A stretch of DNA of 64,000 nucleotides from Armatimonadota bacterium (GCA_034722055.1 JAYENL010000130.1:1-64000); one strand, 5' to 3'; counted from the stretch's first letter, positions 1 to 64,000 are shown. Program-made: numbers and translations. Notes: generated from the sequence alone by a model not told the origin.

Positions 1-315
1 ATCAGCAGCGGTAGCGACTGACCGCGCAGGTTCCACCCCGGCCCACTGGAGACCTTCGGTCTCACGGGCTTCCAGCCCGACCATCAGCGCAGGCGCCCCC
101 GCCTGCGCGCCGTTCAGCCCCTGGGCAGAGCTATCTGCCGGGCCGGGGTGGAACCTGAGGCCTATTCGCTGGGAGACTTCTACGAAGTCTCAGTCACAGG
201 CCTCACCGGGCGCTGCGCGCCCGGCGGCCCCTCCACCGGACACGGTGGGTTCTTGAGGCAACCAAGGGGCGACTGTGCCCGTCGTCAAAGTACGCGGAAT
301 TGCGCAAGTGAGCAG
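1..315 (-). mobile_element. MITE-like structured repeat, copy 1 (truncated by window start)
   Basis: Reverse complement of 1-315 matches 26984-27299 at about 95% by eye; end CTGCTCACTTGCGCAATTCCGCGTAC flanked by TA at 316-317. Confidence 0.8.
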
Positions 316-409
316 TAGCATGCCAGCGGTCGCCTGGCGAAGCCGCCGGCCTGCACGTGGATCGCGGCCGGCAAGCGCGCGCCGCTGGCCATGGGCGTCG
401 GAGGCGGCG

Positions 410-1297
410 TCACGGACCGTTCGCGCTGTAGATCAGCAGCGCAGCGGTCAGCGCGTACACCGCGACGTTGGCCAGCAGCGGCCTGTCGGTCAGCAGCGTC
501 CGCTCGGGGGCGCCCCCCGCGCCCTGCCGATGCATGAGGTAGAAGTAGCGGAACAGCCCGTAGATGACGAAGGGGATGGTGTACATCAGCCGCGTGTCGC
601 CCATCTGCTGGACCGTGCGCTCGGAGATGGTGTAGAGGCAGTAGGACATCAGCGTGGCCGCGGCCACCACGGCAATAAGCTGGTCGAGCATCTCCACCGA
701 GTACTTCCCGAGGGTGCTGCGATGGCCGCGGGCGCCCTCGTCCAGCAGCAGGATCTCCCCCCGTCGCTTCCCCAGCCCCAGGAACAGCGCCAGCAGCAGC
801 GTGCAGATCAGCAGCCACGGCGAGATGACCACCTCAATGGCCTCCGCTCCGGCGACCGCCCGCAGCACGAACCCGCCGGCGATGGCGAATACGTCCAGGA
901 TCACCTTCTCCTTGAGGACGAACTGGTAGAGCATCTGGAGGCCGAAGTAGCCGGAGGTTGTGGACCCCAGCCCGACGTTGATGGCGAAGGACCCGCCGAT
1001 CCCCACTACCACCAGGACTGCGGCAGCGACACCGGCCGTCGTGGGCGAGAGGTCGCCGCTGGCGATGGGGCGGGTGCACTTCTCGGGGTGGTTCCGGTCC
1101 TCCTCAGCGTCGCGGATGTCGTTGATGAGGTAGACGGAGCTGGAGACCATGCAGAACAGCGCGAAGGCCTCCACCGCGGTCAGCACCGCCCACCGCTCGG
1201 TCATCATCCCCGCGAAGATGAGGGCGGCGAACACCAGCAGGTTCTTGGTCCACTGCCAGGGCCGCATGCAGCGAATCAGGGCTGCGACTGTGCGCAT
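410..1297 (-). CDS. UbiA-family prenyltransferase (decaprenyl-phosphate phosphoribosyltransferase-like)
   Basis: RPWQWTKN start, YLINDIRDAEEDRNHPEKCTRPIASG motif, multiple TM helices. Confidence 0.85.
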   Translation of the reverse strand: MRTVAALIRCMRPWQWTKNLLVFAALIFAGMMTERWAVLTAVEAFALFCMVSSSVYLINDIRDAEEDRNHPEKCTRPIASGDLSPTTAGVAAAVLVVVGIGGSFAINVGLGSTTSGYFGLQMLYQFVLKEKVILDVFAIAGGFVLRAVAGAEAIEVVISPWLLICTLLLALFLGLGKRRGEILLLDEGARGHRSTLGKYSVEMLDQLIAVVAAATLMSYCLYTISERTVQQMGDTRLMYTIPFVIYGLFRYFYLMHRQGAGGAPERTLLTDRPLLANVAVYALTAALLIYSANGP

Positions 1298-1412
1298 GAT
1301 TCTCTCCCGCTACTGTCGTGAATCATCTGCAGTCGGTTGTCGCAACGCACGCGGCGGTCGAACCAATGGCCGGAGCTCCATCACTGCCGAGTGTGCTGTC
1401 TGCCCGGCGTTT

Positions 1413-2882
1413 TCAGTCGCCGTCCCGCGGGCGCAGCAGCGGGAAGGCAAGGACCTCCCGCAGGTTCGGTGCGTCCAGCAGCAGCATCGCCAGCCGGTCC
1501 ACGCCCATGCCCATGCCCCCGGCCGGCGGCATGCCGTGCTCCAGCGCCCTCACGAAGTCCTCGTCCAGCGGAGGGGCCTCAGCGTCGCCGGCCTCCCGCG
1601 CCGCGGCCTGCTCCTCAAACCGCCGCCGCTGATCCAGGGGATCGTTCAGCTCGCTGAAGGCGTTCCCGATCTCCTCGGTGCCCGCGAACAGCTCGAAGCG
1701 GTACGCGGTGTCGGGACGCTCCCGCATCCGCTTGGCCAGCGGTGAGAGGCGCGTGGGATACTCCGTGACGAAGGTCGGCTGCACCAGCTCCGGCTGGACG
1801 TAGCGGTCGAAGCTCTTCTCCAGCAGCGTCCCCCACGAGTCCGCCTCGGTGTTCCCCAGGTCCAACTCCGCGCAGGCCTCGCGGGCCTGCTCGTCGGTCT
1901 GCAGAGCCGCGAAGTCCACGCCGGTTGCCTCCTCCACCGCATGCAGCAGCTTCACGCGGCGGAAGGGCGGCGTGACATCGACCTCGTGCTCGCGGTAGGT
2001 GAAGCTGGTGCCCCCGCAGACCGCCTCCGCCAGCTCCACCACCAGGCCCTGCATCAGCTCCATCATGTCCTCCCAGTCGGCGTAGGCCTGGTAGGCCTCC
2101 AGCATCGTGAACTCGGGGTTGTGGCGCGCGTCCACGCCCTCGTTGCGGAAGCACGGCCCGATCTCATAGACCCTCTCGAAGCCCCCTACCAGCAGGCGCT
2201 TGAGATACAGCTCCGGCGCGATGCGCAGGTACAGTGTCATGTCCAGCGTGTTGTGATAGGTCGTGAAGGGCCGGGCGTGCGCGCCGCCGTAGATGGGCTG
2301 CAGAACCGGGGTCTGGAACTCCGTGTAGCCCCGCTCGGACATGGCCTGGCGAAGCCGCGCCACCATGTGCGAGCGCTTCTGAAGCATCTCGCGGGCATCG
2401 GGGTTGACAATCAGGTCCAGGTAGCGCTGGCGGTAGCGCAGCTCCGGGTCCTGGAGGCCGTGGAACTTCTCCGGCAGCGGCCGCAGGGACTTGGCGAGCA
2501 CCTCGAACTGGCTCGCCTCCACGCTCACCTCGCCGGTCCGGGTCCTCATGAGCGTGCCGCGGGCGCCGACGATATCGCCGATGTCCAGCTCCACGAACTC
2601 GGCCAGGCGCTGCTCGCCGAGGGTGTTCTGGCGCATGAAGAGCTGCACGCCGCCGGAGGCGTCCATCAGGTCCGCGAAGGCCGACCTGCCATGCTCGCGC
2701 AGCGCCGTCAGCCGCCCGGCCACCGCCACCGTCTCGCCCTCAAGCTCATCGAAGCGCCGCTGCAACTCCCCGGCGCGGTGAGTGCGCTCATACCCGGTCG
2801 CCGCAAAGGGGTCGATCCCCTCCTCGCGCATGGCCTCCAGCTTCCGGAGGCGCACCTCACGCTGGCCCGTCTGGTCGCTCAT
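1413..2882 (-). CDS. lysS: Lysine--tRNA ligase (class II)
   Basis: YRQRYLDL, GGAHARPF, YLRIAPELYLKRL, FRNEG..HNPEFT, GMGVDRL motifs. Confidence 0.98.
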   Translation of the reverse strand: MSDQTGQREVRLRKLEAMREEGIDPFAATGYERTHRAGELQRRFDELEGETVAVAGRLTALREHGRSAFADLMDASGGVQLFMRQNTLGEQRLAEFVELDIGDIVGARGTLMRTRTGEVSVEASQFEVLAKSLRPLPEKFHGLQDPELRYRQRYLDLIVNPDAREMLQKRSHMVARLRQAMSERGYTEFQTPVLQPIYGGAHARPFTTYHNTLDMTLYLRIAPELYLKRLLVGGFERVYEIGPCFRNEGVDARHNPEFTMLEAYQAYADWEDMMELMQGLVVELAEAVCGGTSFTYREHEVDVTPPFRRVKLLHAVEEATGVDFAALQTDEQAREACAELDLGNTEADSWGTLLEKSFDRYVQPELVQPTFVTEYPTRLSPLAKRMRERPDTAYRFELFAGTEEIGNAFSELNDPLDQRRRFEEQAAAREAGDAEAPPLDEDFVRALEHGMPPAGGMGMGVDRLAMLLLDAPNLREVLAFPLLRPRDGD

Positions 2883-2916
2883 CGTCTCCTACCTTTCGTC
2901 GGAGGAGAGGCATCGG

Positions 2917-3999
2917 TCACCCCGGGGCGGCGGCGCGCTGAGCGGCCCGCTGTCTGATCCGCTCGATGTCGCTCTCCTCCACGGTGCGCTCGAAGCTCCG
3001 GAAGCCGGCCAGCTCGAAGCCGTGCTTCTCCGCCAGACCCGCGATCTCCCGGACCCTGGACAGCTCCAGGCGCTTGCCCAGGGAGTAGCTCTCCGCCCGA
3101 TCCTCCAGCGCCAGGACCATGGTCTCGGCCATGCAGGCGTATGCCGTGCGCGGCGGAAAGCCGAAGTTGAAGTTGAAGTGCACGTCGCCCGGCACGCTCA
3201 CCGCGCCCCCCTCGATCACCAGCACGTCGTCGCGCTCGTCGGCGACGCGCGTGGAGACGTCCCGCGGCCTGGCGACGTCACACACCACCGAGCCCGGCCG
3301 CAGCATCTCCGGCTCGACGACCGCCTCCAGGGCGCTGGTAACTGTGACTATCAGGTCGGCCTGAGGCAGGGCCTCGGCGCCGGTGGTGCTCACCGCCACC
3401 TCCGCCGGCGCTGCGGCCAGCTCCGCCGCCACCTCCTCCAGCGCCTCCCGGCGGCGTCCCACCAGCAGGAGCCGGGCCACCTCCTCGGCCAGCAGATGCG
3501 CGCAGACGCGACCGATGGAGCCCGTGGCGCCCATCACAGCGGCGACGGCCCCGGCGGGCTCGATCCCCATCAGCCTGCCGGCCTTCACCGTGCCCTCAAC
3601 GGCGGTCGCCACCGTGTAGCTGTTGCCGGTGGTGACCGCGATGTCAACCTCCTCGGCCACCTCCCGGCCGGCGCCCCCCACGATGGCGGTGTAGGCTCCC
3701 AGGCCCACGATCTCCGCACCCAACTCCTCCGCCACCCGCGCGGACTCGATGACCTTGGCGACGACTCGCTCGGCCGGCCACTCCAGGAGCTGCCGCGAGG
3801 TCAGGGGGCAGCCCACGAACCATCCCGTCGTCTCGGCGCCGGTGGCCGAGCGCACGCCGGTGATCTCGCTGACGCTCTTCGCGGGCGTCCGCGCAATGGC
3901 GATCTCCACCAGACGGTCGGGCAGGTGCCGCGTGAAGGGGTACTTGCGCGCCACATCTGCGGCCGTCAGGGGGTGCACGACGAAGGCGAAGCGGGTCAC
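2917..3999 (-). CDS. Predicted NAD(P)-dependent dehydrogenase/reductase (COG5322-like, acyl-ACP reductase-related)
   Basis: FAFVVHP N-terminus, VTTGNSYT, GATGSIG Rossmann motif, CDVARPRDV, YACMAET. Confidence 0.75.
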   Translation of the reverse strand: MTRFAFVVHPLTAADVARKYPFTRHLPDRLVEIAIARTPAKSVSEITGVRSATGAETTGWFVGCPLTSRQLLEWPAERVVAKVIESARVAEELGAEIVGLGAYTAIVGGAGREVAEEVDIAVTTGNSYTVATAVEGTVKAGRLMGIEPAGAVAAVMGATGSIGRVCAHLLAEEVARLLLVGRRREALEEVAAELAAAPAEVAVSTTGAEALPQADLIVTVTSALEAVVEPEMLRPGSVVCDVARPRDVSTRVADERDDVLVIEGGAVSVPGDVHFNFNFGFPPRTAYACMAETMVLALEDRAESYSLGKRLELSRVREIAGLAEKHGFELAGFRSFERTVEESDIERIRQRAAQRAAAPG

Positions 4000-4922
4000 G
4001 GGCTCATCTCCTCAGCGGCTCCTCTCAGATCCCGCACGGTCGGCTGCCAGCCGATCTGGTCGGCCACACGCTGATAGTCCTCCGGGCCCAGCTCCTGCGG
4101 CGGCCGACCGAGCAGGCACACGAAGACGCCCTCCATGACATTCGTGGCGTAGGACCGTCCCTCGATCACCGGGGTGCTCGTAATCAGCAGCGCAACGCCC
4201 CGGCTGCGCAGCTCCCTGACGTCCTCCTGGGTGGTGCTGTTGGTTATCACGATCTTTCCCGGCAGGCTCTCGGGCAGGTGCCGCCGGATGACCAGGAAGT
4301 CGCCCACGATCACATCCGCCCAGTGGTACCAGCGACGGTACTTGGGCACGATCTGGTCCTGCTTCCCGCCGGTCGGATAGAGCCAGCGGAAGGGCAGGTT
4401 CACGATCAGCGGCAGCAGCACCCGGCCCAGCAGGTGCAGCCACCGCAGTGACGGCAGCGCGATGGGCAGGCCGACGTTGAACATCAGATCGCCCAGGACC
4501 AGGTTGGCGCCCATCTCGTCGAGCGTCTCCGCCATCCCGAAGCGGTCCACGGCGCAGGCGACCAGCACCTTGGCGCTGAGCAGGTCCACGATGCCCTCAT
4601 CCTGCAGCCACCGCACAGTCTGCCGCTCCAGCGAGTTCTTCAGCCCCCCGCCGTCCACCAGCGGCGTCTGCGTCACATTGCGCGTCAGGCGCGCGATCTC
4701 CCGGAATGGGTAGAAGCGGCCGGCGCAGTGCAGCCCCAGGTTGGTGCCGCCCACGCACAGGCAGTCCACGACGCCGTCGTTGGCCGTCAGCAGCCGCTCG
4801 AAGCGCTCCAGCGAGCCGTCCGTGCCTCTGCGTTCCAGCAGGAACCGCTCGCCGAGCAGCTCCACCTCCGCGGAGCTGTCGCGTTTCGACGAGCCCAGGC
4901 TGATGCTCAGCACGTGCTTCAT
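3996..4922 (-). CDS. Conserved protein usually paired with the COG5322 gene (often loosely labelled quinate 5-dehydrogenase)
   Basis: SISLGSSKRD, RRGTDG, VDGGGLKNSLE, GRSYATNVME; 4-nt overlap with next gene. Confidence 0.65.
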   Translation of the reverse strand: MKHVLSISLGSSKRDSSAEVELLGERFLLERRGTDGSLERFERLLTANDGVVDCLCVGGTNLGLHCAGRFYPFREIARLTRNVTQTPLVDGGGLKNSLERQTVRWLQDEGIVDLLSAKVLVACAVDRFGMAETLDEMGANLVLGDLMFNVGLPIALPSLRWLHLLGRVLLPLIVNLPFRWLYPTGGKQDQIVPKYRRWYHWADVIVGDFLVIRRHLPESLPGKIVITNSTTQEDVRELRSRGVALLITSTPVIEGRSYATNVMEGVFVCLLGRPPQELGPEDYQRVADQIGWQPTVRDLRGAAEEMSP

Positions 4923-4934
4923 GGTCGGTCCCCG

Positions 4935-5990
4935 TCAGGTCGGCCCGGCGCACACGCTCTCGCCCACGAGCCTGCCATCGCCCGCCTGCAGTGCGGCGAC
5001 GTAGTCCTCCACCAGCTCTCGCAGCTCACCCAGCGTTGAGATCCGATTGACCTGCCGGCGGAAGTGACTGGCGCTGGGCAGACCCGCGACATAGTGGTGC
5101 ATCTGCGTGCGCATCTGGTGGAGGGCGATGCGCTGCTCCAGGTCCTGCACCAGCATCTGCGCGTGCAGCAGGGCCACGCCCAGCCGCCCGGCCACGTCGG
5201 GCTCGGGCGGGACCGGTTCGCCCCGCAGCGCCGCGGCGGCGCGCGAGAAGACCCACGGCCTCCCCCACGCCCCCCGCGCCATCATAACCGCCTGACAGCC
5301 GGTCTGTCGCATCATCCCCGCGGCGTCCGCGGGCGCAATGACGTCGCCGTTGCCGATCACCGGCACGTCCAGGGCGTCCACCAGCCGCCCGATGTGCGAC
5401 CAGTCGGCTCGACCGCCAAAGCCCTGGCAGGCCGGCCGGGCGTGGATGGACACCGCCACGGCGCCGGCGTCCTGGAGGCGCCGGGCGGTCGCCGGGTAGC
5501 TGTCATCGTCCTCGGTCAGGCCGGCGCGCATCTTGACGGTGACCGGGACGCTGGCCGCCTGTGCGGCCGCGGCCGTGACGGTCGCGGCCCGCTCCGGCTC
5601 GGCCAGCAGCGCCGCGCCCGCACCGCTGCGCCGGACCTTGGGCACCGAGCAGCCCATGTTGATGTCGATCAGGTCCGCCCCGGCCTCCTCAGCCGCGGGC
5701 ACGGCGTCGGCCATGACCCCCGGCTCGGAGCCGAAGAGCTGCATGGAGACCGGATGCTCGTCCTCGAAGACGCGCATCATGCGGAGGGTGCGCTGGTTGT
5801 CCCGCACGATGGCGTTGATCGAGATCATCTCGGAGCAGACCAGCCCCGCACCACCGCGGCGGCACAGCAGGCGGTAGGCGCGCCCGGTGGTGCCCGCCAT
5901 CGGCCCCAGCACCAGCGGCGGATCGACCGTCACACCGCCGATCCGCATCGGCCGGGCCGGCGCCACGGGCCCATCACCGCCGCTCGTCAA
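4935..5990 (-). CDS. dusB: tRNA-dihydrouridine synthase (start may be ATG 5948)
   Basis: LGPMAG, QLFGS, IDINMGC, GAALL, TVKMR, IGNGDV motifs. Confidence 0.9.
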   Translation of the reverse strand: MTSGGDGPVAPARPMRIGGVTVDPPLVLGPMAGTTGRAYRLLCRRGGAGLVCSEMISINAIVRDNQRTLRMMRVFEDEHPVSMQLFGSEPGVMADAVPAAEEAGADLIDINMGCSVPKVRRSGAGAALLAEPERAATVTAAAAQAASVPVTVKMRAGLTEDDDSYPATARRLQDAGAVAVSIHARPACQGFGGRADWSHIGRLVDALDVPVIGNGDVIAPADAAGMMRQTGCQAVMMARGAWGRPWVFSRAAAALRGEPVPPEPDVAGRLGVALLHAQMLVQDLEQRIALHQMRTQMHHYVAGLPSASHFRRQVNRISTLGELRELVEDYVAALQAGDGRLVGESVCAGPT

Positions 5991-6765
5991 CGGCCCTCAG
6001 CCCCTCCAGGATCAGCAGCGGCTCCTCGTGATCGAAGCCCACGCCCGCCGCCCGCGCGGCAGGCAGGTCGCCGCCGGTGGCGATGACCGGCGCCGGTGCG
6101 GGCGTGACCTCGCCCATGGCCTCCACCAGCGCCTCCACGGTGCCCCGCAGCGAGGCTGCCAGGCCCAGCGTCAGGTTCTCGATCGTGGAGTGGCCCGCCC
6201 CGGGGATGGCGCGTCCTGCCCGGAGGTTCGCCAGCGCGTGCTCTACGGGCTCCCGCAGGTGCGGAACCGCGGCCTCGATGCCCGCCGCCTGGGCCTCCAT
6301 CCCAGCGGCGATCGCTCCGCCGACGACTCGGCCGGACCTGTCCAGCGCCTGGGCGGTGATGCAGGTGCCCAGGGTGATGACCACCGCCGGCGCCCCGTGC
6401 AGTGCCAGCGCGCCCTCAGCCGCCGCCAGCCGGTCCTGGCCGAACTCGGCCGGATCGTAGTATCCGACCTCCACCCGCGCCTGCAGATCCCGGCCCATCA
6501 GCGCCACCTCCGCCCCGGTGGCCTCCGCCAGCGCCGCCACCATCTCGTCCGCCACGGAGGGCCTGCTGCTCACCAGCGCCACGCGCAGGCAATCCGATGG
6601 CGCCAGCCCGGCCGACTCGAGCGTCTCCCGGACCACCGCTGACCCGGCGGTGAGCTCCTCGACACCCACGCGCCCCTCGGCGATCCAGTCGTCGCCATCG
6701 TGCGCCGCCCAGTTGAGGGCGGTGTTGCCCACGTCCGCATACACTCGCCACTGTTCGGAGTTCAT
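5974..6765 (-). CDS. coaX: Type III pantothenate kinase
   Basis: DVGNT, FGQDR, LGTCIT, GGAI, ATGG motifs; ATG 6765 overlaps upstream stop. Confidence 0.85.
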   Translation of the reverse strand: MNSEQWRVYADVGNTALNWAAHDGDDWIAEGRVGVEELTAGSAVVRETLESAGLAPSDCLRVALVSSRPSVADEMVAALAEATGAEVALMGRDLQARVEVGYYDPAEFGQDRLAAAEGALALHGAPAVVITLGTCITAQALDRSGRVVGGAIAAGMEAQAAGIEAAVPHLREPVEHALANLRAGRAIPGAGHSTIENLTLGLAASLRGTVEALVEAMGEVTPAPAPVIATGGDLPAARAAGVGFDHEEPLLILEGLRAVDERR

Positions 6766-7487
6766 GTCATCTCCATGAGCTGCGCCGCGAAGCGATTGTG
6801 GCCCACCTCGTCCCGCTGGGCCCTGATGACCGTGGCCGTGCGCCCATGATGCCCGGCGTGTGAGACCAGCGTCGGCCGCGATCCCACCAGATGATCGCCC
6901 TGACTGTGGCTGTGCCCGCCCAGGATCAGGTCGATCTCCGGGCACAGCTCCGCCAGCGCCAGATCGTCCTCCGCCCCGCGGTGGCTCAGCGCCACCAGCC
7001 ACTCGACCTCGCCCCGCAGGGCCTCGACGGCCTCGCGGGCGGCCCTTCGCCAGTCCACGAACCGCAGGTCCGAGAAGCGCTCCCAGAAGCTGCCGGGCTC
7101 GATCATCGTCGGCGCCAGCCCGAACGCGCCCACAGCTAGGTCGTCACGCTTCAGAACCGCCCAGCGCCGAATATGTCCCATCCCGCCCTCACGGGGCAGC
7201 ACGTTGGCGCACAGCACCGGAAAGCGCGCCTGGCGAGTCTTGTACACCATCCCGCGCTTGCGGGGGAAGTACTCCCGGTTGCCCACCGCCATGGCGTCGT
7301 AGCCGGCGGCGTTCATCAGCTCCAGCACGGGCTCGGACGGCCGCACGTAGAGGTTCCCGGCAGCGATGGCGTCGCCGCTGTCGAGCAGTAGCCCGCCCCC
7401 TTCCTCGCGCATGAAGCTCAGCGCCTCGGCACGCGCGTCGTCCAGGCGGTTGTGCAGATCGGACGTATGAACGATCGTCAGAGCCAT
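6762..7487 (-). CDS. Calcineurin-like metallophosphoesterase (5'-nucleotidase N-domain type)
   Basis: HTSDLH, DSGD, GNRE, LSH, ILGGHSH motifs. Confidence 0.85.
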   Translation of the reverse strand: MALTIVHTSDLHNRLDDARAEALSFMREEGGGLLLDSGDAIAAGNLYVRPSEPVLELMNAAGYDAMAVGNREYFPRKRGMVYKTRQARFPVLCANVLPREGGMGHIRRWAVLKRDDLAVGAFGLAPTMIEPGSFWERFSDLRFVDWRRAAREAVEALRGEVEWLVALSHRGAEDDLALAELCPEIDLILGGHSHSQGDHLVGSRPTLVSHAGHHGRTATVIRAQRDEVGHNRFAAQLMEMT

Positions 7488-7495
7488 CGCTGCCG

Positions 7496-8491
7496 TCAGA
7501 CCAGCCCGGCCTTCGTGAGGTCCTGGATGTCGAGCATCCCCACCGCGCGACCCTGGCCATCGACCACCGGCATGTTGTCGAACTCCCGCTGGTCCATGAG
7601 GTTCAAAGCCTCGATGGCCATGGTGCCCACGCGCACCACGGTGGGGGTGGTGGTCATGACGTCCGCGATGGGCCCGCGCATGACGGCATCACGGTCGGTC
7701 TCCCTCTGCATCACGCGGCGGAAGTCCCCGTCGGTGAACAGCCCGCGCAGCGTGCCGTCGTCATCGATGATGGACACCGCTCCGCGCACGGCGGCGTTGG
7801 TCATGGTCAGCAGCGCCTCTTCCACGGTGGCGTCGAGGCCCACGACCGGGTTGTCGTCGCCGCCGTGCATGAGGTCCTCGACCCTCAGCAACACGCGCTT
7901 GCCGAGCTGCCCGCCGGGGTGGGTCTGCCCGAAGTCCTCCGCCGAAAAGCCCCTGGCGCGCATCAGGGCCATGGCCAGGGCGTCGCCGAGAGCCTGCTCG
8001 GCGATGGCGCTGGAGGTTGGCACCAGGTTCAGGGGGCAGGCCTCGCGCTCCACGGAGGCGTCGAGAAGCACGTCGGCGGCCCGCCCCACGGTGGAGTCGG
8101 CCTCCCCGCAGATGGCGATGATCTCCGCCCCCCGGCGCTTGATGATGGGCAGCAGCCGCACCAGCTCCTCCGTCTCCCCGGAGTTGGTGATGAGGATGGC
8201 GGTGTCCTCGTCGTTGACCATCCCCAGGTCGCCGTGCACGGCCTCGGCGGCGTGCATGAAGTAGGCCGGCGTCCCGGTGCTGGCGAGCGTGGCGGCCAGC
8301 TTCCGGCCTACCGCCCCGGACTTGCCGATGCCGCAGACGATGGCGCGTCCGCGCATGGCAAGCAGCAGCTCCACCGCCCGCACGAGGCGCTCGTCGAGCC
8401 GGTCCCGGACGCACTCGATGGCCCGGCTCTCGATGTCGAGCGTCTCACGCGCCTGCTGCAGTACCGCCTCGGCGTCGATCATCGGGGTCAT
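7496..8491 (-). CDS. kdsD: Arabinose-5-phosphate isomerase (SIS + CBS)
   Basis: GIGKSG, EAVHGDLG, SGETEE, HPGG, C-terminal CBS pair. Confidence 0.93.
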   Translation of the reverse strand: MTPMIDAEAVLQQARETLDIESRAIECVRDRLDERLVRAVELLLAMRGRAIVCGIGKSGAVGRKLAATLASTGTPAYFMHAAEAVHGDLGMVNDEDTAILITNSGETEELVRLLPIIKRRGAEIIAICGEADSTVGRAADVLLDASVEREACPLNLVPTSSAIAEQALGDALAMALMRARGFSAEDFGQTHPGGQLGKRVLLRVEDLMHGGDDNPVVGLDATVEEALLTMTNAAVRGAVSIIDDDGTLRGLFTDGDFRRVMQRETDRDAVMRGPIADVMTTTPTVVRVGTMAIEALNLMDQREFDNMPVVDGQGRAVGMLDIQDLTKAGLV

Positions 8492-8495
8492 TGCC

Positions 8496-9329
8496 TCAGA
8501 TGGCGTGTACGGCCCGCCGGACCGCCAGGAGCGTCTCGAGGACCTCCCGCACCTCCGCCAGCGGGATCATGTTGGGCCCATCGCAGGGCGCTGTCTCCGG
8601 CGCCGGGTGCACCTCCATGAAGATGGCATCTACGCCCACCGCCACCGCCGCCCGCGCCAGCGGCGCCGCGAACTGCCGCTGCCCGCCCGACTCCCCGCAC
8701 CCCCCGCCGGGAAGCTGCACCGAGTGCGTGCAGTCGAAGACCACCGGATGCCCGAAGCCCCGCATGATCACCAGCCCGCGCATGTCCACCACCAGATTGT
8801 GATAGCCGAAGGTGGACCCCCGCTCGGTGACCATCACCTGCTGATTGCCCGTGGACGTCACCTTGGCGATGGCATGCTCCATGTCCTCCGGCGCCATGAA
8901 CTGGCCCTTCTTGATGTTCACCGGCAGCTCCGTCTCCCCGGCGGCCACCAGCAGATCCGTCTGCCGGCACAGGAAGGCCGGAATCTGCAGCGCGTCCAGG
9001 GCCTGCATGGCCATGGGCACCTGCAGAGTCTCGTGCACGTCAGAGAGCACCGGCACCCCCAGCTCGTCGCGGAGCCTCGCCAGCAGCTCCAGGCCCTCCT
9101 GCCAGCCCGGGCCGCGCTCGGAGTCGATGGAGGTGCGATTCGCCTTGTCGTAGGAGGCCTTGAAGACGAAGGGCGCCCCCAGGTCGGCGCACAGCTCCGC
9201 CAGGTCCCCGGCGATATGCTCGGTGGTGTCGTAATCCTCCGCCAGGCAGGGCCCGGCGATGACGGCCAGGTCGCGCTGTCCGATGACGCAGTCCGGCTCC
9301 CGGATGGTGATGGACCTCACGTCACGCAT
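8496..9329 (-). CDS. kdsA: KDO-8-phosphate synthase
   Basis: IAGPC, KASYDKANRTS, QIPAFLCRQTDLL, KKGQF, ERG, DCTHSVQ. Confidence 0.96.
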   Translation of the reverse strand: MRDVRSITIREPDCVIGQRDLAVIAGPCLAEDYDTTEHIAGDLAELCADLGAPFVFKASYDKANRTSIDSERGPGWQEGLELLARLRDELGVPVLSDVHETLQVPMAMQALDALQIPAFLCRQTDLLVAAGETELPVNIKKGQFMAPEDMEHAIAKVTSTGNQQVMVTERGSTFGYHNLVVDMRGLVIMRGFGHPVVFDCTHSVQLPGGGCGESGGQRQFAAPLARAAVAVGVDAIFMEVHPAPETAPCDGPNMIPLAEVREVLETLLAVRRAVHAI

Positions 9330-10110
9330 GTGTCTCTTCCCTCGCAAGCAGCTCCCGCACCCGCGCCAGGTCCTCCGGGGTGTCCACGCCGATGGGGGAG
9401 TAGTCCACCTGCACCACGCGAATGCGCCGGCCGGCCTCCAGCACCCGAAGCTGCTCCAACTTCTCCGTCCGCTCCAGCAGCGACGGCCGCTGCCGGGAGT
9501 ACCACAGGAGCATCTCCCGGCGGTAGACATACAGCCCGATGTGCTTGAGGGGCATCAGGCCCGAGTCCGGGTGCCGCCGTGGCGCGTCGGGCTGCTGGGC
9601 GCCGGGTTCGAGGCGGAAGTGTGGGATGGGCGAGCGGGAGAAGTAGAGCGCCCAGCCGTCGGCGTCGGTCACCACCTTCACGGTCGCCGGATCCAGGTGC
9701 TCCTGCAGTGTCTCGATGGGCGTAGCAATGGTGCCCATCTGCAACTGCGGGTCGTCCAGGAAGGGCTGCACGGCGGCGTCGATGGCCTCCGGCGCAATCA
9801 TGGGCTCATCGCCCTGCACGTTGCAGATGACGTCGCAGTCGCGCCGGCCGGCCACCTCCGCCAGCCGGTCGGTGCCGGAGCGATGCTCGGGGCTGGTCAT
9901 CTCCACCCGGCCGCCGAACGCCTCTACCGCCTGCCGCACTCGCTCGTCGTCGGTGGCCACCAGCACCTCATCGAGCAGCTCCGCCCCGCAGCAGCGCTCG
10001 TAGACGCGCTGAATCATGGGCTTGCCGGCCAGGTCCAGGAGGACCTTGCCGGGCAGGCGCGTGGACTTGTAGCGCGCCGGGATCATGCCAATGACGGACG
10101 CAGCGGACAT
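9322..10110 (-). CDS. kdsB: CMP-KDO synthetase
   Basis: IPARYKSTRLPGK, SGTDR, NVQGDEP, YFSR, EKLEQLR. Confidence 0.96.
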   Translation of the reverse strand: MSAASVIGMIPARYKSTRLPGKVLLDLAGKPMIQRVYERCCGAELLDEVLVATDDERVRQAVEAFGGRVEMTSPEHRSGTDRLAEVAGRRDCDVICNVQGDEPMIAPEAIDAAVQPFLDDPQLQMGTIATPIETLQEHLDPATVKVVTDADGWALYFSRSPIPHFRLEPGAQQPDAPRRHPDSGLMPLKHIGLYVYRREMLLWYSRQRPSLLERTEKLEQLRVLEAGRRIRVVQVDYSPIGVDTPEDLARVRELLAREETHA

Positions 10111-10126
10111 CGGCGACCTCCAGGTC

Positions 10127-10603
10127 TCACTCCTCGGCCTCCAGCAGGTTCGTGACGGCGCGAAAGCCGGCGTAGACGGGCACGGCCACGATGGCGCTGT
10201 AGGGGGCGGCGATGGCGGTCTTCAACAGCCACGGAGTGGGGCTGGGCGGCGCGGAGAAGAGCATCCGGACCAACTCCACCAGCGGAACCGCCACCAGCAC
10301 GACCAGGACGGCCACCAGCATCCGCTCCGCCAATAGCGTCCCGCGCATCACCCCCACGGCGACGCCCAGGCCCATGTAGGCGACGAGCGTCCCGCCCAGC
10401 CACCCGCCCTCCACGCCACCGAGCAGCAGCGCCCCCACCAGGCCCCCGAAGCAACCGGCCACCGGTCCGGCGCTGAGCCCGATGCTCACCACCGCCGCCA
10501 CCACGACCTCCGGCCCCTGGTCCCGAATCAGCAGCCAGCCCGGCCAGGTCCGCTGGATGCCGACCGTCAGCACCAGCAGGATGGTGTATGCGATGTAGAG
10601 CAC
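10127..10603 (-). CDS. mreD: Rod shape-determining protein MreD
   Basis: Small polytopic membrane protein directly after mreC. Confidence 0.75.
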   Translation of the reverse strand: MLYIAYTILLVLTVGIQRTWPGWLLIRDQGPEVVVAAVVSIGLSAGPVAGCFGGLVGALLLGGVEGGWLGGTLVAYMGLGVAVGVMRGTLLAERMLVAVLVVLVAVPLVELVRMLFSAPPSPTPWLLKTAIAAPYSAIVAVPVYAGFRAVTNLLEAEE

Positions 10604-10636
10604 GTCGTCAACCGTCCTCTGTGCCGACCGGTGCCC

Positions 10637-11491
10637 CTACTCGCCTTTGCGGGCTACGCGCACGAAGTTCAGATGGTCGAAGTCCGCGTAGGGCCGCAGG
10701 TAGGCGATGATCGACACGGCCTCGACCGGTGAGCTCTCCACCCGCTCCACCACCCCAATGGGCAACCCCTTCGGATACACCCCGCCCAGGCCCGAGCTGA
10801 TGACCGCGTCCCCCACGCGCACATCTGCGCCGGGACGGAGCTTGCTGAGCATCAGCACCTGCTCTCCGCCGGCGGCCTCCGGCGCCGGATAGACCATGCC
10901 GTGGTCGCCGTCCGCCCGCAGTATCTTGGCGGCCACGGCGCTCCGGGCGTCCAGCAGCAGGATTACCTCTCCGCGCCGCCCCTCCGCCTCAATCACCCGG
11001 CCCACCAGCCCCGCATCGGTCTTCACGATGTTCCCGGGCTCCAACTCCCGGTTGGCCTCGATGGTGATGCTCTTACGCTGGGGACCTGAGGCCCAGTCGA
11101 TGACCCGCGCCGCCGTCCAATCCGGCGACTCTAACCCGTCCCACCCGAGCTTCCGCTTCAGGTCGCGGTTCTCGTGGTAGTAGGTCTTCATCCACAGCTT
11201 CTCGGCCTCAAGCTCCGCCACACGCCGCCGCAGCTCCTGGTTCTCCCGCACCAGCGCCCGGCCGCGCCAGGCCGCGGTCGCCACGTCCTCCAGCACGTCG
11301 CCGCCCCTCACCAGCGCCGACTGCACCGGCCACACGGCCGCGTGCGCGGCGCGTTCGGGGAGGCTCAGGTCGCCGCCATTGCGAGCCCGGTGCTGGGCGA
11401 CCGTCACCGCGATGGCCACCACAGCCATCAGCGCGATCGGCCCCCAGCCATACTCGTAGCGCGGTGGGTAAGTGCGCCGCACCCTGCTCAC
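10637..11491 (-). CDS. mreC: Rod shape-determining protein MreC
   Basis: N-terminal TM, coiled coil, GLVGRV, SSGLGGVYPKGLPIG. Confidence 0.92.
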   Translation of the reverse strand: MSRVRRTYPPRYEYGWGPIALMAVVAIAVTVAQHRARNGGDLSLPERAAHAAVWPVQSALVRGGDVLEDVATAAWRGRALVRENQELRRRVAELEAEKLWMKTYYHENRDLKRKLGWDGLESPDWTAARVIDWASGPQRKSITIEANRELEPGNIVKTDAGLVGRVIEAEGRRGEVILLLDARSAVAAKILRADGDHGMVYPAPEAAGGEQVLMLSKLRPGADVRVGDAVISSGLGGVYPKGLPIGVVERVESSPVEAVSIIAYLRPYADFDHLNFVRVARKGE

Positions 11492-12633
11492 CTGCGCATC
11501 GGGAATCCGTCGAGCTCGTCGAGATAGCGCGCCGTGCCCATCACCACGGCCGTGAGGGGATCCTCGGCCACGTAGACGGGCACGTCGGTCTCGGCGCTGA
11601 TGAGCTGGTCCAGACCCCGCAGCAGCGCCACGCCGCCGGCCAGCACGATGCCGCGGTTCATGACGTCCGCCGCCAGCTCTGGCGGCGTCTCGTCCAAAGC
11701 CTCCTTCACCAGCTCCACGATGATGCCCAGCGGCTCACGGATAGCCTCCCGCACCTGCTGGGAGGTCAGCCGGACGCTCTTGGGCAGGCCGGAGACGAGG
11801 TCCTTGCCCCGGATCATCATCTCCTGCTCCTCGGCGAGCGGGAAGGCGGAGCCGATGTTGATCTTGATCTCCTCCGCGGTGCTCTCGCCGATGTAGAGGC
11901 TCAGCTCATGGCGGACGTAGGCTGCGATGGCCTCATCCATCTCCTCGCCGGCCACCCGCACCGACCGCTCGGTGCAGACACCGCCCAGGGAGATGACCGC
12001 CACTTCAGTGGTCCCCCCGCCGATGTCCACGATCATGCTACCGACCGGGTCGCCGACGGGCATGCCCGCGCCGATGGCCGCCGCCATGGGCTCATCGATG
12101 ACCAGCGTTGACCAGGCTCCCGCCCTGCGGGACGCCTCCTCCACCGCCCTTCGCTCCACCTCCGTGATGCCCGAGGGGACCCCGATGACCACCCGGGGAT
12201 GCTCCCACAGGCGCCTGCTGAGCACCTTGTCGATGAAGTGGTGCAGCATGGCCTCGGTGGTGTCGAAGTCGGCGATCACCCCGTCGCGCAGCGGCCGCAC
12301 CGCCCGTATCTGCGCCGGGGTGCGGCCCACCATGCGCTTGGCGTCCTCCCCCACCGCCAGCGTCCGGCCGTTGGCGGTGTCCACAGCCACGACGGAGGGC
12401 TCGCGCAGCATGATGCCCCGACCCTTGACGTGCACCAGCGTGTTCGCGGTGCCCAGGTCGATGCCCATGTCGCGCGAGAAGCGCCCCATCAGACGCCCCA
12501 GGTGGCGAGTAAGGCCCGTGAACGTCCTTCGCGTAAGCATCGCGCTTCGGGGCCGCACCACACTCCCCGCCTCCGCCCCCGGCGGCCTCTCCTCACGGTC
12601 TGCCATAATGTCGGCCTGCTCGTCTGCCGTCAA
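11488..12633 (-). CDS. mreB: Rod shape-determining actin MreB (true start probably downstream, e.g. 12540)
   Basis: GIDLGTANT, EPSVVA, RPLRDGVIADF, DIGGGTT motifs. Confidence 0.96.
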   Translation of the reverse strand: MTADEQADIMADREERPPGAEAGSVVRPRSAMLTRRTFTGLTRHLGRLMGRFSRDMGIDLGTANTLVHVKGRGIMLREPSVVAVDTANGRTLAVGEDAKRMVGRTPAQIRAVRPLRDGVIADFDTTEAMLHHFIDKVLSRRLWEHPRVVIGVPSGITEVERRAVEEASRRAGAWSTLVIDEPMAAAIGAGMPVGDPVGSMIVDIGGGTTEVAVISLGGVCTERSVRVAGEEMDEAIAAYVRHELSLYIGESTAEEIKINIGSAFPLAEEQEMMIRGKDLVSGLPKSVRLTSQQVREAIREPLGIIVELVKEALDETPPELAADVMNRGIVLAGGVALLRGLDQLISAETDVPVYVAEDPLTAVVMGTARYLDELDGFPMRR

Positions 12634-12640
12634 AGTCGCC

Positions 12641-13315
12641 CTACACCCCTGGCCCCCTCGTCTCCGGGAAGCCTTCCCCGCTCAGACTCTGCAGCATCTC
12701 CCACATCAGGCTCAGCGGGAGCCCCACGACATTGAAGTAGCAGCCGTGAATCTCCCGAACCAGCAGCGCGCCGCGGCCCTGGATGCCATAGGCCCCCGCC
12801 TTGTCCATGGGCTCGCCGCTCGCCACGTAGTGCTCGATCTCGACCTCCGACAGCTCCCGGAAGATCACCCTCGTGCGGGCATGATCCTCCGCCAGCGCCC
12901 GCGCCGTCCCGTCGCGGCCCAGCGCCAGAGCCACGGCGGTGATCACCTGGTGCTCCCGGCCCGACAGCGCCCGCAGCATCCCTCCCGCCTGGTCAGCATC
13001 ACCCGGCTTGCCCAGCACGCTCCCGCCCAGCACCACTACGGTGTCGGCCCCGAGCACGACTCGCCCCGGCACCCCGGCGGCCACGGTCATGGCCTTGCGG
13101 CGCGCGTGCCGCGCCGCGACGGCAGCCGGCACAAGGTCGGACTCCTCGGCGTCCTCCTCTACGTTCGAGACCCTGACTTCGAAGTCCAGCCCCGCCTGCT
13201 GCAGCAGGTCCCTCCGCCGCGGCGACGCCGAGGCCAGAACCAGCGGCCTCTTCAGCGCCGCCGCCAACGCCGCCTCCCACTCCTCCGCGTCCGGTCCCCT
13301 CTGCAACCGCTCCAT
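12641..13315 (-). CDS. maf: Maf family nucleoside triphosphate pyrophosphatase
   Basis: LASASPRR, GADT, LGKP, DKAGAYGIQG, NVVGLP. Confidence 0.95.
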   Translation of the reverse strand: MERLQRGPDAEEWEAALAAALKRPLVLASASPRRRDLLQQAGLDFEVRVSNVEEDAEESDLVPAAVAARHARRKAMTVAAGVPGRVVLGADTVVVLGGSVLGKPGDADQAGGMLRALSGREHQVITAVALALGRDGTARALAEDHARTRVIFRELSEVEIEHYVASGEPMDKAGAYGIQGRGALLVREIHGCYFNVVGLPLSLMWEMLQSLSGEGFPETRGPGV

Positions 13316-13414
13316 GGCAATCGGGACGCCACCCGGTCGCCCGTTAACATCGAAGCGGGCGCCGCCGGGGCGCCAGCCGGTTCTGTCATCCTCCCGTGCG
13401 CCTGCGGGCGGCCG

Positions 13415-15115
13415 TCACAGCCGGCCTGAGCGGATGATCGAGATCAGCAGCCACGCCCCGAGCACCACGCCCAGCACCACGTAGGCGATGGAGAGCAGCC
13501 GCCCCGGGCCCGCCGACACCAGCGGCGCCGTCTCGCTCGTGAAGATAATGGCCGAGGCGAGGATGATGGCACCCACCACCAGCGCGAACGACAGGCGATT
13601 CACCATGGTGTCAAAGCGGCGCATCATCTTCTCCACGCCCGTGGGCCGGAACTTCACCGTCAGCCCGCCCGCCAGCCCCTGCGCCAGTACATTGCTTACC
13701 TGCCTGGGCAGTCGCATCGAGTATCGGCGCAGCATCCGCACCGCGTCCAGGATCTCCGACATCACGTGCCGGGGCGTCAACCAGTCGCGATAGACGATCC
13801 GCGCGGTGCTGTCAGCCGCTGCACCGAACTCGAAGTCCGGGTTGAGGCCGATGCACACCCCCTCCGTGACGCCCAGCGAGCGCGTGAGCTGCGGGAAGAT
13901 CGCGGGCATCCGAATGCGATGCTCGAAGATGATGCCCATAATCTCCTCGAGCATGTTCCCCAGCTCGCCGGCCGCCGACAGCCGCTGACCGTAGTGGCTG
14001 ATCAGCCCCTCCATGTCCGCCTCCAGGTCCTGGAGGTTCGTATCATCGCTGATGGTGCCGATGACGATGAGCTGGTCGAAGACGGCCTGGGCGTCCCGGT
14101 CGATGACCGCGATCAGCAGGCGGATGAAGGCGTCGCGCATCCGCTTGCCCATCTGCCCCACATTCCCGCAGTCCAGGAAGGCGATCTTGCCGTCCGAGGT
14201 GTAGCGCAGATTCCCCGGGTGCGGGTCGGCGTGAAAGTAGCCGTCGTAGAAGATCTGCCGCAGCATCAGCTCCGCGAAGTCGTCGGCCAGCGTCCGGAGA
14301 TCGACGTCCGCCTCCTCGAGGGCATCCAGGTCATCCAGCCGGATGCCCTCGATCCACTCGAAGGTGATCACCTGCCGGCGCGTGATCGACCAGTGCACGC
14401 GCGGCACCTTCGCCCGCTCGTCGTCGAGCAGGTTCTCCCGGAGAACCTCCGTGGAGCGGGCCTCGGTGAGGAAGTTCAGCTCGTCGCGGAGCGTATGCGC
14501 GAACTCCTCGGCGACGTCCGCGACGTTGTGCCGGCGGCACCACTCGCTGTAGCGCTCCGCCCGCCGCGCCCCTCGCACCAGGATGTCAAGGTCGGTCTCC
14601 ACCTGAGTCTCGATTCCCGGCTTCTGCACCTTCACGGCCACCTGCTCGCCGCTGCGCGTTACCGCCCGATGCACCTGGCTCAGCGACGCCGAGGCCACCG
14701 GCTTGGGATCAAACTCCAGGAACAGCTCGTCCAGCGGCTGCCCCAGCTCCTCCTCCACCACCCGCCGGATCTGGTCGAAGCTGACCGGCGGCACCTCCTC
14801 CTGCAGCTTGCGCAGCTCGCGGGCGTAGGACAGGGGCAGGATGTCAGTGCGCGCGCTCAGCGCCTGGCCCAGCTTGATGGCGGTGGCGCCGATCTCCTCG
14901 AGCATCATGCGCAGGCGCACCGCCGGGTCCAGGGCGGCCTTCTCAACCTCATCGGGACGCTTCCATCGCGCCGGCAGCAGGCGATCCAGGCCCGCCATCT
15001 GCATGAAGGAGCCGAAGCCGAAGCGGACCAGCACGCTGCCGACCTGCCGGGCGCGCCGCATCCAGTTGCCCGCGCGGCGGTGGATGCTCAGAAAGCCCAG
15101 GTCAGATGACGACAT
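13415..15115 (-). CDS. ABC1/UbiB/AarF family atypical kinase
   Basis: [30 protein letters not shown]-terminal TMs. Confidence 0.92.
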
Positions 15116-16124
15116 TGATGCTGCTCCCGCACTTCGGACAGGTCGCCTCGTCGGTCAGCGTGCTGGTGGTGCTGTAGCCGTGACGCCGCACCACGACCTC
15201 CCCGCACTGGGGGCAGACCGTCTCGCCCCCACCGTCAACCATCACGTTGCCTACGTAGACGTAGTTGAGCTTCTCCCGAGCGATCTCGGCCGCCCGGTGG
15301 ATCCGCTCCATGGGCGTGGGGGGCGCGCTGAACTTGTAGGCCGGCCGGTACCGCGACAGATGCAGTGGCAGGTCCGGCGAGACGCCCGCCGCCCACTCCA
15401 CCAGCTCCCGGACGTCCTCCTCGCTGTCGTTCTCGTCGGTGACCAGCAGGTTGGTGATCTCTACCGCGCAGCGGTCGATCGACAGCTCCACCGTCCGCCG
15501 CGCCTGCGCCCCCGAGCGGATGCCGCACAGCCTCCGGTAGAAGTCGTCGTCCATGGCCTTTATGTCAACGTTCATCGCGTCGATCAGCGGCAGAAGCTCC
15601 TCCAGCGGCTCCTGTTGGATCAGCCCGTTGGTCACCAGGACGTTCTTGAGCCCCTCCTGGTGGGCGAGCTGAGCGGTGTCGCGCACGTACTCGTACCATA
15701 TGATGGGCTCGTTGTAGGTGTAGGCGATGCCGATGTTCCCGCGGCCTCGAGCGTCAAGGGCCGACTGCACCACCTCCTTCGGCCGCAGCGTCTGAGTCGC
15801 TGGTTGGCCCTGCGAGATGGTGTAGTTCTGGCAGAACTGGCAGGTCAGGTTGCACCCGAACGTGCCCAGCGACAGGATCATGGTGCCCGGGTGGAAGTGA
15901 TACAGGGGCTTCTTCTCGATGGGGTCCATCGCCGCCGAGGTCACCTGCGCGTAGTTGATCGGCCGGAGCGTCCCCTCCATGTTCCTGCGCACCCGGCAGA
16001 TTCCCACGCGGCCCTCGGCGATCCGGCAGTCGTGGGGGCAGAGCAGGCAGTGCACCCGCTCCTCCTCTACTTCCCACCAGTCGGCCTCCCTGGCGATTGC
16101 CTCGGTTGCCTGATCGTCCTCCAT
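15102..16124 (-). CDS. amrS: AmmeMemoRadiSam system radical SAM enzyme
   Basis: [36 protein letters not shown]. Confidence 0.9.
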
Positions 16125-16150
16125 CCCCGTCGCTCCTCCCGCTGCCTCAG

Positions 16151-16924
16151 TTACTGCTGGGCGTAGTCCAGCATCTCGGGCTCGCCCCGGACGTCCTCGA
16201 CCACAGCCTGGACCCGCTCTATCTGCTCCGCCGAGCCCATGGCCGTGATCCAGGTCGCCCCCTCGGCGCCCATGACGCCGCCGGCGGCGATCTGCATGGC
16301 CTCAGCGCCCGTCAGCAGCCTGATGGCCTCCAGCTCCGTGCACATCTGTGCCGGGATTACCCACAGGCTCGGCCCCTCCAGCAGCTCCCCGCCCTCGCTC
16401 AGCCTGGCCGAAGCCTCCAGCAGGTTCCCCACAACCTGCTTCTCCAGCCCGCACGGGGCGACGAAGTGCACGTGCCTGCCGTGGCACAGCCCCAGATACT
16501 TGCCCACCGTCCCGCCGCTGGGAGCACCGATGAGCACGCCCACCACCCCACGCTCGTAGTCCAGCGCGTTGGCGGACTTGATGACCACGTCGCCGGCCTT
16601 CAGCTCATCAACGATGGTATCCGGATCGGCGCTCTCGTCGAGCCGGCCGTTCCGGAAGACCATCTCCGGCAGATTGGCGCTGAGCATGTCCCCCCGCTCG
16701 GGGTGGGCGCTGGGCAGCGTCCGGCCGGTGACGAAGCGGCAGCGGTCGATCTCCTCCCCCAGCAGCTCCTCCAGCACGTAACCGGAGGTCGTGCTGCGCG
16801 TCACCACCACGATGCCCCCCTCCATGGCCCTCCGCACGCAGGGCATGGCCGCCACGCCCTTCCCGATAAGCCGCTTGCCCTCCGCCACGGTCAGCGAGAA
16901 CGTATGGTAGGCCTCCACCGCCAT
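16151..16924 (-). CDS. Conserved hypothetical protein
   Basis: ATG 16924 with GGGAGGG RBS; LTVAEGKRLIGKGV, KSANALD, GGTVG, GLEK, AGGVMGAEG resemble an uncharacterised family. Confidence 0.7.
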   Translation of the reverse strand: MAVEAYHTFSLTVAEGKRLIGKGVAAMPCVRRAMEGGIVVVTRSTTSGYVLEELLGEEIDRCRFVTGRTLPSAHPERGDMLSANLPEMVFRNGRLDESADPDTIVDELKAGDVVIKSANALDYERGVVGVLIGAPSGGTVGKYLGLCHGRHVHFVAPCGLEKQVVGNLLEASARLSEGGELLEGPSLWVIPAQMCTELEAIRLLTGAEAMQIAAGGVMGAEGATWITAMGSAEQIERVQAVVEDVRGEPEMLDYAQQ

Positions 16925-17018
16925 CGTCGCCCTCCCACTGTGCCATGGACATGGCCCCGCCACGGCCGTACACACACAATCAGCCGGCCCGCAGAGCCCG
17001 CTATCCGGGGTCTTCGGC

Positions 17019-17047
17019 AGTATATCAAGAATGCAGGGGGCTGACAA
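17019..17047 (-). promoter_or_regulatory. Sigma70-type promoter
   Basis: TTGTCA-N17-TATACT on minus strand, about 95 nt upstream of 16924. Confidence 0.65.
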
Positions 17048-17333
17048 GCGGCCAGAGGCCGGGGACGAATCCGCGGCATCGGCAGAACGCGCGGGCGAGG
17101 GCGGCCACAGGCGCCAGTGCGCCCTGGCAGGAACTGCCATCTCCATGTGGAAAGCCGGCGCCCTCGCCGGCTTGTGGCGCGCAGCGCCACTCGAGCGCGC
17201 CCTCAAGGGCCCGCCAAACGGCGCACGCACAGGAGTGTGCGTGCCACGGAACGGCAAATGCCCCCCACCTGTCCGGAAAGACGCGCCGGTCCGGACGACG
17301 ACGATCGCGGGTCTCCTCGCCGGAAACAGCGAT

Positions 17334-17395
17334 CGCAGGCTGGAAGCCTGCGCCACGGTAGGTCGGCCGCACCCGGAAGCCTGCGCCACGGTAGG
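17334..17395. repeat. REP-like palindrome plus 21-bp direct repeat
   Basis: CGCAGGCT-GGA-AGCCTGCG hairpin; GGAAGCCTGCGCCACGGTAGG at 17342-17362 and 17375-17395. Confidence 0.65.
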
Positions 17396-17515
17396 CCGTC
17401 CATACCAGGATCGGCGCCAGCGAGACGCCGAGCCCTCGTCAGGCCGCCGCCTCCCCGTACATGCGCGCGGCGCGCCGGATCGGCGCGCCGCGCAGGTTCC
17501 AGCCGCTCCCTCCGG

Positions 17516-18298
17516 CTAGCTGTCGATGATGCACTGCAGGTGCGCGGCCGTGTCGTATACGAACTGCTCCGGGAATTGCGAGTAGCGCGCAAGCTCCGCC
17601 GTCAGCCACCCATCGTAGCCCACTCCGCGCAGAGCGTTGATCACCCGCGGGTAATCCACGCTGCCCGTCAGCAGCGCCACGAACTGCCTCGTATCCACAT
17701 TGAAGTCCTTGATGTGCACCCGCACGATGCGCTCCGCCAGCACCTCAATCCAGTGTACCGGATAGCCGTAGAGCAGGATGTTGCCCACGTCGAAATACGC
17801 CCGCACGTTGGGGCTGTCGAACTGGTCGATGAAGTCTCGCATCTCCAGCGGGCTGAGCAGGAACTTGTTCCACACGTTCTCCAGGGCCATGACGATGCCC
17901 AGGCCCTCGGCGGTGGGCAGCAGCTCCCGGATGCTCTTGGTGGCCAGGTCCATCGCCGCGTGATACTGGGTGTTCTCGTCCACCACCCCTGGAACCACCA
18001 GCACCACGTCGGTGCCGGCCGAATCGGCGACGCGCAGGGACTGCTCCACGCCCTTCACGCCCTCCACCCGCACCGCCTCATCCGTGCTCGACAGCGGCAG
18101 CCGCCAGTGCGAGGTGGCCATGACGGATGCGATCTCTATGCCGGCCGCATCCGCCGCCGCCCGCGCCTCCTCCGCCTCCGCCTGACTCTCCACGCCGGTC
18201 AGCTCCAGCCCCTCCAGCCCCGCCTCGGCGGCCAGGGCGAACCTCTCGCTCAGGGACATCTCCGGCGGCATGGAGCCCAGGGTCATCGCCTTCTTCAC
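17516..18298 (-). CDS. Sugar phosphate isomerase/epimerase (xylose isomerase-like TIM barrel)
   Basis: GTG start after GAGGAGG; ENVWNKFLLSP, YFDVGN, VHIKD, WLTAE. Confidence 0.85.
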   Translation of the reverse strand: MKKAMTLGSMPPEMSLSERFALAAEAGLEGLELTGVESQAEAEEARAAADAAGIEIASVMATSHWRLPLSSTDEAVRVEGVKGVEQSLRVADSAGTDVVLVVPGVVDENTQYHAAMDLATKSIRELLPTAEGLGIVMALENVWNKFLLSPLEMRDFIDQFDSPNVRAYFDVGNILLYGYPVHWIEVLAERIVRVHIKDFNVDTRQFVALLTGSVDYPRVINALRGVGYDGWLTAELARYSQFPEQFVYDTAAHLQCIIDS

Positions 18299-18456
18299 AG
18301 CACAACCTCCTCGTGTCAATGACGGTATCATCTCGCCGGGGTGTCGGCCCCCCGCGCGGTCGCTGGCACCTTCCGAGGGCCAAGGACTTTTCCCTTCTCG
18401 CGCAGAATCTTTTTGCCGAGAGCGTCCCTATACGCCTTCAGGAGGGAGCGCCACTG

Positions 18457-19296
18457 ATGAAGCTGTGCGGCCATACCATGGGCATGCCGAACAGGGACAT
18501 CTTCCAGTCCATCTCCCTGTGCGCCGAGATCGGCTACGACGGGATTGAGGTCCGCTGCGCCGAGAACGGGCAGATGCACCTGGAGGAGCTGAGCCCCGAC
18601 GAGGTGCAGCGCATCGGGGAGCACGCCGAGGAGCAGGGCGTGGAGATCGCCTGCCTCACGCCCTACTACCGTGACTTCATGACTGAGGAGACCACCGCCG
18701 CCACCCTCGACGGCTATCGGCTGGCCTGCGGCATCGCCCGGGAGCTGGACTGCCCGCTCGTCCGCGCCATCTCCGGCACCTGGCCCGACGAGAACTTCAG
18801 CCGCGAGGAGGTCTTTGCCAGGACCGTCTCGGGCATGAAGGAGGCGGCGCTGATCGCCGATCACAACGGCGTCCGGCTGGCGGTGGAGACGCATCGGGGG
18901 CAGCTCGCCTGGAGCGCCACGGAGGCGCTGGAGTTCGTGGAGGCCGTCGATCACCCGGCGGTGGGGGTCCTCTACGACGCCTACTGGGTGCAGGTGCGCG
19001 GTGAGGAGGACCTGGGGCAGCAGATCAGCATGCTCTCGCCATGGATCATCCACGTGCACGCCAAGAACGTGCGCTACGACGACGAGGGCAGGGCCCACGC
19101 GACCCTCCTGGATGAGGGCGAGATGGACTGGTGCCAGATCATCACGCTGCTTGACGCCATCGGCTATGAGGGCTACATCTCCGACGAGTACGAGAAGTTC
19201 TGGCGCCCGGCCGAGTTCCCGGAGCCGGAGGTGGGGATGAAGCGCAACTGCGAGGTCCTCCGGGAGTGCCTCATCGAGCTCGGAGCGCTGGAGTAG
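18457..19296 (+). CDS. Sugar phosphate isomerase/epimerase (xylose isomerase-like TIM barrel)
   Basis: ATG after AGGAGG; GYDGIE, AVETH, LYD, HVHAKN, SDEYE. Confidence 0.85.
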   Translation: MKLCGHTMGMPNRDIFQSISLCAEIGYDGIEVRCAENGQMHLEELSPDEVQRIGEHAEEQGVEIACLTPYYRDFMTEETTAATLDGYRLACGIARELDCPLVRAISGTWPDENFSREEVFARTVSGMKEAALIADHNGVRLAVETHRGQLAWSATEALEFVEAVDHPAVGVLYDAYWVQVRGEEDLGQQISMLSPWIIHVHAKNVRYDDEGRAHATLLDEGEMDWCQIITLLDAIGYEGYISDEYEKFWRPAEFPEPEVGMKRNCEVLRECLIELGALE

Positions 19297-19340
19297 GCGG
19301 TACGCTACCCTTGTCTGCGGGTGGAGGCCCCCTCAGCCGC

Positions 19341-20468
19341 TCAGCCGCCCTGAGGACGGCTTGGCGACCTGTCGGCCTGCAGACTCTGCTGCAGGTCCTG
19401 GGGGATATCCCCGCCGACCTGGGGGTTCCATCGCGTGGTCTTGAAGATGTCGTTCCACAGGGCTGTGAAGTTCGGGCGCCCCTCACCCACCATCCGCAGC
19501 GTCTTCCGGTTCGTGTTGCCGCGGAAGACCATCACGTGCTCCCCGTTGGGCGCCGTCATCACCATCTGAACCGTGAGGGCCTCAACGGCCTCATCCGCCC
19601 GGACGGTAGCGAGGGCTATACGGTAGGCCTGGCGTACAACTCGCTCCACCAGATGCCCTCTCGGCAGCGATTGGGGGACGGTGGCGCGGACGACGGCGTA
19701 GCCCGTGTAGGGATCAACCATGGCGGTGACCTTCCCGGTCATGGGGCGATCGTCGCCCCATGTCAGGGAGCTGACGGCGTCGATGACCGCGCGATCGTGG
19801 TCGGTCACCGGCTCGGAGATCTCCTCCTGCCGGGTGCGGGAGATGGGCCTGCGCGGAGCCCGGCGCGGCGCCTGCCGGGCAGCCCAGTGCTGCTGCGGGT
19901 TCTCGCGGGCCGTGGGGATCTCCACCCCCCCCCGCTGCGGCGCCGGCGCGGACCGAGTGCCGCGCACGGTGCTGGGCGCGGTGAGGCCCGGGGAGCGCTG
20001 CGGCCGGCCGGTCTCGGCGGTCGTCGCGCGCGGCGTCGGCGGCGGCTCGACCTCCACGCGGCCCGCCGTCAGGCCGACGATTACCAGGATCACGACCACC
20101 ACCATCGCCGCCGCACCGATCGCCAGCCAGATCAGCCGCCGGCGGCCGGCCTCGGCCTCCTCCACCAGCTCCGGCTCCGGGCCGGTGCGGGCCTCGCGGG
20201 CCTGCTCCTCAGCATCCTCGAGCTTGGCGCGAAGCTCCGGGGTGTCCGCAAGCTGGATGGCCAGGTCGTACCACTCCGCGGCGTCCTCCCACAGCTCCCG
20301 CCGGTACATGATGTCGCCCATCTTCTCGTGGGCGGCGGCGCTGGTGGGATGGCGCTGCAGCAGCTCCTTGCACGCCCGCTGGGCGGGGCGGAGATTCCCG
20401 TCGTGGATCAGATGGTCGATGCCCCGCAGGTCCGCCTGAATCTCGCTCCCCCCGGTGGACTCGCTCAT
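19341..20468 (-). CDS. Hypothetical membrane protein (N-terminal TPR, TM, Pro/Arg linker, C-terminal domain)
   Basis: TPR-like AAHEKMGDIMY..AAEWY; hydrophobic LIWLAIGAAAMVVVVILVIVG. Confidence 0.65.
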   Translation of the reverse strand: MSESTGGSEIQADLRGIDHLIHDGNLRPAQRACKELLQRHPTSAAAHEKMGDIMYRRELWEDAAEWYDLAIQLADTPELRAKLEDAEEQAREARTGPEPELVEEAEAGRRRLIWLAIGAAAMVVVVILVIVGLTAGRVEVEPPPTPRATTAETGRPQRSPGLTAPSTVRGTRSAPAPQRGGVEIPTARENPQQHWAARQAPRRAPRRPISRTRQEEISEPVTDHDRAVIDAVSSLTWGDDRPMTGKVTAMVDPYTGYAVVRATVPQSLPRGHLVERVVRQAYRIALATVRADEAVEALTVQMVMTAPNGEHVMVFRGNTNRKTLRMVGEGRPNFTALWNDIFKTTRWNPQVGGDIPQDLQQSLQADRSPSRPQGG

Positions 20469-20481
20469 TTCTGCTCCTATC

Positions 20482-20997
20482 TCAGCTCCGTAACTGCTCC
20501 GGTGGCTCCGGCCGCTTGACCATGCGCACCCGCTCAACCTCGTAGCCCATCTTGCGGTAGAAGGCCACGGCTCGCTCGTTGACCACGCTGGCGTCGAGCA
20601 TGATCTTCTCGACGCCCTGGTCGAACAGCCACTGCTCAACGACCCGCATCAGCCGCTGAGCCGCTCCCGTGCCGCGAAGGTGCGGCGCCACGTATACGTT
20701 CTTAATATACCCCACTCGCGGGTCCACCAACGTTGACATCAGCGAACCCCAGATGAATCCGCAAAGCTGCCGGTCCTGTTCCATCACGAACATGATCTCG
20801 TTGGGGTCCCGCGCCGCCCGCCTCAGGTCCCGGCTGTAGTCCTCCCGGAAGGCCCCATCCACCTGGAAGCCGGGGAAGTTCCCCTCGTAGATCTCGTACT
20901 GGAACTCCAGCACGGCGTCCAGATCGCGCCGCAGGTTGAGGCGCCGCAGCTTCGGCTCGCCACGGGGCGCGTTGCGCTCGGCCCGTATCGCAGCCAT
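20482..20997 (-). CDS. GNAT family N-acetyltransferase
   Basis: VYVAPHLRGTGAA, NERAVAFYRKMGY. Confidence 0.88.
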   Translation of the reverse strand: MAAIRAERNAPRGEPKLRRLNLRRDLDAVLEFQYEIYEGNFPGFQVDGAFREDYSRDLRRAARDPNEIMFVMEQDRQLCGFIWGSLMSTLVDPRVGYIKNVYVAPHLRGTGAAQRLMRVVEQWLFDQGVEKIMLDASVVNERAVAFYRKMGYEVERVRMVKRPEPPEQLRS

Positions 20998-20998
20998 C

Positions 20999-21313
20999 TC
21001 AGCCGCCCTGGTCGATGATCTCCACGTGCTCCTGCACGATCCGGCGGGGGCAGAGCTTGATGAACGACCACAGCGCGCCGATGGCCACCGCCGAGTCATC
21101 CACCCACCCCAGCGGGATGAGCAGGTCCGGCATCAGATCCGACGGCAGGGCCACGTAGGCCAGGCCCAGCACCAGCACCGCCTTCGGCAGCCAGCTCACC
21201 CGCTTGTCCTGGAACAGCCGCACGTAGAGCTTGGCGAAGTTGGGCAGGTGCACCAGCATGCGCAGGGTGTTCATCTGCCCGGGATTGAAGCCAATTCCCG
21301 ATGGCTCTCGCAT
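20999..21313 (-). CDS. YkvA/DUF1232 family membrane protein
   Basis: LAYVALPSDLMPD..LGWVDD motif. Confidence 0.85.
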   Translation of the reverse strand: MREPSGIGFNPGQMNTLRMLVHLPNFAKLYVRLFQDKRVSWLPKAVLVLGLAYVALPSDLMPDLLIPLGWVDDSAVAIGALWSFIKLCPRRIVQEHVEIIDQGG

Positions 21314-21385
21314 CTCTCTCTCCTTCGGCGTGCGCCGGGCCACTCTCCCCTTGTACAGTCGCTCTCGGACCGGGGATTGTTCCCG

Positions 21386-22456
21386 CTATCCGCCACGCAG
21401 CTCGTCCAGGACCTGCTCGGTCACGTCCTGGTCGATGCTGGCCGCGAACCCCTCCCTCGTGGCCTTCTCGGCCACCTCCTGCACGAAGGCCGGGTCCACA
21501 TCCGCCTTATCGAGGCCCAGCGCCACCATGATGGCGTCGGCGTTGGCCTCGCCCACCGCCTGATCCAGCGCCACCATGATCTCCAGGATCGTCGCATAAA
21601 GCTGCGCGTCCATCTCCGCCTCCATGGGCTGGTCCACGGCCGGGTCCGGCACCACGCCGCGTCGCACCGCCGCGATCAGCACCGGCACCAGCTCCCACCT
21701 CCCGGCCTCCACCAGCTCGCCGCCCAGCCGCCCCACGTTGGGCCAGTTGGGCAGCGCTGAGACCGCATGCAGGCGCGTGAAGGGTGGCTCCTCCGCCGTC
21801 AGGTCCATCCGCCAGGCGACGCGACCGGGGCCGACCAGCTCCCCGGTGCTCTCCACGACCTCCCCGGGGAGCTGCACCGAGAAGCGCAGGCCGGCGTCAC
21901 CACTGGACATCATCATGGTCATCATCTGGCCGAAGGCCTCCTGCATCTGCTCGTTGATCTCCATCTGCATCTCGTCCTCGGCCTGCTCGTCCTCCTCCTC
22001 GGTCTCGCCCTCGGCCTGCTCGCCCTCGGCCTCACCTGCAGCCGGGGGGCCGCTGCTGAAGGCGGCCTCCAGCTTCTCCTCCGGGAACTGCATGGCGAAC
22101 TCGTAGCGGGTGGTCAGCAGATGAGTGGTGCTTGAGAACTCGGGCGCTACCTCGGCGTCCTCGGTGAAGAGGCTCTCGCCGGGGCCGGCATGGCCGACCA
22201 TGGCCTTCACGTGCCACTGGCCGCGATCGTACTCCTCCTCCTGCCACTTCCCCTCCGCCAGCTCACTGCCCAGATCAGTAGTGAAGTCGCCCTCGCCCCG
22301 CTCCGCCATGGACTTGAGCACGCCGGCCTCCAGGCGCGCGTCCACACTGCCGTCGGGAGCCATCGCGAACTGACCGTCGATGAACATGCAGCCACCCAGC
22401 AGCGCCAGCGCCGTGAGGGCCGCCGCTGCGACCATGATCCTACTCGTAGACGCCAT
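21386..22456 (-). CDS. Putative lipoprotein with acidic linker
   Basis: Signal peptide with LLGG-C lipobox; ATG 22456 overlaps upstream gene end. Confidence 0.65.
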   Translation of the reverse strand: MASTSRIMVAAAALTALALLGGCMFIDGQFAMAPDGSVDARLEAGVLKSMAERGEGDFTTDLGSELAEGKWQEEEYDRGQWHVKAMVGHAGPGESLFTEDAEVAPEFSSTTHLLTTRYEFAMQFPEEKLEAAFSSGPPAAGEAEGEQAEGETEEEDEQAEDEMQMEINEQMQEAFGQMMTMMMSSGDAGLRFSVQLPGEVVESTGELVGPGRVAWRMDLTAEEPPFTRLHAVSALPNWPNVGRLGGELVEAGRWELVPVLIAAVRRGVVPDPAVDQPMEAEMDAQLYATILEIMVALDQAVGEANADAIMVALGLDKADVDPAFVQEVAEKATREGFAASIDQDVTEQVLDELRGG

Positions 22457-23510
22457 ACTCGTCCACCGCCTCGAAGAGCGCCTCGATGTTCTCCCAGGGT
22501 ACATCCGGCTCCAGCACGTGCGTGGGTGCCACCAGCAGGCCCCCACCGGCTCCCACAGTGTCGATCGTCCACTTCACGGCCTCCCCAACCTCTTCGGGAG
22601 TGCCGAAGGGCATCGTCGTCTGCGTTCCGATGCAGCCCCAGAACGCCAGCCGGTCCCCGTACCGGCGCTTCAGGGCCGCCGGGTCCATACACTCCGGCTG
22701 CACCGGGTTGAGGATGTCGAAGCCGATCTCGATGAGGTCCTCAATGACCTCCCGCACGTCCCCGTCACTATGATACCATGCCAGGATGTCCGGGTTGACG
22801 TCCTTCGCGGCTCGGATGACCCTCCGCCAGCGAGGCTTGAGCCACTCCCGCCACATCTCCGGGCTCATCATCAGCCGGTCCTGCATGCCGATGTCATCGC
22901 CGCAGTGGATCATGTCCGCGCCGGCTTGGGCGTAGCGGCGCGCCATGAAGGCGCGATCCTCGGTGATCCTATCGAATATGTACCCCGCGAACGCCCGGTT
23001 CAACACCATGTCCTGCATCAGCTTCTCCATGCGGGTGAGCGCCCAGGCGTTCTCCCAGATGTGGCCCACGCCCCCGGAGACGAACCACTCGTCCTGGTGC
23101 AGGGCCGCCACGGTTTCCTCCAGGTGGGCGTGCCGGCGCTCGGGCGTGTAGTCCGGCCAGGGATACTCCTCCAGCTCCTCCACCGTCTCAGCGCGCTCCA
23201 GGGGATAGATGCGGGAGGTGAAGTGATAGAAGTCGCTGGGCACGCGCCCGGAGCCGTACTCGTTGATGCTGGTGCCCTCCGGGATCCCGTCGGGGTAGTA
23301 GAGCGAGAAGTCCTGCGGCTCCTGGGGGCCTCTGAAGCCCACTCCGCGGCGCTCGAAGCCGAAGTACTCTGCGGCGTTGGTAGCCCCGGTGTTCTCCTCG
23401 AAGGCCGCCTGGATGGCCGGCGTGAAGCCGGCCTCCTTGGGCACCCGGTCCGGCACCTCCCGCCGCATGGTGGTGATCACCCGCTGGCGCGGCGACATCT
23501 CTGTGCGCAC
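22440..23510 (-). CDS. Uroporphyrinogen decarboxylase (URO-D/MtaA/CmuA) family protein
   Basis: SPRQRV, PDRVP, GDDIG, HSDG, LNPVQ, FWGCIGTQ, PWENI. Confidence 0.85.
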   Translation of the reverse strand: MRTEMSPRQRVITTMRREVPDRVPKEAGFTPAIQAAFEENTGATNAAEYFGFERRGVGFRGPQEPQDFSLYYPDGIPEGTSINEYGSGRVPSDFYHFTSRIYPLERAETVEELEEYPWPDYTPERRHAHLEETVAALHQDEWFVSGGVGHIWENAWALTRMEKLMQDMVLNRAFAGYIFDRITEDRAFMARRYAQAGADMIHCGDDIGMQDRLMMSPEMWREWLKPRWRRVIRAAKDVNPDILAWYHSDGDVREVIEDLIEIGFDILNPVQPECMDPAALKRRYGDRLAFWGCIGTQTTMPFGTPEEVGEAVKWTIDTVGAGGGLLVAPTHVLEPDVPWENIEALFEAVDEYGVYE

Positions 23511-23521
23511 GGGCACCTCCC

Positions 23522-24277
23522 TCAGCCGCGCATGCGGCCGAAGATGAAGAAGATGGTGGCGACGATGCTCACTGCCAGCATGATCAGACTGACCATCGGC
23601 GGAATCCACTCCGCCAGCAGCCCGATGACCACTGCGGGGACCAGAAAGACCACGATCAGCCACTTCCACAGCCGCATCATCTCCGGCGTGGTCAGCGTCT
23701 CGATGATCTCCACGGAGCCCTTCAGGTACATTCCGCACTCCGTGCAGCGCACCGCGTCCTGGGGGCTGTAGGCGCCACAGACAGGACACCGCTGCATGTG
23801 CATGTCCCGCCGGCGCCTGGCATCCAGGCAACGCTCCAGCCGCCGCTGGATGTCGGCGCTCCCGGAATGTATCTCCACGTAGGCCTGGTAGTGCTCGATG
23901 GCCCGGTCCAGGTCCCCACGCTGCTCGTAGATCTCGCCCAGCTTCCGATGGGGGAAGGGCACATCCGGCTGCCGCTCAAGGGCCTCGTAGTACCTGGCGA
24001 TGTCCTGGGCCTCCAGCCGGCGCGTGCCGACCTCCTGCGTCGCCAGCGGCATGACGGTGATGAGCAGGCACACCACCATGAGCAGCAGGAAGAGCCCTAT
24101 CGCCACCGGCCCGCCCATCAGTGTGCCGCCCAACAGCGCCAGCATCAGCGACAGTATCAGCACGAACTCCCAGCCGCTGATCACCTTATCGGTGATCCAC
24201 ATCCCGAAGAGGCGGAAGATGGCCCAGCCAAACAGAGCAATGCACCCGAGGATCAGAAGCGCGAGTATGGCGCCCAC
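23522..24277 (-). CDS. Membrane protein with TPR and double zinc ribbon
   Basis: TM helices at both ends, TPR KLGEIYEQRGDLDRAIEHY, CPVC..CTEC. Confidence 0.7.
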   Translation of the reverse strand: MGAILALLILGCIALFGWAIFRLFGMWITDKVISGWEFVLILSLMLALLGGTLMGGPVAIGLFLLLMVVCLLITVMPLATQEVGTRRLEAQDIARYYEALERQPDVPFPHRKLGEIYEQRGDLDRAIEHYQAYVEIHSGSADIQRRLERCLDARRRRDMHMQRCPVCGAYSPQDAVRCTECGMYLKGSVEIIETLTTPEMMRLWKWLIVVFLVPAVVIGLLAEWIPPMVSLIMLAVSIVATIFFIFGRMRG

Positions 24278-24312
24278 GACTTGAATCCCCCTTCTCGCCG
24301 GTTCCGGACACG

Positions 24313-25608
24313 TCAGCGCTCATCCGACAGCCCGTGGATGCTCGCCCCCCGCTGGTGCAGCCGCAGGCGAAGCTGGTCCGCGTCCACGGCGCGCACGTCA
24401 CCCGTCGCCAGCGCCATCTGCGCCGCGCAGCCGGCCGCCTCGCCGATGGCCATTACGATGGGCATCACGCGCAGCGAGCTGTGCGCCCCGTGGTCGCACG
24501 AGACGCAGCGGGCGGCGATGAGCAGGTTCTCGAAGCCACGCGGCGTCAGGCAGCGGTACGGGATGTCGTAGGCCTCGCCCGGCGGCAGCCGCTTGATGAC
24601 CGTCCCGCTGCCCGCCGGGTTGTGGATGTCCACGCAGTACGAGCCGCGGGCGATGCCGTCATCGAAGGTGCGCGCCGCCAGCACGTCCTCGGTGGTCAGC
24701 ACGTAGTCGCCCATCACCCGCCGGCTCTCGCGCACGCCGATCTGCGGCGCGATCTCCTGCAGCCAGGCCTCCTCGAAGCCCGACACCTCCCGGGTGAGGA
24801 AGCGCACCATCTCGCGCACCTGCCGCCGCGCCTGCAGCTCCGCGTGGGTCATGTCCTCGGCGTTGGTGGGATCATGCTTCACTATCCGTGTAGTGTTGAG
24901 ATGCACCTCGTTTTCGTGCGTCGTGAAGAAAAAAAGGACGTTCTCGCGCGGGTTGTCGATCTCCCCGCGCTCCCTGGCGGCGTCGTAGAGCTCAGTGATG
25001 TCGCCGCGCGAGGGCACGCGGTCGAGGTCCACATTCACCATGCGGAAGCACAGCGTCATGGGCTGGCAGAGGCCGTCCTCCTCCCGGCCGATCTCGACCT
25101 CCGCCCCGGCCCGGGCCGCCAGATCGCCGTCGCCCGTGGCGTCGATGAACACCTCGCCCTTGACCTGCTGCAGCCCGGACTTGCTCAGCGTGGCGATCCT
25201 GCTTACTCGACCGTCGCGGGTGTCTACGTGCGCCAGCATGGTGTGCAGACGCAGCCGCACGTCCGCCTCCTCGCACAGATCATCGGCCACCAACTTGAGC
25301 AGCTCGTCGTCGAAGGCGCTGCCCTGCCGGGGGCCCGCCCAGCCGCCGTAGTCGTCGAGCCGCTCGATGATGCGCTCGAACAGCCCCCGGATGATGGGCT
25401 TGCCGCCCGCGTGCCAGGTCATGAAGGGGTTGACCAGCCCTGCTGTGGCCATCCCGCCCAGGAAGCCGTAGCGCTCGATCAGCAGCGTGTCAGCGCCCTC
25501 CTCAGCGGCGGCCACCGCCGCGCACAATCCACCCGGCCCACCGCCCACCACCACGACCTCGGCCTCCGCTGCCACCTCAAGGGCGTCGAAGCTCACGGCG
25601 TCGCTCAT
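24313..25608 (-). CDS. FAD-dependent oxidoreductase
   Basis: VVVGGGPGG, LGGMATAG, IDATGDGD, GVRESRR, IPYRCL. Confidence 0.9.
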   Translation of the reverse strand: MSDAVSFDALEVAAEAEVVVVGGGPGGLCAAVAAAEEGADTLLIERYGFLGGMATAGLVNPFMTWHAGGKPIIRGLFERIIERLDDYGGWAGPRQGSAFDDELLKLVADDLCEEADVRLRLHTMLAHVDTRDGRVSRIATLSKSGLQQVKGEVFIDATGDGDLAARAGAEVEIGREEDGLCQPMTLCFRMVNVDLDRVPSRGDITELYDAARERGEIDNPRENVLFFFTTHENEVHLNTTRIVKHDPTNAEDMTHAELQARRQVREMVRFLTREVSGFEEAWLQEIAPQIGVRESRRVMGDYVLTTEDVLAARTFDDGIARGSYCVDIHNPAGSGTVIKRLPPGEAYDIPYRCLTPRGFENLLIAARCVSCDHGAHSSLRVMPIVMAIGEAAGCAAQMALATGDVRAVDADQLRLRLHQRGASIHGLSDER

Positions 25609-25955
25609 GTCTGGGGCTCCTCGCATTCGAGATCAACGTGAATGCGTATTCCGCGCTCTGCCGCCTCGCGTGCCAGCGAGTTCCACTCCTGCATCTCCTC
25701 GAAGTGCTGAGGCGTGCAGGGCAGCAGCTCGAGCTGCAGGTCCAGCTTCCACTCCCGCTGCAGCTCCGGGAGCAGCTTGCCCAGCGGGCGCCCCTCGAAG
25801 CTCTCGGAGAGCAGCACCAGGTTCAGGTCCGAGTGCGGGCGCTCGTCCCCGCGCGCCCGTGAGCCGAAGAAGATGGCGTCCTCCACACCCACCCGGCGCA
25901 GGAACCGCCGAATCTCCTCGATCAGCTCTTCGCGTTGTACTGTGTCTCGATCCAC
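25605..25955 (-). CDS. Minimal nucleotidyltransferase (MNT), second Asp replaced by Asn
   Basis: FFGSRARGDERPHSDLN (GSx10DxN). Confidence 0.8.
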   Translation of the reverse strand: MDRDTVQREELIEEIRRFLRRVGVEDAIFFGSRARGDERPHSDLNLVLLSESFEGRPLGKLLPELQREWKLDLQLELLPCTPQHFEEMQEWNSLAREAAERGIRIHVDLECEEPQT

Positions 25956-26320
25956 TCGAAGGCCTCCTGAGCCATCGCCACGGCCTCGCGCGCATCCTCG
26001 GGCTCGAAGCGCTCCGAGGGCGGCCCGCCGGCGGCGTCCACGTAGCGGGTGGACATGTAGAAGGGGTTCAGCCTCTTAATGATTGCCCACATGTCGTCGG
26101 GTATCCTGCCGAACACGTCGTGAACCATCGCCTGCAGGGAGTGCTCGTGGGGCATGGGGCGGTCCTTGAGGATGGGGTAGCCGCACTTGAGGAGCTTCTC
26201 AACGGCCTGCCGGGCGTGGAAGATGGCGTGGCTGGGGATGTCGTGCCGGGAGAGCAGCCGGGCCGCCTCCAGGTCGATCCGCGCATCGGCGATCCACGAC
26301 CGCTCCCGCTCGGAGAGCAT
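25922..26320 (-). CDS. HEPN domain protein (RY type)
   Basis: AIFHARQAVEKLLK, HSL, YMSTRY; overlaps MNT gene. Confidence 0.82.
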   Translation of the reverse strand: MLSERERSWIADARIDLEAARLLSRHDIPSHAIFHARQAVEKLLKCGYPILKDRPMPHEHSLQAMVHDVFGRIPDDMWAIIKRLNPFYMSTRYVDAAGGPPSERFEPEDAREAVAMAQEAFEWIETQYNAKS

Positions 26321-26323
26321 CCC

Positions 26324-27411
26324 TCACGCGTCCTCGCCGGCTCCACCGACCGCTTCCCCGCCGCTCGCGCAGCCGGGCTTCCGCCGTGTCATCGACAGCC
26401 CGAAGGCGTCGGCCGATACCGTCGCGTCCGCCAGCGCGGTCTTCGGCAGCATCTCCTGGAGCTTCACCACCGTGTAGGCCGCTTTCAGCGAGCTGGCGAA
26501 GCCCGCCTTCAGCTCCCGGCTGGTCATCAGCTTCATGAACCAAGCGATCACCGGGTTGATGTCGCACCGCAGGTCGCCGAGGCAGTACGCACCGCCCGGC
26601 TTGAGCCCCCGCGCGATCTCGTCGAAGACGCGCTCCGGCTCGGCCCACTCATGCGGCGACCCGTTGCTGAACGCGCCATCGAAGGTGGCGTCCTCGAAGG
26701 GCATCGCCAGGGCATTCCCCTCCATGAACTCGGCGCGCTTAGTGATCCCGTACTCCTGGGCGTTGCGCTGCGCGACGGCGATCATCGCCGGGCTGATCTC
26801 CAAACCGTGCAGACGCGTCCCGTCCGTCGCCTTCAGCCACTCCAGGCCCAGGTAGCCCGGCCCGGGGCCGACCTCCAGCACGAGGCTCGAATCTACGCCC
26901 GCGCCGATGGTCTCCCGGGTGTGCATTAGCCCCCGGTCACGCATGCTGCGCTGGAAGCGGTCTGCCCTCGTCGGTCTCCACTAGTGCTCACTTCCGCAAT
27001 TCCGCGTACCTTGACGACGGGCACAGTCGGCGCTCGGTTGCCTCAAAAACCCACCGGCTCCGGTGGAGGGGCCGCCGGGCGCGCAGCGCCCGGTGAGGCC
27101 TGTGACTGAGACTTCGTAGAAGTCTCCCAGCGAATAGGCCTCAGGTTCCACCCCGGCCCGGTGGATAGCTCTACCCAGGGGCTGAACGGCGCGCAGGCGG
27201 GGGCGCCCGCGCTGATGGTCGGGCTGGAAGCCCGTGAGACCGAAGGTCTCCAGTGGGCCGGGGTGGAACCTGCGCGGTCAGTCGCTACCGCTCCTGATCG
27301 CGCCCCGCTCGCTTCGCTCGCGGCGGCCCCTCCATGGCGGGCACGCCTCTTGTCGGGACGTAGGAAGCTACGCGAACTTCTGCGACTTAGCACTAAACGC
27401 GGCTTGATCAT
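26324..27411 (-). pseudogene. Class I SAM-dependent methyltransferase, split by MITE and frameshifted
   Basis: LEVGPGPG, GNALAMPFED, LKPGG in 26324-26944; RBS plus MIKPRL at 27411-27394 lies beyond the element. Confidence 0.78.
26984..27393 (+). mobile_element. MITE-like structured repeat, copy 2 (complete, 410 bp)
   Basis: Imperfect terminal inverted repeats GTGCTCACTTCCGCAATTCCGCGTA / TACGCGAACTTCTGCGACTTAGCAC; TA at 26982-83 and 27394-95; no coding capacity. Confidence 0.85.
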
Positions 27412-27455
27412 CGCTACGCCTCCCCGCTGTGAGTGTCACATCGCCGCCTATGCCT

Positions 27456-28319
27456 TCAGCCGTCATCGTCAGAGGTGTCCTCGTCGCCCGGCTCGTCATC
27501 GAGACCGGCGTCCTCAGGGACGTCGCCCGCAGTTGGCAGCCCGCTCTCAGGCAGCTGCTCGCCCACCCATTCGAGGACGCTCTCCATCGCCACGAGCGCG
27601 CTCTCCGCGTCAAGCTCGTTGTAGTATGTCGTCGGCGACGGAATGACCTCCGTTGGGTACCGGGTCAGGATGTAGTACGCCTCAAGCTCCCTGAGTGGGC
27701 CCTTGACCTCGCCTGGGACATCGCCGAACGCGGTCTCCGCCAGCTCGTGCAGCGCGTGGGTTCGAGGAGGTTCCTCAGCGCGCAGCTCGACACAGGCCGC
27801 CTTCAGGGCGGCCTCCACTGCCTGTCGCGCATGATAGATTGCCTGGCTGAAGACGTTGGCTTCACTCAGTAGCCGTGCTACCCGCCGGTTCGTGCCAGCT
27901 TCCGTCAGCCAGTTCTTTGTCTCTGGCCGCATTCTCTCACCTCCCGGCTCGGGCGGTGGCTGGTGCTCCACAATGGCGCCGTCACCGTCACCACGCAACG
28001 TGATGTGGATACCGGTCCTGGCCGCGGCTCGTTCGATGCCAAGGCCCCTTTTCGCCCGCTCGAACTCCTCGGGCGTGTAGGCGAGGACTTCCAGGAAGGG
28101 TAGCTCCGGGTCCCACTCGGAATGCAGAGGCGCGAGGCGCCGGTGAGGAGGCGTATCCGCGAACCGCGGCGAGATCACCATCAGGTCCACGTCGCTGCTC
28201 TTGATGTGATCCCCACGCGCTCGCGACCCGTAGAGGATGGCCTCAGTGACGCCGACGCGCCGCATGAACTCCTGCACGACCTCGATCAGCTCGTCTCGAG
28301 TAAGCGTCCGGACAGGCAC
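27456..28319 (-). CDS. MNT-HEPN fusion ORF (internal RBS and ATG at 27932)
   Basis: YGSRARGDHIKSSDVD then AIYHARQAVEAALKA, THAL, YILTRY in one frame. Confidence 0.8.
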   Translation of the reverse strand: MPVRTLTRDELIEVVQEFMRRVGVTEAILYGSRARGDHIKSSDVDLMVISPRFADTPPHRRLAPLHSEWDPELPFLEVLAYTPEEFERAKRGLGIERAAARTGIHITLRGDGDGAIVEHQPPPEPGGERMRPETKNWLTEAGTNRRVARLLSEANVFSQAIYHARQAVEAALKAACVELRAEEPPRTHALHELAETAFGDVPGEVKGPLRELEAYYILTRYPTEVIPSPTTYYNELDAESALVAMESVLEWVGEQLPESGLPTAGDVPEDAGLDDEPGDEDTSDDDG

Positions 28320-28362
28320 GCGAGCACCTCCCGCGCATCCTCGATGGCTCGCTGAATCACTG

Positions 28363-29796
28363 TCACTGCAGCTTCTCCCGCATGATCTCGTTGACCATCT
28401 GCGGGTTCGCCTGGCCCTGCGTGGCCTTCATGACCTGGCCGATGAGGAAGCCGATGGCCTTGTCCTTGCCGCTGCGGAACTGCTCCGCCGGCCCGGGGTT
28501 GTCGGCGATCACCTGCTCGATGATCCCCTCCAGCTCGCCGGCGTCGGAGATCTGCTCCAGCCCCTCCTCCTCCACGATCTCCCGCGGGCCCCTGCCGGTC
28601 TCGAACATCGTCGCCAGCACGTCCTTGGCGATCTTCCCGGAGATGACGTCCTCCTCTATCAGCGTCAGCAGCTCTGCCAGGCCCTGGGAGGAGATGGGAC
28701 TCTCGGTGATGCTTACGCCGGCCTCGTTGAGCAGGCTCATGACATCGCCCATCAGCCAGTTGCTGACGGTCTTGGCCGCTCCCTGGAAGTGCTCGCAGGT
28801 ATCCTCGAAGAAGTCGGCCAGCTCCCGGCTCTCGGTGAGCACCTCAGCGTCATACTCAGGCAGACCATACTGCTCGCACAGCCGCCTGCAGCGCTCGGCG
28901 GGCAACTCCGGGCAGCTCTCGATGATCTCCTGCACCCACTCCGGATCCGGCTCCAGCGGCACCAGGTCCGGCTCCGGGAAGTACATGTAGTCGTCGGAGG
29001 TCTCCTTGCGCCGCATCAGCGTCGTCACGCCCTTATCCTCATCCCAGCGCCGCGTCTGCTGGAACAGCTCCTCCTCCCGGCCCTCCCGCACCGCACGCCG
29101 CTGGCGCTCGATCTCGTACTTCACGGCCTCGTAGACCGAGCGGATGGAGTTGAGGTTCTTGATCTCCACCTTCGGCGTGGCCTCACCGGTCTGGGGATCA
29201 CGCAGGTTGACGGTGGGCTCGGCGCGCATGGCGCCCTCCTCCATGTTCGCGTTCGAGACCCCGAGGCAGCGCAGGATCAGCCGAAGCTGCGTGAGGTACT
29301 CCCGGCACTGCTCGGCGGTGGTGAAATCCGGCTCCGTCACCACCTCCATCAGCGGGATGCCGCAGCGGTTGTACTCCACCAGCGACGAGCCGCTGGGCAG
29401 GTGGATGTTCTTGCCGGTGTCCTCCTCCAGATGCGCCCGGCGGATGCCGATGCGCACCTCCTCCCCGTCCACGGTCAGGTCGATGTAGCCGTCATGCGTC
29501 AGCGGCTCATCATACTGCGAGATCTGGAAATTCTTGGGCAGGTCGGGGTAGAAGTAGTTCTTGCGCGCGAAGCGGCAGCGCTCCGCCACCTGGCAGTGCA
29601 GCGCCACCCCGGTGCGGATGGTGTACTCCACCGCAGTGCGGTTCGGCACCGGCAGCGAGCCGGGCAGCCCCAGGCAGGTAGGGCACACGTTGGAGTTCGG
29701 CTCAGCCCCGAACTCCGTCGAGCACTGGCAGAACATCTTCGACTTGGTGTCGAGCTGAGCGTGCACCTCAAGGCCGATCATGGGCTCAAGCGCCAT
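28363..29796 (-). CDS. gatB: Asp/Glu-tRNA amidotransferase subunit B
   Basis: IGLEVHAQL, RKNYFYPDLPKNFQISQ, HLEEDTG, YFPEPDL. Confidence 0.97.
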   Translation of the reverse strand: MALEPMIGLEVHAQLDTKSKMFCQCSTEFGAEPNSNVCPTCLGLPGSLPVPNRTAVEYTIRTGVALHCQVAERCRFARKNYFYPDLPKNFQISQYDEPLTHDGYIDLTVDGEEVRIGIRRAHLEEDTGKNIHLPSGSSLVEYNRCGIPLMEVVTEPDFTTAEQCREYLTQLRLILRCLGVSNANMEEGAMRAEPTVNLRDPQTGEATPKVEIKNLNSIRSVYEAVKYEIERQRRAVREGREEELFQQTRRWDEDKGVTTLMRRKETSDDYMYFPEPDLVPLEPDPEWVQEIIESCPELPAERCRRLCEQYGLPEYDAEVLTESRELADFFEDTCEHFQGAAKTVSNWLMGDVMSLLNEAGVSITESPISSQGLAELLTLIEEDVISGKIAKDVLATMFETGRGPREIVEEEGLEQISDAGELEGIIEQVIADNPGPAEQFRSGKDKAIGFLIGQVMKATQGQANPQMVNEIMREKLQ

Positions 29797-29952
29797 GCCT
29801 ATCACCTGCGAAGGGCAGCAATTGGGAATGCGCGGCGCTCGCGTTCCGAGCGCAACACGAGTAGCAGTCTACAACGTGCGCGACCGATCATTCGGCTGCC
29901 TGGTATGATACACCGCGGGAGGGAGGGTTGTCGAGGGAGCGGTCCGCTGCGA

Positions 29953-31539
29953 CTATTCCCCGCCCTTGGGCCCTCCGTATTCCCGCGCCACGTGTATCGG
30001 CGGGTCCGTGCCGATCTGCTCGATGCTCTCGAAGCGGAACTCGCGCTGCCAGTCCTCCGGCGTCTTGAGCACCAGCACCGCCGGACGGCCCAGCAGCTTC
30101 GGGTCCGTCAGGTCCGTGTCCTCGAAGTAGTCGTACTGCGAGCCCCGGCGGCCCACATAGCGGCCCGCGCCGTAGACCGTCGGCCTTCCCGGCAGATAGT
30201 AGGCGAGCTGGCTGGCCCTCCCGTATGAGGCCGCCGCCACGAAGGGCTGCTCCCCCGTGCGCTCCCGCAGCAGCGCCATCGCATCCTCCACCCGCCCGGC
30301 CAGGCGTCTCGCGCCCACGATGCGATACATCGGCACATACTCGCCGAGCACCGGCAGCTTCGCGTAGACCTGCGGGAACATCAGCAGGCTCAGCGTGAAG
30401 AGCCCGAAGCCGATCGTCCAGCGCCAGGCGCTGATGAGCCGCGGTCGCGGCCCCTCGATGACCGTCAGCTCCGCCGCCAGCACCACCAGCGTGGCGTAGC
30501 CGGCGACCGGCCAGTTCGCCTCCACTCGCGAGACCAGCGACACCGCGAACATGAAGCCCAGCATCACCAGCCCGCAGCAGAGCATAAGGAGCCGGTGCGG
30601 CCATTTCCCGGGCTCATCCCACCGCGAGCGGACGGCCCGGAGCGCGGCCATGACGATGAGCACCAGCGCAGGGGGCCCCACGACGCCGATCTGTGACAGG
30701 AGCAGATCCGCCGCCGAGAAGCCGCCGAAGGGCCACGTCCACTGGGTGGGCACATCCCCGCCCGGCGCGCCGAGGTGCCCCAGCTCGTGCCTCACCGCCG
30801 GCCAGCCGTGGCGCGCATTCCAGATGAAGAAGGGGCTCATGGCCGCCAGCATGACCGCGGCCGTCAGCACCGCGCCCGCCGTCAGCCGCCGGTCCCAGGG
30901 CAGCTCCCGGCGGCGCAGTGCGCCGTAGATGATGAATCCCGGCGGCAGCAGCAGCATGGTGTATTTGAAGAGGAAGCCCACGCCAAGCGCCAGGCCCGTC
31001 AGCGCCCACAGGCCCCACGGCCTGTCCCCGGCCTCGTGCCGGGCGAAAGCGCGCCAGCCCCCCCAGGCTGCCAGCACCCAGCAGGCCACGAAAGGCCCGT
31101 CGATGGTCATGATCTGTGCCTCGGCCTGGTAGATGGGCACCAGGCACCAGGCCGCGGCGGCCAGGAGGCCGGCCCGCTCGTCGGAGGTCACGTCGATGGT
31201 CAGCCGAGCCAGCGCCAGGGCGCCGATGCCGGAGAAGATCGCGGCCGGCAGGCGGATCGCCCACTCCTCATGGCCGAAGACGGTCGTGCTCAGCCAGACC
31301 GACCACGCTACGCCCGGCCCCTTAGAGTAGTAGGACAGCGCCGGGCGTCGCGCCCACTCCCAGTAGTGCGCCTCGTCCTGCACCAGATCCCACTCGCACA
31401 GGAAGATCAGATAAGTGACGCGCAGGGCCAGCAGGCCCAGCACCAGCACCAGCGTGGCCCGCCAGTCGGCCCACGCCAGCCAGGGCCGCTCAAGCGCGTT
31501 CTCCTCCTGTGGCGTTGTCCGCACCTTGTGCTGCCGCAT
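29953..31539 (-). CDS. ArnT/GT39-like polyprenyl-phosphate-sugar-dependent glycosyltransferase
   Basis: DEAHYWEW, SYYSKGPG, AIRLPA, KYT, many TMs. Confidence 0.85.
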   Translation of the reverse strand: MRQHKVRTTPQEENALERPWLAWADWRATLVLVLGLLALRVTYLIFLCEWDLVQDEAHYWEWARRPALSYYSKGPGVAWSVWLSTTVFGHEEWAIRLPAAIFSGIGALALARLTIDVTSDERAGLLAAAAWCLVPIYQAEAQIMTIDGPFVACWVLAAWGGWRAFARHEAGDRPWGLWALTGLALGVGFLFKYTMLLLPPGFIIYGALRRRELPWDRRLTAGAVLTAAVMLAAMSPFFIWNARHGWPAVRHELGHLGAPGGDVPTQWTWPFGGFSAADLLLSQIGVVGPPALVLIVMAALRAVRSRWDEPGKWPHRLLMLCCGLVMLGFMFAVSLVSRVEANWPVAGYATLVVLAAELTVIEGPRPRLISAWRWTIGFGLFTLSLLMFPQVYAKLPVLGEYVPMYRIVGARRLAGRVEDAMALLRERTGEQPFVAAASYGRASQLAYYLPGRPTVYGAGRYVGRRGSQYDYFEDTDLTDPKLLGRPAVLVLKTPEDWQREFRFESIEQIGTDPPIHVAREYGGPKGGE

Positions 31540-31699
31540 CAGCCGGCGTCCACCCGTCTCAGCCGCTCCGTCGCTCCGGACAGACAGATTACGCGCAACT
31601 GAGGCCGGGCGCAAGGCCAACACACGCGGCGCGGAGGCTCTGCGGCGGCCGACGGCGAAGTCAAACGTGAGTGCGCGACGCCACCCGAGGAGCGCGACC

Positions 31700-32683
31700 A
31701 TGCAGCAGCTCAGTTCGGGCGCCGAGGCCGCGCCCGACGTCTCCATCGTCATCCCGGTCTACAACGAGGAGGAGGCCATCCGCCCTCTGCACCAAGCGCT
31801 CGTGGACGCCCTCGATGACCTCGAGTGCGGATGGGAGGTCATCCTCGTCAACGATGGCAGCAGCGATGGCAGCGCCGAGCGCCTTGACGAGGTCGCGCAG
31901 GGCGATGCACGGTTCGTGGCCATCCACCTGCGCCGTAACTTCGGCCAGACAGCGGCCATGGCGGCCGGCTTCGATCACGCCCGCGGCCAGATCATCGTGG
32001 CCATGGACGCGGACCTGCAGAACGACCCTGCGGACATCCCCAGGCTGCTGGCGAAGATCGACGAGGCCTACGATGTTGTCAGCGGCTGGCGGAAGAGCCG
32101 CAAGGACTCTTTCCTCACGCGCATCCTCCCCTCCAGGATCGCCAACTGGCTGATCTCCGCTGTCACGGGCGTGCGCCTGCATGACTACGGCTGCTCCCTG
32201 AAGGCTTATCGCCGCGAGATCCTTGAGGACGTGCAGCTTTATGGGGAGATGCACCGCTTCATCCCCGCCCTGGCGCACTGGGCGGGCGCACGCATCGCGG
32301 AGGTGGAGGTGGCGCATCACCCGCGGCAGTTCGGCGCCAGCAAGTATGGCCTCGCGCGGACCATCCGGGTCTTCCTGGACCTGCTGACGGTGAAGTTCCT
32401 GCTCAGCTACGCCACCCGGCCGATCCAGGTCTTCGGCAGGTGGGGGCTGCTCTCCGGCGCCATCGGCTTCATCATGGCGGCCTGGCTGAGCTTCCGGAAG
32501 TTCTACTTCAGCGAGGACATCGGCAACCGTCCCGCGCTGCTGCTGGCGGTGCTGCTGATGCTGGTGGGGCTGCAGTTCATCACCATGGGCCTGCTGGCGG
32601 AGCTGCAGGCCCGCACCTACTACGAGGCCCAGGGCAAGCCCATCTACGCCATCCGCAGGATCACTCGCGACGACGGACGCTAG
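31700..32683 (+). CDS. GT2 glycosyltransferase (ArnC/GtrB-like)
   Basis: SIVIPVYNEE, DGSSDGS, RNFGQ, MDADLQNDP, two C-terminal TMs. Confidence 0.92.
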   Translation: MQQLSSGAEAAPDVSIVIPVYNEEEAIRPLHQALVDALDDLECGWEVILVNDGSSDGSAERLDEVAQGDARFVAIHLRRNFGQTAAMAAGFDHARGQIIVAMDADLQNDPADIPRLLAKIDEAYDVVSGWRKSRKDSFLTRILPSRIANWLISAVTGVRLHDYGCSLKAYRREILEDVQLYGEMHRFIPALAHWAGARIAEVEVAHHPRQFGASKYGLARTIRVFLDLLTVKFLLSYATRPIQVFGRWGLLSGAIGFIMAAWLSFRKFYFSEDIGNRPALLLAVLLMLVGLQFITMGLLAELQARTYYEAQGKPIYAIRRITRDDGR

Positions 32684-33040
32684 TGGTGACTTGCGCAATT
32701 CCGCGTGCGTTGACGACGAGAAGCCTCGGCGCTTGGTTGCCTTGGAGATGAGCGGCTTGCTTGGTGGAGGGGCCGCCGGGCGCGCAGCGCCCGGCGAGAC
32801 CCAGGGTCTCCGAAGGTTCCATGAACGGCGTGCAGGCGAGGGCGCCTGCACTACTTGACGGTTGGGCCGGGGTGGAACCTGAGCGGTGCGTTACAGAACG
32901 CATCGCTCCCCGGAGACGCTACGCGTCTCTCCCCGCCCCCACACCCCGCCCGCTCGCTTCGCTCGCGGCGGCCCCTCCATCGGGGGCGGAAGCGTGGCAT
33001 CCTGGCGCCAGAAGATGCGCGAGCTTCCGCCACTGAGCGC
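32683..33040 (+). mobile_element. MITE-like structured repeat, copy 3 (diverged, 358 bp)
   Basis: Same termini and internal motifs (GGTGGAGGGGCCGCCGGGCGCGCAGCGCCCGG, GGGCCGGGGTGGAACCTG, CGCTCGCTTCGCTCGCGGCGGCCCCTCCAT); TA at 32681-82 and 33041-42. Confidence 0.78.
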
Positions 33041-34359
33041 TACTCCCACCGCAGCGCGCCCAGCTCTCGCTGAAGCTGCTCCTCCAGCCGATCAACCTCC
33101 TGCGGGAACTCGTGCGCAACATCGTGCTGCTCCGCCGGGTCCTGCTCCCGGTCATACAGCTCACGCTGGCCGCTGGCCCCCGGCAGCAGCAGGCTCCAGC
33201 GGCCGTCGCGGATCGCGGCGCTGCGGCTGTGTATGCCCGTGATGGCGTAGTCGCGCACCCAGTCGGTCTCCCCGCGCACCAGCGGCAGCAGGCTGGTGCC
33301 ATGGATGCCGGGCTGCCGATCCACGCCCACGGCGTCGCAGATGGTGGGGGCGATGTCCGAGAGGCGCACCAGCGCCTCCCGCCTCTGCCCGGCTCCCGCC
33401 CCGTCGGGCAGGCGCACAAGCAGCGGCACCGCCGCCAGCTCCTCGTAGAGCCACGGCCGGGCCTTCCGCACGATGCCATGGTCGTCGAGCGGCTCCCCGT
33501 GGTCGCTGGTGAATACAATCACCGAGCTGTCGAGAAAGCCCATCTCCCGCGCGGCGTCCAGCAGCCTGCCAACCCATCGATCCACCAGCGTCACCTCGCC
33601 GGCATACAGGGCGCGGACGTTCTGCATCTCCTCCGGCGTGAGATAGCCCTCCACCTCCGAGGGCACCGGGTCGATGATCTCCAGACCCTCGTAGCCGGGG
33701 TTGTAGGGCTCCTTGAGCTCCAGCGGGGGGTCCCAGGGCTCGTGCGGGTCGAACATGTCCAGCCACAGGAAGAGGCGGTCCTGCCCCCGGTGTCGCTCCA
33801 GCCAGTCGATGCCCTTCAGGCACACCTGAGCGCAGAAGTAGTCCTCCTCGCTCTCGCGCCCGGAGATGTTGCGGAGGTAGTGGCGGAAGCGCGCCGCGAA
33901 GTCCTCGCTGCGCTCCGCATCGCCAGTGGGCTTGAAGTGGCGCTCGAGCCCGGCGTCGATCTCAGCGGGATCCACATCCGAGGGCCGCACCCACGGGTCG
34001 TACTCCTGCCCGCGGACAAAGAGCGTCTCGTCGAAGCCCCGGCCCATGTTGTAGCCGGGCTTGTGCATGTGATAGACGTCGGTGATCAGGGCCGAGGTGT
34101 AGCCCTTGTCCCACAGCCACTCCGCGATGGGCAGGTCCTCCTGCTCCAGCGGCTGCCAGGGCCGGAAGGGGAAGCAGATGCGTCCGGTCCACATGGAGGT
34201 GCGGCAGGGGATGGTATTGAGCGAGTCCGCGTAGGCGCCGTCGATGACGCAGCTCTCGGCCGCCAGGCGGTCCAGGTTCGGCGTCCGTATCCAATCGTTG
34301 CCGTAGCAACCCAGGTGGTCTTTGCGCAAGCTGTCCGCGACGATCACGATGACGTTCAC
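33040..34359 (-). CDS. Sulfatase-like alkaline phosphatase superfamily enzyme
   Basis: GTG after AAGGAGG; NVIVIVADSLRKDHLGCYG, TPNLDRLA, TIPCR..WTG, DPHEPW, TSDHGE. Confidence 0.88.
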   Translation of the reverse strand: MNVIVIVADSLRKDHLGCYGNDWIRTPNLDRLAAESCVIDGAYADSLNTIPCRTSMWTGRICFPFRPWQPLEQEDLPIAEWLWDKGYTSALITDVYHMHKPGYNMGRGFDETLFVRGQEYDPWVRPSDVDPAEIDAGLERHFKPTGDAERSEDFAARFRHYLRNISGRESEEDYFCAQVCLKGIDWLERHRGQDRLFLWLDMFDPHEPWDPPLELKEPYNPGYEGLEIIDPVPSEVEGYLTPEEMQNVRALYAGEVTLVDRWVGRLLDAAREMGFLDSSVIVFTSDHGEPLDDHGIVRKARPWLYEELAAVPLLVRLPDGAGAGQRREALVRLSDIAPTICDAVGVDRQPGIHGTSLLPLVRGETDWVRDYAITGIHSRSAAIRDGRWSLLLPGASGQRELYDREQDPAEQHDVAHEFPQEVDRLEEQLQRELGALRWE

Positions 34360-34525
34360 TGTGTGGCCTCCTTCGATTGGCCTGAGCGGCCGCGCTGGCC
34401 TCTGTCTCGTGATGACAGCTTCATCGCATCCACCGCGTGTCCTCCCCGAGGATGGCGCTTGCAGGAGCCCCGGCGCGTGTGGTTGAATAGAAGGGCGACT
34501 GCTGGCCGCGAGGTGGCGGTGCGAG

Positions 34526-35041
34526 ATGAAGCGCATCGAGGATACGGAGCGCTGGACCTGCCCCGTCTGCGGCACAGAGCTGCCCGACGACGAGCACCTG
34601 AGACGTTGCCCCCGCTGCGGGGCGAAGGCGCTCTGGCGGCGCCGGGAGCCGGCTGTGGCGTATGGCGTGGTGCTTTTCAACGCCCGGCTGTGCGGCATCA
34701 TGGCGGGCATCCAGGCGGGGATGATTGCAGTGCTGGTGGCCGGCTACCGCCTGCCCATCCCCTGGGGGGTTGCGCTGGCGGTGGCGGCGCTTCCCGTCCT
34801 GGGCTATTGGCTGGCGGGATTCGTCGCCCAGCGGGTGCCGCGGTCATGGCGCACGGGCCTGCTGGTGTGGGTGCTGGCGCTCAACGCCGGGCTGCTGGCA
34901 GCGCTTATCGTGGCGGTGCTGGGGTACATGGACCCTTTGGCACTGGCCGCCATCACCGTTGGCGTGGCAGCGGTGCTCTCACACACCATCCGCAAGGCCG
35001 TCACCCACCACGCCAGCCAGAGGGACACCACCGCGGGCTAG
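34526..35041 (+). CDS. Hypothetical membrane protein with N-terminal zinc ribbon
   Basis: CPVC..CPRC then four hydrophobic segments. Confidence 0.65.
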   Translation: MKRIEDTERWTCPVCGTELPDDEHLRRCPRCGAKALWRRREPAVAYGVVLFNARLCGIMAGIQAGMIAVLVAGYRLPIPWGVALAVAALPVLGYWLAGFVAQRVPRSWRTGLLVWVLALNAGLLAALIVAVLGYMDPLALAAITVGVAAVLSHTIRKAVTHHASQRDTTAG

Positions 35042-35086
35042 GAGCCCGTCGTTGGCGTACGGAACCGCGGCGCGCTCGCAAACGGC

Positions 35087-35113
35087 GGGCGGGCTGGGCA
35101 GCCCGCCCCTCCA
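35087..35113. repeat. REP-like palindrome
   Basis: GGGCGGGCTG-GG-CAGCCCGCCC followed by CTCCA. Confidence 0.45.
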
Positions 35114-35207
35114 TACGGCATTCGTGCGCCGCGCCCTCCACGGGGTGCGCGTCGCTTGCGTCGTTCCGCCGCACGGAGTGCAACAGAGAGCCGTCGGAGG
35201 TCTGCCA

Positions 35208-36461
35208 ATGTCGATCCAGGATCAGGTGCTCCACGCCGCGCGCAACGCCCGCCAGGCCAGCCGCTCGCTGGGCAGCATCAGCGGCGTGAAGAGAGCCGAG
35301 GCCCTGCGCGCCATGGCCGCCGCCGTTCGCGACAACACCGAGGCCATCACGCGCGAGAACCACAAGGACATGGAGGCGGGCGAGAGCAGCGGCCTCTCCT
35401 CGGCCATGCTCGACCGCCTGCTGCTCACCGACGAGCGCATCGAGGACATCGCGGTGGCGCTGGAGGAGATCGCGGAGCTGCCCGACCCGGTGGGCCGCGT
35501 CCTGAAGGAGTGGACCATCGACAGCGGCCTGCACATCCAGCGCGTGGCGGTTCCCATCGGCGTCATCGGCATCATCTACGAGTCTCGCCCCAACGTCACG
35601 GCCGACGCCGCCGGCCTGTGCATCAAGTCCGGGAACGCCTGCGTCCTCCGTGGCGGATCGGAGGCCATCAACTCCAACCTGGCGCTGGCCGGCGTTCTCT
35701 CGGCTGCCGCCACCGAGGCGGGGCTGCCCGAGGGCTGCATCTCCATGATCCCGATCACGGATCGGGAGGCGGTGGGGATGATGTGCCGCATGCCGGAGCA
35801 CATCGATCTCATCGTCCCTCGCGGTGGTGAGGGCCTCATCCGCGCTGTCACCGAGAACGCCCAGGTCCCGGTCCTCAAGCACTATCGCGGCATGACGCAG
35901 ATCTATGTTGACGAGCACGCCGACCTGGACCTGGCCGTGAAGCTGGTTCACAACGCCAAGGTCCAGCGGCCTGGGGTGTGCAACGCCGTCGAGAATCTGT
36001 TCGTGCACCAGGGCGCCGGCGACCTGCTGGCGGCGATCGTGGCGGACCTGCAGGAGGCGGGCGTGGAGATCCGCGGCTGCCCCCGGACGGTGGAGATGGT
36101 GGAGGGGATCAACCCGGCCACCGACGAGGACTTCGACACAGAGTACCTGGACCTGATCCTGTCGGTGATGATCGTGGACACGCTGGACGAGGCCCTGGAG
36201 AAGATCGCCGAGCATACCTCGGGGCTGACTGAGGCCGTCATCACAGAGGACAAGGAGGTCGCCGAGCGCTTCCTGAGCGAGGTGGACTCCGCGGCGGTCT
36301 ACCACAACGCCTCGACGCGGCTGACTGACGGCGGCGTCTTCGGCCTGGGCGCCGAGATCGGGGTCTCGACTGACAAGATCCACGCCCGCGGGCCGGTGGG
36401 AGCGGCGGAGCTGACCATCTACAAGTACGTCTGCCGCGGCGACGGACAGGTGCGCACCTGA
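35208..36461 (+). CDS. proA: Gamma-glutamyl phosphate reductase
   Basis: PIGVIGIIYESRPNV, LRGGSEA, CNAVE, NASTR, GAEIGVST. Confidence 0.96.
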   Translation: MSIQDQVLHAARNARQASRSLGSISGVKRAEALRAMAAAVRDNTEAITRENHKDMEAGESSGLSSAMLDRLLLTDERIEDIAVALEEIAELPDPVGRVLKEWTIDSGLHIQRVAVPIGVIGIIYESRPNVTADAAGLCIKSGNACVLRGGSEAINSNLALAGVLSAAATEAGLPEGCISMIPITDREAVGMMCRMPEHIDLIVPRGGEGLIRAVTENAQVPVLKHYRGMTQIYVDEHADLDLAVKLVHNAKVQRPGVCNAVENLFVHQGAGDLLAAIVADLQEAGVEIRGCPRTVEMVEGINPATDEDFDTEYLDLILSVMIVDTLDEALEKIAEHTSGLTEAVITEDKEVAERFLSEVDSAAVYHNASTRLTDGGVFGLGAEIGVSTDKIHARGPVGAAELTIYKYVCRGDGQVRT

Positions 36462-36470
36462 GGGATACCC

Positions 36471-37604
36471 GTGAGCGCCGAGAGCGATCACAGCAGGCCC
36501 GGCCGCGTGGTGGCGAAGATCGGCACGCGGCTGGTTATCGACTCCCAGGGAGAGCCCCGCCGCGACTTCCTCCGGCGCATGGCGCGGCAGGTCCGCGAGC
36601 TCATCGACGACGGCGTCGAGGTCGTGCTGGTCACCTCCGGGGCCGTTGGTGTCGGCCGCCGCATGATCTTCGAGGCCGGCAAGCACCTGCGGCCGAATGA
36701 GCGCCCGTCCGCGGCCGCCGTGGGCCAGCCCACCCTGATGCGCTACTGGGCGGAGGCCCTGGGGGAGGTGGACCTCGTCCCCGCCCAGGTGCTGCTGACC
36801 CAGGACGACGTCATCAACCGCGGGCGCTGCATCCGCCTCCGGGAGACCCTCGAGGACCTGCTGGGCTGGGGCGTGGTGCCGGTGCTCAATGAGAACGACT
36901 CCGTCTCCGTGGAGAGCGTGACCTTCGGCGAGAACGACCTGCTGGCGGCCATGGTCGCCGTCGCCATCGCCCCGGCGGAGCTGCTGGTGATTCTCTCCGA
37001 CCAGGAGGGCCTGTACACGGCGGACCCTCGCAGCGATGAGACCGCGGAGTTGATCCGTGAGGTCGCCCCCGACGAGGACGTGAGTCGCTACGCGTCCGGC
37101 GCCGGAGGCCCGGATTCGCTGGGCGGGATGGCGAAGAAGATCGAGGCCGCCCGCCGCGCCACGGACTGTGGCATCCGAGTGGTCATCGCGGACGGCAACT
37201 GCGATGGGGTGCTGAGTCGGATCGTGGCCGGCGAGGAGATCGGCACCCACATGATGGCGAGGCCTCGCCTGCCCTCCCGCAAGGCCTGGCTGGCCGTGCA
37301 CGGCATGCCCCGAGGGAGCCTGGTGGTTGATGAGGGCGCCCGTCAGGCGCTGCTGCAGAGCGACGGGTCCAGCCTGCTGCCCAGCGGGATCGTGGAGGTG
37401 CGCGGCGACTTCCAGGTCGGCGACCTGGTGACCATCCGCGACGCGCAGGGACGGGAGATCGCGCGGGGGCTGGCCGCCTACTCCTCCGCGGAGACTGAGA
37501 CGATCCGGGGCGAGCACTCCTCGCGCATCCCGGACCTGCTGGGGCGGGAGGGCTCAGCGGAGGTCATCCACCGCGACGACATGGTCATCACCGCGGACCA
37601 ATAG
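36471..37604 (+). CDS. proB: Glutamate 5-kinase with PUA domain
   Basis: KIGT, VTSGAV, AVGQ, NEND, FGEND, GGM..K, VIHRDD. Confidence 0.96.
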   Translation: MSAESDHSRPGRVVAKIGTRLVIDSQGEPRRDFLRRMARQVRELIDDGVEVVLVTSGAVGVGRRMIFEAGKHLRPNERPSAAAVGQPTLMRYWAEALGEVDLVPAQVLLTQDDVINRGRCIRLRETLEDLLGWGVVPVLNENDSVSVESVTFGENDLLAAMVAVAIAPAELLVILSDQEGLYTADPRSDETAELIREVAPDEDVSRYASGAGGPDSLGGMAKKIEAARRATDCGIRVVIADGNCDGVLSRIVAGEEIGTHMMARPRLPSRKAWLAVHGMPRGSLVVDEGARQALLQSDGSSLLPSGIVEVRGDFQVGDLVTIRDAQGREIARGLAAYSSAETETIRGEHSSRIPDLLGREGSAEVIHRDDMVITADQ

Positions 37605-37663
37605 ACAATAGCCATCACAGCCGGCACCCAGCCGTGGGCTGCATGAGCGGGGACACGGCAGGA

Positions 37664-37690
37664 ACAGGATAGACAGGATACACAGGATAA
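37664..37690 (+). repeat. Short tandem repeat, 9-bp ACAGGATA(G/C) x3
   Basis: ACAGGATAG ACAGGATAC ACAGGATAA directly visible. Confidence 0.7.
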
Positions 37691-37770
37691 CGACTGACCT
37701 CGAAGGCGGTGCGCGATAACCTGCCCTGCCGTCATCCTGCCGGTCCCCGGCGCCGGGACCCTGGTCGCGG

Positions 37771-37805
37771 AAAAACTAAGGCCCCCGCGATCGTCTGCGG
37801 GGGCC
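37771..37805 (-). terminator. Rho-independent terminator for the minus-strand lipoprotein gene
   Basis: GGCCCCCGC..GCGGGGGCC stem with A-run on plus strand (U-tract on minus). Confidence 0.55.
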
Positions 37806-37853
37806 AGTGCACTATGCTTCGACCGCCCTCAGGCGGCCTCGCATCGTCGCGTG

Positions 37854-38150
37854 CTACTCAGGTTCGGCAGGCGGTACCTCAGGAGCCTCGGGCTCGCCCT
37901 CGGGTGCCTCAACCTCGCCCTCGGGTGCCTCCTCCTCGGTGACCTCTTCCTCTGGCGCCTCTTCCTCGGGCACCTCCTCCTCAACACCGGGCGGCCCCAT
38001 CCCGGGTTCGGGCATGGGCTCCTCACCCTCCAGCATCATGGGCTCCTCGATCGGCTCCTCCTTCTTTGGGCAACCGCTGATGGCGAGTACCGTCAGCAGC
38101 AGCGCGACGATCAGGACGACCATCGCAACTATGCCCCAGTTGCTTCGCAT
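37854..38150 (-). CDS. Small acidic Glu/Pro-rich lipoprotein
   Basis: AAGGAGG RBS, signal peptide with AISG-C lipobox, EEEAPE-type repeats. Confidence 0.7.
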   Translation of the reverse strand: MRSNWGIVAMVVLIVALLLTVLAISGCPKKEEPIEEPMMLEGEEPMPEPGMGPPGVEEEVPEEEAPEEEVTEEEAPEGEVEAPEGEPEAPEVPPAEPE

Positions 38151-38257
38151 CGATGCAGCCTCCTTTGTCCTGGTACTGCGCACCCACACGCAGTTGTCTC
38201 GCGCCGCCGTTGCCGGCGACGGAACCTCAAGCCCCGGACGAGCCGGGGCACGCAACC

Positions 38258-39127
38258 CTATTCGTCAAGGATGTCCGATGCCGAGTAGCTGCGGCGCAGC
38301 AACTGCGCCGCCTGGTGCACCTCATCCTCGGTGATCGGACCTCGTTCCTCCCTATCTTGGTACTCGTAATCGGCCTCCACGTCAAGGCCCAGGACGATGC
38401 CTTGGTCGCCTTCCTCGTCGAAAGCGCCCGGTCGGGCGAAGATCTCCGCGGCCTTCTCGAAGCTCGCCTGGGCGGGCTCCTCAAAGCCCGCCGCCTGCAG
38501 GATGTTGCCGATCCACCAGTGCAGATGGCCGTCGAAGACCCCGCCGGTCAGGCCGTCCTGGAAGGCACCGACGGCGCTGAGGCAGGCCAGGCGAAAGCGA
38601 TCGATGTCATCCACCACGCGGCTACCGCTCTGCGGGTCGTAGCGCGTGAAGGCCTGTGTCGCCAGCTCGTAGCGGTTGTAGCCCAGCGCGAACTGAACCA
38701 GGGGATGGTCGGCGCCGGCGGCCGCTGCCGCCTCCAGCCGCTCCACCACACGATCCACCAGTCCGAGCTGGTAGTAGCACTCCGCCGACAGCAGCAGACG
38801 GCCGATCTCGGGCTCGCCTTCAGCCTGGTCCACGTTGAGCTGCTCCAGCAGCACGCGCACGCCGATATCCCGCTTCTCAGCCGAGGAGCGCACGTTGCCC
38901 AGAGTCACCTGCTCCTCAACAGTGAAGACCTGCATGGCGCGATGATAGCGCTCCAGGACCTCCAGGAACTCCCCGAGCCGCAGCCGCAAGCCCTGTGCCG
39001 CCCGCCCCTCCCCGGAGAGGTATTCGGCGATCAGCTCATAGTAGCTGACCGCGAAGGCGGAGACGGTGTCATACTCGCTCAGCCGGTCAAGGCGCTCCCA
39101 GATTTCCTCCTCGTCGGCATAGGACAT
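38258..39127 (-). CDS. Hypothetical TPR-like protein
   Basis: Long ORF with TPR-like helices (AECYYQLG, FALGY, WIGNIL). Confidence 0.65.
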   Translation of the reverse strand: MSYADEEEIWERLDRLSEYDTVSAFAVSYYELIAEYLSGEGRAAQGLRLRLGEFLEVLERYHRAMQVFTVEEQVTLGNVRSSAEKRDIGVRVLLEQLNVDQAEGEPEIGRLLLSAECYYQLGLVDRVVERLEAAAAAGADHPLVQFALGYNRYELATQAFTRYDPQSGSRVVDDIDRFRLACLSAVGAFQDGLTGGVFDGHLHWWIGNILQAAGFEEPAQASFEKAAEIFARPGAFDEEGDQGIVLGLDVEADYEYQDREERGPITEDEVHQAAQLLRRSYSASDILDE

Positions 39128-39284
39128 GTCCTGCCTGCTGCCCTCACTTGGACGAATTCTGGCCTCACGGTGAGGTACTTCCGCACTGGCCGCAGAACTC
39201 CTCTTCGCTTTTCCACGAATTCGCGGCCATCACGCCGCGGGGCCGAACGCTGCCGCCGGCCCCGGCTGCGGGCTCCTCGGGCGG

Positions 39285-39665
39285 CTATCGGAGCTCGACC
39301 GACGCGCCGGCCTCCTCCAGCCGCTGCTTCATCTGCTCGGCCTCCTCCTTGGGCACCGCCTCCGACAGCACGGCGTCCGGCGCCGACTCCACGAGCTCCT
39401 TGGCCTCCTTCAGACCCAGAGAGGTGCTCACCTCGCGGACGGCCTTGATAACCTTGATCTTCTCCGCGCCGGCGTCGGCGATGACCACGTCGAACTCCGT
39501 CTTCTCCTCCTCTTCGGCCCCGGCGGCCTCGGCCCCCGGCGCACCGGCCGCCGCCACGGGCGCGGCCGCGGTCACACCGTACTTCTCCTGCAGCTTGTCC
39601 TTGAGCTCCACAAGCTCCAGGACGGTGAGTCCGTCTACGGCCTCAATGATCTCGTCAACGGTCAC
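39285..39665 (-). CDS. rplL: 50S ribosomal protein L7/L12
   Basis: [40 protein letters not shown] start. Confidence 0.96.
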
Positions 39666-39705
39666 TCGCGATCTTCCCTTCAGTTGAGCTGTATTCTCTG
39701 CTCGC

Positions 39706-40233
39706 TCAGGCCGCATCCTCGCCGCGCTCGTCGGCGAGGGCCTGAAGCGTGAACACCAGGTCCGACACTACGGCGTTGAGCGTGAACACCAGACCGCTCA
39801 CAGGCCCGGCGAATGCGCCCACGACCTCGGCCATGAGCTGATCGGCCGTCGGCACCTTCGCAAGCTGCTCGATCTCCTCGGGGGCCAGCCGCCGCCCCTC
39901 CACCACCCCCGCCTTCACGGGCGGCTGCTCGTGCTCCTCGGCGAAATCCGTGAGGACCTTCAGCGGCTCGATGGGGTCCTCCCCGCAGTACGTCAGCGCG
40001 TTGGGCCCTGTCAGCAGCTCCCTCAGGCATTCGTAGTCCGTTCCCTCGATCGCGATCATCAGCAGGCGGTTCTTGATCACCTGCATCTCGCCGCCCGCAT
40101 CGATGAGCTGGCCTCGCAGCTCGTTGGCCTCAGCCACGGTCAGGCCCTCGAAGGACGTCAGATAGACGCTCTGGGCCTCCCGGAGACGCTCCCGCATCTC
40201 CCGGACCATCTGCTTCTTCGCCTCAGTGGGAAT
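39706..40233 (-). CDS. rplJ: 50S ribosomal protein L10 (probable ATT start)
   Basis: [33 protein letters not shown] 6 nt before ATT. Confidence 0.92.
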
Positions 40234-40326
40234 CTCGTTCACCTCCTCGGCCCGGTGCCCGCCAACGCCAAGCGGGAGCGCCCAGGACAGGACGCTCCCG
40301 CGAAAGCACAAAGCTCACTTGGTCGC

Positions 40327-40396
40327 TCCTGGCCTCGGCAGGCGGAGCGTGCAGCTCCATTACGCCCCGGAGGGCACCGGCTGTCTTCAGCCTGGA
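40327..40396 (-). promoter_or_regulatory. L10 leader (rplJL autoregulatory RNA)
   Basis: GAAGACAGCCGG...TAAT...CCTGCCGAGG pattern between rplA and rplJ. Confidence 0.75.
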
Positions 40397-40427
40397 CTGA
40401 CGCGTTCGATTGTGTGCAGGCAGCGCC

Positions 40428-41132
40428 TCAGGCGGCGCGCCGGCTGACGACGTCGGAGACCAGCACCTTCACCCCCGGGCCCATGGTGGCGGAGAGAGTG
40501 ATGCTCTTGATGTAGCGGCCGGAGAAGGACGCCGGCCGGGCCGCCACCACGGCCTCAATCAGGGTCTCGAAGTTCTCGCGAAGCTGCTCCTTGTCGAAGG
40601 AGGCCAGGCCCAGCGGGACGTGCAGGACGGCGCCGCGGTCCATCTTGAATTCCACCTTCCCGGCCTTCAACGACTCCACCGCACTGCCCACGTCCTCGGT
40701 GATGTTCCCGGCCTTCTTGGAGGGCATCCTAGGGCCGAGCTGCTTGCCCAGCGGTCCCACGATGCGCATCATCTGCGGCTGGGCCACCAGCACGTCGAAC
40801 TCGTCCCAGCCATTGCGTATGTCCTCCACCAGGTCCTCATCGCCGACGCGGTCGGCGCCTGCGGCCTCCGCCTCGCGGACCGCCTCCCCCTCAGCGAAGA
40901 CGGCCACCCGGGGGACCTTGCCGGTCCCGTGCGGCAGCACCACCGTGCCGCGCACGTTCTCGTCGCCCCTGCCGGCGGCCACCCCCAGCTTGATGGCGCA
41001 GTCCACGGTCTCGTCGAAGTCCGCCGTCGCGGTCTCCTTCACCAGGTCCAGGGCCTCGTCCAGCGGGTAGTAGCGCTGGACATCCACCCTCTCCCTGGCC
41101 TCCTCGTATCGCCTGCTGTTGTTCCTGGCCAT
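40428..41132 (-). CDS. rplA: 50S ribosomal protein L1
   Basis: FDETVD, VRGTVVLPHGTGK, LGPRMP, TMGPG. Confidence 0.97.
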   Translation of the reverse strand: MARNNSRRYEEARERVDVQRYYPLDEALDLVKETATADFDETVDCAIKLGVAAGRGDENVRGTVVLPHGTGKVPRVAVFAEGEAVREAEAAGADRVGDEDLVEDIRNGWDEFDVLVAQPQMMRIVGPLGKQLGPRMPSKKAGNITEDVGSAVESLKAGKVEFKMDRGAVLHVPLGLASFDKEQLRENFETLIEAVVAARPASFSGRYIKSITLSATMGPGVKVLVSDVVSRRAA

Positions 41133-41180
41133 GCGGCTCACCTCAGTGCGCCACGGATGCTGTCACGCCCGCGTACCGAG

Positions 41181-41765
41181 TCACTGCTCGTCCGCCTCCA
41201 CGGGCTCCTCGGCGCCCTCCTCCGCCACGGGCACCTCCTCCGCCACGGGTACCTCCTCCGCCACGGGTACCTCCTCCACCGCGGGCCTCTCGGTCACCAC
41301 GACGGTCTCCTCGGGAGCCACGTACTCGGTGTCCGTGGCCTCCTCCACCACCTTCAGGCCCATGCTGCGAGCGGTGCCCGCCACGATGCGGGAGGCGGCG
41401 TCCAGGTCCCGGGCGTTCAGGTCCTCCATCTTCGCCTCTGCGATCTCCCGCACCTGGTCCCAGGTCACCTCGCCCACGAACATCTTCCCCGCCTGGCCGC
41501 TGGCGGTCTGCAGCCCAGCGGCCTTCTTGAGCAGGCTCGACGCCGGCGGGCTCTTGCAGATGAAGTCGAAGCTCCGGTCCTGGTAGACCGTGATCTCCAC
41601 CGGAACGATGTCCCCCATCTGCTGGGCGGTCTCGGCGTTGAAGGCCTTGCAGAAGTCCATGATGTTCAGACCGTGCTGGCCCAACGCAGGTCCAACCGGC
41701 GGCGCGGGCGTGGCCTTCCCCGCTGGAACCTGCAGCTTGATGATCGTCATTACCTTCTTTGCCAT
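41181..41765 (-). CDS. rplK: 50S ribosomal protein L11 with acidic C-terminal extension
   Basis: [31 protein letters not shown]. Confidence 0.97.
41217..41277 (-). repeat. 18-bp tandem repeat x3 (EEVPVA) inside the rplK tail
   Basis: CTCCTCCGCCACGGGYAC at 41217, 41235 and 41253. Confidence 0.9.
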
Positions 41766-41804
41766 GTCGGGTGCTCCTCATACCGCCGCCATCCGGCGCA
41801 CCGG

Positions 41805-42329
41805 TTACAGCTTCTCCACCTGCGTGAAGTCCAGCTCCACAGGCGTGTCGCGGCCGAAGATGGAGATGAGAACCTTCAGCGTCTCTCGCTCGGGATTGAC
41901 CTCGATGATCTTCCCGGTGAACTCGCTGAACGGCCCCTCGGTGACGCGCAGGCTCTGGCCCACCGACCACACGCTCTTGGGCTTCTGGCTCTCCTCCCCC
42001 ACGACCTCCAGGATGTTCTTCACCTCGTCGGGCCGCAGCGGGACGGGCTCATTGGACGAGCCCACGAAGTGGGTCACCCCGTTGGTCTGGGTGATGAGCT
42101 GGCGCATCTCATCGGTCGCGTCCAGCTCGATGAGCACGTAGCCGGGGTACAGCTTGCGCTTGACCTCCCGCCGCTGGCCCCCGGACGACCGAATCTCGGT
42201 CTCCGTGGGGACCAGGATGCGGCCCAGCAGGTGTGAGAGGTCCTTGGCAGCAGCCATCTTCTCGATGCTGGCCTTGACCCTGTTCTCCTTGCCTGTCAGC
42301 GTGTGAACGACATACCACTGCTTGGCCAT
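41805..42329 (-). CDS. nusG: Transcription termination/antitermination factor NusG
   Basis: WYVVHT, YPGYVLIE, GPF..FTG, IFGRDTPVELDF. Confidence 0.97.
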   Translation of the reverse strand: MAKQWYVVHTLTGKENRVKASIEKMAAAKDLSHLLGRILVPTETEIRSSGGQRREVKRKLYPGYVLIELDATDEMRQLITQTNGVTHFVGSSNEPVPLRPDEVKNILEVVGEESQKPKSVWSVGQSLRVTEGPFSEFTGKIIEVNPERETLKVLISIFGRDTPVELDFTQVEKL

Positions 42330-42357
42330 GAGCCCTGCCTCTGCGTGATGCGCCTCA

Positions 42358-42570
42358 CTATTCGTAGAGGCGCATTGCCCCTACGATTTGCGTGAAGATC
42401 AGGTCCAACAGCCCCATCCAGGCGGCCACGATGGCCACGGCCACGATGACCACGCCGGTGAAGGCGTAGGTCTCCTCGTGGCTGGGCCACACCACCCGCT
42501 GCAGCTCCATCCAGACGTCCTTGAGGAAGCTGGCAACCGACTGGAATGGGCGCTTGATGCGATCTATCAT
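42358..42570 (-). CDS. secE: Preprotein translocase subunit SecE
   Basis: ELQRVVWPS plus single TM; position before nusG. Confidence 0.93.
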   Translation of the reverse strand: MIDRIKRPFQSVASFLKDVWMELQRVVWPSHEETYAFTGVVIVAVAIVAAWMGLLDLIFTQIVGAMRLYE

Positions 42571-42723
42571 TCAGAACCTTTCCTGGCGGTGCCCCGCAGC
42601 AGGGTCGCTTAGGCCGCCGCGCACTCCCCGCCCCAGGAGGCGAACGACGGGCGCCACTCAGCGCGCCCGCGTCGTGCTCGGCGTCCCGGGTTGTCCATGC
42701 TGCGGGCACCTGAATCGGCTGGC

Positions 42724-42800
42724 TGGCAGGGGCAGCGGGACTCGAACCCACAACCGCCGGTTTTGGAGACCGGTGCTCTGCCAAATTGAGCTATGCCCCT
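42724..42800 (-). tRNA. tRNA-Trp(CCA)
   Basis: Cloverleaf, anticodon arm CCGGT-CTCCAAA-ACCGG, GGTTCGA T-loop, encoded CCA. Confidence 0.96.
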
Positions 42801-42831
42801 GCCCACGACTTCTGGGGCGAATGCGACTGTG

Positions 42832-42993
42832 CTATCTGCGCAGCCGCGTCTCCTCGTGCTCCGTATGCTTGCGGCAATGCGGGCAGTGCTTACGCAGCGT
42901 CAGCGTATCAGGGCTGTTCTGACGGTTCTTCTGCGTGTAGTAGTTGTGTTCGCCGCACTCGCTGCAGCGAAGGATTATCTTCGTTGCCGGCAT
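42832..42993 (-). CDS. rpmG: 50S ribosomal protein L33 (Zn-binding C+ form; absent from ORF track)
   Basis: Hand translation [53 protein letters not shown]. Confidence 0.93.
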
Positions 42994-43010
42994 CTGTCAC
43001 ATCCGCCCCA

Positions 43011-44213
43011 TTACTCGACGACCTCGGTTACGACACCGGCGCCCACCGTCAGGCCACCCTCGCGGATCGCGAAGCGAACGCCCTCCTCCATCGCAATCGG
43101 CTGGATGAGCTCCACGGTCATATTGACGTTGTCGCCGGGCATGACCATCTCAGTGCCCTCCGGCAGCGTCACGTCGCCGGTGACGTCGGTGGTGCGGAAG
43201 TAGAACTGCGGCCGATAGCCGGTGAAGAACGGCTTGTGCCGGCCGCCCTCGGACTGGGTCAGCACGTAGACCTCGCCCTGGAACTTCGTGTGGGGCGTGA
43301 TGGTGGCGGGGGCGGCAACCACCTGGCCGCGCTCGATCTCATCACGCTCGATGCCTCGCAGCAGCACGCCGATGTTGTCGCCGGCGCGCCCCTCGTCGAG
43401 GGTCTTGCGGAACATCTCCACACCGGTCACAACCGACGTCTGCGTCTCCCGCAGGCCCACGATCTCCACCTCGTCGCCGGTCACCACTCTCCCGCGCTCC
43501 ACCCGGCCGGTGGCAACCGTGCCGCGGCCGGAGATGCTGAAGACATCCTCCACCGGCATCAGGAACGGCTGGTCGATGGGCCGCTGCGGGGTGGGGATGT
43601 ACTCGTCCACGGCGTCGAGCAGCTCGAATATGGGGCCGCACTTCTCGCAGTCCCGGCCGCCGCAGCCGCACTCCATGGCCTCCAGCGCTGAGCCGGAGAT
43701 CACCGGCGTGTCGTCGCCGGGGAACTCATAGCTGTCCAGCAGCTCCCGCACCTCAAGCTCCACCAGCTCCAGCAGCTCCGGGTCGGCGATGTCAACCTTG
43801 TTGAGGAACACCACCATGGCCGGAACGTCAACCTGGCGGGCCAGCAGAACGTGCTCGTTGGTCTGCGGCATGGGGCCGTCGGTCGCCGCCACCACCAGGA
43901 TGGAGCCGTCCATCTGCGCCGCGCCAGTGATCATGTTCTTGATGTAGTCCCTGTGGCCGGGGCAGTCCACGTGAGCGTAGTGGCGATTCTTCGTCTCGTA
44001 CTCAGCGTGGAAGGTCGCGATGGTCAGGCCACGCTCCCGCTCCTCCGGAGCGGCGTCGATCTGGTCGAACTCCAGCGGATCAGCCCAGCCCTCGTCGCTG
44101 TTGGACAGGCACTTGGTGATCGCTGAGGTCAGCGTTGTCTTGCCGTGATCGACGTGACCGATGGTCCCGACATTGACGTGCGGCTTGGTCCTCTCGAACT
44201 GCTCCCTCGCCAT
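43011..44213 (-). CDS. tuf: Elongation factor Tu
   Basis: [46 protein letters not shown]. Confidence 0.99.
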
Positions 44214-44333
44214 GGTACTTCCTGCCTCCTAGCACCCTCACGCTGCCCAGCAAATCCGGGCAGTGGCCGGCGGGCGCCGGCCGGTCCGGTGGTTGAACAT
44301 GCACCCGGATGTCACCGGGCCGCTACAAAGCTC

Positions 44334-44408
44334 TGGAGCCCACGACGGGACTTGAACCCGTGACCTTGTCCTTACCAAGGACACGCTCTACCACTGAGCT
44401 ACGTGGGC
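44334..44408 (-). tRNA. tRNA-Thr(GGT)
   Basis: Anticodon arm TGTCC-TTGGTAA-GGACA, CCA end. Confidence 0.96.
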
Positions 44409-44418
44409 GACGTCTCTA

Positions 44419-44504
44419 TGGTGGAGGGGGGAGGATTCGAACCCCCGAAGGCATTCGCCGGCAGATTTACAGTCTGCTCCCTTTGGCCGCTCGGGCACCC
44501 CTCC
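44419..44504 (-). tRNA. tRNA-Tyr(GTA)
   Basis: Anticodon arm GCAGA-CTGTAAA-TCTGC, long variable arm, CCA end. Confidence 0.96.
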
Positions 44505-44562
44505 ACCGATCACCTGCTGTCACACGTCCATCCTGCGGCCGTCGCCGCAGCTCACTATCTTC

Positions 44563-44637
44563 TGGAGCCGGCGGCCCGATTCGAACGGACGACCTGCTCA
44601 TTACAAGTGAGCTGCTCTACCGCTGAGCTACGCCGGC
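44563..44637 (-). tRNA. tRNA-Thr(TGT)
   Basis: Anticodon arm GCTCA-CTTGTAA-TGAGC, CCA end. Confidence 0.96.
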
Positions 44638-44678
44638 TCTATGGCGCGCCCACCGAGGCTCACCCCGGCGGGCGCATT

Positions 44679-44707
44679 ATCATACATGACGGCCGCTCCG
44701 CTGTCGA
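44679..44707 (-). promoter_or_regulatory. Sigma70-type promoter of the tRNA-tuf operon
   Basis: TCGACA-N17-TATGAT, about 40 nt upstream of tRNA-Thr(TGT). Confidence 0.55.
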
Positions 44708-44722
44708 GTCTCTTTTCCCCCG

Positions 44723-45361
44723 CTACCCGGCGCCGAGCGCCACGTGCTCCTCCAGCTTCTTCTTCGCCCGCTGCAGGGCGTTATCCACCTGCTTGACGTT
44801 CGTTCCCAGGCCCTCGGCGATCTCCCGGTAGGAGTGGCCGTAGAGGTACTCCCGCAGTACCTCCCGCTCCAGATCCGACAGCGACCGGTCCATCTCCGTC
44901 CTGACCTTCCGCTGCAACTCCCTGCCGATCACAGCCGCTTCGGGGCTATCCGGCTCCTCGGAGACCAGGACCTCCTCCAGGACCCCCTCCTCCTCGCTAT
45001 CGGCGGGGGCGGCGTCCATCGACACGTAGGAGTTCAGGGCCTCGTGCTTCTGCCTGCTGGCGCACTTGACCGCGCTGATGATCTGCCTGGTGACGCACAG
45101 GGCCGCGAATTTCCGAAAGCCCCCGAACTTGTGCGCTGAGAAGTCCCGGATGGCCTTGAAGAGACCGATCATCCCCTCTTGAATGACGTCCTCTCGCTCG
45201 GCACCCATCAGGAAGTAACTCTTGGCCTTGGCCTCGACCAGGCCCTGGTACTTCCGCAGGAGGTATTCTGTCGCGTCTCCGCTGCCCTGCTTGGCGAGGG
45301 CGATGACCTCATCCTCCGCCATGCCCTTCAGCGGACGGCTGGTCCTCACCGACCCCTGCAT
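44723..45361 (-). CDS. sigH: RNA polymerase sigma factor, SigH family
   Basis: YFLMGAEREDVIQEGMIGLFKAIRDF, LCVTRQIISAVK..RQKH.LNSYVS, VDNALQR.KKK. Confidence 0.9.
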   Translation of the reverse strand: MQGSVRTSRPLKGMAEDEVIALAKQGSGDATEYLLRKYQGLVEAKAKSYFLMGAEREDVIQEGMIGLFKAIRDFSAHKFGGFRKFAALCVTRQIISAVKCASRQKHEALNSYVSMDAAPADSEEEGVLEEVLVSEEPDSPEAAVIGRELQRKVRTEMDRSLSDLEREVLREYLYGHSYREIAEGLGTNVKQVDNALQRAKKKLEEHVALGAG

Positions 45362-45551
45362 GCGACCCCACCTCCACGGGATGCGACTTCTCGTGTCTCC
45401 ACCTCATCGGCCCCCCTTTGCGGTCGCATTGCTGACCCGCCAGCCGTTACGGCGCGTCTCAGCGCGCCGTCCCGCACTGCCGGAGTCATCACGGTAAGCT
45501 CCATTCCAATGAGCGCTCGTGCGCGGATGTTCCGCGCTACGGTAGACAAAA

Positions 45552-45580
45552 AGTATACCGCACTTCCCGCCCGGAGTCAA
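45552..45580 (-). promoter_or_regulatory. Near-consensus sigma70 promoter for sigH
   Basis: TTGACT-N17-TATACT. Confidence 0.72.
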
Positions 45581-45595
45581 ACTCACCATGTCGCG

Positions 45596-45829
45596 TCAAT
45601 GACTGTAGTACCAGATGACGGTGCCAACCGAGACCGAGACGATCCAGGCGATGGCGAAGTACTTGGTCAGCCGCGCCAGCAGCTCCTCACGCGTCCCCTT
45701 CCGGAACTGGCTGGCGTCGGTCCCTCCCATCGCCGCGGAGAAGCTCTCGGCCTTCGACGTCTGCAGCACGACGGATACGATGAGCCCCAGTGCCGTGACC
45801 GCGGATGTGACCTCAAGAGCGAGTAGCAT
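45596..45829 (-). CDS. secG: Preprotein translocase subunit SecG
   Basis: VVLQTSK..AMGG..FRKG.E.LL.RLT, two TMs, 77 aa. Confidence 0.85.
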   Translation of the reverse strand: MLLALEVTSAVTALGLIVSVVLQTSKAESFSAAMGGTDASQFRKGTREELLARLTKYFAIAWIVSVSVGTVIWYYSH

Positions 45830-45859
45830 GGCTGTACTCGACCTCTCACGTAAGGGCGT

Positions 45860-46786
45860 TCAGTTCGTCGGCGCCTCGACCAGCGCGAGGCGCGTCGCGA
45901 TCCACTCCACCACCCGCTGCAGCGTCTCCGGCGGCATGCCCACGTGGCCGCCCTCGTACCAGAGGACCTCCTTGGGCTGCCGCGCCGCCTCATGCAGCGC
46001 TTCAGCGGCCTGCGGGGGGATGACGCGATCCTGCGTGCCGTTGACCATGAGCACAGGGCGAGGGCTGATATGGCCGACGAAGTGCACCGGGTCCATCTGT
46101 CCCAGCGACCTGTCGCGGGACAGCCCCGCGTCGCGCAGGGCGGCCGCCGCGGGGTGCTCGGAGGACTCCAGGATGGTCGTCCACCCCCCGCCTCCCACCA
46201 GGAGCGCCGCGGCGTCGATGCGCTCATCTACGGCCGCCACGATGGAGCCGAGGATCGCGCCCATGCTGGCTCCCACCAGCACCAGGCGATCCGCGTCCAG
46301 ATCGCCTCGTATATGAATGTAGTCGATCGCACGCCGGTTGTCAATCACGGTGCGGACCAGCGCCTGCGGGTCGGCAGCGAGCTGCCTGCCGATGCCCGGG
46401 CCCTCCACGGCCCGGTCGCCGTGCAGCGCCGCGTCGATCGCCACCACCGCCACCCCCTGCGGCGCCAACAGCATCGCCACCAGCCGGGCCTGTCCCTTAT
46501 CGCCGCCCAGCCCGTGCAGGAACAGCACCACCGGCGGCTCCTGAACCTCCGTCGGCCGCATGACCACCGCCGGCACCCGCTCCCCACCTGCGCCGGCGAA
46601 GGTTAGCTCCTCGACCCGGAAGGCGCCCAGGTCGCGGACCTGTCCGGCCGAGATCTCCAGCGGCGCCTCGGCGTCATAATCATAGACGGCGCGCAGCGAC
46701 TGCCAGTCGTCAGCAGTCTGCGCCGATGCCGTTGCGCCTGCAAGCAGGAGCAGTCCGACCAGAAAACAGGTCGCAGTTCGCCTCAT
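45860..46786 (-). CDS. Secreted alpha/beta hydrolase
   Basis: Signal peptide, LHGLGG, GASMG nucleophile, D..VIP, GGH. Confidence 0.88.
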   Translation of the reverse strand: MRRTATCFLVGLLLLAGATASAQTADDWQSLRAVYDYDAEAPLEISAGQVRDLGAFRVEELTFAGAGGERVPAVVMRPTEVQEPPVVLFLHGLGGDKGQARLVAMLLAPQGVAVVAIDAALHGDRAVEGPGIGRQLAADPQALVRTVIDNRRAIDYIHIRGDLDADRLVLVGASMGAILGSIVAAVDERIDAAALLVGGGGWTTILESSEHPAAAALRDAGLSRDRSLGQMDPVHFVGHISPRPVLMVNGTQDRVIPPQAAEALHEAARQPKEVLWYEGGHVGMPPETLQRVVEWIATRLALVEAPTN

Positions 46787-46854
46787 GGCGCCTCGCCGGA
46801 GCCGTATGCATCCAATGTAAGCTCCGGCGCCGGTCGGGCGCCGGAGTCACATAG

Positions 46855-46883
46855 AGTCTACACGATACGCCCGCGCCAGTCAA
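46855..46883 (-). promoter_or_regulatory. Sigma70-type promoter
   Basis: TTGACT-N17-TAGACT upstream of the hydrolase gene. Confidence 0.6.
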
Positions 46884-47009
46884 CCCGTCAATCGCTGATC
46901 GCCGGGCGCCGGGATGCCGACTCCAGGTGTCTGCGCAACGACGGAGGCAGACGACCGGCGGGTCTAAAGACGCCGCCGCTCCCGACGACGGCGGGTGCCT
47001 TCGCCCGCC

Positions 47010-48104
47010 CTACTCCTCATAGAACCACTCCACGCCAATGCGGGCGACGTGCAGGCCGTCGCGCTGGTGGTAGCTGAGGATCACCATGTCATCGACGAAG
47101 TCCACGCTCTGGTAGCCATAGTCGCCGTCGGGCTCGCCGAAGAGGACGCGCTCGTGCTCCCAGGTCTCGCCCTCGTCGGTGGAGATGGCGGAGACCAGTG
47201 GCGTCCGCGCGCGCTCGCCCTGCCCCAGCCCCCGGCAGCGGATCAGCAGCAGGTCGCCGGTGCTGGGGATGCGATCGACGGTGATGGCCGAGGCGCGCGG
47301 GGTCATGGGCACGTCCTCCAGGGCCTCCGGCTCCGACCAAGTCTGGCCGCGGTCGTCGGAGTAGGACCTGCCGCAGAAGCCGCTGTAGGTGCGGAACATC
47401 ATCATCAGCCGGCCGTCGCGCAGCTCCACCACGTGCGGCTCCTGCACCTCGTAGTTGGCCTTGACGATGCTGGAGCTCATCCGCCACGCGTAGCCGTTGT
47501 TGTCGGAGTAGTAGGCGGTCGCCACGTAGTTCCGATGGCTGCCCTTCTCGGCGCCCGGCGAGAACTCGGCAGGGGCGATGATGCGCCCGTCCGACAGCAG
47601 CACCAGCTTGTCGTTGTGCACCAGCATGCGCTCGGGGTGGGGGGTGACGATGAACTGGTCGCTCCAGGTCTCGCCGTCGTCATCGGAGCGCCGGTAGTAG
47701 GTGTGGCCGTAGCCGGGATCGACGCTCACGTCGTAGATGTAGGACATCAGCAGGTCGCCGTCCGGCAGCCTCAGGAAGCTGGGATGCGCGTAGCGGCCGT
47801 TCTCGGACGGCGGCCGGGGGTCGGGCAGCAGCGGATACTCCTCGCTCCACGTCTGGCCCCTGTCGTCGGAGGTCCGCGCCCAGATTCCTGTCTCCTTCCC
47901 GCCCGCGACGTAGCCGTAGCGGGTGTAGGCCAGCAGCAGGCGCCCGTCGGTCAGCTCGATGATATCTCCGGGCATCCCGCGGGGCCCATGCCAGGTCTCC
48001 GGCACGGGCACGATGAGCTGATCCTCAAACAGCGCCTCAGCGCAGGCTGCCACTGGCAACAGCAGCAGCATCGCCCCGATGAACTCGGTGGTGCTCACGG
48101 TCAT
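47010..48104 (-). CDS. Sialidase-like BNR/Asp-box repeat protein
   Basis: Repeated SDDxGxTW Asp boxes, signal peptide. Confidence 0.88.
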   Translation of the reverse strand: MTVSTTEFIGAMLLLLPVAACAEALFEDQLIVPVPETWHGPRGMPGDIIELTDGRLLLAYTRYGYVAGGKETGIWARTSDDRGQTWSEEYPLLPDPRPPSENGRYAHPSFLRLPDGDLLMSYIYDVSVDPGYGHTYYRRSDDDGETWSDQFIVTPHPERMLVHNDKLVLLSDGRIIAPAEFSPGAEKGSHRNYVATAYYSDNNGYAWRMSSSIVKANYEVQEPHVVELRDGRLMMMFRTYSGFCGRSYSDDRGQTWSEPEALEDVPMTPRASAITVDRIPSTGDLLLIRCRGLGQGERARTPLVSAISTDEGETWEHERVLFGEPDGDYGYQSVDFVDDMVILSYHQRDGLHVARIGVEWFYEE

Positions 48105-48275
48105 CGCCTCCCTCTGGAGTGCTCAACGCGCGCACGGCGGCTGGGAACGGCCGGCAACGACCGTGAGCCGTTCCCCTCGCTGTGCGGGCCTCCGTCCGAT
48201 CCGCCGCTTGTCGCTGACGGCCAGCGTGTGCTAAGCTGCCAGCGACGGGTGCCATCTTCGCTCCCGAGGGATCGT

Positions 48276-49838
48276 TTGCCTGCCTACCGCAGAGAGATAC
48301 TGGCCGACGAGGTCCACGTGCACGGGCCGCCCGCCGCCAGCGGGCGCGTGCGGGTGGCGCTGCTGTTCCCCTCCGACTACGCCGTGGGCACGGCCAACCT
48401 GGCGCTGCAGGGCCTCTATCGGCTGTTGAACGCGCGTGCCGACGTGCTGTGCGAGCGCGTCTTCTACCCGGGCATCCGCGAGCGAGGCCGCCAGCGCGAT
48501 GGCACGCTGCGCTCCCTGGAGCACGCCACGGCTCTCGGCGGCTTTGACGTCGTCGCCATCACCTCGTCGTTCGAGCTGGACTGGCTCAACATCCCCCCGG
48601 CCATGCGAGAGGGCGGCGTGCCGCCGCTGGCCGAGGAGCGCGCGCCGCAGTCCCCGCTGGTCATCGCGGGCGGGCCGGCCGTTACCGCCAACCCCGAGCC
48701 CCTGGTGGGCCTGGCCGACGCTCTGTTCATCGGCGAGGTCGAGCCGGTGGCGAACGATCTCCTGGACGCCCTGGTGGAGACGGACCTCCGCTCCCGATCC
48801 GGACGGCAGGAGCTTCTGGAGCGGCTGGCGGCGCTTCCCGGCTTCTATGTTCCGGCGCTCCCGCCGGACGGGAGTATCGACCGGGTGCTTCTCGATGATC
48901 TGGATGCGGTGCCCACGACCACGGAGGTCCTCACGCCCCGCTCCGAGTTCTCGCGCACCTTCCTCATCCAGACAGGCCGGGGGTGCCCCCGAAGCTGCAG
49001 GTTCTGCCTGGCGCGCCAGATCTACCACCCCCTGCGGACGCGTAGCGAGCAGTGCATCCTCGACAGCGCCGGGGTGGGCCTGCAGTTCACCGACCGCATC
49101 GGCCTGGTGGGTGCGGCGGTGGCGGACCATCCGCGGATCGAGGAGATCGCCGGGGAGATCGTCGCCATGGGGGGCCGGATCTCGACGTCCTCTCTTCGCG
49201 CCGAGGGCGTGACCCCGGCGCTGATCGAGGCGCTCGCGGCCAGCGGCCAGCGCAGCATTGCCCTGGCGCCAGAGACCGCAGACGAGCGCCTCGCGGAGGT
49301 TCTCGGCAAGCGCGTTCCCTATGAAGCGGTGCGGTATGCCGTGGCACTCGCCAGCGAGGCCGGCCTCACCGACGTGAAGCTCTACTTCATGCTGGGGGTC
49401 CCCGGCGAGACGGACGAGGCTGCGGATCGGATCGCGGACTACGTGCAGGCGCTGGAGAGCGACGTCGGCGGCATACATGTGAGCGTGGCGGCGGGCGCCC
49501 TGGTCCCTAAGCCGCACACCGAGCTCGCGCGCGCCGCCGTCCCACACCCCGACACGGTGGGCCGGCGGCTGAGGCGGCTGCGGGGCGAGCTTCGCGCGCG
49601 CACCGGCGCAGACCTCCGCAGCTCGTCGGCCCGCTGGAGCGGAGTGCAGACGGCGCTGAGCCGCGGCGGCCGGGAGCTGGCAGGGGTGATCCTGGCTGCG
49701 GGCGGAGGCGGGCCGGACGAGTTCGAGCGCGCGCTGCGCCAGGAGGGCCTGGCTCTGGAGGACTACCTTGCCGAGCAGACGGGCCCGGTGCCCTGGGAGG
49801 TTGTGGGGGAGTGCCAGAGGATGGGGGTGGGCCCATGA
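48276..49838 (+). CDS. Radical SAM protein with N-terminal B12-binding-like domain
   Basis: CERVF, IAGG, GRGCPRSCRFC, LAPE, KLYFMLG, PKPHT; TTG start after GAGGGA (approximate). Confidence 0.85.
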   Translation: MPAYRREILADEVHVHGPPAASGRVRVALLFPSDYAVGTANLALQGLYRLLNARADVLCERVFYPGIRERGRQRDGTLRSLEHATALGGFDVVAITSSFELDWLNIPPAMREGGVPPLAEERAPQSPLVIAGGPAVTANPEPLVGLADALFIGEVEPVANDLLDALVETDLRSRSGRQELLERLAALPGFYVPALPPDGSIDRVLLDDLDAVPTTTEVLTPRSEFSRTFLIQTGRGCPRSCRFCLARQIYHPLRTRSEQCILDSAGVGLQFTDRIGLVGAAVADHPRIEEIAGEIVAMGGRISTSSLRAEGVTPALIEALAASGQRSIALAPETADERLAEVLGKRVPYEAVRYAVALASEAGLTDVKLYFMLGVPGETDEAADRIADYVQALESDVGGIHVSVAAGALVPKPHTELARAAVPHPDTVGRRLRRLRGELRARTGADLRSSSARWSGVQTALSRGGRELAGVILAAGGGGPDEFERALRQEGLALEDYLAEQTGPVPWEVVGECQRMGVGP

Positions 49839-50827
49839 TCGACGCCCCTCTCCCCTACTTCTACCGCCTGTCGCCGCCCACGGGCTACTACGAGCTGGCG
49901 GCCCTGGAGTTCGAGGCCCTGACCGGCGACCCGGCGCCCCAGGCCCAGCCCTGGGAGCAGCGCGAGCAGCCCACCGATGTCCCGCGCATCGCGTGGTCGC
50001 GCGTGGGAGCGGACATCCAGCGCGCGGCCTACCTCGCGCAGTGCTGTCGGCTGCTGGCGAGTGCCGACGGGCTCGAAGGATTGCTGTCGGCGGCGGAGAA
50101 GCTTCACCTGCGACGGGAGCGCTTCCGGGTGCGCGTGCGCAAGACAGGCGGCGTGCAGGCCCCCCGCTCCCAGCACATCGAGCGCATGATCGCCGACACC
50201 ATCGATGGCTCGCCGGACCTGTCGCGGCCCGTTGTGCAGATCGTCATCATGGCGCGTCCGGAGCGCTGGCTGATGGGTGAGCTGGTCTCGCGCACGGACA
50301 GTGGCTGGCGAGGCCACGAGCAGCGGCCCTACCAGTACTCCAGCGCGCTGCCGCCGAGGCTGGCGCGGGCGCTGGTGAATCTGGTGGCGCGCCCGGGCGA
50401 TCGCCTGATGGACCCGTGCTGCGGCGTGGGAACGGTCCTGGTGGAGGCCGCGCACATGGGCGTCGAGGCCTTCGGCTGGGACACCAACCGGCGAGTCGTG
50501 GAACACGCGGCGTCGAATCTCTGTCATCATGGCTTGGGGGCCTGGCTCGTGGTGGGCGACGGGCGCAGTGTCCGTGGCCGTTTCGACGGCGCGGTCCTGG
50601 ACCTGCCCTACGGCCAGTCCACCCCGCGGGTCGAGAGCGTTTGCCGCGGACTCGTTGAGCGCGCGCTCCAGGTCGCGCGGCATGTGGCCGTAGTCGCCAT
50701 CGAGGACATGCGCGAGCTGCTCGGTGACATGGGGGCGGAGGTCCTGGGGTGCGCCGCTCTGACCAAGGGGAACCTGATCCGCCGGGTACACTGGGCCCGC
50801 GCACCGTCCGCTGGCAAGGACGCCTGA
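49835..50827 (+). CDS. Trm11/UPF0020-like RNA methyltransferase (THUMP-like + SAM domain)
   Basis: PRLARALVN, DPCCGVGT, DLPYG; ATGA overlap with radical SAM gene. Confidence 0.8.
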   Translation: MIDAPLPYFYRLSPPTGYYELAALEFEALTGDPAPQAQPWEQREQPTDVPRIAWSRVGADIQRAAYLAQCCRLLASADGLEGLLSAAEKLHLRRERFRVRVRKTGGVQAPRSQHIERMIADTIDGSPDLSRPVVQIVIMARPERWLMGELVSRTDSGWRGHEQRPYQYSSALPPRLARALVNLVARPGDRLMDPCCGVGTVLVEAAHMGVEAFGWDTNRRVVEHAASNLCHHGLGAWLVVGDGRSVRGRFDGAVLDLPYGQSTPRVESVCRGLVERALQVARHVAVVAIEDMRELLGDMGAEVLGCAALTKGNLIRRVHWARAPSAGKDA

Positions 50828-50841
50828 AAGGGGAGGAAACC

Positions 50842-51717
50842 GTGGAGCTGTGGCAGCGTTTCACACAGCGGGCGCGGCGGTCGATCCTGACCGCCCACTC
50901 AGAGAGCAGCGAGATGCGGCAGGACGCTATCGGGACGGAGCACCTGCTGCTGGGGCTGCTGCGACTTGGCGCGGGCACGGCGCACGGGATCCTCCAGGAC
51001 CTGGGCGTCGATACCAGCGCGCTGGAGGCGGACGTCCGAAGCACTGCGGAGCAGGGCTCCGGTGAGGGCGTCCCGGATCAAATCAGCTTCACGCTGACCG
51101 CTCAGCGGGTGCTCCAGACGGCCTATGCCACGGCCGGGGAGATGGCCGATCAGCACATCGGGACCGAGCACATACTGCTGGCGCTGGCGCAGGAGGGGGA
51201 GGGCATGACGCATGGGATTCTGCGCCAGCACAATGTGTCAGCCGACAGAGTCGGGCCCGCTCTCAGGAAGCTCAGAGACGAGGGCGAGCCGGTCGAACCT
51301 GCGGCTGCCCAGGGGTCCGACCTTCAGCGACCACGGACGGGTATCGAGGCGCTGTCCAGCGACCGCATCCCGCCGGCCGTGGGGCCCTACTCCCAGGCCA
51401 TCCGCGCCGGCGACCTTATCTTCTGCTCCGGTGTAATCGGGCTCTCGCCGGAGACGAAGAAGCTGGTGGAGGGTCCGTTCGAGGACGAGGTGCGGCAGGT
51501 CATGAGCAACCTCAAGGCCCTGCTGGAGGACTGCGGCAGCGGCCTCAACCGCGTGGTGAAGACGACCGTCTTCCTGGCGGACATCGAGCAGTTCCCGGCC
51601 TTCAACGAGATCTATGCCGAGTACTTCGACGAGGCGCCCCCGGCGCGGTCCACCGTGCAGGTGGCGGCGCTGCCCCTGGGCGCCCGACTGGAAGTGGAGG
51701 CGATAGCCATTGCTTAG
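50842..51717 (+). CDS. Clp N-terminal domain - RidA (YjgF/UK114) fusion
   Basis: RFTQRAR, IGTEHLLLGLL and IGTEHILLALA repeats, then GPYSQAI, VVKTTVFL, PPARS, LPLGA.EVEAIA. Confidence 0.85.
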   Translation: MELWQRFTQRARRSILTAHSESSEMRQDAIGTEHLLLGLLRLGAGTAHGILQDLGVDTSALEADVRSTAEQGSGEGVPDQISFTLTAQRVLQTAYATAGEMADQHIGTEHILLALAQEGEGMTHGILRQHNVSADRVGPALRKLRDEGEPVEPAAAQGSDLQRPRTGIEALSSDRIPPAVGPYSQAIRAGDLIFCSGVIGLSPETKKLVEGPFEDEVRQVMSNLKALLEDCGSGLNRVVKTTVFLADIEQFPAFNEIYAEYFDEAPPARSTVQVAALPLGARLEVEAIAIA

Positions 51718-53986
51718 GCGAGGACACGCTGCGATACTGGCGGGACTGCTGGCCGCTACCGTGGCCGGCGTTCCCTCGTCCGCCCGGGCCCAGAACCTGC
51801 TGCGCAACGGCAGCTTCGAGGGCCCCGTGGCGGGCACCGTTCCCGAGAGCTGGTCGTTCCACGACTTCCAGGGTGATGAGCTGGCCAGCGGCGAGGTGGA
51901 CCGCGGCGGGCGCGTCGGTCCGCACTGCCTCAAGCTGACATCCCCCGTCTTCCCCGTGGACTATGTCGCCTACTGCCGGCCGATAGATGTTGAGGACCTG
52001 GACAGCGACGAACTCATCTTCTCATGCTTCTTCCGCACAAAGGACCATCCGCAGGCGCAGGTCACCCTCGCAACCTACGGCGAGGACTTCACCGAGAGGG
52101 AGTTCGCCACTCCCGACCTCCTCACAGAGTCCCATCCCCTGGGCGAGACCAGGCGGTGGGTCCTCTACACCACGCACCTGCAGCTCCGGCCGGGCACCAA
52201 GCAGCTCGTGGTGATGCTGCGGGTGATGGGCGAGGGCACCGTCTACTGGGACGGCGCCTCGGTGCGAGAGGTCGGTGGGCAGGTGGAGGCGGAGCTGCAG
52301 GAGGCCGGCACGCTCGTGGACCTGCCCGGGCGCCGCATCGTGCAGTGTAGGGTGCGCAACGCCACCGAACGCGAGCTGCCCCTGCGGCTGGAGCTGGAGG
52401 CCAGCGACGAAAAGCATCGGCCCCGGCGCCGAGCCACCCCGTGCACCCTGGTGCCGGGCCAGCGCGAGTCGCTTCAGGTCGTCTACCCATTCGATTTCCG
52501 CCAGCCCCACAGGCTGTTCGTGGCCGTGGTCGGCGACAGCCCTGACGAGGTGCACGAGGCCTGGCGGCTGCAGGTGCCCGGCCTGGTGGATGCCCGCATC
52601 GTGGAGCCCGCCTTCCGCTCCATGGTGCTCTCCACCGTCCCTACCGAGCAGATCGTCGTGCAGGGGGAGCTCAACGCCCTGGCGGAGATCGCCAGGCGGG
52701 CGGAGATCTCCGGCCACCTGGTGGGCACCGGGGCGCGTGCGGAGCAGCCGGAGCTGCTGTCGGATGAGGGGCTGACCGGCCCCTGGCTGGTGCGGCTGTC
52801 AACGGAGGGCATGCTCACCGAGGAGTACGAGGTCGCCGTCACCGCCCGCGTGGACAACCATGAGCACACCCTCAGCCTTCCGCTGCAGCGCGCGCCGCGC
52901 GCCGAGGCGGAGGTGGCCTATGACGCCCGCCATCGGCTGTGGGTCAACGGCCAGCAGACCTTCCCGCTGGGCATCTACCGTGTCGTTGAGGAGACCGACC
53001 TGCCCAGGATCTCGGAGGCGGGCTTCAACTTCACCATCACCCCGTCGCGGTCGGTAAGCTGGCGCTACGCCAACGCCGCCCGCGATGAGGGGCTGCACGT
53101 CGCCATCGGCTCGCCGACCCTGCAGGGCCTGTTCTGGACGAACATCACGGAGACCTACTCCGGTCGCGAGGCGCTTCTGGGCTGGTACGGGCTGGAGCTT
53201 CCCGACGCCCAGGCCGCCACCACTCAGGTCCTCGAGCAGGCCTACGTGCGCTCCACGGAGGGGCCGTATAAGGCCATCGCTCAGCTCGATCCTCACCATC
53301 CGGTGATCCTCGCCCTGCGGCCCAACGGCACCATGGACGAGTTCGCACGGGTCGCCGACATCGTGCTGGCCTGGAGCGAGCCGCTGCCGAAGTGGAGCAT
53401 CACCATGGTCTCGGAGGCCGTGCGCCGCGCCCACGAGGCCGTGGACGGCCGCAAGCCCGTCTGGGCGGTCATCCAGTCCACAGGCCATCTCTGGACCACC
53501 GATCCCAGGCCGGGGCCGGAGGATCTGACCCGTCCGCCCACGCCCGCCGAGCATCGCGCCATGGTCTATCTGGCGCTGATGGAGGGCGCCGAGGGGCTGG
53601 CCTACTACGCTTACAGCCTGCCCTCGGTGGGCGAGCGGCCGTCCTACCGCATGGAGGCGGACGCGCCGGAGCTGTGGGAGTCCATCCAGGAGACCAACCG
53701 CCAGGTGCTGTCCCTGGAGCCGGTGCTGCTGGCGGCCGACCCCGCGCCCCTGGACCTCGGCGAGGGTCCCATCCGGGCGGCGCAGTGGGAACACGAGGGC
53801 AGCCGCTACGTGATAGCCGTCAATGCCGACGAGGCGGCCACCGCGGCGGTGCTGGACATCGGGGCCGAGCCGGGCGAGGAGATCGATGTCCTCTTCGAGC
53901 AGCGCACCACCATCGCGACCGACTCCGGGGCCGTCGGGGAGGCCTTCGAGCCCTACGGCGTGCACGTCTACATGCTGAGCGGATGA
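51710..53986 (+). CDS. Secreted protein with carbohydrate-binding-like and glycoside hydrolase-like domains
   Basis: Signal peptide, NLLRNGSFE, NGQQTFPLGIY, KPVWAVIQ, PTPAEHRAMVYLAL. Confidence 0.65.
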   Translation: MLRRGHAAILAGLLAATVAGVPSSARAQNLLRNGSFEGPVAGTVPESWSFHDFQGDELASGEVDRGGRVGPHCLKLTSPVFPVDYVAYCRPIDVEDLDSDELIFSCFFRTKDHPQAQVTLATYGEDFTEREFATPDLLTESHPLGETRRWVLYTTHLQLRPGTKQLVVMLRVMGEGTVYWDGASVREVGGQVEAELQEAGTLVDLPGRRIVQCRVRNATERELPLRLELEASDEKHRPRRRATPCTLVPGQRESLQVVYPFDFRQPHRLFVAVVGDSPDEVHEAWRLQVPGLVDARIVEPAFRSMVLSTVPTEQIVVQGELNALAEIARRAEISGHLVGTGARAEQPELLSDEGLTGPWLVRLSTEGMLTEEYEVAVTARVDNHEHTLSLPLQRAPRAEAEVAYDARHRLWVNGQQTFPLGIYRVVEETDLPRISEAGFNFTITPSRSVSWRYANAARDEGLHVAIGSPTLQGLFWTNITETYSGREALLGWYGLELPDAQAATTQVLEQAYVRSTEGPYKAIAQLDPHHPVILALRPNGTMDEFARVADIVLAWSEPLPKWSITMVSEAVRRAHEAVDGRKPVWAVIQSTGHLWTTDPRPGPEDLTRPPTPAEHRAMVYLALMEGAEGLAYYAYSLPSVGERPSYRMEADAPELWESIQETNRQVLSLEPVLLAADPAPLDLGEGPIRAAQWEHEGSRYVIAVNADEAATAAVLDIGAEPGEEIDVLFEQRTTIATDSGAVGEAFEPYGVHVYMLSG

Positions 53987-54037
53987 CGCAAGCGCGCGCC
54001 GCTATCGACGGGAGGCGATCCGGTGGCGGGGCCTGAG

Positions 54038-55579
54038 ATGACCAACATCGTGCAGTACTGGCGCGCCACCGTGGCACGCTTCCCTCACAAGCCGGCCGCG
54101 GTCTTCGAGGGACGGGAGTTCTCCTACCGGGAGGCCGATCGTCTCTCGGCCAGCCTTGCGATGGCCCTGCGGGATCGGTTCGAGGTCGATGAGGGCCACA
54201 CCGTCGCCATCGCCATGCCCAACTGCATCGAGTTCCTGCTGGCATACTGGGCGGTGATTCGCGCCGGGGCGGTGGTGGCCGCTGTCAACTGCCGGCTGGG
54301 CGAGGAGGAGATGGCGCACGTCCTGACCGACACCAAGGCCAGGGTGCTCATCACCCACGGTCGCGTGCAGCGGCAGGTTGAGGCGGGGCTGCGCGAGGCC
54401 GACAGCGTCGAGCGCATCATCGTCGCCCATCCGCAGCAGGAGCGCAGCGCCCGCTTCGCCGAGCTGTGCGACAGTAGCGCCTCAGGCACCGCAGGCGGTC
54501 TGCAGGCCTTCGAGGACGCCAACCCCCGCACCGACGCCCTGGCCGTCATCGCCTACACCTCCGGGACCACAGGCAAGCCCAAGGGCGCCATGATGCGCCA
54601 CTGCGACCTGCTTTTCAATGTCAAGAACTGCCTGGTGGCCCACAGCTTCCGCCACGAGGACGTGCACATGCTGGCTCTGCCCATGTTCCACTGCACGGCG
54701 CTGTACAGCCTGCTGCCGTCCTCGGCCTACCTGGGCAGCACGCTGGCCATCGCGCCGCGGCCCGATCGCGGGGAGCTGCTGGACCTCATCGAAGGCGCCC
54801 GCGTGACCACCTTCCTGGGCCCGCCCACGCTCTTCGCCATGCTCGCCCAGGGCGAGGAGCTGGCCCACCGCGACACAGCCTCCCTGCGGCTGATCGCCTA
54901 CGCCGGCTCCCCCATGCACCCCGACACCATCCGCAGGCTCCGGGAGCTTGTGCCCCACGTGGACCTGCGCAACTTCTTCGGCCTCACCGAGACCACGTCC
55001 GTCACCCATGTGCTGCCCAGCGCCGAGGCCCTCAGTCACGCCGAGTCGGTGGGAAAGCCGCTGCCCGAGGTCCGCGCCATCGTCGCGAATGAGGAGGGCG
55101 AGGAGCTGCCCACCGGCGAGACCGGAGAGCTGTGTATCCACCGCGACAACGTCATCTCCGGCTACTGGAATCAGCCCAACCGCCTGGAGGAGGACATCCG
55201 CGGAAGCTGGTTCCGCACCGGCGACCTGGCGCACATAGACGAGGACGGCTATCTCTACGTGCACGGCCGCGAGAAGGACGTCATCATCGTGGGCGGCGAG
55301 AATGTGGTGGCCGGCGAGGTGGAGGAGGTCATCGCTGAGCTGGAGGGCCTGCGCGAGGTGGCCGTGGTGGGCGTCGAGGCGACCGGCATTCGCTCCTACC
55401 TGGGGGAGCTGGTGAAGGCCGTGGTTGTGGTGGAGCCGGACGCGGAGATCGAGGAGAGAGAGATCAAGCGCCATTGCATGCAGCGGCTGGCCAGCTACCA
55501 GGTGCCGCAGACGATCGAGTTTCGCGACGAGTTGCCCCGCAATCCGGCCGGGAAGGTCCTCAAGCGAGAGCTGAAGTAA
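54038..55579 (+). CDS. AMP-binding acyl-CoA ligase
   Basis: YTSGTTGKPKG, FGLTE, WFRTGD, GREKD, LPRNPAGKVLK. Confidence 0.92.
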   Translation: MTNIVQYWRATVARFPHKPAAVFEGREFSYREADRLSASLAMALRDRFEVDEGHTVAIAMPNCIEFLLAYWAVIRAGAVVAAVNCRLGEEEMAHVLTDTKARVLITHGRVQRQVEAGLREADSVERIIVAHPQQERSARFAELCDSSASGTAGGLQAFEDANPRTDALAVIAYTSGTTGKPKGAMMRHCDLLFNVKNCLVAHSFRHEDVHMLALPMFHCTALYSLLPSSAYLGSTLAIAPRPDRGELLDLIEGARVTTFLGPPTLFAMLAQGEELAHRDTASLRLIAYAGSPMHPDTIRRLRELVPHVDLRNFFGLTETTSVTHVLPSAEALSHAESVGKPLPEVRAIVANEEGEELPTGETGELCIHRDNVISGYWNQPNRLEEDIRGSWFRTGDLAHIDEDGYLYVHGREKDVIIVGGENVVAGEVEEVIAELEGLREVAVVGVEATGIRSYLGELVKAVVVVEPDAEIEEREIKRHCMQRLASYQVPQTIEFRDELPRNPAGKVLKRELK

Positions 55580-55597
55580 CGCGCCCCGGCGCTGCCA

Positions 55598-55870
55598 TTA
55601 ATCCCCGCCACCGGCCGCATCGCCGAGCCCTGCAGCGCCCGCGCCCCCCTCGCCGGTCAGCCGTCCCAGCCCCTCCGTGCCGGCAGTGACACTGTCCTGC
55701 GCCACCCTCGCCAAAGCCTGATAGGCAATCACAGCCGAAAGCGCCATGACCGCCAGCATGAGAGCGTACTCTACCGTCGTGGCCGCCTCCTCGTCACGCC
55801 ACAGCCGGGAGACCCCTTCGACGATGCACCGACCGACGCGTCCCACCCTCTCCTGCCTGTCCCCACCCAT
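55598..55870 (-). CDS. Flp family type IVb pilin-like protein (start uncertain)
   Basis: RDEEA-ATTVEYALM followed by hydrophobic helix. Confidence 0.7.
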   Translation of the reverse strand: MGGDRQERVGRVGRCIVEGVSRLWRDEEAATTVEYALMLAVMALSAVIAYQALARVAQDSVTAGTEGLGRLTGEGGAGAAGLGDAAGGGD

Positions 55871-56071
55871 ACCCTTACCCGCACGCCCCTCCAGCAGCGT
55901 CAGCACGGACGCCGAGAGCTCGATGGTGTAGTCGGGCGACCCGCTGATCCCAAAGCGGAGCATCTATCCGACCATCGGCGGATGGCAATTGCTGAGGGCG
56001 ACGCTCCACTTGTCGCCCTCCTGCGCGCTCTTCTCACAATGTACTTGGGATGACATCCGTCACGATCCAGC

Positions 56072-57334
56072 CTACTGAACGAGCTTCACCTCGGTGCATT
56101 CGTATCCGCTGTCGGCGCTGGCGGGGCCCTCGTGCGTGCTGGCCGAGCCGGTCAGCTCCACGATCTCGGCGACCAGGCCCACTTCGTACATGTGCTCGCT
56201 GGATCCGTCGAAGTAGAGGCTGCCGCCCGGAGCGTAGAGGATCCCGCTGGCCTGACAGTTGGAGGCGTCCACCCATATCGCGTCGGCGGCAGTTCCCGCC
56301 CCGCCCATGGTGCTGAAGGCGGTGAGGTCGCGGACGAACGGTGAGAAGCTGCTGTAGACGCCGTTGACGTAGATCTGGCCGCCCGCCACCATGGTGACGC
56401 GGTCGAAGATCGTATCTGAGCCGTTGATGAAGATGTCGCCGTCCACGACGAAGAGAGCATCCTGGCACTGGCAGCCGTTGGCATTGATGATCATGTCCCC
56501 GCGCACGCGCCAGCGGCCTGAGGCCAGCGAGGCATCGGACTGGTCGATGTAGATGCTGCTCACCTCGTGGTCCCACGGCCCTTGGTCGAAGTCCTGCCAC
56601 ATGAAGTCCACCGGGTACTCCTCGATGTCCGCGGCCACTGTCTGACCGCCGACCGAGAAGCCGGAGCCGGAAATGTCCAGGTCATTGCGGTACTCGACAT
56701 CACCGGTGACCGAGAGGTTCGAGCCATTGATGTAGACGCCAGTGTTGGAGTGGATACTCCCATTGAGGGTGTTGCCGGAGCCGTTCAGGGTAATACCGTC
56801 AACACCGGGATCGGTGGAGGCGGCGAAGATGAAGCTGTCGGAGAGGCCATTTCGCCACAGCTCAGCGCGGGCGAGCGCCCCGCGCTCCAGTGTCACCTGC
56901 TCGGCGCCGAGGGCCTTGGCGAAGGAGAACTCGAACTCCGCCTGCCCCACCACTTCGGCAGCGTACTGCCGGTGCCCGAGAGTCCCGCAGCCGGGCACCT
57001 CATCGCCCGGAACGTAGTAATGGACCGTGGAGGTGACCTGCCAAGGCGAGGCGTTGTTGTTGGCGGCGACTGTTTCGGAGACTGCGACGTCCCGGCTGCC
57101 CAGCTCCGCCGTGTTCGCCGCGCCGGCCAGCGCCGCGGCATCGGTGACGTCCTGCACGCGCTGGACGGCCAGGGTCATGGCCCCGATGTCGAAGACCAGC
57201 GCCGCCACGCCCATCAGCACGGGAAGGGCTGCGACGGTGAGAGAGGAGACGGAACCGCGGCGACCCCCGCGGCGATCCAGAGTGGGATGCGTCAAGAACG
57301 CCAATAGCCGCCGACTGCTCGCACGCTGACCCAT
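56072..57334 (-). CDS. Tad-domain (TadG-like) pilus-associated protein with beta-solenoid-like C-terminus
   Basis: RRGSV..LPVLMG.AAL.FDIG..Q..DAAALAGA; repeated INGS/DGDI motifs; AGGAG RBS. Confidence 0.75.
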   Translation of the reverse strand: MGQRASSRRLLAFLTHPTLDRRGGRRGSVSSLTVAALPVLMGVAALVFDIGAMTLAVQRVQDVTDAAALAGAANTAELGSRDVAVSETVAANNNASPWQVTSTVHYYVPGDEVPGCGTLGHRQYAAEVVGQAEFEFSFAKALGAEQVTLERGALARAELWRNGLSDSFIFAASTDPGVDGITLNGSGNTLNGSIHSNTGVYINGSNLSVTGDVEYRNDLDISGSGFSVGGQTVAADIEEYPVDFMWQDFDQGPWDHEVSSIYIDQSDASLASGRWRVRGDMIINANGCQCQDALFVVDGDIFINGSDTIFDRVTMVAGGQIYVNGVYSSFSPFVRDLTAFSTMGGAGTAADAIWVDASNCQASGILYAPGGSLYFDGSSEHMYEVGLVAEIVELTGSASTHEGPASADSGYECTEVKLVQ

Positions 57335-57630
57335 CGGTCTCACTCCTGCGTGTGTTGCCGGCGGTGCCACCAACTTTACTACATGCCTGCCGCAATGACC
57401 CTCTGGAAGCAGTCAATTCTTCCTCAAGATACGCTCAAACGAAGCCGCCCCGAAATAGCGCCTTTGCAGTCTGCCTCCCGCGCTGGGACGCTGTTCGCGG
57501 CTCTGTCACCAACCAGGGGCCGCAAAGTGATCTGCCCCGAAGCATTGACGCGAAGGGCCCTCCTGTGGCATCATATTCGCGCCGCGTGAGGCGTGCCTGG
57601 GCGCCATTGAGATGAGGAGGCACCGCTGCC

Positions 57631-58245
57631 ATGCATCGAGCAGCCGTCTGTGTCACGATCACCGTGGCCCTGGCGCTCGCCTGTGGAGTGGCCTGGGCAC
57701 AGGACTACATCACCGATACGGTGGACCCGCTTGCCCCCTACATGCATGACCTTGAGCGGGTGTACGCACTGGGAATCATGGAGGGCTATCAGGACGACAC
57801 CTTCCGGCCTGACCAGAACGTGGAGCGTGGCGAGCTGTGGGTGGCCTTCAACCGCCTCATCGACGTGCTGCGGATGAAGGGGATGGAGCTGCCCGAGGAC
57901 TACAAGCCATATCTGGCGACGTATGGCCGGGGCGTCCGCGACCACTGGGGCATGGAGGCCTGGGAGCGGATGACCAAGACCCACCTCATCGACCGTCGTC
58001 CGGTAGCGCTGGTGATGGACCTCGATGCCGAGATCAAGCGCATCGAGTTCGCCGAGCTTGCGGTGGGTGTCCTACGGGGGTACGGCATGCTGCAGGCCGA
58101 CCTCGCACCCGCCGAGGTCGCCATCGGCGAGGAGATCATGGTCCGCCAGGAGGATGGGCACTTCCACTTCCAGGGGGCGATGCCCCGCTGGGAGATGGCG
58201 GTGGCACTGTCGAGGCTCCTGAACCGAGTCGCTCCCGACCTCTGA
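57631..58245 (+). CDS. S-layer homology (SLH) domain protein
   Basis: Signal peptide, GIMEGYQDDTFRPDQNVERGE. Confidence 0.8.
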   Translation: MHRAAVCVTITVALALACGVAWAQDYITDTVDPLAPYMHDLERVYALGIMEGYQDDTFRPDQNVERGELWVAFNRLIDVLRMKGMELPEDYKPYLATYGRGVRDHWGMEAWERMTKTHLIDRRPVALVMDLDAEIKRIEFAELAVGVLRGYGMLQADLAPAEVAIGEEIMVRQEDGHFHFQGAMPRWEMAVALSRLLNRVAPDL

Positions 58246-58404
58246 GCCGCCAGCGCACTCGTCCCGCCAGGCCCGGCGCCCGCTGCGCCGGGCCTTCTGC
58301 GCGCAGGGCTGCTACCGGCATGGGCAGGCGAAGGCGGCCTGAGGCGCGTCTTTCAGGTGGACGGTTCGGAGGTGCGGGAGAGCGTCCGACTGAACTGCGC
58401 GCGG

Positions 58405-58782
58405 CTACGAGACACGCACCCCGCACTCGGGGCAGAAGCTGGCCTCCGCCGGCAGCGTCGCGCCGCACTCGGGACAGGTGGGCTGTGTCTGCGCCTCGTC
58501 GGACTGCTCGTCCGCGCGCAGGTCCTTGATCTGGGCGCGTATCTCCATCATCTGGGCCTCGATCTCCCTGGCGCGCTCGATGAGCACGGCCAGCTCCTCG
58601 TCGTGGACCTGCCGCATGGTCAGCAGCTCCCTGGCGCGCTTGCCGGCCTCCTCGTACGCCCGATCAAGGTCGTTCTCCAGCGCCCCCATCTTGGTCTGCA
58701 GCTTCAGGATCTCCGCCTCTCGGCCGGCGGAGCCGGCAAGATCCCCTATCGCCTCTCTGGCCTTCCTCAGGAAGTCATCCAT
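58405..58782 (-). CDS. Coiled-coil protein with C-terminal zinc ribbon
   Basis: CPECGA..FCPECG. Confidence 0.75.
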   Translation of the reverse strand: MDDFLRKAREAIGDLAGSAGREAEILKLQTKMGALENDLDRAYEEAGKRARELLTMRQVHDEELAVLIERAREIEAQMMEIRAQIKDLRADEQSDEAQTQPTCPECGATLPAEASFCPECGVRVS

Positions 58783-58923
58783 GCTGGCACTCCGAGCCGC
58801 TTCCGTGATCTCGCATTCGATTCTTCGGCCCACGCCAGCCGAACACCTGCATGCGGGGAGGACGCCGCGGCCGGCGACGCGAAGATGAACCTGCAGACAG
58901 CCACTCGAGGAGGTGCTCGGAGG

Positions 58924-60315
58924 ATGCTGCTCAGAGCCGCCGTCATGTTAGTCATGATCGCCGTCTGCCTGGCCGCCCACGCCCAGGCGCCGAAGCTGCT
59001 GCTGCGCGCCGCCTTCGACGGCTCGACCGATCTCGAGCCCGGCGGCGAGGGCGAGCTGGTGGCCGCCGAGTTCGCCGATGGACGCGACGGCCAGGCCATC
59101 CGCGCCACCGCCGCGGACCAGCCCGCCGCGCGCATCCCACTGGACGTCGCCAGCGCAGACGAGGGCACGCTGATGTTCTGGTTCCGCTGCGACGAGCCCA
59201 ACCCGCCCGACCGCTCGGAGCGGGTTCACTGGACGCCGGTCACCACCGGCGGCGAGCCCGGGCCGCGCATCGACGTCCACCAGATGTACCACCAGGCCCA
59301 GATCCAGGCCCGCAATCCCTGGGGGGAGGACCACTCCGGCGGCGCCCGGGCCGTCTACAGCCACCTCATCCCCGGCAAGTGGTACCACCTCGCCTACACC
59401 TGGCGGAAGGCCGGCAACGACGTCTGCTACTGGCTCTTCGGCGAGGCTCAGAGCGACACTCTCGGCAAGTGGAATGAGCTGGAACACACCGACGCCCAGT
59501 GGGCGGACACGCTCCAGGTCGGCTCCGCGCTCGGCAGCATCGACGATCTGCGCATCTACGATCGCGCCATGACCGGCGAGGAAATCCAGGCCGCCGGCGA
59601 GTACCGCGACGGGGAGGCCATGTACGATGAGGGCAAGGTCTTCTTCGACACCGTTCTCGACATCGACGCCCTGAAGGGCGAGCTGATCGCGGAGGACACT
59701 TTCGACGAGCCCTGGCAGGGAAACTGGACGCTGGAGGGACCCGGCATCCTGACGCAGGAGGACGGCCGGCTGCGCCTCCAGGAGCCCGAGCCCGGCACCG
59801 AGGGCGCCAACCACATCGTGCTGTGGAACGACACGCCGACGCCCAAGGACTTCATCGCGCAGTGGGACTTCACGCCCAATGACGTCGCCGGCCTGTGCAT
59901 CGTGTTCTTCTCCGCCAAGGGACTGGGCGGGGAGAGGATCTTCGACCCCGGACTGGAGGAGCGCGATGGGACCTTCAGCCAGTATCACTCCGGGGATATC
60001 AACTGCTACCACATCTCCTACTTCCGCAACACCTGCTCGCGCTCACCCAACACCGCCCTGCGCAAGAACAAGGGCTTCTGGCGCTGCTCCGCGGGGTATG
60101 ATTACATTCCGCTGGAGACGGGCGTGACCAGCACCATCACGCTGGTCAAGCGCGGCGCGCACATCCAGTTCGCCATCAACGATCGCGTCTCCATCGACTG
60201 GGTGGACGACGGGGTCAGCCGCGGCCCGGTCTGGGGCGGAGGGCACATCGGCCTCCGCCAGATGATGACCACCGATGGCTGGTACGACAACTTCCGCGTG
60301 TGGGCGATCAAGTAG
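58924..60315 (+). CDS. Secreted LamG-like + DUF1961 (YesU-like) protein
   Basis: GAGGAGGTG RBS, signal peptide, WYHLAYTW..IDDLRIY, GLCIVFF, YHISYFR, LRKNKG, GGHIGLRQM. Confidence 0.75.
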   Translation: MLLRAAVMLVMIAVCLAAHAQAPKLLLRAAFDGSTDLEPGGEGELVAAEFADGRDGQAIRATAADQPAARIPLDVASADEGTLMFWFRCDEPNPPDRSERVHWTPVTTGGEPGPRIDVHQMYHQAQIQARNPWGEDHSGGARAVYSHLIPGKWYHLAYTWRKAGNDVCYWLFGEAQSDTLGKWNELEHTDAQWADTLQVGSALGSIDDLRIYDRAMTGEEIQAAGEYRDGEAMYDEGKVFFDTVLDIDALKGELIAEDTFDEPWQGNWTLEGPGILTQEDGRLRLQEPEPGTEGANHIVLWNDTPTPKDFIAQWDFTPNDVAGLCIVFFSAKGLGGERIFDPGLEERDGTFSQYHSGDINCYHISYFRNTCSRSPNTALRKNKGFWRCSAGYDYIPLETGVTSTITLVKRGAHIQFAINDRVSIDWVDDGVSRGPVWGGGHIGLRQMMTTDGWYDNFRVWAIK

Positions 60316-60334
60316 CGCCGGGGAGACCAGGAAC

Positions 60335-60652
60335 ATGGACCTCGACGAGGCGCTGCGACAACTGAGGGCGGAGCTCGAGGAGCTCTACGGCGAGCGCCTC
60401 AAGGGCCTGTATCTGTTCGGCTCCCGCGCCCGCGGCGACGCCGAGCCGGACTCGGACGTGGACGTGGCCGTGGTGCTGGACGACTTCGAGTACGAGTCAG
60501 ACGAGCTCACGCGCATGGCGCCGGTGCTGAACAGGCTGTCGCTTGAATGTGACCTGGTCTTCGCTGCGGTCCCGATCCGCGCCAGCGAATGGGCAGGTGG
60601 CGGCAGCCCCCTGATGCTGAATCTCCGTCGCGAGGGAGTGCCGCTGCCATGA
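60335..60652 (+). CDS. MNT nucleotidyltransferase, array unit 1
   Basis: LFGSRARGDAEPDSDVD (GSx10DxD). Confidence 0.9.
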   Translation: MDLDEALRQLRAELEELYGERLKGLYLFGSRARGDAEPDSDVDVAVVLDDFEYESDELTRMAPVLNRLSLECDLVFAAVPIRASEWAGGGSPLMLNLRREGVPLP

Positions 60653-61038
60653 CCGAGGAGATGCGCGTACTGCTGGCCGACGCAAGGCGGAATGCGTCGG
60701 CCGCACGTGACTTGCTGGATCGGGGAGACTCGGACGACATCGCGGCCTCTCGAGCCTACTACGCCATGTTCTACGTCGCTGAGGCCGCCCTGCTCAGCCT
60801 CGACCTGTCCTACAGCAAGCACCAGGCCGTGGTGTCGGCGTTCGGCAGGGAGTTCGCCAAGGGCGGGATACTCCCCCGGGAGCTTCACGGCCACCTTCGG
60901 GAAGCGTTTGGGCTGCGCCAGACGGCCGACTACGCCACGGGGGCGAGCGTGTCCCGCGCTGCTGCGGAGGAAGTCGTTGACCGCGCCGAGCAGTTCATCG
61001 ACGCCATCGAGGATTACCTGCGGCAGCAGACAGAGTAG
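60649..61038 (+). CDS. HEPN domain protein (Rx4Y), array unit 1
   Basis: SRAYYAMF, SKH, RQTADY; 4-nt overlap with MNT. Confidence 0.9.
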   Translation: MTEEMRVLLADARRNASAARDLLDRGDSDDIAASRAYYAMFYVAEAALLSLDLSYSKHQAVVSAFGREFAKGGILPRELHGHLREAFGLRQTADYATGASVSRAAAEEVVDRAEQFIDAIEDYLRQQTE

Positions 61039-61230
61039 CTCGGAACCTCGCGCTCCAGGCCGGTTGGTGAGGTAGATGGACCTTCACGAGGCGCTGCGAC
61101 AACTGAGGGCGGAGCTTGAGGAGCTCTACGGTGAGCGCCTCAAGGGTCTGTATCTGTTCGGCTCCCGCGCCCGCGGCGACGCCGAGCCGGACTCGGACGT
61201 GGACGTGGCCGTGGTGCTGGACGACTTCGA
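60985..61230 (+). repeat. Conserved ~246-bp junction block, copy A
   Basis: About 16 mismatches to 61723-61968; partial copies at 60335-60489 and 62461-62497. Confidence 0.9.
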
Positions 61231-61393
61231 CTCGGCATTCGAGGAGATCGACCGGATGGCTGAGGTCGGGACCCGGATCTCGCTGGCGGCGGATCTCGCT
61301 ATCACCAAGATACCTCTCACCGAGGCCCAGTGGCGAGATAAGCAGACGGCGTTCCTGCGCAACGCCCGCCGGGAGGCGGTGAGCATCGAGTGA
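61076..61393 (+). CDS. MNT nucleotidyltransferase, array unit 2
   Basis: Same GSx10DxD motif, 105 aa. Confidence 0.9.
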   Translation: MDLHEALRQLRAELEELYGERLKGLYLFGSRARGDAEPDSDVDVAVVLDDFDSAFEEIDRMAEVGTRISLAADLAITKIPLTEAQWRDKQTAFLRNARREAVSIE

Positions 61394-61776
61394 ATGAAGA
61401 GCAGGCGGCAATGGTGGGAAGGGCACGCAGCGCACTCAGGCTGGCGCGTGTCGCCCTGCGCGAGGATGAGGCGAATGCCGCCGCATCGCAGGCGTACTAC
61501 GCCATGTTCCACGCGGCCAATGCTGCCCTGGCATCACTGGGTCTTGGCTTCTCGAAGCACTCGGCGGTCCAGAGCGCCTTCGGTCGCGAATTCGCCAAGA
61601 CTGGCCGCCTGCCCCGGCAACTGCATCGCTGGCTGATCTCCGCCTTCGAGAAGCGGGTCATAGCAAACTACGACTACACGTCGCATGTCGAGGACGAAGA
61701 GGCGAGCGAAGTCGTCGAGCAGGCCGAGCAGTTCATCGCCGCCATCGAGGATTACCTGCGGGAGCAGACAGAGTAG
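61390..61776 (+). CDS. HEPN domain protein (Rx4Y), array unit 2
   Basis: AYYAMF, SKH, RVIANY. Confidence 0.9.
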   Translation: MNEEQAAMVGRARSALRLARVALREDEANAAASQAYYAMFHAANAALASLGLGFSKHSAVQSAFGREFAKTGRLPRQLHRWLISAFEKRVIANYDYTSHVEDEEASEVVEQAEQFIAAIEDYLREQTE

Positions 61777-61968
61777 CTCGGACCCTCGTGCTCCAGGCCG
61801 GTCGGTGAGGTACATGGACCTTGACGAGGCGCTGCGACAACTGAGGGCGGAGCTCGAGGAGCTCTACGGCGAACGCCTCAGAGGCCTGTATCTGTTCGGC
61901 TCCCGCGCACGCGGCGACGCCGAGCCGGACTCGGACGTGGACGTGGCGGTTGTGCTGGACGACTTCGA
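61723..61968 (+). repeat. Conserved ~246-bp junction block, copy B
   Basis: Offset 738 bp from copy A. Confidence 0.9.
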
Positions 61969-62131
61969 GTCGGTCTACACGGAGATCAGGCGCATGTCGG
62001 AGGTCGGCGCCCGGACATCTCTCGATCTCGACCTGCACGTTAGCCTCATCCCGGTGCGTGAGGCCGACTGGCGTGAAGGGACGAGTATATTCCTCCGCAA
62101 CGTCGCTCGGGAAGGAGTCTCGGTCCATTGA
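61814..62131 (+). CDS. MNT nucleotidyltransferase, array unit 3
   Basis: Same GSx10DxD motif, 105 aa. Confidence 0.9.
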   Translation: MDLDEALRQLRAELEELYGERLRGLYLFGSRARGDAEPDSDVDVAVVLDDFESVYTEIRRMSEVGARTSLDLDLHVSLIPVREADWREGTSIFLRNVAREGVSVH

Positions 62132-62508
62132 ACCCCGAGGTGCGCGGCAAGCTTGATCGCGCTGGATCATCATTGGAGGCGGCGCGCGTCCTGGCGGCTG
62201 AGGATCTGGCCAACCAGGCGGCTGCCGAGGCGTATTACGCGATGTTCCACGCCGCGACCGCGGCCCTGGCCGCACGTGACCAAAGCTACTCCAAGCACTC
62301 AGCGGTGATAAGCGCCTTCGGCCGCGAGTTCGCGAAGACCGGCGAACTGCCGGCGGAACTGCACCGGCGACTCCGGGAGGCCTTTGAGACCCGCCTCTCG
62401 GCGACGTATGACTACACCCACCAAGTGACCGTTGCCGAGGCCGTCGCTCTCTGCGACGAGGCCGAGCAGTTCATCGCCGCCATCGAGCACTACCTGCAGC
62501 GGCGATAG
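62128..62508 (+). CDS. HEPN domain protein (Rx4Y), array unit 3
   Basis: AYYAMF, SKH, RLSATY. Confidence 0.9.
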   Translation: MNPEVRGKLDRAGSSLEAARVLAAEDLANQAAAEAYYAMFHAATAALAARDQSYSKHSAVISAFGREFAKTGELPAELHRRLREAFETRLSATYDYTHQVTVAEAVALCDEAEQFIAAIEHYLQRR

Positions 62509-62511
62509 CCA

Positions 62512-62952
62512 TCATGACTGCGCCTGGGAGGGAACGTCCTCTTCGCGCTTGAGCCCAGGGACGGAAGAGAGCTTGCGGTCGAAGGAGTAGAGCCGCCCCT
62601 CGCACTCCTCCAGCGCTGCCGCACAGGCGCAGGCGTCTCCGAAGTGCTTCACCGTGTCCCTGAAGAGCCGCAAGGCGCGCAAATACCGCGGCGTATCGGT
62701 CATCAAGAAGCCATCGGTCTGGAGAAGGGGAATGAGCCCGTCGCTGATTTCCTCGTTGGGCAGTTCGTAATAGGAGGAGGGCACGTAGACTACCTCAGCA
62801 AGCGTCACAGGGTCGCAGACTACTGCAGCCTTCCCCCGCTGCGCGCTGCGGAGAATCGTGGCCGCCTTGGCTGCCAGGGCTTCCTCGTCTCGCAGCAGGA
62901 AGCGCAGAATCACGTTGGCGTCGATTACCCACAGTTCCCGCGTGTTACTCAT
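62512..62952 (-). CDS. PIN domain (VapC-like) toxin
   Basis: IDANVILRFL, LAEV, FGDA, YSFDRK. Confidence 0.88.
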   Translation of the reverse strand: MSNTRELWVIDANVILRFLLRDEEALAAKAATILRSAQRGKAAVVCDPVTLAEVVYVPSSYYELPNEEISDGLIPLLQTDGFLMTDTPRYLRALRLFRDTVKHFGDACACAAALEECEGRLYSFDRKLSSVPGLKREEDVPSQAQS

Positions 62953-63196
62953 CCGCCACCTGCTTGGCTACAGCTTCCTGCGCCTCACGCCGGACGGTGT
63001 CCCACTCGGCATCCCTGCCCTGCGCGTACTCGTGGAAGATCCCGAACAGCTCGTCAACCGATCTGAGAGGCCACAGCACTGCCTCATCCTCGCGGGCCTC
63101 CAGTGCCAACTCGTCCCCGGGCTGTATACCCAGCTTCCGACGAACATCGGCAGGTATCGTGATGCGGCCCTGTTCCGAGACCCTGACCTTTGTCAT
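62945..63196 (-). CDS. AbrB/MazE-family antitoxin
   Basis: AGGAGG RBS; SEQGRITIPADVRRKLGIQPGD. Confidence 0.9.
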   Translation of the reverse strand: MTKVRVSEQGRITIPADVRRKLGIQPGDELALEAREDEAVLWPLRSVDELFGIFHEYAQGRDAEWDTVRREAQEAVAKQVADE

Positions 63197-63218
63197 GTCG
63201 GCGTACCTCCTGCTCTCC

Positions 63219-63247
63219 ATCTTACCCATGTTCCCAGGACCGCACAA
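63219..63247 (-). promoter_or_regulatory. Putative promoter of the AbrB-PIN operon
   Basis: TTGTGC-N17-TAAGAT; CCCATG/CATGGG inverted pair overlapping it. Confidence 0.45.
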
Positions 63248-63380
63248 GACGCCGCATGGGCCCCGAAACTCGGAGGCTCCAAGACCGCTCCGACCAGGAC
63301 GAGCTTTCAGCCCGCCAGGCAGCGAACGCCCGAGAGGTCCGGAGGGTGATTCCTCACGCCGGATCGAGGCGGGAGCCGAC

Positions 63381-64000
63381 TCAGGAGCGGTCAGTTCGGC
63401 GCAGCAGCACGCCGCCGTCGTCGAAGCGCTTGACGATCTCGAATCCCGGCAGCGGCTGCTCCCCCGCCATGATCGGCTCCCAGGCGACGGTCATCCCCCG
63501 GTTGCCGGGGCGGTGCTTGATATGCACCCAGTCCGCGGGCACCATCTGCTCGTGCATGCGGAGGAACTGCTCCGGCGTCAGCGGCAGGCCGATGGCGTAC
63601 ATCCCCGGGCTCCACGCCACCAGCGCGTGGTGCGTGGACACCACCACGTCGTCCTGCGAGCCGTGGGAGGAGAGGTATCCCGCCAGCGTCCGGGCCCGCT
63701 CGAGCGCCTCCTGGTGATAGGGCCCGACGGCCAGGTCGAACAGCGTCGGGACGGCCATGAGGGCCACGATGAGCCCCAGGGGGATCACCGCCAGCCGCAT
63801 GGAGGCGCCGTAGCGGCGCAGCAGCTCGAAGCCGAAGGCCGCGCCCAGCGTAGCGCAGAGCGGCCCCAGCGGGTCCAGATAGCGGTTCACCGAGACCCCG
63901 CCGTGCCCGTAGGACGCCAGCGGCAGCAGCAGCAGTTGCTCGGCCGCCAGAGCGTAGACCAGCCAGTGCAGGCGCACTCGCTTCCCGCCCGCCAGCACCA
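63381..64000 (-). CDS. Membrane protein, 5'-truncated by window end
   Basis: Open frame with TM segments and RYLDPL motif, resembling the C-terminus of GT-C-like proteins. Confidence 0.55.
   Translation of the reverse strand, partial: VLAGGKRVRLHWLVYALAAEQLLLLPLASYGHGGVSVNRYLDPLGPLCATLGAAFGFELLRRYGASMRLAVIPLGLIVALMAVPTLFDLAVGPYHQEALERARTLAGYLSSHGSQDDVVVSTHHALVAWSPGMYAIGLPLTPEQFLRMHEQMVPADWVHIKHRPGNRGMTVAWEPIMAGEQPLPGFEIVKRFDDGGVLLRRTDRS

Follow-up and report, generated by a model that had tools for sequence, protein, structure and literature searches.

MNT-HEPN pairs are among the most abundant toxin-antitoxin families. Class I is represented by the type VII HepT/MntA systems of Shewanella, Aphanizomenon and Legionella, in which, according to the accessible text of PMC11586414, helix α2 mediates binding in all three solved pairs. 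The class II HEPNs lack the RX4HXY motif, retain a tyrosine and have had no biochemical study as far as the available part of Yao et al. (PMC7641770) goes; an upstream histidine may make an alternative active site in this HEPN family (PMC3710099, available part). Neither AMPylation nor toxicity of a class II pair is reported in the papers found, among which subscription journals and supplements are thinly covered. Tandem paralogues that are gained, lost and remixed by homologous recombination between conserved blocks have been described for esaG/tipC (Garrett et al. 2022, PMC9484751, accessible sections). No description of mosaic MNT-HEPN arrays was found in the literature covered, which includes the accessible parts of PMC2701414, PMC13000451 and PMC12988326 and, again thinly, subscription journals and supplements.

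ORF calling in the window (the whole stretch of DNA analysed, 64,000 nt) reveals three MNT-HEPN pairs arranged head to tail on the plus strand at unit spacings of 741 and 738 bp, with a 4-nt MNT/HEPN overlap in every unit and 37-nt spacers between units, in agreement with the layout given in the initial annotation. Each minimal nucleotidyltransferase (MNT1, 60335..60652; MNT2, 61076..61393; MNT3, 61814..62131) consists of 105 amino acid residues, and HEPN1 (60649..61038), HEPN2 (61390..61776) and HEPN3 (62128..62508) of 129, 128 and 126, respectively; the variable cores of the three units are referred to as types 1, 2 and 3. The LamG/DUF1961 gene that precedes them (58885..60315, plus strand; PF09224 and PF13385) is the fixed upstream anchor of the locus. 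The comparison set comprises 18 family genomes and 10 metagenome loci; an orthologue of the anchor is present in 13 of the former, including the source genome (G000), and in 6 of the latter at 73-85% identity. Convergent to the array is an AbrB/MazE-type plus PIN toxin-antitoxin pair (62512..63220, minus strand; PF04014 and PF01850), a further accessory item at the apparent hotspot, which is present in G007 and G010 and absent from G001. Between 60200 and 62600 no sigma-70-like promoter was detected, and one terminator-like site, the same as in shuffled sequences; both scans are uninformative at 68% GC.

All three HEPNs match PF05168 only (51-60 bits; cut-off 22), and all three MNTs match PF01909 (49-53 bits; cut-off 21) as well as PF18765. 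The GSx10DxD motif (G29-S30...D41-x-D43) is invariant in 20/20 aligned MNTs, as are H57, R89 and Y94 in 16/16 aligned HEPNs, whose motif is R-x4-Y, RX4HXY being absent. A PF05168 HEPN beside a PF01909 MNT, with the tyrosine and the upstream histidine and without RX4HXY, is the class II arrangement. The class I hallmark, a PF01934 or PF08780 HEPN with RX4HXY, is not found among the array HEPNs, and the two PF01934 genes of the source genome sit at C239. The NCBIfam MntA equivalog model, run on MNT1 alone, gave 43 bits, below its cut-off of 60. By its domains and motifs the array is therefore class II HEPN/MNT, and not class I HepT/MntA. With the latter it shares the MNT fold (Foldseek best matches 8XEO, 7BXO and 8XEH), GSx10DxD and a predicted α2 interface like that described in the accessible text of PMC11586414; it differs in lacking the class I HEPN family, RX4HXY and the long C-terminal α4.

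The best solved sequence match for both proteins is 9XBD (HEPN + MNT; E 1.4e-19 and 2.3e-9), on which our literature search found no publication. Together with 9XBC, likewise the nearest solved sequence to HEPN2, it has the same Pfam families as the array, GSx10DxD, a tyrosine after the arginine and the upstream histidine, and no RX4HXY. At the position aligned to the tyrosine of R-x4-Y, 9XBC carries Phe where 9XBD has Tyr, presumably because it is an engineered acceptor mutant. The known class II systems are described, in the available part of PMC7641770, as single two-gene units, whereas here they form a tandem mosaic. It had been taken as established that MNTs of this class nucleotidylate their cognate HEPN; this has to be withdrawn, since the array HEPNs are class II PF05168 proteins without RX4HXY and the established AMPylation is limited to class I. 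The MNTs also match PADLOC PDC-S09 (E values down to 3e-31) and the HEPNs, weakly, PDC-M05B; both PDC-S09 and PDC-M05 have candidate status only, the antiviral role of PDC-M05 being unconfirmed in the accessible text of PMC12988326. The closest relatives are Armatimonadota records, several of them Ca. Zipacnadia, and at E<=1e-18 MNT3 is found in 3 of the 151 genomes of a phylum sample.

The initial annotation described a conserved block of ~246 bp with about 16 mismatches between copies, which is made up of the HEPN tail, the 37-nt spacer and MNT codons 1-51. Its copies (60984..61229 and 61722..61967, plus strand) differ at 17/246 bases, or 16 if the block is begun one base later. The figure holds, but the whole block is present in two copies only: unit 1 shares just the MNT N-half, and unit 3 just ~39 nt of its HEPN tail, with 2 mismatches to unit 2. 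MNT residues 1-51, GSx10DxD included, are nearly identical as had been claimed (50, 50 and 49 of 51 positions in the three unit pairs), and residues 52-105 are identical at only 17, 20 and 27 of 54. The abrupt fall in identity after VVLDDF is equally real, every one of the three pairs having its maximum chi-square breakpoint at codons 52-53, which 0/1000 codon permutations matched in each case.

Four-fold sites follow the same division. In the MNT N-half 4/29, 4/29 and 6/29 differ between the three pairs, compared with 8/10, 7/11 and 9/15 in the C-half and 22/33, 22/31 and 24/36 in HEPN residues 1-111; about two thirds of such sites are changed in the cores, which (~490 bp) are synonymously saturated. 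A control is provided by unit 3 and its G001 orthologue, which differ at 14/153 positions in the N-half, 14/159 in the C-half, 16/240 in the HEPN and 40/600 in the DUF1961 gene. True orthologues thus diverge evenly across the segments and the array units do not, in keeping with the earlier expectation that a plain duplication would decay more evenly than this. Protein constraint as the only cause of the conserved block is ruled out by the four-fold sites and by these evenly diverging orthologues.

The two parts of the MNT gene group differently among relatives. N-halves are 93-98% alike within G000, G010, G013 and G015 and 76-91% alike between genera, like the anchor gene, with 65-80% for the divergent N-half of G008. 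Cores of type 1 are 60-68% alike across genera vs 49-59% between units of one genome. Counts over HEPN 1-80 in which type 1 or G003 takes part were discarded as unaligned, and so was a C179 comparison of N-halves between G000 and G005, which was out of register. In AU tests, from which L041 was excluded as a long branch and for which the type groups had been defined beforehand on identities computed from these same data, the N-half tree rejected clades of type 1 (p 4.5e-6) and of type 3 (p 0.005), and the core tree rejected clades of G000+G001 (p 1.6e-4), G010 (p 0.002) and G015 (p 5e-83). The N-halves cluster according to genome and the cores according to type, i.e. the history of the array is mosaic by segment. 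Since the within-type core trees fit vertical descent, the core types appear to be old, and these trees do not point to horizontal capture. Pairwise identities of the MNT C-half and the HEPN are correlated (r=0.88 over 78 non-independent pairs from 13 units), and the two sets of trees are free of supported conflict; this supports co-inheritance of the MNT C-half and the HEPN core.

The content of the locus after the DUF1961 gene varies in number and order between species and genera, as expected from the initial reading of the array. The source genome carries core types 1-2-3, G015 types 2-1, L035 types 1-2 with the second HEPN missing, G013 types 5-4 with the first HEPN missing, G010 types 1 and 3 on two contigs, G007 type 4, G003 type 2 with a frameshifted HEPN, and G001 type 3 with a broken HEPN, followed by a homologous junction and an MNT stub. 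An HTH-fused type is present in G008 and L041 (HTH_17 checked on L041), an MNT only in L033 and L034, and stubs in G012 and G016; G017 and L037 are cut by contig ends, and none was seen in G009, G014 and L036. Six units have an intact MNT with a broken or missing HEPN (G001, G003, the first of G013, L033, L034 and the second of L035), and the reverse, an intact HEPN beside a frameshifted MNT, occurs once (G008). Such an excess of HEPN loss is expected if the HEPN is the toxin.

The junctions between units bear traces of how the arrays may have been built. In G015 the junction duplicates that genome's upstream spacer, in L035 the final ~15 DUF1961 codons recur ahead of the second MNT, the G000:C179 junction repeats the start of the downstream gene, and at G009:C499 a 164-nt repeat surrounds a unit type that G003 holds singly at that site. 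Such traces are consistent with host recombination having repeatedly stacked alternative alleles head to tail, with conversion and inter-repeat deletion afterwards. The suggestion that the junction block is a recombination handle survives in so far as recombination appears to keep the block alike, but there is no single conserved handle, its make-up varying by lineage; judged by the copies compared, the junction is lineage-specific homology and not a dedicated site.

A scan of the source genome returned 35 near-identical direct repeats of at least 80 nt within 3 kb, six of which correspond to MNT N-halves; these lie at four loci, C130, C179, C324 and C239, and the last of them is a class I tandem that is mosaic in the same way. 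Tandem prepilin-like genes in this genome have near-identical conserved 5′ ends too. In MNT-first tandems the stretch from the start to DxD+7 is shared at 89-99% in 11/13 comparisons, and α2 (the next 23 codons) at 42-71%. HEPN-first tandems present the mirror image: the last ~21-31 MNT codons are shared at 90-98% in 5/5 comparisons, the catalytic N part at 53-69% and the α2 segment at 45-58%. Helix α2 is the sole MNT element variable in both gene orders. The initial annotation had proposed a co-evolving specificity cassette consisting of the C-terminal half of the MNT plus its HEPN; the co-inheritance stands, but the constant specificity element would be α2 rather than the C-half in its entirety, given that the C-terminus is what HEPN-first arrays have in common.

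The same split is found outside the family (L063, L070 and G262:C4), and arrays in another phylum also split alike. It does not accompany every tandem: 8 of 14 fetched family regions hold no shared block of at least 45 nt above 78%, the other 6 having entered the mirror comparison, and the block is also absent at G000:C323 (54%) and G203:C363 (57%). The C-terminus of HEPN-first arrays groups by genome weakly (91% within vs 84-89% outside for G000; 88% within vs up to 96% outside for G005). Same-strand HEPN matches within 1 kb of each other number 38/93 in the family (11/18 genomes), 7/55 in a Hydrogenedentes-order sample, 0/23 in a cyanobacterial-class sample and 0/67 in an Anaerolineales-order sample (the last three counted by eye). 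Tandems are thus lineage-enriched and not universal, though the counts are affected by assemblies that fragment at these repeats and by non-independence among kin.

Modeling of MNT3 (pLDDT 94.5) places helix α2 at residues 54-72 (about 61973-62029, plus strand) and the break just before it; the swapped segment starts here, and α2 is the main predicted HEPN contact. For MNT3 modeled together with a HEPN3 dimer the score was 0.77 (best control 0.02), where the mark applied is reached by 116/157 solved and 2/215 mismatched pairs; the score expresses likeness and not binding or specificity, since like MNT-HEPN complexes are already solved, and the pass says nothing on specificity because close cousins also pass in the same tool. 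Agreement between runs extends to at least 94% of contacts, and the partner pLDDT is at least 87. Of the 29 predicted MNT3 interface residues, 26 lie at 53-96, and the rest (29, 39 and 41) are at the active site; on the HEPN side the interface includes the 90-98 loop, and the shared tail (from 112) is absent from it. The predicted interface therefore maps onto the variable part, the side of the break on which the initial annotation had sought it.

Taken together, we consider it probable that the array consists of recombination-stacked, co-inherited α2+HEPN specificity cores at a chromosomal hotspot. The site after the DUF1961 gene would be a hotspot for class II MNT-HEPN modules, several types of which appear to predate the genera of the family. 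Each MNT is predicted to dock on its own HEPN dimer, mainly via α2 and the sequence beyond, and probably nucleotidylates the tyrosine of the R-x4-Y loop, thereby silencing the HEPN-T RNase/toxin; AMPylation, HEPN toxicity and cognate specificity are what we infer for the array. Host homologous recombination would act at the outer ends, where modules remain alike, converting the ends to the resident sequence, stacking alternative alleles and deleting units between repeats. Crossovers outside the α2+HEPN core would be harmless; within it, too little homology would be left for them to occur often, and any that did would leave a HEPN beside a foreign α2, which is why, on this proposal, cores travel intact. 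Linkage and low homology alone could also hold the cores together. The stacked copies may derive from incoming DNA or from unequal crossover between sister chromosomes, either of which fits. ComEC and DprA are present in the source genome, but their presence is no sign of transformation because 10-11 of 14 controls have them too. A more ambitious version, in which the outer arm of the MNT is a recombinase-free capture handle by which α2+HEPN cores from co-occurring relatives are stacked at fixed sites, we put forward only tentatively.

The most serious competitor, though in our judgment an unlikely one, is neutral concerted evolution, in which an old array was gene-converted wherever identity was high, the cores escaped, and the pairs cross-react or are non-toxic. 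The fit of within-type core trees to host relationships is what it would lead one to expect, unequal crossover and deletion are able to permute order, and G008 retains an intact HEPN without an intact MNT. The prepilin-like tandems, moreover, show a like homogenisation of their ends, which is thus not peculiar to MNT-HEPN modules. It has more difficulty with HEPN-first arrays, where the C-terminus is homogenised and not the catalytic, most constrained N-half, and with the end of the homogenised tract at α2, the interface both predicted and known, whichever gene comes first. Nor does it sit well with junctions that vary by lineage and carry duplicated ends of flanking genes, or with HEPN loss exceeding MNT loss 6 to 1.

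The regular unit length and the variable order and number of units are also reminiscent of an integron-like cassette system, with a site-specific recombinase moving cores at a defined junction site, and the spacer can be folded into a possible hairpin (-13.1 and -9.9 kcal/mol, values without a shuffle control). We regard this as very improbable: when the 5 flanking proteins were scanned against Pfam, none matched a recombinase or transposase family, the spacer lacks conservation between G000, G015, L035 and G013, and the breakpoints lie within coding sequence and are mirrored with gene order. Unrelated MNT subfamilies of both classes, furthermore, display the same pattern on different DNA. Searching viral contigs with the HEPN alignment gave 10 pattern matches, 0 of which was confirmed as a HEPN relative, and plasmid matches were to 10 cyanobacterial records at 36-46% identity.

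A further concern is the assembly itself, in which strain alleles might have been chained via the repeat, or the likeness of the repeats introduced by the assembler. Contigs from 4 runs, which belong to one study and may include the source sample, end at the shared blocks, so that none of them extends across the whole array and the order of the units is bridged in part only; the contigs of G010 and G017 likewise end at such blocks. Yet all three cores were recovered in these independent contigs at near-flank depth (run X1: flanks 16.8/16.5, cores about 18.7/18.4/16.5), as were the copy-specific stretches 61087-61170 and 61723-61852. The 17 sites at which the two blocks differ, and similar arrays in the separate assemblies G015, G013, L035, L063, L070 and G262, likewise speak against an artefact, to which we give little credence. 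The contigs from runs X2 and X3 carry a 1-nt deletion in HEPN1 at 60873 (codon 75). As to copy-number heterogeneity, for which contigs only were available, a joint in X2 that skips 761 nt, at a depth of 2.88 and with one side of 21 nt, carries too little weight and probably derives from another organism, and no copy number is to be read from the depth of core 2 in that run (66 vs about 46-48). Finally, a simple tandem duplication in which the catalytic half is under purifying selection and the cores change fast, in favor of which the MNT N-half is indeed the most conserved part of the family, is hardly tenable, being contradicted by synonymous sites that track the split, by evenly diverging orthologues, by cores that group by type across genera and by the sharing of the non-coding spacer as well.

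On the favored reading of recombination-stacked cores, the array would work like the esaG/tipC arrays, at a hotspot of the recombination-driven kind; this is the best reading of the comparison. As described in the accessible sections of PMC9484751, the esaG/tipC paralogues have conserved blocks on either side of a variable partner-binding surface, and recombination between these blocks adds, removes and remixes copies; the present locus, with its incongruent histories and its varying copy number and order, resembles them, but esaG and tipC are single immunity genes against secreted toxins of type VII secretion. In the array each unit runs across a gene boundary and comprises half of an enzyme antitoxin together with its toxin, the same types recur in different genera, and which arm is shared depends on the gene order. 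The recombination-driven hotspots of horizontal gene transfer in the available part of Oliveira et al. (2017, PMC5635113) have in common with this locus a fixed site flanked by conserved genes, rapid gene turnover and no recognisable mobile element; the difference is that in the array the homology arm extends into the accessory gene, and that alleles are stacked and not only replaced.

The arrays may be regarded as a natural swap experiment, in which the catalytic half is constant while α2 and the HEPN vary, and of which the HEPN-first arrays give the reciprocal. They point to α2 as the specificity element and supply a 3x3 panel, which bears on how an antitoxin chooses among paralogue toxins, and they bring antitoxin specificity and the function of class II within direct experimental reach. 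They also suggest how toxin-antitoxin modules may increase in number and be replaced at fixed chromosomal sites, no mobile element having been seen next to the arrays. If the tentative capture-handle reading is true, the family would possess a heritable, expandable repertoire of enzyme-antitoxin specificities, serving anti-addiction or defence, and the breakpoint rule would map the specificity helix across the MNT superfamily, class II included.

Contigs that together hold all three cores of the main array were recovered from four sequencing runs (X1–X4) of one study, possibly including the source sample. At position 60873 of the window, within the C5 run of HEPN1, the first HEPN gene of the array, those of X2 and X3 carry a 1-nt deletion, while those of X1 and X4 are intact; this is a segregating frameshift. 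Over 60243–60430, spanning the end of the DUF1961 gene and the start of the MNT, an X3 contig exhibits 16 differences and another upstream spacer. This contig comes from a relative that co-occurs with the organism, shares the locus and may serve as a recombination partner.

At DUF1961 loci elsewhere, an HTH_17 domain precedes the MNT in one fused protein (metagenome locus L041, 292–834), a fusion also seen by eye in family genome G008 and locus L037, and possibly an autoregulated form.

A second MNT/HEPN cluster is found in the window at 25605–28320 (minus strand), after a gene named gatB-like by eye, in the order MNT-HEPN, methyltransferase, HEPN-MNT. In the MNT of the HEPN-MNT pair DxN replaces DxD. 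Identity is 72% over 89 nt, a divergence too great for a shared block to be present. Content at this site also differs among relatives.

Within the source genome, contig C239 (11345–12658) carries a class I MNT-HepT tandem possessing RX4HXY. Its MNT N-halves are 99% identical between units and α2 is divergent; this is a mosaic like that of the main array, in a pair of a biochemically known class. On C278 (49145–50200), a two-gene DUF433/PIN-like pair is flanked by a 186-nt duplicate (97%) of 3′-terminal sequence from the gene for an Obg-like GTPase (all named by eye). This is a stacking scar as in the MNT-HEPN arrays, around a different toxin-antitoxin family. Direct repeats of 83–118 nt enclose transposase-like ORFs (Y1/RAYT type by eye) on C256 (59715–60544) and C193 (22657–23670). 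Tandem genes on C57, C95, and C319, prepilin-like by eye, have 5′-ends that are near-identical between copies, which shows that in this genome the homogenisation of ends extends to paralogue arrays of other kinds.
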